Assembly (NCBI GenBank): GCA_964455675.1
Contig: CAYVYK010000016.1
Coordinates: 1-36,681 of the forward strand
DNA: 36,681 nucleotides
Direction of reading: 5' to 3'
DNA from: an uncultured Methanosarcinales archaeon
GTDB taxonomy: Archaea; Nanobdellota; Nanobdellia; Woesearchaeales; CAYVYK01
This document shows positions 1-36,681 of the stretch, in pieces; position 1 is the stretch's first letter; each line of letters opens with the position of its first letter. The notes beneath the pieces were generated by a model that worked only from the letters and a program-made list of their open reading frames with translations, was not told the origin of the DNA and ran no database searches. The position numbers and the translations under genes were made by a program.

Positions 1-116
1 GCCTCAAAGACGCGATCGAAAACTTCGGAAAAGCACCACCACCAAAAGCAGCGGCGGGCGCAACACCGGGACCAGGAGCGACACAAGCAGCAGCCAGCCC
101 CCCAAAACAAGCTTGA
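1..116 (+). CDS. 3' end of a gene entering from the left edge (Pro/Ala-rich C-terminal tail), partial
   Basis: Open frame from nt 3 reads LKDAIENFGKAPPPKAAAGATPGPGATQAAASPPKQA to TGA at 114-116; convergent with thrS. Confidence 0.55.
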   Translation, partial: LKDAIENFGKAPPPKAAAGATPGPGATQAAASPPKQA

Positions 117-132
117 TGCTATCCTCGAACTC

Positions 133-2046
133 TTAGAAACCAGGCAATCTCTTCTCGCGCACTTCAGCAACAAGATCATTCACGAATTCATCGACCTTTT
201 TTGCACCAACCACTGTGCCATCGCGCTGACGCACCGTCACTGTTCTGCCCTCTACTTCCTGGTCGCCAACGACGAGAATGTAATTCACCTTCTCAAGTTG
301 GGCATTTCGAACCTTCTTTGGGATGGTCTCAGATCTGCTATCGACCTCAACGCGAAGACCTGCTGTACGCATGATACCTGCGACTTCTTTTGCATATTCC
401 TCATGACGGTCTGCGACGGATAACACTTTAACCTGCACAGGCGATACCCAGAGCGGGAATTTTCCCGCAAAATGCTCAATCAAGATACCAATGAATCTTT
501 CAAGACTTCCAAAAATTGCACGATGCAACATGACAGGGCAATGCTGCTGGCCATCGGAACCCTCGTATGTCATGCCAAACTTTTCAGGCATGGAAAAATC
601 AACCTGGATCGTTCCGCACTGCCAGTATCTTCCAATCGCATCCCTCACGTGGAAATCAATCTTCGGACCGTAGAACGCGCCATCACCCGCATTGATCTTG
701 TACTCCATACCCTTGGACTTCAGTGCATCAGCAAGCGCAGACTCCGCGATCTCCCAGCGTTTTGGGTCGCCCATGGCTTTCTCGGGCTTTGTGGAGAGCT
801 CAACACGGTACTCGAAGCCAAACGGACTGTATGCTGCGTGAACAAGATCAATCAGTTCAACGATCTGATCCTTCATCTGGTCGTCCCTGCAGAAAATATG
901 TGCATCGTCCTGCGTGAAGCAGCGGACGCGGAACAATCCTGAGAGGACACCGCTCAATTCATGCCGGTGCACGATTCCATACTCACCCATCTTCAACGGA
1001 AGCTCACGGTAACTATGACGCCTTGACTTGTACACTAGAATATGGCCAGGGCAGTTCATGGGCTTAACCGCGACATCCTGCTCGTCAATCTTCGAAAAGT
1101 ACATATTCTGACGGTAGTGATCCCAGTGGCCGGACTGCAGCCAGAGTTGTTTATTCATGATGAGCGGTGTGCGCACAATCTGGTATCCACGCTTCTCCAT
1201 TTCGGAAGTCATGAACGCCGTCAGTTCACGCACGATGACCTGGCCCTTGTGATGAAAGAAAGGCATGCCAGGCGCTTCTTCATGCATGCTGAAGAGCTCC
1301 AGATCCTGACCGAGCTTTCGATGATCACGCTTCTCTGCCTCTTCAAACATTTTGAGGTAGTCATCGAGGTCCTGCTTCTTGAAGAACGCAATCCCGTACA
1401 CACGCTGCAACTGCTTGTTCGCAGCATCCGCCCTCCAGTACGCACCAGCAACCTTCGTCAGCTTCACTGCTTTAATAATACCGGTCCTAGGGATATGGGG
1501 GCCACGACAGAGGTCAACGAAGTCACCATCCGAGTATACTGTTGCATCTGCATCGCCAAGCTCCTCGAGTAGTTCAAGCTTGAACGGCTGATTTCTAAAG
1601 ATATCCCTCGCCTCCTGCTTTGTCACAGCTTTCCTCGTGAAGGGCAAGTCCTCTTTGACGATTTTCTGCATCTCTTGCTCAATCTTACCCAAATCTTCAG
1701 GTGATAGAGTTGATCCTATGTCCATGTCATAATAGAATCCCTCATCAACATTCGGTCCGATACCGAACTTCGTGTCAGGATAGAGACGCATCACTGCGTG
1801 TGCGAGCACGTGCGCACATGAATGCCGAAGCACGCTGATCGCTTCCTGATCTCTCTCAGTCAATACGCGGAAAGCTCCTGACTTATGGAGAGGCGTCACA
1901 AGATCAAGGATAGTATCATCCATCCGCACGGCGACTGCTGCACGGGCGAGTCCTGGACCAATCCTATCCACAATCTCTTTCCCAGTAATTCCAGCATCAT
2001 ACTCCTGCTTTGAGTTGTCCGGAAACGTCAACACAATTTTATCCAT
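133..2046 (-). CDS. thrS: Threonyl-tRNA synthetase, bacterial type (TGS + editing + class II core + anticodon domain)
   Basis: Motifs RHSCAH, DLCRGPH, KRDHRKLG, KPMNCPGH, RVRCFTQDDAHIF, GAFYGPKID, HRAIFGSLERF. Start moved to ATG 2046 (MDKIVLTFPD), preceded by SD-like GGGGTGAT. Confidence 0.97.
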   Translation of the reverse strand: MDKIVLTFPDNSKQEYDAGITGKEIVDRIGPGLARAAVAVRMDDTILDLVTPLHKSGAFRVLTERDQEAISVLRHSCAHVLAHAVMRLYPDTKFGIGPNVDEGFYYDMDIGSTLSPEDLGKIEQEMQKIVKEDLPFTRKAVTKQEARDIFRNQPFKLELLEELGDADATVYSDGDFVDLCRGPHIPRTGIIKAVKLTKVAGAYWRADAANKQLQRVYGIAFFKKQDLDDYLKMFEEAEKRDHRKLGQDLELFSMHEEAPGMPFFHHKGQVIVRELTAFMTSEMEKRGYQIVRTPLIMNKQLWLQSGHWDHYRQNMYFSKIDEQDVAVKPMNCPGHILVYKSRRHSYRELPLKMGEYGIVHRHELSGVLSGLFRVRCFTQDDAHIFCRDDQMKDQIVELIDLVHAAYSPFGFEYRVELSTKPEKAMGDPKRWEIAESALADALKSKGMEYKINAGDGAFYGPKIDFHVRDAIGRYWQCGTIQVDFSMPEKFGMTYEGSDGQQHCPVMLHRAIFGSLERFIGILIEHFAGKFPLWVSPVQVKVLSVADRHEEYAKEVAGIMRTAGLRVEVDSRSETIPKKVRNAQLEKVNYILVVGDQEVEGRTVTVRQRDGTVVGAKKVDEFVNDLVAEVREKRLPGF

Positions 2047-2284
2047 ATCACCCCAGAAACGCCAAACTCTATTAAAAGGTTTGCGGTCAAACTCCATGAC
2101 AAAGATAGAATAATCCACAATATTTTCCCTATGGCAAAGCGCTATACACCATTGGAATCACATCTTTCAGATCAACCCCCAAGATATACACCATCCATAC
2201 ACAATAATGCGCATCTGCTCCACCCATCAAAAAAACGTGACGACCCTCGAAACTCTTATAAACCTATAATCGCAGAATGTGCCC

Positions 2285-3001
2285 ATGCGCGACGTTATTC
2301 TCCAGTGCAAGGACCTTGAAAAATCATTCGGGAGGCGGAAGGTACTTGACGGACTTTCTATAGACATCCACAGAAACGAAACGCTCGGCCTCATCGGGAG
2401 GAGCGGCGGAGGGAAATCAACATTCCTCAAATGCCTCATTGGCTATCACTCTTCGGATGCAGGCAAGATCATCATTGACGGGCAGGACATCTCCCGAAAC
2501 GTCCAAGAGCTACGAAAAAAATTCGGCTACACCACACAAGAGAATTCGTTCTATGAAAAGCTTACGGTGCGAGAGAACATGAAGTATTATGCGCATCTGT
2601 ACGATCTACCACGTGGAGAAATCAATGGACGCATCCAGGAACTCCTTCGAAGCGTTGAACTTGAAAGCCATGCACGAACCATTGCCCAGCGGCTATCAGG
2701 AGGGCAAAGACGACGGCTCGATTTTGCCATATCGCTACTTCACAAACCCAGCATACTCATCCTTGATGAGCCTACGACTGGCCTAGATCCCCTGCTCGTC
2801 GAACAGTTCTGGAACGTCGTGAACACCATCAAAAAGGAAGGAAACACGATCATTGTCAGCTCCCACATCTTAAGCGAGCTTGCCATAAATTGTGACAGGA
2901 TCGCGGTATTTCAGAGTGGACGCATCACGCAGATCCTCGAACGCAAGGGATTTGGAAAACTCGAGCATCCTGAGCATATCTTTGGGGATAACCATGCGTA
3001 A
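2285..3001 (+). CDS. ABC transporter ATP-binding protein (ABC-2/drug-export type)
   Basis: Walker A GRSGGGKST, signature LSGGQRRR, Walker B ILILDEPTTGLD, H-loop SSH. Start is ATG 2285 or GTG 2279. Confidence 0.93.
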   Translation: MRDVILQCKDLEKSFGRRKVLDGLSIDIHRNETLGLIGRSGGGKSTFLKCLIGYHSSDAGKIIIDGQDISRNVQELRKKFGYTTQENSFYEKLTVRENMKYYAHLYDLPRGEINGRIQELLRSVELESHARTIAQRLSGGQRRRLDFAISLLHKPSILILDEPTTGLDPLLVEQFWNVVNTIKKEGNTIIVSSHILSELAINCDRIAVFQSGRITQILERKGFGKLEHPEHIFGDNHA

Positions 3002-4961
3002 AATCATCAACGAGGTTGCCAAGCATCTGAAGCTTATTTTTCGGAGCTGGAGTTCACTTGGGCTCCTTGTGCTCGCCCCGCTCCTCCTCATCCTCCTTCT
3101 TGGATACGCATTCAGCGGCCAGACACTCCATGACATCAGGCTTGGCTACGTGCTCGACGGCGATCTCAATCCTATCATCATCCAGAATATCTCAGGCCTT
3201 GGATACCTTGAAAAATATAGTAGCGCAGAAGCATGCGTTGAAGCACTCCGTACTGAGCAAGTGCACTTGTGCTTGGAACTATCAGGACCATTCTTCACGC
3301 TCAGCAATATCACGATACAACACATCAACGCGAGCCAAATCACATTCTATTACGATAACAGCAACCAATACTTAGGGGAAACCCTGAGCACGAAAGTGCG
3401 GGAATACTTCGGCGTGCAAACCCAGGAATACAGCATTGGAGCAACGAGCACCATCTTTTCAGCTGTGTCTGATCTTGTTGTGTACCTTGCCGACCGAAAT
3501 ACCGACCTCAAGGATCTGCGGAATGAGACTATCACACTTCGAGAAACCCTAGTTGCTCGCGGAGAGCGCCTGAACGCAGTGTACACAAGTTTCCTTGGAC
3601 CGTACACCCGCGTCAAGGGATACCAAGTACAACTCAACAGCAGCATGCAATCCTACCTTGGTCTATCCTCTTCATTCCAAACAGACCTTACCTTGCTCCG
3701 TGAGGAACTCCATGCACTCAGCCAGGTTCTTGACGTCCTCGAATTTTCGTCCAGTGAGCACTATTTTTTCGTCCGGGGACAGAATAATACACTCCTATCG
3801 AACGCGAGCGCGCTCGCCAACCTCACAACACTCCCGATTAACCTCAGCAGTATTTCCGATTTTACCGAATATGAAGACGAGTACGGACTATTCACCATCT
3901 ACAATCTCTCACACTTCCTCAACGCAAGCACCCTCTCGAACGAGACAATTATCGTTAGACTGCCTGACCGTAATGTTACAGTAATGCTCGATCAATTGCC
4001 GTCTGATGAACAATACTCACTGCTCCGGACACTAACGCTCATGACCCTTGAGGATGCTGAGACGCGCGTCACCGCCCTGCAAAACGCCACGATCCTTGTG
4101 GATGACGAGATCAGGACATTCTGGGATGAGATTGATAGAACCGTGGGCGAGCTTGACGCGATCAAACTTGTGCTGGAAGACGAGATACGTTTCAACGACC
4201 AAGCAATTAAGGAGGTCGACCGGGCATCTGCAGAAATCGTTCGCATTTCCGAAAACCTTGATGAGAGCCTCAAAGGACTATCCGTCATTGATCCAGATCT
4301 TGCAGAGAGCATCATCAAGCCGTTCCAACAATCAATCGTTATGCTCCTCCCAGGCGTCACAGGAATCCAGGCATTGTTCCCCGCGCTGCTCACAGCTGTT
4401 ATCATCTTCAGCAGCATCCTATTTGCGACTGTAGTCACGCACGCAGAACTGCACAATGTTGCGGCACTAAGGAATCGAATTACGCCAGCTTCGAGCGGCG
4501 TTTGGTTTGCGGGACTTCTCATCATTAACCTGATGGTCGCGCTCTTCCAAGTACTGATACTACTATACATTGCGCACACGCGCTTCATGCTCCCCATCCT
4601 ACAGGAACTACCACTCCTTCTCGCTCTCTCTGCAATAGAGGCGATACTCTTCGTGCTTGTCGGAATGCTCATCGCGGTAAGTGTGAAGAATCAGCAGAGC
4701 TCGGTACTCCTCGCCACGTTCGTAGCGCTTGGGTTCTTCCTCTTCAGCAATGTCATCGGGCCGCTTGAAGCCATGCCAGCGCTCGGAAGCCATTTCGCAG
4801 GGCTTAACCCCATGGTCATTGGAAGCACCATTGTGCGCGGCGTGCTGCTGCTCGATGTTCCTGCAATCTTCTACCTGCCAGAATTCATCCTGCTTGCCAG
4901 TTATGCAGCGCTACTCCTTGGGATAACATACATCCTGTTTGCATGGCAGCGAAACAGATAA
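2994..4961 (+). CDS. ABC-2 type permease with a very large extracellular coiled-coil region (YhgE/Pip-like architecture)
   Basis: One N-terminal TM helix, about 450 aa soluble helical region, then about 5-6 C-terminal TM helices with an ABC-2-like tail. ATG 2994 overlaps the ATPase stop. Confidence 0.8.
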   Translation: MRKIINEVAKHLKLIFRSWSSLGLLVLAPLLLILLLGYAFSGQTLHDIRLGYVLDGDLNPIIIQNISGLGYLEKYSSAEACVEALRTEQVHLCLELSGPFFTLSNITIQHINASQITFYYDNSNQYLGETLSTKVREYFGVQTQEYSIGATSTIFSAVSDLVVYLADRNTDLKDLRNETITLRETLVARGERLNAVYTSFLGPYTRVKGYQVQLNSSMQSYLGLSSSFQTDLTLLREELHALSQVLDVLEFSSSEHYFFVRGQNNTLLSNASALANLTTLPINLSSISDFTEYEDEYGLFTIYNLSHFLNASTLSNETIIVRLPDRNVTVMLDQLPSDEQYSLLRTLTLMTLEDAETRVTALQNATILVDDEIRTFWDEIDRTVGELDAIKLVLEDEIRFNDQAIKEVDRASAEIVRISENLDESLKGLSVIDPDLAESIIKPFQQSIVMLLPGVTGIQALFPALLTAVIIFSSILFATVVTHAELHNVAALRNRITPASSGVWFAGLLIINLMVALFQVLILLYIAHTRFMLPILQELPLLLALSAIEAILFVLVGMLIAVSVKNQQSSVLLATFVALGFFLFSNVIGPLEAMPALGSHFAGLNPMVIGSTIVRGVLLLDVPAIFYLPEFILLASYAALLLGITYILFAWQRNR

Positions 4962-4967
4962 TCACTG

Positions 4968-6884
4968 TTAGAATACGACCTCAACAATATCCCGATCAAT
5001 CCTCTCCTTGCAACGCGCGACCTTCTCGGCCACATTCTTATTCGTCGTGCTCTTCTGGACCTGATGCAATACATCAATTATTCTACGAAAGAGCCGGATG
5101 ATATCCCCCTCCGCAAGCGAGGACAATTGGAGCAAATCGTCAAAATCACCATTGTTTGCCCAGTGCGATACGATTCGTATCATTCGAAGCAGATTCCTCT
5201 GGTTGATATTCTTAATCACGTACTGGCTTCGCGCAAGGATCGACAAAATATGCCTGTATGTTTGATCGACACCCTTTGTCGCGAAGTGGTCAGAGCCTCG
5301 CTCCTCATATTCCAGGGCAGCAATTACGATCAGTAGCTGATTCTCCGTAAGCTCCTCTGCAATGCTGGAATTGAAAATCTCGCTGATGATAATCTCATTT
5401 GAATAAATGCCCGTTCCAAACTCGCCCTTCTCTGTCAGAAAACCCTGGCTCATGTATCCCATTCTCTGCAGAAGCTCTTTTTTATGATTGAAGGATGCCA
5501 TGATACGTATATTACGGTTATCTTTCCTTCGAAGGTAGTAATCAAAACTATTCTTCAGGATTACCTCAATCTCTTCGGGAGAATGGTTCTTGATCAAATT
5601 CAGCACCGAATTGATTGACAATTGGAACCTTGAGTGAATCGGATCCTTATCAGCGCTTGTCACATCAAGGAGCTTTTCAACATCAAGAGTGTTACGATCG
5701 ATGAGCACGACAACATACCCCACTTCATCTATTCCCCTGCGCCCTGCACGACCAGCAAGCTGGAAGTACTCCTTTGAATTCACCATACGAAAGTTTACAC
5801 CATCAAACTTGTTCAGCGCCCCAAAAAAGACCGTACGCGCCGGCATGTTCACACCAACGGCAAACGTCTCCGTCGTATATAAGACCTTAATCAGTCCGCG
5901 CTCAAAGAGGTTCTCTACGATCTCTTTGAGCCTTGGAAGGAGCCCTGCGTGATGATATGCGATGCCATGTCCAATGATACCCGAGAGCTTGCGCACCGAA
6001 TCAAGCTTTCTGATCTCGGCATCAATATGCTCCGAGAAGTATTTCATGATCTCAGAACGTTCACTACTTGATGTGAAACTCAAAACTCTACTGAGATCTC
6101 GAGCGTTTTCCTCGCATGCCTTTCGTGAGAATACAAAAAAAATTCCGGGAAGCTCCTTTTTCATCTCCTTGATCATATCGATGTGAGATGGGACCTTTAT
6201 TCGAGCAGCTTTTTTCCGCTTGCCTCGTTTTGCTGGCATTACCTTGTAATAATCCGGAATTTCCTGATCACGCCTGAGATCCTTGAGCTCTGCGAGACCA
6301 AGATGAATGTCATACACGAAGTGCTTTAATGGAACAGCACGCTTGAGATACTCAACGACCATGACCGGATGGTCCTTTGTCAGCTGTATCCAGTCGGCAA
6401 ATTCAGCTGCGTTTGGAATAGTCGCAGAAAGACAGAGGAATCGCACATGTTTTGGAGAAAAGATGATTGATTCCTCCCAAACCGTACCCCGCTCGATATC
6501 ACTAATGAAGTGAATCTCGTCAAAAATCACATAGCTCAGATTATAGATAATATTATCTCGAGACATGAGCATATTCCGATAAATCTCCGTTGTCATAACA
6601 AGCAATGGAGCGCTGGGATTAATGACAATATCACCGGTCATGATTCCCACACGATCTTCGCCATATTCCCTTCGGAAATCCTTATATTTCTGATTGGATA
6701 ACGCTTTGATAGGAGCGGTGTAGATGATAATTTTACCCTCATTAATGAACTTATTAATCACATAATCTGCGATGAGCGTTTTACCCGTACCTGTGGCCGC
6801 GCTTACAACAACTGACTTACCCTCCTCCACATGGCGGATGGCGTCCTCCTGGAATTTATCCAGGGTAAAATTCTTGTATTGCAT
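4968..6884 (-). CDS. Ski2/HelY-like DExH-box SF2 helicase with DSHCT-like C-terminus
   Basis: ATGTGKT, YTAPIKALSNQK, MTTEIYRNML, DEIH, LSAT, HHAGLLP, TETFAVGVNMPA, QLAGRAGRRG, EGDIIRLFRR. Start at ATG 6884 with TATA about 6907-6916. Confidence 0.92.
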   Translation of the reverse strand: MQYKNFTLDKFQEDAIRHVEEGKSVVVSAATGTGKTLIADYVINKFINEGKIIIYTAPIKALSNQKYKDFRREYGEDRVGIMTGDIVINPSAPLLVMTTEIYRNMLMSRDNIIYNLSYVIFDEIHFISDIERGTVWEESIIFSPKHVRFLCLSATIPNAAEFADWIQLTKDHPVMVVEYLKRAVPLKHFVYDIHLGLAELKDLRRDQEIPDYYKVMPAKRGKRKKAARIKVPSHIDMIKEMKKELPGIFFVFSRKACEENARDLSRVLSFTSSSERSEIMKYFSEHIDAEIRKLDSVRKLSGIIGHGIAYHHAGLLPRLKEIVENLFERGLIKVLYTTETFAVGVNMPARTVFFGALNKFDGVNFRMVNSKEYFQLAGRAGRRGIDEVGYVVVLIDRNTLDVEKLLDVTSADKDPIHSRFQLSINSVLNLIKNHSPEEIEVILKNSFDYYLRRKDNRNIRIMASFNHKKELLQRMGYMSQGFLTEKGEFGTGIYSNEIIISEIFNSSIAEELTENQLLIVIAALEYEERGSDHFATKGVDQTYRHILSILARSQYVIKNINQRNLLRMIRIVSHWANNGDFDDLLQLSSLAEGDIIRLFRRIIDVLHQVQKSTTNKNVAEKVARCKERIDRDIVEVVF

Positions 6885-6937
6885 TCCGTTAGGTCTGCGG
6901 GAATCGTTATATAAAACCTTGGGATGAGGGAGAAACG

Positions 6938-7196
6938 ATACGTCCGCCGGCAAGAAAAAATTCCTTTCCGAATTTTTTAAGCCGGTGGGCTCATAGTACT
7001 GTGTAAGAATAGCTTTGGATCTGTTGTTGAATCGAAGAATGAGCCCGCCGACAATAGTAACTCGCTTCGCTCGCTCCTAAGTCGGCGGGCTCATAGTGCT
7101 TTGCTAGCTATTGATCCTTACTGCGGTGGAATCTAAGAATGAGCCCGCCGACAAGAAAAAATTCCCTTCAGGAATTTTTTAAGCCGGCTGTCTCAT
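6938..7196. repeat. Three palindromic tRNA-3'-end-derived units in a 100-bp-period tandem array
   Basis: Units 6938-6994, 7039-7094 and 7139-7196 are bounded by ATGAGCCCGCCGAC/GTCGGCGGGCTCAT or variants. Two related 44-nt linkers separate them. A 13-nt stretch is identical to the tRNA-Ile 3' end (7204-7216). Confidence 0.9.
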
Positions 7197-7204
7197 GCTT
7201 TGCA

Positions 7205-7294
7205 TGAGCCCGCCGAGATTTGAACTCGGGACCGCTCGATTTCTTTGGCATTGCCGTATCAGTCGAGCACTCCACCAGGCTAAGCTACGGGCTC
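7205..7294 (-). tRNA. tRNA-Ile(GAT) with 16-nt intron at 37/38 (intron 7241-7256)
   Basis: GAGCCCG/CGGGCTC acceptor stem, CTCGA/TCGAG anticodon stem, CT-GAT-A loop, CCGAG-TTCAAAT-CTCGG T arm, discriminator A; CCA not encoded. Confidence 0.95.
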
Positions 7295-7320
7295 GTAATG
7301 AAGCAGAAATCCGAAGATGC

Positions 7321-7328
7321 TTTATAAA
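7321..7328 (-). promoter_or_regulatory. TATA box of tRNA-Ile
   Basis: TTTATAAA begins 34 nt upstream of tRNA position 1, the same spacing as at the other tRNAs. Confidence 0.65.
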
Positions 7329-7384
7329 CGTTATGGTGGGGGTCTTCGGGATCGGCACTCCCAGTTCGAGACGGTTTCATTGTA

Positions 7385-8074
7385 CTAACGTACTTGGCAG
7401 CGCGTCGTTTTATGTGGACTATTCGCCAAAGGCTTGTGGCCATTCCCCGAAGTCCGTTCGTATCTCTCAAGAACTTCTTGATAACTCCTTGATACCGGGT
7501 GCCATGCAGCATCCTGCCATTCAAAATCCAAGACATCGGGAACAAAACCATGAAGAACATGCCGCTCAATTCCGAGGTCCACAAAGCTCGTCGCCTTAAT
7601 GACACCTACTGGAACATCATGATACGCAGGATTTGCAGGAACGTGGATAACTGGAGTAAAATAATCCCTTGCTGCAATCAAATCATTGGCGCTGCATGCC
7701 GTGTCAGTCACGAGGACGAGACAATCTGGAGTCGTACGCACCGCGTCCGCGACACTCTTCATATTCTTGTATTCTGGCTTTCCGTCAGTCTCAGCGTAGA
7801 TGAAAGGAACGTATGCATGCAGCCTCCACAGCGCATCATTCAGAGCCCTTTTGATACCGTCACCTTTCCTACCATCAGTATAGAAGATCAGCGGGATATT
7901 AGCATGACGAAGACCGTTCAGCAACTCCCCAAGACCTGGTCGAGGAATTAAAATAGGGTCTTCAACGTCTGCACGTCCTTCTCGTCCCGTAGCCATGCCC
8001 CATATCGCTGCCGTCATTTGGATGTCCATGACGCACGCTACTGGCTTAACAGTCTTGCCCCTCAACACAGCCAT
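7385..8074 (-). CDS. Hypothetical protein, divergent HAD-superfamily fold
   Basis: Ordered HAD-like motifs: ACVMDIQMT (DxDGT-like), PRPGLGELL, IFYTDG, KP, LVLVTD..ND. Confidence 0.55.
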   Translation of the reverse strand: MAVLRGKTVKPVACVMDIQMTAAIWGMATGREGRADVEDPILIPRPGLGELLNGLRHANIPLIFYTDGRKGDGIKRALNDALWRLHAYVPFIYAETDGKPEYKNMKSVADAVRTTPDCLVLVTDTACSANDLIAARDYFTPVIHVPANPAYHDVPVGVIKATSFVDLGIERHVLHGFVPDVLDFEWQDAAWHPVSRSYQEVLERYERTSGNGHKPLANSPHKTTRCQVR

Positions 8075-8082
8075 TCCTGATG

Positions 8083-9318
8083 CTACCGAGCGTTAAATAC
8101 TTTGTGGTATGATCTTAGCGCATCCACACCCCACTGCAGCTCCGAGGGAGAAAAATATCTACTGATAACCTTAGGATTAAAATTCCCTTCGTCGTCATAG
8201 GGTAATGGATGCGGTGCACCTTGCGCGTGAAACATTACATGTTCGTTGACGAACTTTGGGTGGCATGGAAGGATCCACTTGCGGAATTCTTGGCGGAACG
8301 ACTCACCAAACATCTGCAAGGCATGATACCTTTCATGCAATGGGTGGTCAGGCTCCTCGAGAACGCGGCGGACCACTCCCTCCAGATACCACAAATCCTG
8401 GAATGCATCAATATCAGCAATCCGGCCAAAGTCACTGTGTCTCGCAGAGACGGCCGTTCCATGAAGCAGTCTTCCAAACGCGTTCATAAGCTGAGTCTCC
8501 CCGAACTGCAACTCCCTTTTGTGCTCGTAGTCTCTCACATTATGCACAATGGTGCGGAAGAACTTCCATGCACTAGATGGATCGTCTACAACAAACCTTG
8601 ACGCAACGTAGGGAAAGCGCCAGAAACGTGCAAGTATCATAGAATTCAATCCGCCACGCGCGGACTTTCTTGCACCGTGCAAGAGATTCAAGAACGGACG
8701 GACCTTCAACGGATCCCAGTAATACACGTTCGGCTCCTTGAAACGCTGCGACTCATTATCCATCTGCATGCGCCAGTGAAAGTATCTGTGGTACGGATGC
8801 TCTTTCTCCTCAACGCCAAATATGTCACGCTCAAAATTCCACATCAACACCGCGTCCGCCTCCTCATCTTTTTTTGTCATCTCACGAAGAGAAAGATCCG
8901 CGCAGGGACAGTCACCCGCAACAAAAATCTGACGGTCGGTTTTCAACGCGGAGTGGAGAGCATCAACGGTGGCAGCAACATTTTTCTTCTCCGGTTCACG
9001 AACAAAAATAAACTCCTTTTTTACCCGGAAGTAATTCACAAACCTGTCAAATATTTGAGCAGTATCAACATTGCCGCAGCAGGCAATCTTACCTGAGCGG
9101 TCCTGATGTTCTGCGGCGTCGAGCGCGTACGCGATCACCGGCACTCCGGCAAGCTCGTAGTTAAACTTGATGTCATCAGGACTTGCTTCATCGCGATACA
9201 GATACCAGAAGGGAAACCTCCCACGCACGGACTCTTTCACGCGCTGTTCCAACGCGGAGCTTCGCGCAGAGGGTATAAGATCATAACTCGCTGAAACGCC
9301 AATTCCGATCGACACCAT
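8083..9318 (-). CDS. Hypothetical protein, probable MobA-like/GT-A NTP transferase
   Basis: K..YELAGVPVIAYALDA, FVAGDCP and C-terminal ADIDAFQDL resemble nucleotidyltransferase motifs. Start at ATG 9318. Confidence 0.55.
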   Translation of the reverse strand: MVSIGIGVSASYDLIPSARSSALEQRVKESVRGRFPFWYLYRDEASPDDIKFNYELAGVPVIAYALDAAEHQDRSGKIACCGNVDTAQIFDRFVNYFRVKKEFIFVREPEKKNVAATVDALHSALKTDRQIFVAGDCPCADLSLREMTKKDEEADAVLMWNFERDIFGVEEKEHPYHRYFHWRMQMDNESQRFKEPNVYYWDPLKVRPFLNLLHGARKSARGGLNSMILARFWRFPYVASRFVVDDPSSAWKFFRTIVHNVRDYEHKRELQFGETQLMNAFGRLLHGTAVSARHSDFGRIADIDAFQDLWYLEGVVRRVLEEPDHPLHERYHALQMFGESFRQEFRKWILPCHPKFVNEHVMFHAQGAPHPLPYDDEGNFNPKVISRYFSPSELQWGVDALRSYHKVFNAR

Positions 9319-9376
9319 TGCACTATCGAGAATGCTTGGCGTCTTTAAAAGGCTTCGATACCACAACGAGTCACAG

Positions 9377-9389
9377 AAACCTTTATAAA
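9377..9389 (+). promoter_or_regulatory. BRE/TATA of tRNA-Asn
   Basis: AAACC-TTTATAAA, with the TATA box starting 33 nt before tRNA position 1. Confidence 0.7.
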
Positions 9390-9414
9390 CGATCCTCGAA
9401 CCATTTTACCGTCT

Positions 9415-9503
9415 GCCTCCGTAGCTTAGCAGGTAGAGCGTGCGGCTGTTATCAGCAGGTGCCAGCCACCGCAAGGTCGGCAGTTCGAGTCTGCCCGGAG
9501 GCG
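9415..9503 (+). tRNA. tRNA-Asn(GTT) with 16-nt intron at 37/38 (intron 9452-9467)
   Basis: GCCTCCG/CGGAGGC acceptor stem, TGCGG/CCGCA anticodon stem, CT-GTT-A loop, GGCAG-TTCGAGT-CTGCC T arm, discriminator G. Confidence 0.95.
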
Positions 9504-9558
9504 TTCCACAAATCTTAAATAGTTTGCAGATCATTATTGTTCTTTAGGGGGGAGTAAC

Positions 9559-9882
9559 GTGGAAAGCAGCGATGATACTCTGGAACTTGGCGGCAACATA
9601 CGGCTTGCTGGCTTTCGTGAGCTTGATGGAGCCTCAATGATTGTGGTAAAGAAAATTGTCGGCAGTTACGCACGCAAGATCAGTGAGCTTATACCAAACG
9701 TCACTGAACTATCGCTCGTGCTTAAGCCCGTGCACAAAGTCGAAGAAAGCTCCAAGTACGAGATCAAAGGAAGGCTCGTCGTGGGCGGGGAGCATTACAA
9801 CTCCGAATATACCGACAAAAATCTCTTCGTCGCCTTGGACAAAGTATTGAAGAAAGTAGAATCCATGGTCCAGAAACACTAA
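9559..9882 (+). CDS. Small protein with probable HPF/RaiA (S30AE)-like fold; candidate ribosome hibernation factor
   Basis: Beta-alpha-beta-beta-beta-alpha pattern ending YEIKGRL...SEYTDKNLFVALDKVLKKVESMV. GTG start with GGGGGAG SD. Confidence 0.6.
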   Translation: MESSDDTLELGGNIRLAGFRELDGASMIVVKKIVGSYARKISELIPNVTELSLVLKPVHKVEESSKYEIKGRLVVGGEHYNSEYTDKNLFVALDKVLKKVESMVQKH

Positions 9883-10169
9883 GCGTCAGTCCTTTTTTGG
9901 ACGATATCCTGCTTATTTAGAGAAATAATCTGCATGAGCTTGAGCGTCTCAACCTCGTTCTTCAGATCCTCAATTTCGGCCGCAAGCTGACGCATGATCT
10001 CATAATTATGCTGGATATTGCTTGCGTTCTCCTGGAGGAGCGAACCCATCGTTACGACACTACCCATCTGCGTATTGATGTCCTTGATCCAACCGTCCAT
10101 GTTGTCACGGAACTGGTGGAATTCTTTGTCCTTTCGCGCCTTCGTCGAGGCACTTGAACGCCTAACCAT
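9879..10169 (-). CDS. Hypothetical coiled-coil protein
   Basis: 96-aa ORF with heptad pattern and its own TATA at about 10196-10205. Confidence 0.7.
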   Translation of the reverse strand: MVRRSSASTKARKDKEFHQFRDNMDGWIKDINTQMGSVVTMGSLLQENASNIQHNYEIMRQLAAEIEDLKNEVETLKLMQIISLNKQDIVQKRTDA

Positions 10170-10241
10170 ATTAGTATACTAAAAAGTATATTACCTATAT
10201 AAATATTTCGCAAGCACATCCTTTGATTTATAAAAAGAAAT

Positions 10242-10793
10242 TCACGACTCAAGATTAATCTTACTCGCGCCAGGCTTACTCTCACCTGCGTATTTACCGC
10301 TCTTTTTCACATTCTCTGCCGGGGAGGTGAGCAACTCAAAAGAAATCTGGCAGATCCTCGTGCCCGGCCGAAGCATGACCGGTAGACGGGAAATATTTGT
10401 TATCTCAAGCGTCAGGTGGCCGTCCCAACCTGGATTCACAAATCCAGCAGTGGAGTGGACAATGATACCAAGCCGACCCCACGAGCTTCTTCCGTCGATC
10501 CTCACGCAGAGCGAATCAGAAATCCTGACACGCTCATGAATGATTCCAAGAACAAACTCGCCCGGATGAATAATGAAAGAACTGTCCTTTGGTACATCGA
10601 TTGTGTGCAGCATCTCGTCCGGGATTCCTGCCGCAGGATCAATGTGCGTGATATCATAATGCTTGAAGACCTTAAAGACACTGCCCAGACGCAAGTCAAC
10701 GGAAGCAGGACCAATCTGACTCTCAGAAAAATCAGAAATCATGATGTCGCCACGCGTCATAGCCTTTCTGATATCTCTGTCGCTAAGGATCAT
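10242..10793 (-). CDS. dcd: dCTP deaminase
   Basis: MILSDRDI, GPASVDLRLG, GRSSWGRLG, TAGFVNPGWDGHLTLEITN, RICQI. Confidence 0.95.
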   Translation of the reverse strand: MILSDRDIRKAMTRGDIMISDFSESQIGPASVDLRLGSVFKVFKHYDITHIDPAAGIPDEMLHTIDVPKDSSFIIHPGEFVLGIIHERVRISDSLCVRIDGRSSWGRLGIIVHSTAGFVNPGWDGHLTLEITNISRLPVMLRPGTRICQISFELLTSPAENVKKSGKYAGESKPGASKINLES

Positions 10794-10838
10794 TGCAAGA
10801 GTCTTTCTGGATGAAGATAAAAAGGTTTGGATACCCAG

Positions 10839-11948
10839 TCAATCCTTCGCACGCGCGTAGAGCAACTGATACTGCTCGGCCATTCTCTCGGAACCAAACC
10901 TTCGCTCTGCATCACTTCGACACCTCGCAGGATCAATATCCCCGATATGGCGGGCAGCATGAACCATCCCATTCACATCTTCAGCGACAAAACCAGTCGT
11001 GCCATGCAGCACCATTTCCTTCGCGGGACCCTTGTTTAGCGCGATCACCGGCGTGCCGCAAAGCAACGCTTCCATACCTATCGTTGGCCAGGGCTCGTGC
11101 CAGAGGCATGTCATGAGGAACGCAGATGCGTACTCATACAGGGGTTTCTTCTGCGCATCATTTACTGGACCCACATACACAACCGCATGATCACCCAAGA
11201 GGCCACGATATGCCGTGAGCTTATCTTGCTCTGACGATAAGTCCGCATCAAGATGGGGCCTTACTTCTTCATCAAAATACTGCCGGTTACCGATATTACC
11301 TGCAATGATGAGCGGTTTTTTCGCAGCCCTTGCAGCAACAATCGCTTCCTTCTGTCCCTTATGCGGCGCAATCACCGATAACGAAAGCAGATACCCATCC
11401 TTCTTTTGCTCAAACCGGAACTCACCAACTGGCAAGCCGTTATTCACGACACCGAACATCGCGTACCCATGACTCTCATAAATCGATTTGTGCGACTGGC
11501 TCAGCGCAACGAGATGATTTGCAGATCGTCCAAGCACAGGAAATCTCTCCAGAGGCCAGAACTCTTCATAATCACAATGGACCGTGTGTACCCAAGGATT
11601 AGGACTGCTTGCAAGAAAAGGAAGAACATGATCATCATGAGAATGCACAATGACACTTGGATGAGCCCGTAAAAACTCAAGAACCTTTGCCACATGCAGC
11701 ACCTTTGCCCACGTATGGTCACGAACCTTCATCGGATCGAGCGATGCGTCATACAAGTCTCCCACACCAATACTTGGCACTGTTGGAATGAGGCCTTCAA
11801 CCGTCGAATCTGAAGGAGCAAGTACACTTGTTGATACTCCCATCCTCTTCTGCTCAGACCTTAATGTGTTTACGATCCTTTCAATCCCACCATACACGAG
11901 GTCCTCATGAAGCGCAAGAAACGGCGGCGTGATATGGACGACATCCAT
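10839..11948 (-). CDS. Glycosyltransferase family 4 (GT-B)
   Basis: YGGIER, HSHD, HTVH, PHKG, EPWPTIGMEALLCGTPVI (EX7E), TGF. Confidence 0.9.
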   Translation of the reverse strand: MDVVHITPPFLALHEDLVYGGIERIVNTLRSEQKRMGVSTSVLAPSDSTVEGLIPTVPSIGVGDLYDASLDPMKVRDHTWAKVLHVAKVLEFLRAHPSVIVHSHDDHVLPFLASSPNPWVHTVHCDYEEFWPLERFPVLGRSANHLVALSQSHKSIYESHGYAMFGVVNNGLPVGEFRFEQKKDGYLLSLSVIAPHKGQKEAIVAARAAKKPLIIAGNIGNRQYFDEEVRPHLDADLSSEQDKLTAYRGLLGDHAVVYVGPVNDAQKKPLYEYASAFLMTCLWHEPWPTIGMEALLCGTPVIALNKGPAKEMVLHGTTGFVAEDVNGMVHAARHIGDIDPARCRSDAERRFGSERMAEQYQLLYARAKD

Positions 11949-11951
11949 TGA

Positions 11952-13370
11952 CTACCTCACGCGACGGATGGGAAGCTCATTTTTCGCTTTCATATCACGG
12001 GCAACATCCTGGAGTGAGGGCCAAACCCTCAGAGCTTCCGCAAGCGCCTCAATCTCTTCGTCTGCAGTCTGTTGCATGCGCGCATAAAATGCTTCTCCAT
12101 CAAAACCAGCAAATTCCTCAAAAATATCCTTGGCGAATCCACTAATCCACTGCGACTTTTGCTCTGGGGAAAAACCATTATCCCTCTCTTGACGCGCGAT
12201 AACCTCAGCAGCTCGTGTTATCGCCCGGTCATAATATTCCTTGCCCTTTGCGAGTATTGCATCTGACTCGGCACGCGCAACGTGAATTCTGCCCTCAAGA
12301 GTCGCGTTGCCACCATCAAACCGCACCATCTCCTTTAACCTTGGCTTGATGAAATTTGCCATGTCCTCGTTCCACAAATCATGCGCGAGGCTCTGACGCA
12401 TGTAGGGGTTGCGGTAGTGTGTCTGAGCGGCATTAATATGCGCTGCGGCGACGGAAGGATCCTGCAACCACACCCGCAAAAAATAGTCCTCGAAACGGAG
12501 TTTCGTTGGGATGAACGGGGGAATGCCATCCCTATTATCATACCCTGATATCCCATTATCTAATCTCCAGTTCGTCGCAGTAACGCAGGGCTGGAATCTC
12601 TCAATTACGTATCTCATCATCATATCATTGATGAACGCGAGGTGGGGATTTACCAGAAAATCATGAACATAGTCTACAGCGTCAACATCCGCGCTGCCGC
12701 TCCTAAAGGTTTGTGCGGTAATAATCTTTGCGTCAGGATTCACCTCTTTACCGACGACCGAAACCGTGTTTGGCACAAGTCCCGTTACCGTCTTATTCGT
12801 ATAGAGATCAGTCATGCTATCAACAAGGGTTGTGCCAAGGCAATATCCTGATACATCACGAACACGCTTGCCCAGAACATCCAAGTACGCTGCCAGAAGA
12901 TCATACTCCTGTCGACGCACTTGTCCATCCAAAGTCCTCTTGTCCATGTACCTTCCCTTGAGGACTTCTCCTTCTGAAAGAATGCCGGACTCTGCCGCAT
13001 GCAATCCATGCGGCCGCATATCATCGTCGGCGCTGATGAAGAAATCGCCGGTCGTATAGAGCGCAGTGAAATTGCGGTTTCCTCCATAACTTGGCCTTAG
13101 GATCCTGCGGATTGTACCCTCGTCTCCAACCTTTCTGACCATGTGGTCGATAAATCTTGCCTTCTCTTGCGGCCCGACATACCACACATTCTTGCCAACC
13201 CTTGCTGCAAACGCTGGAAAGTCCCGGTCATGAATATCCTGCGGTGAGTCATCAAAGACGATGATTGGGACATCATGACCGTGAGACTGAAAACTCTCAC
13301 GATACGCTTGTACCGACTCATGCGCGTCTTTCAGACGGTATGTCGGGATTGTGAACGAAGTTGTTGCCAT
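11952..13370 (-). CDS. Uncharacterised GT-A-fold (GT2-like) glycosyltransferase-like protein
   Basis: FTIPTYR, IIVFDDS, SYGGNRN, ISADDDM (DxD), RFED. ATG 13370 with GGGGAG SD; 3 bp gap to the GT4 gene. Confidence 0.65.
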   Translation of the reverse strand: MATTSFTIPTYRLKDAHESVQAYRESFQSHGHDVPIIVFDDSPQDIHDRDFPAFAARVGKNVWYVGPQEKARFIDHMVRKVGDEGTIRRILRPSYGGNRNFTALYTTGDFFISADDDMRPHGLHAAESGILSEGEVLKGRYMDKRTLDGQVRRQEYDLLAAYLDVLGKRVRDVSGYCLGTTLVDSMTDLYTNKTVTGLVPNTVSVVGKEVNPDAKIITAQTFRSGSADVDAVDYVHDFLVNPHLAFINDMMMRYVIERFQPCVTATNWRLDNGISGYDNRDGIPPFIPTKLRFEDYFLRVWLQDPSVAAAHINAAQTHYRNPYMRQSLAHDLWNEDMANFIKPRLKEMVRFDGGNATLEGRIHVARAESDAILAKGKEYYDRAITRAAEVIARQERDNGFSPEQKSQWISGFAKDIFEEFAGFDGEAFYARMQQTADEEIEALAEALRVWPSLQDVARDMKAKNELPIRRVR

Positions 13371-13477
13371 AGAATCTCCCCTAAGATAGTGTAATACGTG
13401 CATCTTATTAGAATATTTTCCTTGTTATTTTTTATTTCACGGTAAGGCTTAAATACAATAGTCCCCCTCTCTACAAT

Positions 13478-14443
13478 ATGAGACTGAAAAAGAAGGACTT
13501 TAGGCTTTTGTACGAGCTGGATGCGAACTACCGACAGCCCTCCGTGAAGCTCTGCAAGAAAACCAGGATGAGTGAGCAGCTCATCAGTCACAAGATTGCA
13601 CAATACCACAAAAAGAGCATCATCCGGGGTACGATTCCACTTATTGACTACGCGCGTTTTGGGCTGCATACCTACATCGTTTTCTTCAAGGCAAGCTACC
13701 ACTCCGAAGAAAAATTTCACAATCTCGTGCATCACCTTACAAGCAGGGATGATATCATCATGATCTTTGAGTGCGACGGCAAGTATGATCTGCTCGCGAT
13801 GTTCATCTCCAAAAACCCATCTGCCTTCAATAAAAGCCTCAAACACCTGCTCTCGGAGGTCAAAGGCCTCAAAGAGGGGTTAATCCTTACCACCATCGTT
13901 CATCATCTCTTTCTGCGTAATTACCTTGTCAGAAAAGAAGGACTTGATGATCTCGTCATGGGTGGTGATCGCGACGAACTTGTCGTTGACACTCTTGGCA
14001 AGAAACTGCTCGCCGCTCTCCTCGATGGCAGCAAACGGATCGTGGATATCGCAAGGCAAGTCGGAGCAACAGAAAAGACCGTGCGGGCACGACTCTTGCA
14101 GCTCCAAAAATCTGAGATCGTCAAGGGATACCGCCTCAATCTTGACATTTCCAAACTCGGGGTCACAAGTAACATCCTCCTCATACGCTTTGGAAACATC
14201 AGCAAGGAACAGGATGACAAATTCCGATATTTTTGCGAGCAGCACCCAAACATATCAGAATTCATCAGAAGCTTTGGCGAATGGGACGCGCTACTCTTTG
14301 TCGAAACGATGGGAGGAAGCGAATTCCGGAAGATATTCCTACAAATCCGAGAACATTTTGAGGACGTGATTGAGGATTTTGACAACTTTCGGGTCTTTGA
14401 AGTACACAAGAAACAATTTCTCCCCAAAGCAGCACTGGAATAG
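13478..14443 (+). CDS. Tandem-duplicated Lrp/AsnC family transcriptional regulator
   Basis: Two HTH+RAM units (KDFRLLYELDANYR...GKYDL and KKLLAALLDGSKRIVDIARQVG...GEWDA). Confidence 0.88.
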   Translation: MRLKKKDFRLLYELDANYRQPSVKLCKKTRMSEQLISHKIAQYHKKSIIRGTIPLIDYARFGLHTYIVFFKASYHSEEKFHNLVHHLTSRDDIIMIFECDGKYDLLAMFISKNPSAFNKSLKHLLSEVKGLKEGLILTTIVHHLFLRNYLVRKEGLDDLVMGGDRDELVVDTLGKKLLAALLDGSKRIVDIARQVGATEKTVRARLLQLQKSEIVKGYRLNLDISKLGVTSNILLIRFGNISKEQDDKFRYFCEQHPNISEFIRSFGEWDALLFVETMGGSEFRKIFLQIREHFEDVIEDFDNFRVFEVHKKQFLPKAALE

Positions 14444-14478
14444 AAAAACTTAAAACTTGCAGAATGCAAAAACGTTGC

Positions 14479-15825
14479 ATGAAGCATATTGTCTACACTA
14501 CCATCACACTGTCCTTGGTCTTGGCACTTCTCATCCCTGCATCTTATGGTACTCTCAGCACACGACTGGACATCTCTGACTACCCTAGCTTCTTCATCGA
14601 TGATGACGTTGTCGAAGCAATCAGCATCGTCGGCTCAAATGCGCCAGCAGCAGACGTCGCACACACGATCCGGATCTTCAGCACACTACAATCAGAAGGA
14701 TACCAGGTACCGATCGAGCAAGTCATTTTTGCAGAAGATATCGGTGATGTGAATGACTACAACGCATTTGTGATCGGCACCCCATGTGACAATCCGGCCG
14801 TTATGACACTACTTGGATTATCTGGAGACTGTGCGGATGCCATACCATCCGGAGACAGCATCCTTGAAGTTCATGAACAGAACGGGAACGTACAACTCCT
14901 CATCTCGGGAGCGACACAAGCCCTCGTGGAAGATGCGATTGACGAACTCATGGGTGGGAGCATCCGGGAAAGTACGCCAACTCCAACTCCATCACCAACG
15001 CCTTTTGTTATCACACTTCCACCATTCTGCGTTGATGACGACCAAGGATTCAAACCATTCACGAGCTCGAACACACGCACACGAGAAGAAACCTTCTGGG
15101 ATTCTTGCACCGAAAACGTTCTAACTGAAGGAGCATGCGATGAGAATCTTCACGTCATCAAGTCCACATTCGTTTGTCCTTACGGGTGCCAGAATGGAGC
15201 CTGCACCCCTTTTGGAGGAGTATTCTCGTATGACAATGGACTTGCATTCGACGCGGAAGGATGCCCCGAGGAATCATGCAGTCTTGCAGGGCAGGGATGC
15301 ATCGGCGGCAGGGAGATCACAGTCGAGACTTGCATCCAACAGATCACAGTCCTTGGCGCATGCACACCAGTCGAATTCATGCGAACGGTCCCCTCGGGAA
15401 CGGCATGCAATATCACCAATTGCACAGGATGCGCATTGAATGACAATGACTGTCTGCCCTTCGGATCACGACTGCTATTGAACGGCTCTGCTGTGTACTG
15501 TGGCCTGACGAGCACTATGGAACAGCAGCAAGGTATTGGGAAGAACTGCCAGCACTCCTATCAATGCGGGCTCCAACACTGCCAAGGAGGAATATGTAGC
15601 CCACTCTGCACAGGATGCCTCGTCGCGAGCATATGCCACTCCCTTGGGGATATCAATCCGGAACAGTACTGTGGAATGGACGGAGAGCTAGCCATGAAAA
15701 AGGAAGAAGGAAGCAGCTGCACGGAACCCTATGAATGCAAAACGATGCTATGCAGGGAAGGAAAATGCTCACACTACACCTGGTGGGAACGATTGCTTGC
15801 GTGGATGAATAGCGTATTCTCCTAA
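14479..15825 (+). CDS. Secreted surface protein: S-layer-like domain, PT linker and Cys-rich repeats
   Basis: Signal peptide; IVGSNAPAADV...IGTPCDN S-layer-like motif; TPTPTPSPTP linker; CVDDDQG...DSC...EGAC...CPYGCQNGAC; amphipathic C-terminus WWERLLAWMNSVFS. Confidence 0.75.
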   Translation: MKHIVYTTITLSLVLALLIPASYGTLSTRLDISDYPSFFIDDDVVEAISIVGSNAPAADVAHTIRIFSTLQSEGYQVPIEQVIFAEDIGDVNDYNAFVIGTPCDNPAVMTLLGLSGDCADAIPSGDSILEVHEQNGNVQLLISGATQALVEDAIDELMGGSIRESTPTPTPSPTPFVITLPPFCVDDDQGFKPFTSSNTRTREETFWDSCTENVLTEGACDENLHVIKSTFVCPYGCQNGACTPFGGVFSYDNGLAFDAEGCPEESCSLAGQGCIGGREITVETCIQQITVLGACTPVEFMRTVPSGTACNITNCTGCALNDNDCLPFGSRLLLNGSAVYCGLTSTMEQQQGIGKNCQHSYQCGLQHCQGGICSPLCTGCLVASICHSLGDINPEQYCGMDGELAMKKEEGSSCTEPYECKTMLCREGKCSHYTWWERLLAWMNSVFS

Positions 15826-15872
15826 GTGTTCAAGCAAAGCTTTAAAATCATCCATGTGCCTCTTCATCACGC

Positions 15873-16421
15873 ATGGCACTCACGTTATCCTCACACAAAC
15901 TCGATGTTGGGACTAGTGCACCAGAGTTTGAGCTTTTAGGAATCGACGGTAAATACCATCAACGTACGGATTTTCAAGGCAAGCCAATACTTATCATTTT
16001 TATATGCAACCATTGCCCATACGTCATCCAAAAAACAAAGGAAATCGTCCGGCTCCACCATCTCTTTCGAAAACATGTGCACATTATTGCGATCAACAGC
16101 AATGACTCCAAGCAGTATCCGGATGACAGCTTTGAGCGGATGAAAACATTTGCGAAGGAATACGGAATAAAGTTTCCATACCTCCATGATGAGAGCCAAG
16201 AAGTGGCGCGAGCATACGGAGCAGCATGCACTCCAGATCCGTTTCTCTTCGACGAGAATCACATGCTTCTCTACCACGGTAGAATTGATGACCAACTGCA
16301 CCTTGGAGAAACTGTGCACGAACACACGATGGAAGAAGTGATCCGGTGCATGCTTGAAGGAAAAAATCCTCCCGAAGATTTTGCACCAAGCATGGGATGC
16401 AGTATCAAGTGGAAGAACTGA
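15873..16421 (+). CDS. Thioredoxin-fold AhpC/TSA (peroxiredoxin-like) protein
   Basis: APEFEL, FICNHCPYV, INSND..YPDDSFERM, YGAACTPD, YHGRIDD, SMGCSIKW. Confidence 0.92.
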   Translation: MALTLSSHKLDVGTSAPEFELLGIDGKYHQRTDFQGKPILIIFICNHCPYVIQKTKEIVRLHHLFRKHVHIIAINSNDSKQYPDDSFERMKTFAKEYGIKFPYLHDESQEVARAYGAACTPDPFLFDENHMLLYHGRIDDQLHLGETVHEHTMEEVIRCMLEGKNPPEDFAPSMGCSIKWKN

Positions 16422-17196
16422 ACACTTGTTTTAGATCATTCCAGTGATTCTTGATGAGCATGAAACCACCGACAATAACCATGACAATGCTCATCCACTG
16501 ACCTGCGGCAAGCCATAAGAACCTTGGATCATCACGCCAAAAGTCAAGCACGAGCCTTCCTACACCAAACAAGAACACAAAACTCCATGTGAGGAGGCCA
16601 TCACGATTCTTCCGGAATTGTATCATTACCAGTATTCCCGCGACAAATGCGCGCTTTAGGAATGCGTAGATCTGATACGGGTGCCTGCATACATCATCGC
16701 CTCCGGTGTTTCGAAAATTCACACACCAAGGAATCCTCTGCGGATCTGCGACTATACCCCAAATCTCCCCATTGACAAAATTCGCAAGTCTCCCTATTGC
16801 AAGTCCGATAGCTGCCGGAATCGTCAGCGCGTCACACAACCTGATGAGCGGAACTTTCTTCTTCCTCGCAAAGATCCACACGGCAAGCACTGCACCAAGA
16901 AGACCTCCATGAAAGGATAGGCCCCCCTGCCAGACAAACAAGATCTTCACGGGATTCGCGAGATAAAACGACGGCTCCCAGAACAGCACATGGAACAAGC
17001 GAGACCCGATGACAACACCAACCATAAGATAGAGCAGCAGATTCTCAACATCAAGCTTTGACAAACCAAGTCTTGACCTTGTGAAGTGCAAATATCCATA
17101 GGCAAGCAAAAAACCTAGTGCGAAGATGATACCATAATACCTGATTTCCAAAGGCCCAAGGTGGAACAGCACCGGATCAATCGAATGGATATACAT
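16405..17196 (-). CDS. lgt: Prolipoprotein diacylglyceryl transferase
   Basis: IDPV...GPLEIRYYG, WQGGLSFHGG, GRLANFVNGEIWG, RHPYQIY, GRLVLDFWRDDP. Start at ATG 17196. Confidence 0.93.
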   Translation of the reverse strand: MYIHSIDPVLFHLGPLEIRYYGIIFALGFLLAYGYLHFTRSRLGLSKLDVENLLLYLMVGVVIGSRLFHVLFWEPSFYLANPVKILFVWQGGLSFHGGLLGAVLAVWIFARKKKVPLIRLCDALTIPAAIGLAIGRLANFVNGEIWGIVADPQRIPWCVNFRNTGGDDVCRHPYQIYAFLKRAFVAGILVMIQFRKNRDGLLTWSFVFLFGVGRLVLDFWRDDPRFLWLAAGQWMSIVMVIVGGFMLIKNHWNDLKQVFSSST

Positions 17197-17518
17197 CTCT
17201 ACCCGCACCTTCCCATATGTATCCACTGGAGACATCAAAGGTATATTAGTATTTCGCGTTTCCATCCCGTGTTGATTTGTTTTCCTACACCGTGCGGACA
17301 GCCTTTTCGCAGAATTTGCGGAAAATGATCACTTGTCACTGCGGAGTCCTCTCCAAGGGCAACATATTTATTCCATCATATGCATCGCAAGTGCCATCGT
17401 TTTTCGGGATTCTCATGGGCTATACCCTTTAGATTTCTCAAACGATCCACAAAACGGTCAGAAGAATTGATATGAGTATTCCATTATGTTAAAATGTATA
17501 GTCTTCAAAACCATTAAC

Positions 17519-17604
17519 TATTTAAATGAGCGGTTTGACGATATGTTGTGTTTTTGATAGCTTTGTACCACAAGCTATTGTGTGTTTCCCGTCATTGAGG
17601 TGAT
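17519..17604 (+). promoter_or_regulatory. nrdJ promoter: TATA (17521-17527), two NrdR-like boxes (17536-17551, 17568-17583) and SD GAGGTGAT (17597-17604)
   Basis: TGACGATATGTTGTGT and CCACAAGCTATTGTGT match acaCwAtATaTwGtgt at 12/16 and 13/16, 32 bp apart. Confidence 0.7.
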
Positions 17605-17607
17605 TAA

Positions 17608-19971
17608 ATGAGTCCTACGGCTGTCCCAAAACCAGATACTGCATGCATCACTCAAGTACGTAAACGGGACGGACGCATCGTTCTTTTCGATCAACAAAAG
17701 ATCACCACAGCAATCTTCAAAGCAGCACAAGCGATTGGGGGAACGGATTACGAACTTGCCGAACGCCTCGGTGCGCAAGTCATCGAAGACATCTGCAGCA
17801 GATTTAAAGACAGCATCCCAACCGTAGAGCAAATTCAAGACTCGGTTGAAACTATCCTCATCAAAACTGGCCACGCCAAGACCGCAAAAGCGTTCATCCT
17901 CTACCGCCATGAGCGTACCATGATTCGGGAAGCCAAAAAGGAAATATTGGGCGGCCTTGTTGACACCTCGCATCTCAATCTCAATCAGTTACGAATCGCA
18001 GAAGCCAAATACCTCATGAGGGACGATAATGGTAAAGTTATCGAGACTCCCGACCAAATGTTCCGGCGAGTAGCAAACGCCCTAGCACAACCCGAGCGAG
18101 CGTACGGCGGCGAAGAGGCAGTCAAAAAAGCAGCTGAGACGTTTTACACCACGTTCAGCAAACTCGAATTCCTCCCAGGAGGAAGGACAATATCCAATGC
18201 TGGCATCGGGTGCAATCAGCTCGCTAACTGCTTTGTTCTTCCCGTTGGAGACAGCATGGAAGAAATATTCGACGCGGTTAAGTGGCAGGCACTCGTTCAG
18301 AAAACTGGAGGTGGAACAGGATTTGACTTCTCACGACTTCGCACCAAAGGATCACGTGTTGTCAAAAGCAATGGCGTCGCATCCGGGCCAGTGACATTCA
18401 TCACCGTTTTTGACGCCGCAACAAGCGTCATCATGCAAGGCAACAGGAGAGGAGCGAATATGGGTATCCTCCGGATAGACCACCCGGACGTGCTCGAATT
18501 CGTCACTATGAAAGATGACCTTACGAAACTTAACAATTTCAACATCTCCATATCTGTCACAAACACATTCATGGAAGCGCTCGAGAACGGAGAGGAATAC
18601 GACCTCGTCGATCCCCACACACACCAAGTCGTTAAACGACTCGATGCTCGCTATGTGTGGAGGCAGCTTTACGAACATGCATGGAAGACTGGAGAGCCAG
18701 GAATCATCTTCATCGACAGGATCAATGAGCGCAGCACCGTTCGACACCTTGGCGAAATACGCGCCACGAATCCCTGCGGCGAAGTCCCACTCCTCGACTT
18801 TGAAGTATGCAACCTCGGATCAGTCAATCTCAGCCTCTGCGTCAAGAATGGAACCGTCGACTTTGAACGCCTGCGACGTATCACGCGGACCGGCGTATGG
18901 ATGCTCGACAATGTCATCGATGCAGGAACCTATCCTCTTCCACAAATCACTGAAATGGCACAAAAGACACGACGAATCGGCCTTGGAGTCCTCGGATTTG
19001 CGGACATGCTCTACCAGCTCGGCATAGGATACAACACTGACGAAGGAGTGGAACTTGGAGAAAAAGTCATGGAATTCATCGAGCATGAAGCGCACAACAT
19101 GAGCCAAGAGCTCGCCGAAAAGAAAGGAGTCTTTCCCGCGTGGAAAGGAAGCACATTCGAGAAAGAGGGTATTCCAATGCGCAACTGCGCTGTCACTTCA
19201 ATAGCGCCAACAGGGACTCTCAGCATGCTCGGAGACACATCAGGAGGAATCGAACCAAACTTTGCCATCTGCTTCATTAAAAATTCGCATTCCCTCGGAC
19301 AGCAATTTGTGTACGTGAACAAATACTTCGAGAAAGTCGCCAAGGAACGCGGATTCTACACACCAGACCTCATGAAGAAGATCGCCGAGAAGGGAAGCCT
19401 CCATGGCATTATGGAAGTTCCCGAGGATGTCAAAGCAGTCTTCGTCACCGCACACGACATATCCCCTGTTGATCATATCAGAATGCAAGCAGCATTCCAA
19501 AAAAACGTTGACAACGCAATATCCAAAACGATCAATTTCGCGAACTATGCAGCCCCTGAGGATGTACAAAAAGGATACCTGCTTGCATGGAAGCTCGGCT
19601 GCAAGGGATGCACCGTCTACCGCGATGGATCGCGCCAAAACCAGGTGCTCAATATAAAAGAAGTCAACGTCCAAAGGGAACAGGTTGAAGAAGTTGCAGA
19701 GCAACCAGACGAAGTCCCACCAAAAAGCGTTGAAGTCATCTTCAAAACCGTGAGCGCAAAGGAAGAAAGCGTTCTTTCATCAAAACATATCGTGGCAATA
19801 CGCAGCAGTAAGCCAGCCGTCGAGACCATGTCTACGCTTGATGTGGAAGCGCTCACAAAAGAAGCACTCCTTGCAAACGCCGCGGCATTCGTGGAAGAAT
19901 CCGCCCAGAAGATGAGCAATCCCGCGAAGGTCTGTATCGACTGCGGCGTCAAGCTCGATGATCACCCATAG
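17608..19971 (+). CDS. nrdJ: Class II (adenosylcobalamin-dependent) ribonucleotide reductase with N-terminal ATP cone
   Basis: VRKRDGRIVLFD ATP cone, QLANCFV, GGGTGFDFS, RRGANMG, TNPCGE, CNLGS, IAPTGTLS, KGCTVYRDGSR. No NrdB nearby, and cobO is adjacent. Confidence 0.93.
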   Translation: MSPTAVPKPDTACITQVRKRDGRIVLFDQQKITTAIFKAAQAIGGTDYELAERLGAQVIEDICSRFKDSIPTVEQIQDSVETILIKTGHAKTAKAFILYRHERTMIREAKKEILGGLVDTSHLNLNQLRIAEAKYLMRDDNGKVIETPDQMFRRVANALAQPERAYGGEEAVKKAAETFYTTFSKLEFLPGGRTISNAGIGCNQLANCFVLPVGDSMEEIFDAVKWQALVQKTGGGTGFDFSRLRTKGSRVVKSNGVASGPVTFITVFDAATSVIMQGNRRGANMGILRIDHPDVLEFVTMKDDLTKLNNFNISISVTNTFMEALENGEEYDLVDPHTHQVVKRLDARYVWRQLYEHAWKTGEPGIIFIDRINERSTVRHLGEIRATNPCGEVPLLDFEVCNLGSVNLSLCVKNGTVDFERLRRITRTGVWMLDNVIDAGTYPLPQITEMAQKTRRIGLGVLGFADMLYQLGIGYNTDEGVELGEKVMEFIEHEAHNMSQELAEKKGVFPAWKGSTFEKEGIPMRNCAVTSIAPTGTLSMLGDTSGGIEPNFAICFIKNSHSLGQQFVYVNKYFEKVAKERGFYTPDLMKKIAEKGSLHGIMEVPEDVKAVFVTAHDISPVDHIRMQAAFQKNVDNAISKTINFANYAAPEDVQKGYLLAWKLGCKGCTVYRDGSRQNQVLNIKEVNVQREQVEEVAEQPDEVPPKSVEVIFKTVSAKEESVLSSKHIVAIRSSKPAVETMSTLDVEALTKEALLANAAAFVEESAQKMSNPAKVCIDCGVKLDDHP

Positions 19972-20007
19972 TTACTGCATCTCTATAGTCCAACGTCGAG
20001 GAGTCTC

Positions 20008-20544
20008 ATGAACGCATTACAACCTGGAGTTGTGCACGTCTATACTGGAGATGGGAAAGGAAAGACAACAGCGGCACTTGGGCTTGCGCTGCGCGCCTCA
20101 GGATATCATCTTCCCTGTTGCATGATCCAATTCATCAAAGGAACCTGGCGAACGGGAGAGATGGAATCAGCAAAGCTCCTACCTAATTTTGAACTTATCA
20201 CCCTTGGAAAAGGATTCGTCGGTATAGGAGGAGATACTCTTCCCAAGGAAGAGCACGCAAAGGCAGCGATGCATGCGCTCGAGGTTGCAGGCGACAAGAT
20301 TCGCGACCCCAAGCTCCATCTCCTCATCCTTGACGAAATCAATGTCGCCATACACCTTGGACTCATACCACTGCCTCTCGTGCTCAATCTTCTTGATAAA
20401 CGCCCTCATTCGCTCAATATGGTACTCACTGGCCGAAATGCACGAGCAGAAATCATGGCGAAGGCGGACCTTGTTACAGAAATGAAACTTATCAAACATT
20501 ACTTTGACAGGGGACTACCGGGACTGCGCGGCATCGAGTACTAA
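20008..20544 (+). CDS. cobO: Cob(I)alamin adenosyltransferase (CobO/BtuR family)
   Basis: YTGDGKGKTTAALG, QFIKG, ILDEIN, LTGRNA, ADLVTEM...KH, GIEY. Confidence 0.95.
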   Translation: MNALQPGVVHVYTGDGKGKTTAALGLALRASGYHLPCCMIQFIKGTWRTGEMESAKLLPNFELITLGKGFVGIGGDTLPKEEHAKAAMHALEVAGDKIRDPKLHLLILDEINVAIHLGLIPLPLVLNLLDKRPHSLNMVLTGRNARAEIMAKADLVTEMKLIKHYFDRGLPGLRGIEY

Positions 20545-20735
20545 CACATCCTTTTTGTTACGCGGCGGGCAACAGACTTAACGACAGGTTCTGCCTTCCT
20601 TGCCATGACCTTTACTTTCGATCGTTCCTTCCAGGCTTTCTTTGCCAGACGAACAGAAACCGCTGCAGTTTTCTTCACGACCTTCTTCGCTGCTTTCCTT
20701 GCAGCACGCTTGAGTAATTTTTTCACAATCCTCAT
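20541..20735 (-). CDS. Small, extremely Lys/Arg-rich basic protein
   Basis: 64 aa (KKLLKRAARKAAKKVVKK...). ATGA overlap with the upstream kinase stop and GAGGT SD. Confidence 0.65.
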   Translation of the reverse strand: MRIVKKLLKRAARKAAKKVVKKTAAVSVRLAKKAWKERSKVKVMARKAEPVVKSVARRVTKRMC

Positions 20736-22405
20736 ATGTCTGACCTCTCAACCTTTTTCTCATTGCGAATGGATTCCACGAGGAGAAACAACATAAAAAA
20801 AGCAACAAGAAGGAATACTGTTGACACTGCCGGGTACCCAAACCATCTCGGACCGAACGATGTGTCCGCAAGTAGGGCAGCTGCAAGAATGAGCGCGCCA
20901 ATGATCATGCCATACGCAAGGCGGTTACTCGAGCGATCAAGCTCGACACCGAGCCGGTGAATGTCCGTGTCCTTCACATCAATGCTGAACTTCCCAGCCT
21001 TGAAACCCTCAAGGACCTCATTCACGTTCCTAGGCATCTGCACCAATTCCTCCTTGATGCGAGAGGACTGCGTTAAAAATCCCCTGATCAGCTTGCGCGG
21101 AGCGTAGCGTTTATGCATCAAATGCCTCATATACGGCGTTGCCGCCTTCACAAAATCAAACTCCGGATCAAACTCGAGAGCCGTACCTTCCATTGTCACG
21201 AGAGCCTTGGCGAACAGGGTCAGGTCCGGCGGCATCACTACCTCATGCCGATAGGCAATGTCAAGGAACTTATGCATTAAGTGCGTGACATGATACTGAC
21301 CAAGCGAGCTACCATACCACTGCTCAAGCTCCTCGCGAACCTCGCGACGGAATTCATGAATGTTCGAAGACTTGGACTTAGAGCCCAACTCAAGAAGCGC
21401 ATCAACCGTGGCATCAGCATCACACTTCAGAATCGCGACAAACATCTTCATGCTCGAATGGCGCTCTTCGGCATCCATCCTTCCTACAATGCCAAAATCT
21501 AGGAACGCGATTCTATTATCCTTTGTTAAAAGGATGTTTCCCGGATGGAGGTCCGCATGGAAGAATCCATCCTCAAACACCTGTTTTAGGAGAGTAACCG
21601 CAACTGAATCAAGAGCACTTCGTATCCTTGACCTGTCAGCCCTACCTAGTTCCGAGAGTTTCTTTCCATCAACATACTGCATCGTGAGGACCTTCGCAGT
21701 CGTGAACTCCCAGTAGATCTTCGGGATGATAATCCTTGAATCGCCATGCACATTCCTTTTGAATATCTCTGCGTGGCGGCCCTCTTTCACGTAATCCAAT
21801 TCTATCGTCGAGTATCGCTCAAACTCATCAATAATCTTTGAGGGCGAGAACTTGTAAATCGTCATGCGACGGCGCTCCGCCAACCCCGCAAGATACCGCA
21901 TAATGTCGATATCACTCTGCATCATCTGCCGCACCCGAGGGCGCTGAACCTTGATGACGACCTCCTCACCATTCTTCAACTGAGCACGATGAACCTGACC
22001 AATTGATGCCGCAGCGAGGGGCTTCTTATCAAATCGCCTGAACAAACTATCAAGCGGTTTCTTGAGTTCGGACTCAATCTGCCGCTTCACCACATCAAAT
22101 GGCTCAGGGGGCACACGGTCCTGAAGCTTTTGCAATTCCAGCGACAACTGCACCGGGACAAGATCTGGACGGATGCTGAGCAGCTGACCAAGTTTGACAT
22201 ATGTACCACCAAGCTCCTCGAGCGCCATCCGTAAATTCTCATACGGATTCACTGGCTTTTTACGGCTTAGAAACATCCTTCTCAACGGATTGAGATACCC
22301 GTGAATGTCATGACGGTACAGCCAGTAATCAAATCCATGCCGTGACAGCACATTCACAACCCTACTTACCCTACTTAGATCGCTCGCCCAGTGTGTACGC
22401 TCCAC
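20732..22405 (-). CDS. AarF/ABC1/UbiB family atypical kinase
   Basis: LEELGGTYVKLGQLLSIRPD, LQDRVPP, PLAAASIGQVH, VIKVQRP, GFFHADLHPGN, LDFGIVG, two C-terminal TM helices. Confidence 0.93.
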   Translation of the reverse strand: MERTHWASDLSRVSRVVNVLSRHGFDYWLYRHDIHGYLNPLRRMFLSRKKPVNPYENLRMALEELGGTYVKLGQLLSIRPDLVPVQLSLELQKLQDRVPPEPFDVVKRQIESELKKPLDSLFRRFDKKPLAAASIGQVHRAQLKNGEEVVIKVQRPRVRQMMQSDIDIMRYLAGLAERRRMTIYKFSPSKIIDEFERYSTIELDYVKEGRHAEIFKRNVHGDSRIIIPKIYWEFTTAKVLTMQYVDGKKLSELGRADRSRIRSALDSVAVTLLKQVFEDGFFHADLHPGNILLTKDNRIAFLDFGIVGRMDAEERHSSMKMFVAILKCDADATVDALLELGSKSKSSNIHEFRREVREELEQWYGSSLGQYHVTHLMHKFLDIAYRHEVVMPPDLTLFAKALVTMEGTALEFDPEFDFVKAATPYMRHLMHKRYAPRKLIRGFLTQSSRIKEELVQMPRNVNEVLEGFKAGKFSIDVKDTDIHRLGVELDRSSNRLAYGMIIGALILAAALLADTSFGPRWFGYPAVSTVFLLVAFFMLFLLVESIRNEKKVERSDI

Positions 22406-22450
22406 AGAAAAAAATCAGGCATCTTGATATATAAATATTTGGAGAAGACA

Positions 22451-23080
22451 TTACGCGACAGCAGCGGGGGCAGGAGTCGGTTCAGGCGCAACAGGCTGTT
22501 TCTTTGATTCCATCCGCTTAATCGCACGAATCTCAATAATCACCATTGGGTGGATCTTTGACATCTCTGCACGAATCGAAGACTGAAGCTTACCGGTAAT
22601 AATGTCCCTCACGACGTCTTCAAATGGCGCGCTCTGGACCATTTTTGAGAATGATGCCAGCAATTTCTTGCGAAGACTCTTGACAACAGATGACGTCGTT
22701 ACACCTCTTGTGAGAGCGAGGGGCTTAAACCGTGCTCGCACGCCGTCCTTTGTTTCAAGAACGACGGACTCATCCATGCGAGTCTTTCCACGCCTGACAA
22801 GGCGGCGCACTTGAGAGGGAAGCATCACATACTCTGATATCTCCGTAATCGTCTTTGATTCATCAACACCGACAATACGGAACGACATCCTAAAGCTTTG
22901 CTTCTTTGGATCATTTGTCAAGAACATCATGTTCACTGCGAGTGATTTACCGATCAACTCTTCAGGCTCATACGCTGGAATCTCTCCAAGCATAGTCTCA
23001 TCAAAGAGTTTGGGCGCACTAATCTGGAACCAGCGCTTCTTCCTTGTTTTGATCGCAGCTTTACTCTGCTTTTTTGCCAT
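22451..23080 (-). CDS. rps3ae: 30S ribosomal protein eS1 (S3Ae)
   Basis: KKRWFQISAPKLF...LGE, RRLVRRGKTRMD, TKDG, KIHP..IEIR. Confidence 0.9.
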   Translation of the reverse strand: MAKKQSKAAIKTRKKRWFQISAPKLFDETMLGEIPAYEPEELIGKSLAVNMMFLTNDPKKQSFRMSFRIVGVDESKTITEISEYVMLPSQVRRLVRRGKTRMDESVVLETKDGVRARFKPLALTRGVTTSSVVKSLRKKLLASFSKMVQSAPFEDVVRDIITGKLQSSIRAEMSKIHPMVIIEIRAIKRMESKKQPVAPEPTPAPAAVA

Positions 23081-23118
23081 GCCGCAAAGGAACTGTGGAC
23101 CATTTATAAAGGTTGTGC

Positions 23119-24393
23119 TCAGTCCTTCAGACTCAGCCGTACTGACTTCAGATAGAGCGCAGGGCCATGGCTCAATGCATGCTGGAACATATCCTCATTC
23201 CTGCTCAGGCGGCGTCTACAGTACCTAATCGCGGATTGCCTTCCCGCGGGGCCCTCACGCGCCCAGGGAACATACCTTCTTACGATTACCCCTGCATCCA
23301 TAAGACGATTGACATGATCCATATCCTCACTTTCAAACATCTGGAACGCGGTCAGCTGGTCGGCGTATATGACATCATTATAATACGAGCCATTCGCAAG
23401 ACTCCTTTGGAGTCTGTCACGACCAGGAACCCCCTCCAGCATCTGAATCTCAAACTGCGTCGGAGCGATATGCTGAGCCACAACGATATCCCTCATGAAC
23501 CGATGGATATAGTCGACGTCGTGCGTCGCAAACTTCAGATACACGCCGCCCCGGAGCAACTGCTCACCTTGAACAAGCAGGCGTTCCTTCATCTCGACAT
23601 TGCCCTCCTTTGTCGGCGGAATCACGCCAGGAGCGCCGCGTTCTTCGTAAATCCCCTTGCAGAGTCGAACGGCAACAGGGTAATTCTTCGCAAGATCTAT
23701 GATTCGCGGAACGTCACGCTCCCCCGTGCGATCGAGGCGGGTTTGCAGAGCGACTGCAAGATTTTCCAGACCTTCATCAAGAAGCCGCGCGTACACATCA
23801 AGAGTCCAATCAGTCCAGTGCAAATCCTCCATGTCAATCTCGAGCATGAGGCCAGCATCATCAGCCTGCCGTGCGACATTCCTGATGCAATTATAGCAAG
23901 CTTCAGAATACCCCTCAGGCCAGTCAAGGGAAGGCCCAACGCGAATGCCAACAGAGGAAGGCTTAATCGACACTGAAGGACGGATCCTTGGATCCTTATT
24001 CATTGGCTGCAAGACGCCATCATACATCTCATGGTTCAGCCTTGTAATAGTCTCAGCCATAGTATCCATGTTACGATCAGCCTGAAACCTCATCGTTTTC
24101 ATTGATGTTGCACTAGCGTCGCCAACAAGACCCTCGCCCAGAAGATCAACGGTCGCTGTCACACCCCACTTGTCAAAATTCCCTGCGACCCTGTCAACTA
24201 AGGCATCAAGACCCTGACCAGAAACATACGGACGGGAAAGAAACCATACGGCATCATCACTAATCCCAGCCCGTTCATCCAGAAATCGTTCCTTGTCGAT
24301 CGTCCAATGTCCATTCAGCTTGGTACGGCACTGCAACGCTTTCTGCACGATTTCGCTTGTAAGACCGATGATACTGCCAAATTTGCCAGTCAC
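23119..24393 (-). CDS. Proline dehydrogenase family flavoprotein (divergent)
   Basis: YVSG, TVDLLGE, SIKPS, IDMED, VRLCKGIY, FATHD, FEIQML, YVPW, RRL. Start uncertain: GTG 24393 chosen, ORF is open to 24534. Confidence 0.8.
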   Translation of the reverse strand: MTGKFGSIIGLTSEIVQKALQCRTKLNGHWTIDKERFLDERAGISDDAVWFLSRPYVSGQGLDALVDRVAGNFDKWGVTATVDLLGEGLVGDASATSMKTMRFQADRNMDTMAETITRLNHEMYDGVLQPMNKDPRIRPSVSIKPSSVGIRVGPSLDWPEGYSEACYNCIRNVARQADDAGLMLEIDMEDLHWTDWTLDVYARLLDEGLENLAVALQTRLDRTGERDVPRIIDLAKNYPVAVRLCKGIYEERGAPGVIPPTKEGNVEMKERLLVQGEQLLRGGVYLKFATHDVDYIHRFMRDIVVAQHIAPTQFEIQMLEGVPGRDRLQRSLANGSYYNDVIYADQLTAFQMFESEDMDHVNRLMDAGVIVRRYVPWAREGPAGRQSAIRYCRRRLSRNEDMFQHALSHGPALYLKSVRLSLKD

Positions 24394-24442
24394 GACAATC
24401 CCCGCCCACCTCTTTTTTAGTGGGTGTAATCCTCGAGTAGAT

Positions 24443-25039
24443 TTAAAGCTTGGGATTTTGGCAGTATTCCACGAACCAGTCGGCAAACTGCGTTGAGAAT
24501 GAATCCCTTGCTCTCTCCTGCCTGAAGCCAGCATATTCCGTAGGAGTCATTTCTGCAAGAGTCTTCGAATAACCAGCTGGAATGAAAACGAGATGCAGTC
24601 TTGACCAGGAATCCTGACGAAGGGTGCCGCGCCTCCCCTCTGCAAGCAATCCCTGCACACACGACTCAAAATACACCGGCTCTTTGCGCTGACCATCAAG
24701 GTACGCAAGACAATTCCTAAACTCACAATCCCTTGGCCTGCCCTCCGTCAGCTTCAGTAGCCCTTCAAGATCAATCGTGCCAAGCGCGAAGTTCACGAAA
24801 GACTTGGGAAAACCCCCGAGCGCATGAATGTAGAAACCAGCATCCATCGCAACCGTCGGCATACGGGTGTGCTGATATGCATGTCTCACCTTCTCGCAGG
24901 CAATGAGCCGCAGATCATCAGACCTTGGCTCAGGCAGTTCGATATTTACATGCACCACCTCTATACCATGGGGCATAAGAGCGTCACGCAGAGTCTTCAC
25001 TTTCCCCTTGTTCGTCGTGGCAAAGTACACCTCTGGCAT
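24443..25039 (-). CDS. Non-canonical purine NTP pyrophosphatase (HAM1/RdgB/ITPase family), divergent
   Basis: YFATTNKGK, ELPE, IACEK, MDAGFYIHALGGFP, FIP.G..KTLAEM. Confidence 0.88.
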   Translation of the reverse strand: MPEVYFATTNKGKVKTLRDALMPHGIEVVHVNIELPEPRSDDLRLIACEKVRHAYQHTRMPTVAMDAGFYIHALGGFPKSFVNFALGTIDLEGLLKLTEGRPRDCEFRNCLAYLDGQRKEPVYFESCVQGLLAEGRRGTLRQDSWSRLHLVFIPAGYSKTLAEMTPTEYAGFRQERARDSFSTQFADWFVEYCQNPKL

Positions 25040-25077
25040 GGAACAGGAAAATGCCGAGATCCATATAAAACTCGCGG

Positions 25078-26988
<1,911 letters not shown>

Positions 26989-27170
26989 TCACACAACCAT
27001 TTCATATGAACGAAAGCGGGTACCCTTTAAATACCTTTCTGTTGAAAAATGCGTTTATATGGTCTATAAAGCATGAATTCTGCACTTTTAGGCTCGACGG
27101 GAAAATCATATCCTTTCACATGATGGAGATCTCGAAACGTTGAAATATCCCAGAATGTTTCCCCCCATCC

Positions 27171-27608
27171 ATGGAAGAAATCAAGGGGGTCACGCCAAAA
27201 CTCCACGTGTTTGTCTGCACAAATGACCGGACACGAATACCTGGCAATACCATGCCAAGCTGCGGACCCGCGATCACGTTTGAAGAAGTCAATGAAGTAA
27301 AAAAGTGGATCGCAGAATCGGGGCTTGTTCATGCCGTATACTGCACACACGCAAAATGTCTTGGGTACTGTAACTCAACAGGAGGAGTGGTCTGCATATA
27401 CCCAGCCGGGCGATTCTTCCGCGGCGTAAAAAATGCAGAGGAAATCAAAAGCATCATTCAAGATGAATTAGAAAAAATCAATCACGGACCCGCTCAAAAC
27501 AATCCGACCTTGCGAGCGCGAGTTCCTGATCCTTCCTTGCCCTCTCAGAGCCCATCCACCAAGGATAACCCGAATGCTCTGGAATCTCCTCACAAAATTC
27601 TCTACTGA
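27171..27608 (+). CDS. Thioredoxin-like [2Fe-2S] ferredoxin with a probable read-through tail
   Basis: HVFVCTN..R...SC, KCLGYC..GGVVCIYP.G.FF.GV. Confidence 0.82.
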   Translation: MEEIKGVTPKLHVFVCTNDRTRIPGNTMPSCGPAITFEEVNEVKKWIAESGLVHAVYCTHAKCLGYCNSTGGVVCIYPAGRFFRGVKNAEEIKSIIQDELEKINHGPAQNNPTLRARVPDPSLPSQSPSTKDNPNALESPHKILY

Positions 27609-27861
27609 GCGACTCATTCCGTATCTCCTTGAGGATCATCGTCGTCATGTAACAGACATTATGAGCGTATGTCATCTTATCGCACTCACCAATCCCTTCC
27701 TCGTATTCACCCATATTAATGAGCTTCAAACTTGCACCGAGCAGCATAGTATTCCTTCGATATTCCACATACTGAAGAAGAAAGTATCCAACTCCAAACA
27801 CAAGAAGTGCAATCAATACAATCTTAACTGCCCAGTGTACCATACACTCACTCTTTCTCAT
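27478..27861 (-). CDS. Membrane-anchored hypothetical protein with Cys pairs
   Basis: N-terminal TM helix and a C..M...VCY...C..I...DC pattern. Start may be the downstream Met (MVHWAVK). Confidence 0.65.
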   Translation of the reverse strand: MRKSECMVHWAVKIVLIALLVFGVGYFLLQYVEYRRNTMLLGASLKLINMGEYEEGIGECDKMTYAHNVCYMTTMILKEIRNESLSREFCEEIPEHSGYPWWMGSERARKDQELALARSDCFERVRD

Positions 27862-27923
27862 CCGCAGATATTAATCTTTCGTGACAGGCACTTTTTTTAA
27901 GGACTGACTGTTTCCTCTTTGCC

Positions 27924-29183
27924 ATGGCAGGAATCCATTTCATCACACAAGGGTGCTCGGCAAACACCGCCGACACGGAGATCATGCAAGGGCTCCTACA
28001 GGATGCTGGGCATCAGATTGTTCCTGATGAGAGGCATGCCGACATCATCGTATTCAACTCGTGTACCGTCAAGGGACCAACGGAATGCTTCTTTCGCAAA
28101 AAACTTGCGGAACTTTCTGGACGAAAAGTGGTACTTGCAGGATGCATTCCCCAAGCGCAAACAACGTTAGGAGACCTTGCAAAGTACCCAATTATTGGCA
28201 CGTATGACATTGAAAAGATAACCATGGTTGTTGACGCGGCACTTGAGGGGAGGATTATCCATGCGCTCTCGCGCGAGAGGGGGAGAAGGCTAAACCTTCC
28301 GAAAGTCCGCAAGAATCCACTCATCGAAATCGTGCCGATCGCGCAAGGATGCCTCGGGCACTGCACGTACTGCAAGACAAAAATTGCGCGCGGAGGAATC
28401 ACTAGCTATAGGCCAACAGACATCATCACGCAGGTAGGGCGCGCGATAGAGGAAGGAGCAAAGGAAATCTGGATCACATCCCAAGACAACGGGGCGTATG
28501 GAAAAGATATTGGCATCACTCTGTCACACCTACTCTCCCGCATTTTGGAAACACCCGGAGAGTATCATGTACGCCTCGGCATGGCAAACCCTGACCATGT
28601 TCTCACGGAGCTTGATGAGCTCATCACACTGTTCAAGCATCCTCGAATGTTCAAGTTCCTTCACATCCCCGTCCAAAGCGGAAGCAACAAGGTCCTTCGC
28701 GACATGGAACGACCCTACACTGCTGAAGCTTACCTTACCATTGTCGAAAAATTCCGCGCGGCGATCCCTGACATCAGCATCGCAACCGACATCATCTGTG
28801 GATATCCCACGGAAACCGAAAAGGATTTTCACGAGACACTCGCAGTCATGGAACAGAGCAAGCCAGATATCGTCAATATATCACGGTTCTGGCCGCGACC
28901 AGGAACAGCCGCCGCAAACATACGCCCACTTCATGGGGAAGAGGTCAAGCGGCGCGGACAAGAAGCAACCATGCTCTTCAAACGCATCGCACTTCTGAAC
29001 AACAAGCGCTGGATCGGATGGAAAGGAGACATCCTCATCACCGAGCACGGGAAATTTGGGACGAGCATTGGAAAAAATTATGCGTACAGACAAGTCATCC
29101 TGAAAGGAGACATCCCCTTTGGAATTGTCAAGGCGGAAATCACGGACGCATCAGCGTTTGACCTTCGCGGGCGCGTCTGTTAG
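27924..29183 (+). CDS. mtaB: Radical SAM tRNA methylthiotransferase (archaeal MtaB/CDKAL1-like)
   Basis: TQGCSAN, NSCTVK, GC (UPF0004), GCLGHCTYC radical SAM motif, LHIPVQSGS, TDIICGYPTE, RPGT, TRAM-like end. Confidence 0.88.
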   Translation: MAGIHFITQGCSANTADTEIMQGLLQDAGHQIVPDERHADIIVFNSCTVKGPTECFFRKKLAELSGRKVVLAGCIPQAQTTLGDLAKYPIIGTYDIEKITMVVDAALEGRIIHALSRERGRRLNLPKVRKNPLIEIVPIAQGCLGHCTYCKTKIARGGITSYRPTDIITQVGRAIEEGAKEIWITSQDNGAYGKDIGITLSHLLSRILETPGEYHVRLGMANPDHVLTELDELITLFKHPRMFKFLHIPVQSGSNKVLRDMERPYTAEAYLTIVEKFRAAIPDISIATDIICGYPTETEKDFHETLAVMEQSKPDIVNISRFWPRPGTAAANIRPLHGEEVKRRGQEATMLFKRIALLNNKRWIGWKGDILITEHGKFGTSIGKNYAYRQVILKGDIPFGIVKAEITDASAFDLRGRVC

Positions 29184-29912
29184 CCATGCATACCCCTTCT
29201 GCTCAATCTCGTGCAAGAGGCTACTCGTTCCCTCATGCAGGACTTTACCGTCAACCATGACAAGCACGCGATCGGGCTTAATATACTCCAGAATGCGCTG
29301 GTAATGCGTGATAATCAAGAATGACCTGTCCTGATTCCTCATGGCATTCACACTCTCTGCAACAGCCTTGAGCGCGTCAATATCCAGGCCTGAATCAGTC
29401 TCATCAAGAATGGCAAACTTCGGCTCAAGGAGCGCGAGCTGAAGCATTTCGAGGCGCTTTTTCTCACCGCCGGAAAAACCCAGGTTTAGGTAGCGAGACG
29501 CAAATGAAGGATCAATCCCGAGAAGATTCATCTTCTCGCTAAGAAGCCCTCGGAATTCCATCACGGAAATCTTTTCATCGCCCGTCATGTGCGCATTCTT
29601 GGCCATCCGAAGAAAATGTGCAACCGTCACCCCAGGAACCTCATGGGGATGCTGGAATGAGAGAAAGATCCCAAGCAGCGAACGCTGATCTGGCGTACAC
29701 TCAAGGATACTCTTCCCAAGAAACCTGATATCACCGGACGTTACCTTATACTTTGGATTCCCCATGATCGCATTTCCGAGGGTGGACTTGCCAGAACCAT
29801 TCGGGCCCATGAGCGCGACAGTCTCGCCAGGCAAAACGCTCAAGGAGACTCCCTTCAATATCTCTCGCTGCTCAACACTAACATGCACATCACGCACTTC
29901 GAGCACGAACAT
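29151..29912 (-). CDS. sufC: Fe-S assembly ATPase SufC
   Basis: MGPNGSGKST, FLSFQHP.EVPGV, GFSGGEKKRLE, LDETDSGLDIDAL, ITHYQR. Confidence 0.96.
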   Translation of the reverse strand: MFVLEVRDVHVSVEQREILKGVSLSVLPGETVALMGPNGSGKSTLGNAIMGNPKYKVTSGDIRFLGKSILECTPDQRSLLGIFLSFQHPHEVPGVTVAHFLRMAKNAHMTGDEKISVMEFRGLLSEKMNLLGIDPSFASRYLNLGFSGGEKKRLEMLQLALLEPKFAILDETDSGLDIDALKAVAESVNAMRNQDRSFLIITHYQRILEYIKPDRVLVMVDGKVLHEGTSSLLHEIEQKGYAWLTDAPAKVKR

Positions 29913-30288
29913 TCACCTCGTAGTTTGCAAGACCATTCTGCAGGGTCATTACCGGAAGCATTGCGCACTTCATCCTAACAGGACTGATGTGAATACCGAG
30001 CATTTTCTGCACTTCCTGGGCCCCGAGCTTATAAGCGAATTCTGTGGGCTTATTCTTGACAGCGTCAGTCATCATTGATGCTGACGCGGTGCAGATCGCA
30101 CAACTCTTGCCTTGAAACTTGATGTCTTTGATGATTCCATCATCGATACGTGCGGATATCTCAACATCATCGCCACATGAGCGATTCAGCTCACGATGCG
30201 TGAACGAAGGATTCTTGATGGCACCTGCGTTATGAGGGTGCTTGTAGAGATCCAGAATGTTCTCGCGGTACAATTCTTCGTCGCTCAT
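29890..30288 (-). CDS. sufU: SufU/IscU-like Fe-S scaffold or sulfur-transfer protein
   Basis: LYRENILD.YKHPHN, SCGD, SCAICTASAS, RMKCA. Confidence 0.9.
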   Translation of the reverse strand: MSDEELYRENILDLYKHPHNAGAIKNPSFTHRELNRSCGDDVEISARIDDGIIKDIKFQGKSCAICTASASMMTDAVKNKPTEFAYKLGAQEVQKMLGIHISPVRMKCAMLPVMTLQNGLANYEVNVRARSA

Positions 30289-31499
30289 CCAAACACCTTT
30301 TGCACACGCCTGATTCCCGCAGTGAGCGCGTCAATGTCCTCTTTGGTATTGTAAAGATACAAGCTCGCGCGCGTCGTCCCAGTAATTCCAAGCTTCTTCA
30401 TGAGAGGCATCGCGCAATGATGGCCAGCACGGACACAAATACCATCCCTATCAAGAATCGAGGCAACATCATGAGGATGGATACCATCAAGCACGAACGA
30501 GAAAATCGCAGCATGATGCAGAGGACTACTGAACCCATACAGTCGCAATCCCTTGATACCCTTGAGTTGTTCGTATCCATATTTCGTCAGCGTCTCCTCA
30601 TGTCTCTCTATGACATCCATCCTAACGCTTTGTAGATACTCAATCGCGGCACCAAACCCAATAGCACCCGCGACATTTGGGGTGCCTGCTTCGAACTTAT
30701 AGGGAAGATCATTCCACGATGCATTTTCATACGAGACATCGTTAATCATATCGCCACCAAAGAGGAAGGGATCCATCTTCCTCAGAAGATCCCTTTTCCC
30801 GACAAGAACTCCAAGACCCATTGGGCCCAGCATCTTATGGGCAGAGCATGCGAAAAAATCGCAGTCCATATCTTTCACGTCAATAGGCATGTGCGGAGCG
30901 CTCTGAGCCCCATCAATAATACTTATCGCGCCGATTTCATGAGCTAACTTTGCGATCTCTTTTGTGTCGATGCATACGCCGAGCGCGTTGGAACACTGCG
31001 ACGTTGAAATTATCCTTGTCTTTCCCGAGACAAATTCCGGAAAGCGCGATTCATCAAGCACACCATCCTTTAGAATCGGCACATATTTCAATTTTGCACC
31101 CGTGCGCTTGGCCAGCTGCTGCCAGGGGACCATGTTGCTGTGGTGCTCGAGTTCCGTCACAAGAATCTCGTCACCCTTCTTCAAGGTGCTAGCGAGACTG
31201 TACGCGAGAAGGTTCAATGACTCTGTGGTGTTCCTCGTGAAGATCACTTCCTCAGGCAACGCGTGGAAAAAACCTGCAGTCAGTTCTCGCGCTCTGTCGA
31301 ATCTGTCCGAAGCCTCCTCGGATAGGGTGTACAATCCCCGATGGACGTTCGCATTGTACTTTTTGTAGTATTCCGACTCGCTATCAATCACTATGGCGGG
31401 CTTTTGCGTCGTTGCGGCATTATCCAAATAGACGATTGGCTTACCATTCACTTTTCTCTTCAGGAGGGGAAAATCTTCCCGGATCTTATCAACATTCAT
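30285..31499 (-). CDS. sufS: Cysteine desulfurase SufS
   Basis: YLDNAATTQKP, EHHSN, DGAQS, SAHKMLGP, FEAGTP, RAGHHCA. True start ATG 31499. Confidence 0.96.
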   Translation of the reverse strand: MNVDKIREDFPLLKRKVNGKPIVYLDNAATTQKPAIVIDSESEYYKKYNANVHRGLYTLSEEASDRFDRARELTAGFFHALPEEVIFTRNTTESLNLLAYSLASTLKKGDEILVTELEHHSNMVPWQQLAKRTGAKLKYVPILKDGVLDESRFPEFVSGKTRIISTSQCSNALGVCIDTKEIAKLAHEIGAISIIDGAQSAPHMPIDVKDMDCDFFACSAHKMLGPMGLGVLVGKRDLLRKMDPFLFGGDMINDVSYENASWNDLPYKFEAGTPNVAGAIGFGAAIEYLQSVRMDVIERHEETLTKYGYEQLKGIKGLRLYGFSSPLHHAAIFSFVLDGIHPHDVASILDRDGICVRAGHHCAMPLMKKLGITGTTRASLYLYNTKEDIDALTAGIRRVQKVFG

Positions 31500-32626
31500 T
31501 CTACCATCAGCTTCTCCACGCCAAGAGTGATTGCGTCTATTAATTCTTTGTGCGAATTCTCGGAGATGGTGCCGCTCAAAAATCCATGAACGAGCAGCTT
31601 CTTTGCATCCTTTATTCCCCGGCTCTGCACGTAAAACAGGGCATCCTGGTCGATCTGGCCTACGGAAGAGCCATGCGTGCATGAAACATCATGATTGTTG
31701 ATCTCGAGGTTAGGAAGCGCGTGACCTTTTCCACTTCCAAGAATGAGAAGATCAAGCCGCTGATACGCGTCAGCCTTTGCGGCATCTTTTGTGACGTGGG
31801 CAAGTCCGCGGGAGATAATCATGCCATCCGTTCCCGCAACACCGCGAGTGATGGAGTCAGATGAGGTCGACACCCCTCGATGCACCGCCGTTGCATACTC
31901 ATCAACAATACCCTTCGCGACAATAACCGACTCGCATTTTTGTGATGCACAAGGACCTGCAAGGACGGTCGACGTTGCACAATTCACGATACTACCACCA
32001 ATCGTCGCGGACAGCCAGTGAATTTTTGCGTGATCATCAAGAAGGGCACGCCGTTCGCGGAATTCCACGCACTCACCAAGATTCTGCACAGACTGGAACG
32101 AGAGGGACGCGGACTTTTCCAGACGAACCTCAATAATCTCGCTCCTTAGTCTGCCACTGCCCTGCACGTCAAAAAGCACGTCAAGGCGCGCATTCTCTTC
32201 AAGCCAGATGAATACATAATCGCACCGCAAGGCGTTCATCATGTTACTCGTGATCCTTAGCAGAGTATCTACCTTGCACTCGGCAGGAACGTGGATGAAC
32301 AACCCCTCCTTGAGCGTCGCAATGTGAAACGCACGAACCTTGTCCATACCACACGACGAAAGCATATACTTCTCGCACACGAACGGGTACTTCCTGAAAG
32401 CTTCCTTGAAGGAGAGCAGCTCCACGCCCTTTGGCTTTGTCGCAACGAGCTGTTCCTGCGACGGAAGAAGCGAAAAATCAAGAGATACCTCATACTGCAC
32501 GGTACGCCCGTAGCGAAATTTTTCCTGCGAGCTCGATTGAAACGCATGCCATGCTTGCATCCTACGGTCATGAAGCCATGGAGGGTCCTTCCTAGCGAGC
32601 GCCATGACCACCTCATGCGAGATCAT
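31496..32626 (-). CDS. sufD: Fe-S assembly protein SufD
   Basis: PNLEINNHDVSCTHGSSVGQID..LFYVQSRGI. Confidence 0.9.
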   Translation of the reverse strand: MISHEVVMALARKDPPWLHDRRMQAWHAFQSSSQEKFRYGRTVQYEVSLDFSLLPSQEQLVATKPKGVELLSFKEAFRKYPFVCEKYMLSSCGMDKVRAFHIATLKEGLFIHVPAECKVDTLLRITSNMMNALRCDYVFIWLEENARLDVLFDVQGSGRLRSEIIEVRLEKSASLSFQSVQNLGECVEFRERRALLDDHAKIHWLSATIGGSIVNCATSTVLAGPCASQKCESVIVAKGIVDEYATAVHRGVSTSSDSITRGVAGTDGMIISRGLAHVTKDAAKADAYQRLDLLILGSGKGHALPNLEINNHDVSCTHGSSVGQIDQDALFYVQSRGIKDAKKLLVHGFLSGTISENSHKELIDAITLGVEKLMVE

Positions 32627-34011
32627 CCTAAACCCTCCATTTCGAGCTGGATCAGTCGATTTAATTCGACTGCGTACTCGAGGGGAAGCTCCTTTACTAT
32701 CGGTTCAATAAAACCCGAAACGATGAGGTCTGCAGCTTCCTTCTCTGAAAGACCGCGACTCATGAGGTAGAATATCTGGTCGTCGTTAATCTTTCCAACG
32801 GAAGCCTCATGCGCCATGTCCGTACTATCATTTCTGACCGTGATGATCGGATATGTCTGGGACGTGCTGATGCTATCCATCATGAGCGCGTCACACTCCA
32901 CCTTGGATCTCGTATGTTCTGCGCGCTCTGACACTTCCACGAGGCCACGATAACTCGTGATGCCCCCATCCTTGGAAATACTCTTTGACGTAATGATCGA
33001 CGAGGTGTTTGGGGCAAGATGGTGCACCTTCGCGCCCACATCCTGATGCTGTCCTTTTCCCGCGTATGCAATACTTGTGTGCTCCGACCTTGCATACTCA
33101 CCTATGAGGACACTACAGGGATAGAGCATTGTGACGCCGCTCCCTAGGTTACCACCTACCCACTCGATAATGCCATGCTCATGGACAATTGCTCGCTTTG
33201 TGTTGAGGTTGAACGTATTCTTGCTCCAGTTCTCAATACTGCTATAGCGGACGCGCGCGTTCTTCAGGACGAAAATCTCAACACCGCCCGCGTGGAGCGA
33301 GGACGCATTATAAACCGGAGCTGAGCAGCCCTCAATGTAGTGAAGCTGTGCTCCCTCATCAACAATAATTAGCGTGTGCTCAAACTGACCGCCGCGCTCC
33401 GCATTCATGCGAAAATACGCCTGAAGAGGAATAGTAACCTTGACGCCCTTTGGGACGTAAATGAAAGTTCCGCCACTCCACACCGCGCAATGCAAGGCCA
33501 TAAACTTGTGAAGAGTTGGCGGAAGACAGCTCGTCATGAAATACTTCTTGACCATCTCCTCATGTTTCTTTACTGCATCGTCCATGTCAGTGAAGATAAC
33601 ACCATGCTTATGCCACTCTTCCTTGAGGTTGTGGTAAACCGAGAGGGACTCATACTGGGCTCCCACACCGCCAAGAGCATGACGCTCTGCTTTCGGAATA
33701 CCGAGGCGCTCAAACGTCCTCTTGATATGTTCTGGAACATCATCCCATGAATGAGACTTCTTCGCATTCGGACGGATGAAATACACTATGCGACTTAAGT
33801 CAAGGTCCTTAATGCTCGGGCCAAATCCCGGAAGCGGCAAGGTTCGAAATACTGCAAGTGCAGCTAGGCGCTTTGTCCGCATCCACTCCGGCTCGCCCTT
33901 GCTTGTTGAGATCTCCCGCACTAGCTCTTCCGTGATGCCCTCGTCTGCCTTGAAGAGATTATCCTCTACATCAATGTGATCGTAGCGTTCCCTATCCATT
34001 TCGATGTGCAT
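32623..34011 (-). CDS. sufB: Fe-S assembly protein SufB
   Basis: GVGAQYES, AVWSGGTFIYVP, PLQAYFR, GQFEHTLI, YIEGCSAP, HEASVGKI, LPLEYAVE. Confidence 0.96.
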   Translation of the reverse strand: MHIEMDRERYDHIDVEDNLFKADEGITEELVREISTSKGEPEWMRTKRLAALAVFRTLPLPGFGPSIKDLDLSRIVYFIRPNAKKSHSWDDVPEHIKRTFERLGIPKAERHALGGVGAQYESLSVYHNLKEEWHKHGVIFTDMDDAVKKHEEMVKKYFMTSCLPPTLHKFMALHCAVWSGGTFIYVPKGVKVTIPLQAYFRMNAERGGQFEHTLIIVDEGAQLHYIEGCSAPVYNASSLHAGGVEIFVLKNARVRYSSIENWSKNTFNLNTKRAIVHEHGIIEWVGGNLGSGVTMLYPCSVLIGEYARSEHTSIAYAGKGQHQDVGAKVHHLAPNTSSIITSKSISKDGGITSYRGLVEVSERAEHTRSKVECDALMMDSISTSQTYPIITVRNDSTDMAHEASVGKINDDQIFYLMSRGLSEKEAADLIVSGFIEPIVKELPLEYAVELNRLIQLEMEGLG

Positions 34012-34022
34012 AGTCCCCTCAG

Positions 34023-34064
34023 TTAACTATAGTTAAGTACGGGCTTTTTCGCACTATATATAGT
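34023..34064. promoter_or_regulatory. suf promoter: palindromic operator TTAACTATAGTTAA (34023-34036) and TATA within ACTATATATAGT (34053-34064)
   Basis: Perfect 14-bp palindrome between the TATA box and the sufB start, at the expected TSS. Confidence 0.6.
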
Positions 34065-34118
34065 TTATGGAATTCTGCGGCCGCAAAGTATAAAACGTTC
34101 CACTACTCGGCAAAGCTG

Positions 34119-35849
34119 ATGCACGCATTCATCCAGCAATTCGCCATCCTTTTCCTTGTCGTAGTCGTTGTCTCATTCATCGTCAAACTGATGAGGCAGC
34201 CCATCATCATCGGATACGTCATATCAGGAATACTGTTCTCGCTGTACGCACTGCAAGACATGGGAGAACAAGTCATCCTGCTCTCTGAACTCGGCATCAC
34301 GTTCCTCCTCTTCCTCATGGGGCTTGAATTTGACTTCAAAAGCCTGCGCTACTATGGGAAGGACATCCTCATTACGACCGCGATCCAAAGCGCCGTATTT
34401 GGGGGCATTGCGTTCACGCTCGGGTACCTCTTTGGGTTTGGCATTCGCGGAAGCATCTACGTCGCGCTCCTCTTCATGTTCAGCAGTACGCTCCTCGTCG
34501 CGAAATGGATTGAAGACAAGAAGGAGACAAGCACCGTGCATGGAAAGATCGTCCTTGGCACACTCATCATGCAGGACGTCCTTGCCATCATCGGCCTCAC
34601 CATCCTCAGCATGAATGCGGGATCATGGCAGGGCATACTCCTTGCACCGTTCAAAGGGCTGTTACTCCTTGCCATTGCATTCGTGCTCGCGCGCTACGTC
34701 ATGAATACACTCCTTAAGTTTGCGGCGAAGTACCCAGAGCTCTTGTTCATCTTCAGCCTTGGGATCTGCTTTTTGTTCGTGGAACTCGCGCCAATCCTTG
34801 GGTACTCCACAAGCATCGGAGCGTTCATTGCGGGAGTCATGCTCGCAAACACGATCTACCATAATGAGGTGAGCGGAAAACTCAAGTCCCTCATCATCTT
34901 CTTCAACATGCTCTTCTTTATTGGCCTCGGTTACCAGATGCGACTCGACCTTGCCGTGCATGTCTACCTCTTTGCAGGAATACTCTGCGCACTTAGCCTT
35001 CTCGTAAAACCGGTCGTTGCGTATGTCACGTTCCGACTGCGCGGATATGATATCAAAACATCATTCCTCTCGGCAGTGTACCTTGCGCAACTCTCGGAAT
35101 TTGGGATCATTATCGTCGCGGCCGCAGGAGCGGCGGAAGAGCTCACGTCCATCGCTATTATCTGCGTCATATTCACGATGATCCTGTCATCATATTACAT
35201 CAAGTACGACAAGAAACTCTTTGCGCGGTTTGAGAAGTACATCCGCGCGGTTGATAGGATTACGAAAACAAAGGATGCCGGAATCGAACAAGCACCTGAA
35301 ACAGTCCACGTCCTGTTCTTTGGATACTACGAGATCAGCAAGCAACTATTTGACAAAGCAAGCAGCATCGGAAAACACGTCCTCGTCGTTGAACAAGATC
35401 CCGAAAATATTGAGCAACTTCGCAAAGAAGGAATACCATACTACTACGGATCCCCGTCGAATCCTGACCTCTTCGAGCATGTGAAGATCGACGAAGTCGA
35501 GCTCGTGGTGTCAAGCATTATCGACGTTGATGAGAACATCCGAGTGATCAAAGAAATCAAGCACGTCAATCCCAAAGCGCTCGTTATCGTGACCGCGAAG
35601 AATACAAAGGACTCGCTCACTCTGTACTCACGCGATGCGGACTACGTCATTTACCCCCACTACCTGAACGAACAGCACGTCTCGGTGCTGGTTGAGGACT
35701 ACACGCAAGGCATTAATCGCATTCTTGATAAAAAATTGGCGGACATGGAACGGCTGAAGGAAAGCGAGAAGCGGGAGTCCGCGGACTTCCTCAACATCGA
35801 CATGTTTCTCAAGAACCTCGCGAAAGATATAAAAAGGGAGAAACCCTAA
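34119..35849 (+). CDS. CPA2/Kef-type cation:proton antiporter with C-terminal RCK (TrkA-N) domain
   Basis: RQPIIIGY, SELGITFLLFLMGLE, SST, LIMQD, GAFIAG, AQLSEF, about 12 TM helices, then an RCK domain ending ADYVIYP. Confidence 0.92.
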   Translation: MHAFIQQFAILFLVVVVVSFIVKLMRQPIIIGYVISGILFSLYALQDMGEQVILLSELGITFLLFLMGLEFDFKSLRYYGKDILITTAIQSAVFGGIAFTLGYLFGFGIRGSIYVALLFMFSSTLLVAKWIEDKKETSTVHGKIVLGTLIMQDVLAIIGLTILSMNAGSWQGILLAPFKGLLLLAIAFVLARYVMNTLLKFAAKYPELLFIFSLGICFLFVELAPILGYSTSIGAFIAGVMLANTIYHNEVSGKLKSLIIFFNMLFFIGLGYQMRLDLAVHVYLFAGILCALSLLVKPVVAYVTFRLRGYDIKTSFLSAVYLAQLSEFGIIIVAAAGAAEELTSIAIICVIFTMILSSYYIKYDKKLFARFEKYIRAVDRITKTKDAGIEQAPETVHVLFFGYYEISKQLFDKASSIGKHVLVVEQDPENIEQLRKEGIPYYYGSPSNPDLFEHVKIDEVELVVSSIIDVDENIRVIKEIKHVNPKALVIVTAKNTKDSLTLYSRDADYVIYPHYLNEQHVSVLVEDYTQGINRILDKKLADMERLKESEKRESADFLNIDMFLKNLAKDIKREKP

Positions 35850-35869
35850 GTTTATTCGGGGGTGTACTT

Positions 35870-36181
35870 ATGAGAGCGATGCTCTTCCTTGTATTTGTAT
35901 TACTATTACCTACAGCGTACGCTGAGCCATGGGAGGAGGCGCTGGGTTCTGGATATACGTTTTTACTTCAGAATGTCCGGTTCTCGCACCGGCAACTACC
36001 CATCACGACGTACAGCGTCCTTGCGGCAGAGCCTGTATTGACTCCGAACGGCTGGGAAGTGCTGTTTCGGGTGACAGCGCAGGGGTATGACCGAGACGTC
36101 TTGTTCTTCGTAAATCCGGAAACGTACCAAGTAGAACGAATGTTTCTGTCAAAAGAAGTACTTGTTCCGGGAGTTGCGTAA
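35870..36181 (+). CDS. Small secreted hypothetical protein (PepSY-like pattern)
   Basis: Signal peptide ending AYA; WEVLF...VLFFVNPETYQV; GGGGTG SD. Confidence 0.65.
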   Translation: MRAMLFLVFVLLLPTAYAEPWEEALGSGYTFLLQNVRFSHRQLPITTYSVLAAEPVLTPNGWEVLFRVTAQGYDRDVLFFVNPETYQVERMFLSKEVLVPGVA

Positions 36182-36242
36182 CCCTACGAAGAACGTTCCT
36201 GCACGATTACGGGGATCACGTACTCTCGGTTCTATGCTCAAT

Positions 36243-36342
36243 CCATCTTGCGCACGACGCCTCCATGGCACACCATGCTTACTCGCTCATGCGCACGCCA
36301 TAACTATGAACACTGCCATCTTCCGCACGCCGCCTCCATGGC
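36243..36342. repeat. 27-bp direct repeat (2 mismatches) with a degenerate middle copy
   Basis: CCATCTTGCGCACGACGCCTCCATGGC (36243-36269) versus CCATCTTCCGCACGCCGCCTCCATGGC (36316-36342). Confidence 0.75.
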
Positions 36343-36426
36343 GGCAGACGGCCGTGGCTGCGCCACGGCCTACTCGCCACCCCGACGGGGGCGACCCCCG
36401 GCTCGTCCTGCGCCACGGCGGCGTGC
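36325..36426. other. GC-rich branched stem-loop element (candidate ncRNA or MITE/REP-like element)
   Basis: 10-bp closing stem GCACGCCGCC/GGCGGCGTGC, 9-bp hairpin 36350-36370, second hairpin 36374-36394. Confidence 0.6.
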
Positions 36427-36457
36427 TATACTGTGTTCTCTCGGAGCAGAACCGACG

Positions 36458-36471
36458 GAAAGCTTTAAAAA
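36458..36471 (+). promoter_or_regulatory. BRE/TATA of the tRNA-Glu locus
   Basis: GAAAGC-TTTAAAAA, with the TATA box starting 32 nt before the duplicated tRNA 5' fragment. Confidence 0.7.
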
Positions 36472-36495
36472 CAGTCTAGAAAAACCAATGTGTGG

Positions 36496-36603
36496 GCTCC
36501 TGTGGTGTAGCCAACGGCAAACTTTTTCCTCCGGTCGCCAGCCTTACGGCGGCTCCCTCCGAAAAAGTTTGATCAAAAAGAAGGCTGCCTGCGGCAGCAA
36601 AAC
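36496..36603 (+). repeat. Duplicated tRNA-Glu 5' fragment (15 nt) followed by a 93-bp hairpin element
   Basis: GCTCCTGTGGTGTAG at 36496 and 36604; inverted repeat CAAACTTTTTC (36518-36528)/GAAAAAGTTTG (36561-36571); GCTGCC-TGC-GGCAGC (36584-36598). Confidence 0.85.
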
Positions 36604-36678
36604 GCTCCTGTGGTGTAGTCCGGCCAATCATTCGAGGCTTTCGACCTTGAGACCCGGGTTCAAATCCCGGCGGGAGCA
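36604..36678 (+). tRNA. tRNA-Glu(TTC), intronless
   Basis: GCTCCTG/CGGGAGC acceptor stem, CGAGG-CTTTCGA-CCTTG anticodon arm, CCGGG-TTCAAAT-CCCGG T arm. Confidence 0.95.
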
Positions 36679-36681
36679 TTA

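Follow-up and report, generated by a model that had tools for sequence, protein, structure and literature searches.

Probable Miniature Insertion Cassettes at tRNA Gene Ends in a Woesearchaeota-Type Archaeal Genome

A Hairpin Array Behind a tRNA-Ile Gene

The window, the whole stretch of DNA analysed here, is 36,681 bases long and corresponds to one entire contig (C16) of a 1.72 Mb genome in 25 contigs, rated 99% complete. The nearest genomes in the species collection all belong to other families of the same order. A tRNA-Ile(GAT) gene on the minus strand is followed by three hairpin-forming units and then by a helicase gene on the same strand, and a tRNA-Glu(TTC) gene on the plus strand carries a cassette on its 5' side. 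The features are as follows.

4968-6887, minus strand: Ski2-like DEAD/DSHCT helicase gene (Pfam), downstream neighbour with its start at 6887; not part of the element
6938-6994, minus strand: unit 3, outermost and degenerate (fold z -2.8)
6995-7038, minus strand: 44-nt linker between units 2 and 3
7039-7094, minus strand: unit 2 (DNA fold -19.7 kcal/mol, z -5.75); its core differs and contains GCGAAGC
7081-7094 and 7039-7052, minus strand: arms of unit 2, 14 nt, a 100% inverted repeat
7095-7138, minus strand: 44-nt linker between units 1 and 2, homologous to 6995-7038
7139-7196, minus strand: unit 1, tRNA-proximal (DNA fold -17.3 kcal/mol, z -5.5)
7139-7152, minus strand: direct end copy of unit 1, 12 of 13 nt identical to the tRNA-Ile end
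7153-7182, minus strand: core of unit 1, TTA, then an A6TTCC/GGAAT6 hairpin, then CTT
7183-7196, minus strand: inverted arm of unit 1
7197-7204, minus strand: short 8-nt linker TGCAAAGC (inverted repeat 7185-7198 / 7202-7215, 86%; fold of 7139-7217)
7205-7217, minus strand: last 13 nt of tRNA-Ile, positions 61-73, CTCGGCGGGCTCA (T-loop-anchored end); the segment copied in the units
7205-7294, minus strand: tRNA-Ile(GAT) gene (Rfam RF00005, 52.7 bits) with a 16-nt intron at 37/38
36496-36603, plus strand: 5' cassette of tRNA-Glu(TTC), with a copy of the first 15 nt at 36496-36510 and then hairpin-rich sequence
36604-36678, plus strand: tRNA-Glu(TTC) gene

The anticodon GAT and the 16-nt intron after position 37 of tRNA-Ile were determined by eye from the sequence; ARAGORN missed the gene at 7205-7294 with default settings and miscalled it as Ser when introns were allowed. 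The original prediction had placed an array of three hairpin units directly behind this tRNA, and a repeat finder confirmed it in detail, recovering the coordinates, three copies in register with a spacing of 100 and 102 nt (ends at 6994, 7094 and 7196), and perfect 14-nt arms in unit 2. It found the 13-nt tRNA end, ATGAGCCCGCCGA, three times at 100% (at 7039, 7139 and 7204, the last being the tRNA end itself). The homology claimed for the two 44-nt linkers was borne out by a 34-nt repeat of linker end and arm (7021-7054 vs 7121-7154, 88% identity), and so was the exchange of inserts within a conserved frame, with A6/T6 hairpins in units 1 and 3 and a GCGAAGC-type insert in unit 2. The parts of the array are freely combined: core 1 goes with the short linker in unit 1 and with a long one in unit 3, and core 2, in unit 2, also has a long linker. 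The A6/T6 core of unit 3 resembles that of unit 1, and its inner stem carries a paired change (CCGGC/GCCGG). Together with the next base, TGCAAAGC forms a mini-hairpin, TGC-AAA-GCA, which is the axis of a palindrome between the tRNA-Ile 3' end and the inverted arm of unit 1.

Fold z values compare the single-strand DNA fold of each unit with those of shuffled sequences. Tandem Repeats Finder did not report the Ile array, Rfam matched no family on the units at E up to 10, and a scan for bacterial-type terminators found nothing on them. The genes adjoining the array are the helicase and two proteins without Pfam matches; no recombinase lies next to it, in agreement with the original prediction, which saw no adjacent integrase. 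A TATA-like sequence, TTTTATATAA (about 6908-6917), sits between unit 3 and the helicase start codon.

Two sequencing runs contain this stretch, both of DNA, from the same study and available as contigs; no run listed as RNA contains it. Their independently assembled Logan contigs cover 6500-7064, 7035-7148 and 7125-7700 with 0 differences, so the sequence of the array is not one assembly's quirk. None of these contigs bridges the whole array, so they do not fix how many units it has; neither sequence variants nor joints were seen at the array in the contigs of the two runs.

Cassettes at tRNA 3' Ends Across the Genome

Throughout the genome, 3' ends could be anchored on the T loop for 40 of 44 ARAGORN calls; Thr-GGT, Pro-TGG, Thr-CGT on contig C7 and a doubtful 'Asn-ATT' were dropped from the count. 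Fourteen of the 40 tRNA genes are followed, within 400 nt and with at most two mismatches, by a direct copy of their own positions 61-73, as against a mean of 0.25 in a control that exchanged tails among tRNAs. For six of the 40, the contig ends after less than 100 nt of flank. No copies of 3' tails were found upstream of tRNAs in the genome. Counting also the upstream copies of tRNA 5' ends described below (8 of 44 tRNAs), the pattern extends well beyond a single locus, and the general mechanism envisaged in the original prediction gains ground, with units that match their own tRNA and cores and frames that are shared.

The identity of the end copies stops 0-3 nt past position 73 (the discriminator) and begins 9-18 nt inside the gene, except in two Ser-TGA copies whose exact run is shortened by one internal mismatch. 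On its gene-distal side each cassette ends in a direct copy of the terminal 9-18 nt of its tRNA. For 8 of 19 units, the tails of all other tRNAs are poorer matches. The inserts measure 49-141 nt and are devoid of ORFs. In short cassettes, an imperfect complement copy of the terminal segment is followed by a shared core, so that a single strand folds into a long hairpin; these short units (43-77 nt) consist of an outer stem, an internal loop, and an inner hairpin that is either A/T-rich or of the GCGAAGC type. Four long cassettes (Val-TAC, Val-GAC unit 1, Arg-GCG and Ser-CGA unit 1) have an end copy and no clear inverted arm, and two of them have another core in common, GCAACTCCTCACT..GTTCGGAGTAAT. 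Given these armless cassettes, what stays constant is the end copy, the hairpin arm being a trait of the short cassettes. T-rich tracts follow 12 of the 22 tRNAs without a cassette; among the 14 cassette-bearing tRNAs, such a tract lies directly after the tRNA in five and after the outermost copy in five.

Shared Cores and Palindrome Axes

Cores and junction frames are common to different tRNAs and to a genome of another family; the arms are tRNA-specific. Two junction frames recur, GGC-TTA...ATTG-TC and CCAAAAA...TTTTT-GTR, and each of the seven frame-A matches in which 7 or more of 10 arm pairs form is found no more than 222 nt from a tRNA, or else at the contig end that continues the tRNA-Ser(GCT) locus. 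The junction TT(A/G)...ATT and its closing pair vary little or not at all between this genome and G025, a genome of a related genus, and the invariant columns read GGC-TT...TTG-C. In favour of the original prediction, which saw in the unit the TT that opens the T loop, this junction does look like a T loop into which a hairpin has been placed. Readings of the junction as a BHB, a K-turn or a C/D box were dropped by eye, as these motifs are absent. About half of the cores contain a run of T5-8 ahead of the 3' arm.

An order-wide scan for the pattern GGGCTTN{14,30}ATTGTCC covered 401 genomes, including three unpublished ones (G315, G337 and G111) on which no claim is based. Matches occurred in 162, but none of 30 checked elsewhere was tRNA-near or arm-paired, and a reversed-pattern control also matched frequently; we regard these matches as noise.

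At the Ile, Ala-TGC, Ala-GGC and Phe loci, the tRNA end, 2-4 trailer bases, a 2-3-nt centre and the complement form a continuous palindrome, the axis of which lies a few nucleotides past the gene end. The oligonucleotide d(GCGAAGC) is an unusually stable DNA mini-hairpin. On the sense strand, the 200 nt downstream of tRNAs contain eight occurrences of the motif GC[GA]AAGC, where 1.35 are expected; upstream the motif is not enriched (2 vs 1.47 expected).

Copy Decay and Comparison With Related Genomes

The outermost copy is the most decayed in five of seven arrays, with two ties and no reversed case; this count uses only copies in recognisable cassettes, because 8 of 13 matches alone is at chance level. 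From inner to outer, the end copies of the Ile array match the tRNA end at 12, 12 and 8 of 13 positions, the last being GCCGGCGGACGTA in unit 3.

Similar copies were found outside this genome. In three genomes from three other families, a downstream copy was present in 5 of 34 sampled tRNAs and an upstream copy in 1 of 34. Cassettes behind tRNA-Val and tRNA-Gly of G025 have a common GGGCTTGCACG..GGGCATTGTCC frame and a shared inner-arm mismatch, whereas their outer arms differ; the inner stems of these two G025 cassettes show a paired change (CGAC/GTCG vs CGGC/GCCG). The tRNA-Val(TAC) end is identical in G025, G276 and G382, all of the related genus, and is followed by a 71-nt cassette only in G025. 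Sequence beyond the G025 end copy resembles the G276 and G382 trailers directly after the tRNA, a likeness seen by eye where automatic alignment is poor. The site is thus filled in one species of this genus and empty in two. At the spot of the G025 cassette, G382 has a bare 14-nt palindrome.

For the Ile locus itself, tRNA-Ile was found in five of the genomes L002-L008 (L002-L005 and L008); none has copies, and all are too distant to serve as empty sites. A search of metagenome contigs for an empty site with the helicase as query returned two loci at 47% identity, neither with a tRNA. Of the two readings offered in the original prediction, that of a serially inserting, tRNA-targeted element thus stands in outline, on the strength of tRNA-specific arms combined with shared cores and frames, outward decay, the filled and empty site in the related genus, and the lack of an adjacent recombinase.

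The same palindromes could have arisen as by-products of replication or repair, through fold-back or template-switch synthesis at stable mini-hairpins in fragile tRNA boundaries, with no dedicated mobile element involved. We find this unlikely, even though it would account naturally for the order of tRNA end, inverted copy and direct copy, for palindrome axes a few nucleotides beyond the gene, and for the mirrored design at both gene ends. The enrichment of GC[GA]AAGC on the outward-running strand downstream of tRNAs, the bare palindrome in G382, and the failure to find a mobile-element enzyme in the families searched (see below) also fit. However, homologous cores and linkers occur at different tRNAs and in another family, so sequence must spread between loci. 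In addition, a direct copy made from the inverted arm should match that arm and does not, and the upstream enrichment of the motif is not significant.

Inverted Arms Copy the Linear Sequence

The original prediction had described the units as mimics of a tRNA minihelix. Copy and minihelix can be told apart where the acceptor/T stem of the tRNA has a non-Watson-Crick pair, and four such sites were informative: both Ala cassettes, Lys-CTT and, less clearly, Val-GAC unit 2. At all four, the 5' arm agrees with the complement of the 3' strand rather than with the 5' strand of the tRNA itself. Both Ala cassettes have A3-U70 in place of the G3-U70 wobble. Moreover, the hairpins of 5' cassettes are built from positions 1-11, which do not form one helix in the tRNA. 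Pairing between the arms is poor in many units: across 15 units we counted 142 Watson-Crick pairs (73%), 11 G-T, 4 A-C and 38 others. Taken together, the complement-type arms, the 5' hairpins and the poor pairing indicate that the hairpin is a copy of linear sequence and not an imitation of tRNA shape. The mimic framing is weakened accordingly, and we read the units as DNA-level insertion cassettes rather than purpose-built minihelices.

Also in favour of the cassette reading, 83.7% of cells in the alignment of the outer helix are paired, compared with 63% in shuffled sequences (0 of 500 shuffles reach the observed value), and 9 of 14 pairs change on both sides. A G-T wobble at one stem pair is conserved in 8 of 10 sequences. 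This conserved G-T pair, the invariant junction, and the excess of G-T over A-C (11 vs 4) hint at a strand-specific constraint, possibly at the RNA level. A further point concerns the two arms: about 3.5 of 13 positions in the inverted arm are non-Watson-Crick, whereas the direct copy is near-perfect, and for this difference the cassette reading needs the extra assumption that the arm is old and the copy young.

Cassettes at tRNA 5' Ends and Their Promoters

Upstream direct copies of a tRNA's own first 13 nt are present at 8 of the 44 tRNAs, in the order copy, hairpin, inverted copy and linker. Promoters of tRNA genes in this genome are spaced with marked regularity: of the 32 tRNAs without a 5' cassette, 25 have a TATA-like box between -29 and -34. 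Where a 5' cassette is present, the box keeps this distance from the outermost copy, not from the tRNA, in four of six cases; at tRNA-Glu, for instance, it stands at 36464, 32 nt before the 5' copy and not before the tRNA. The outermost copy therefore marks the old gene start, with the cassette inside the transcript. Cassettes are thus located within the transcription unit, either between promoter and tRNA or between tRNA and old trailer. With RNase P RNA and RNase Z both encoded, the genome has the means to remove such leaders and trailers. For nanoarchaeal tRNA genes, one study describes T-stretch terminators, a promoter box located 26 nt upstream and, immediately behind one tRNA, a C/D-box sRNA (PMC3491384).

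One 5' cassette was miscalled by the tRNA finder as a 98-nt intron. A link between introns and cassettes was considered and set aside, as the two have no meaningful sequence in common; the sole 14-nt match falls in a miscalled 'intron', which is probably a 5' cassette.

A position inside the transcription unit raises the question of whether the hairpins are kept at the RNA level for a role in the precursor. As RNA they might serve as tRNA-like punctuation for cleavage by RNase P and RNase Z, might terminate transcription or insulate the tRNA from the co-oriented helicase gene, or might locally trap the spare end copy so that it does not mispair with the tRNA. In favour of such a module are the presence of both processing activities, the near-invariant T-loop-like TT(A/G)...ATT junction across two families, the G-T wobble kept in 8 of 10 sequences with its excess over A-C, the paired change in the G025 inner stems, and the T5-8 runs in about half of the cores. 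Several observations nonetheless make this reading improbable in our view. A function in the precursor leaves unexplained why the 3' arm must equal the end of the neighbouring tRNA. Presence is sporadic (14 of 40 tRNAs here, 5 of 34 in three relatives, and none at the tRNA-Ile loci of five relatives), only 73% of arm pairs are Watson-Crick with 38 of 53 mispairs neither G-T nor A-C, and the G3-U70 wobble is gone in both Ala cassettes. The T runs precede the 3' arm, so many transcripts would be without it, and Rfam yielded no match at E up to 10. The alternative offered in the original prediction, an array cut by RNase P and RNase Z into tRNA-like decoys, is weakened on similar grounds, namely the complement-type 5' arms, the incomplete arm pairing, the use of positions 1-11 in 5'-end cassettes, the four armless long cassettes, and the T runs before the 3' arm.

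Candidate Enzymes and Comparison With Known Systems

Searches of this 99%-complete genome for Cas1 (PF01867), RVT_1, Y1_Tnp, the TnpB zinc-ribbon (PF07282) and Resolvase gave no match, whereas control genomes matched. The sole tyrosine recombinase is XerA-like and about 208 aa long, scores 183 bits against a cut-off of 220, and lacks the N-terminal domain and the first ~85 model positions. It lies in an AT-rich stretch of contig C5 and falls below the cut-off of every NCBIfam model that it matched, including integron integrase models.

The closest comparison is with att duplications and with integrase-less derivatives such as cis-mobilizable elements that grow by tandem accretion. Like these, the cassettes insert at a tRNA end, leave the working end by the gene and a spare copy distally, and stack serially with older units outward, the copy starting near the T loop. 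They differ in being geneless and 50-140 nt long, with a 9-18 nt repeat that ends at the mature tRNA end, in having a tRNA-specific inverted arm, in using tRNA 5' ends as well, and in residing in a genome in which no full integrase was found. By comparison, one published example is a 21-kb island bounded by a 44-bp att repeat; the same report also treats a CRISPR case (PMC9897764). The units might instead be ordinary att scars, left by kilobase viruses or plasmids that tyrosine integrases had inserted into tRNA genes and of which later deletions spared just the att-flanking ends. Such elements are indeed recognised by a direct repeat of the tRNA 3' segment from near the T loop, with the gene regenerated (as at 14 of 40 tRNAs), and one recombinase gene does sit in an AT-rich island. 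Yet the inserts are uniform, ORF-free and 49-141 nt long, which does not fit an origin from a kilobase element encoding an integrase, and the one recombinase of the genome, truncated and XerA-like, lies elsewhere, on C5. A third of the tRNAs are affected, at both gene ends; frames are common to different tRNAs; the repeat spans just 9-18 nt; and the tRNA-specific inverted arm has no counterpart in such scars. Of the explanations weighed here, we consider this the least probable.

Casposons are Cas1 transposons that insert at tRNA 3' ends with a 14-15-bp target duplication. The cassettes resemble them in this target and in a duplication of about 13-15 bp bounding the insert. Casposons, however, are 100 times larger, whereas the cassettes have a tRNA-specific inverted arm and occur at 5' ends also; no Cas1-family casposase was found in this genome, PF01867 being unmatched here and matched in control genomes.

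Judged from structure and general knowledge of these systems, there is a possible analogy with integron attC sites and with CTX phage attP(+) at dif, which also have an imperfect hairpin, a conserved junction, a variable apical part, and low sequence conservation. The CTX phage attP(+) stem imitates a duplex target, and integron cassettes enter serially beside a fixed site. The attC consensus comprises R'' and R' boxes (RYYYAAC...GTTRRRY), and integrons have an integron integrase and cassettes with ORFs. The tRNA-end cassettes differ in having neither R'/R'' boxes (their invariant columns are not R boxes) nor an integron integrase nor cargo ORFs, and their stems follow each tRNA.

REP/REPIN sequences, MITEs and PATEs are likewise non-coding, hairpin-forming, multi-copy and non-autonomous. 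Their ends are fixed and they are dispersed in intergenic regions, whereas the cassette arms vary with the target, each following its own tRNA's end in place of one fixed terminal inverted repeat, and good copies occur only at tRNA ends. Searches of the genome for a cognate transposase of the RAYT/Y1 or TnpB kind (Y1_Tnp and PF07282) returned no match. To our knowledge, target-matching arms are shown by no described small repeat.

With tRNA-like minihelices and mascRNA, the units have in common a stem of 12-14 bp that includes the 3' strand of the acceptor/T stem and the discriminator, and a junction in place of the T loop. They differ in the plain-complement 5' strand, which at four of four informative sites does not reproduce the tRNA's own non-Watson-Crick pairs, in the poor pairing of many units, and in a loop that is a 25-30-nt hairpin. 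Nor is the array CRISPR-like. In place of identical repeats of 25-40 nt with unique spacers and cas genes, the repeated segment here is just the 13-nt tRNA end, the would-be 'spacers' are hairpins homologous to one another, and no Cas1 was found. Full-text literature searches found no description of such cassettes, which look like an undescribed kind of miniature insertion element.

A Model for Cassette Insertion and Its Implications

Considering these results together, we think it probable that the units are tiny (about 50-140 nt), gene-free, non-autonomous insertion cassettes at tRNA ends in a DPANN (Woesearchaeota-type) lineage. A cassette would enter at the tRNA-proximal side by recombination over the terminal segment of the tRNA. 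Such an insertion would regenerate a working tRNA end and push the older end copy outward, so that arrays grow as accretions at an att site. The recombining form is probably a folded single strand, the stem of which would imitate the duplex target, by analogy with CTX phage attP(+) at dif and integron attC; on this model, the complement arm exists because of that folded form. The tRNA-specific outer arms may be rewritten by copying the target, for instance through fold-back synthesis nucleated at GCGAAGC-type mini-hairpins, with an enzyme that would act in trans. Resemblance to a tRNA minihelix would then be a by-product of copying the continuous 3' strand, and RNase P and RNase Z would just remove the cassettes from precursors. 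Several points count against this insertion-cassette model: no enzyme was found among the families searched, no empty site was found for the Ile locus in the genomes and contigs screened, the two sequencing runs show no variants, and no model tested here accounts for how an arm for a new tRNA is acquired.

A more radical variant, possible but in our estimation doubtful, is a mobile element without fixed ends, in which a conserved hairpin core could settle at any tRNA boundary, have its arms written from the target as complement copies and, as a folded strand mimicking the duplex gene end, be recombined by an enzyme borrowed from the host, perhaps the lone Xer-like recombinase or a factor of replication or repair.

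The cassettes have practical consequences for genome analysis. They break assemblies, with at least eight contig ends at tRNA genes and an N gap inside one array, and they mislead tRNA finders, as in the case of the 98-nt 'intron' call. They also supply tRNAs with long structured leaders where the promoter spacing would otherwise suit leaderless transcripts. If the units are insertion cassettes, tRNA ends in these reduced archaeal genomes are active sites of recombination without a recognisable transposase or full integrase. Cassettes with arms matched to each target would also provide a tangible case in which to study how hairpin DNA is directed to the end of a gene. Should the element without fixed ends prove real, its transposition would be templated by the target and carried out by a borrowed enzyme, and across DPANN archaea it would reshape the leaders and trailers of tRNAs and perhaps their introns.

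Cassettes, Contig Ends and tRNA Boundaries

The assembly of the source genome, G000, was apparently broken by the cassettes, the short gene-free hairpin inserts at tRNA gene ends that carry a copy of that tRNA's own terminal bases. We found tRNA genes at eight of its contig ends (the ends of C1, C16 and C22 and the starts of C2, C3, C8, C15 and C20). The starts of C1 and C3 overlap inside the cassette array of a tRNA-Ser(GCT), whose period is 103 nt, and the tRNA-Ser(TGA) array on C2 is interrupted by an N gap. On C16, which is the window itself, a 5' (upstream) cassette was found at the contig end.

Window 36464-36678: 5' cassette, TATA-like box and tRNA-Glu(TTC), the tRNA gene itself at 36604-36678
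G000:C8:1-174: ARAGORN call of tRNA-Glu(CTC) with a 98-nt intron

This tRNA-Glu(TTC) has a 15-nt copy of its own start 108 nt upstream. Because the 98-nt "intron" on C8 is similar to the cassettes found 5' of tRNA-Tyr and tRNA-Ser(CGA), that locus is probably an end copy, a cassette and a tRNA rather than an intron-bearing tRNA-Glu(CTC).

In G382, a genome of a related genus, a bare 14-nt palindrome, CTAATGGTCATTAG, directly follows tRNA-Val(TAC) on contig C52 (locus L087), exactly at the tRNA's 3' boundary; the same boundary bears a full cassette in one congener of G382 and nothing in another.

Recombinase and a Second Repeat Family

The only tyrosine recombinase of G000 is short (approximately 208 aa), comprises the catalytic domain only and scored below the XerA cut-off. 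The stretch around it, in locus L011, is markedly AT-rich and looks foreign.

L011 (G000:C5:58520-62008), 1447-2073: tyrosine recombinase ORF

A second family of dispersed repeats, based on GTAGGACGGTC(G/A)GCCTCCC... and the complementary sequence, occurs on many contigs as pairs or triplets spaced 58-73 nt apart (C4:93053-93160, C14:35784-36045, C5:107737-107890 and at least 10 further places outside the window) and shows no linkage to tRNAs.

tRNA Introns and Promoters

CGATGAC...CTGA-like stretches that recall C/D-box sRNAs occur in several tRNA introns of G000, namely those of tRNA-Trp (C3), tRNA-Cys and tRNA-Leu(CAA) (both C1) and tRNA-Met (C20); such content is a known feature of archaeal tRNA-Trp introns. 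Separately, tRNA-Asn(GTT) (window 9414-9504) is 91 nt long yet has no called intron; neither side of it bears a cassette.

The spacing of tRNA promoters was very regular across the whole genome: in 25 of the 32 tRNA genes without a 5' cassette, a TATA-like box starts 29-34 nt upstream of the first base of the tRNA.

Window 7328-7333: TATA-like box of tRNA-Ile
Window 36464: TATA-like box of tRNA-Glu(TTC), whose spacing fits the upstream 15-nt copy and not the tRNA

This regularity suggests that G000 tRNA transcripts are leaderless or near-leaderless, as has been described for Nanoarchaeum.
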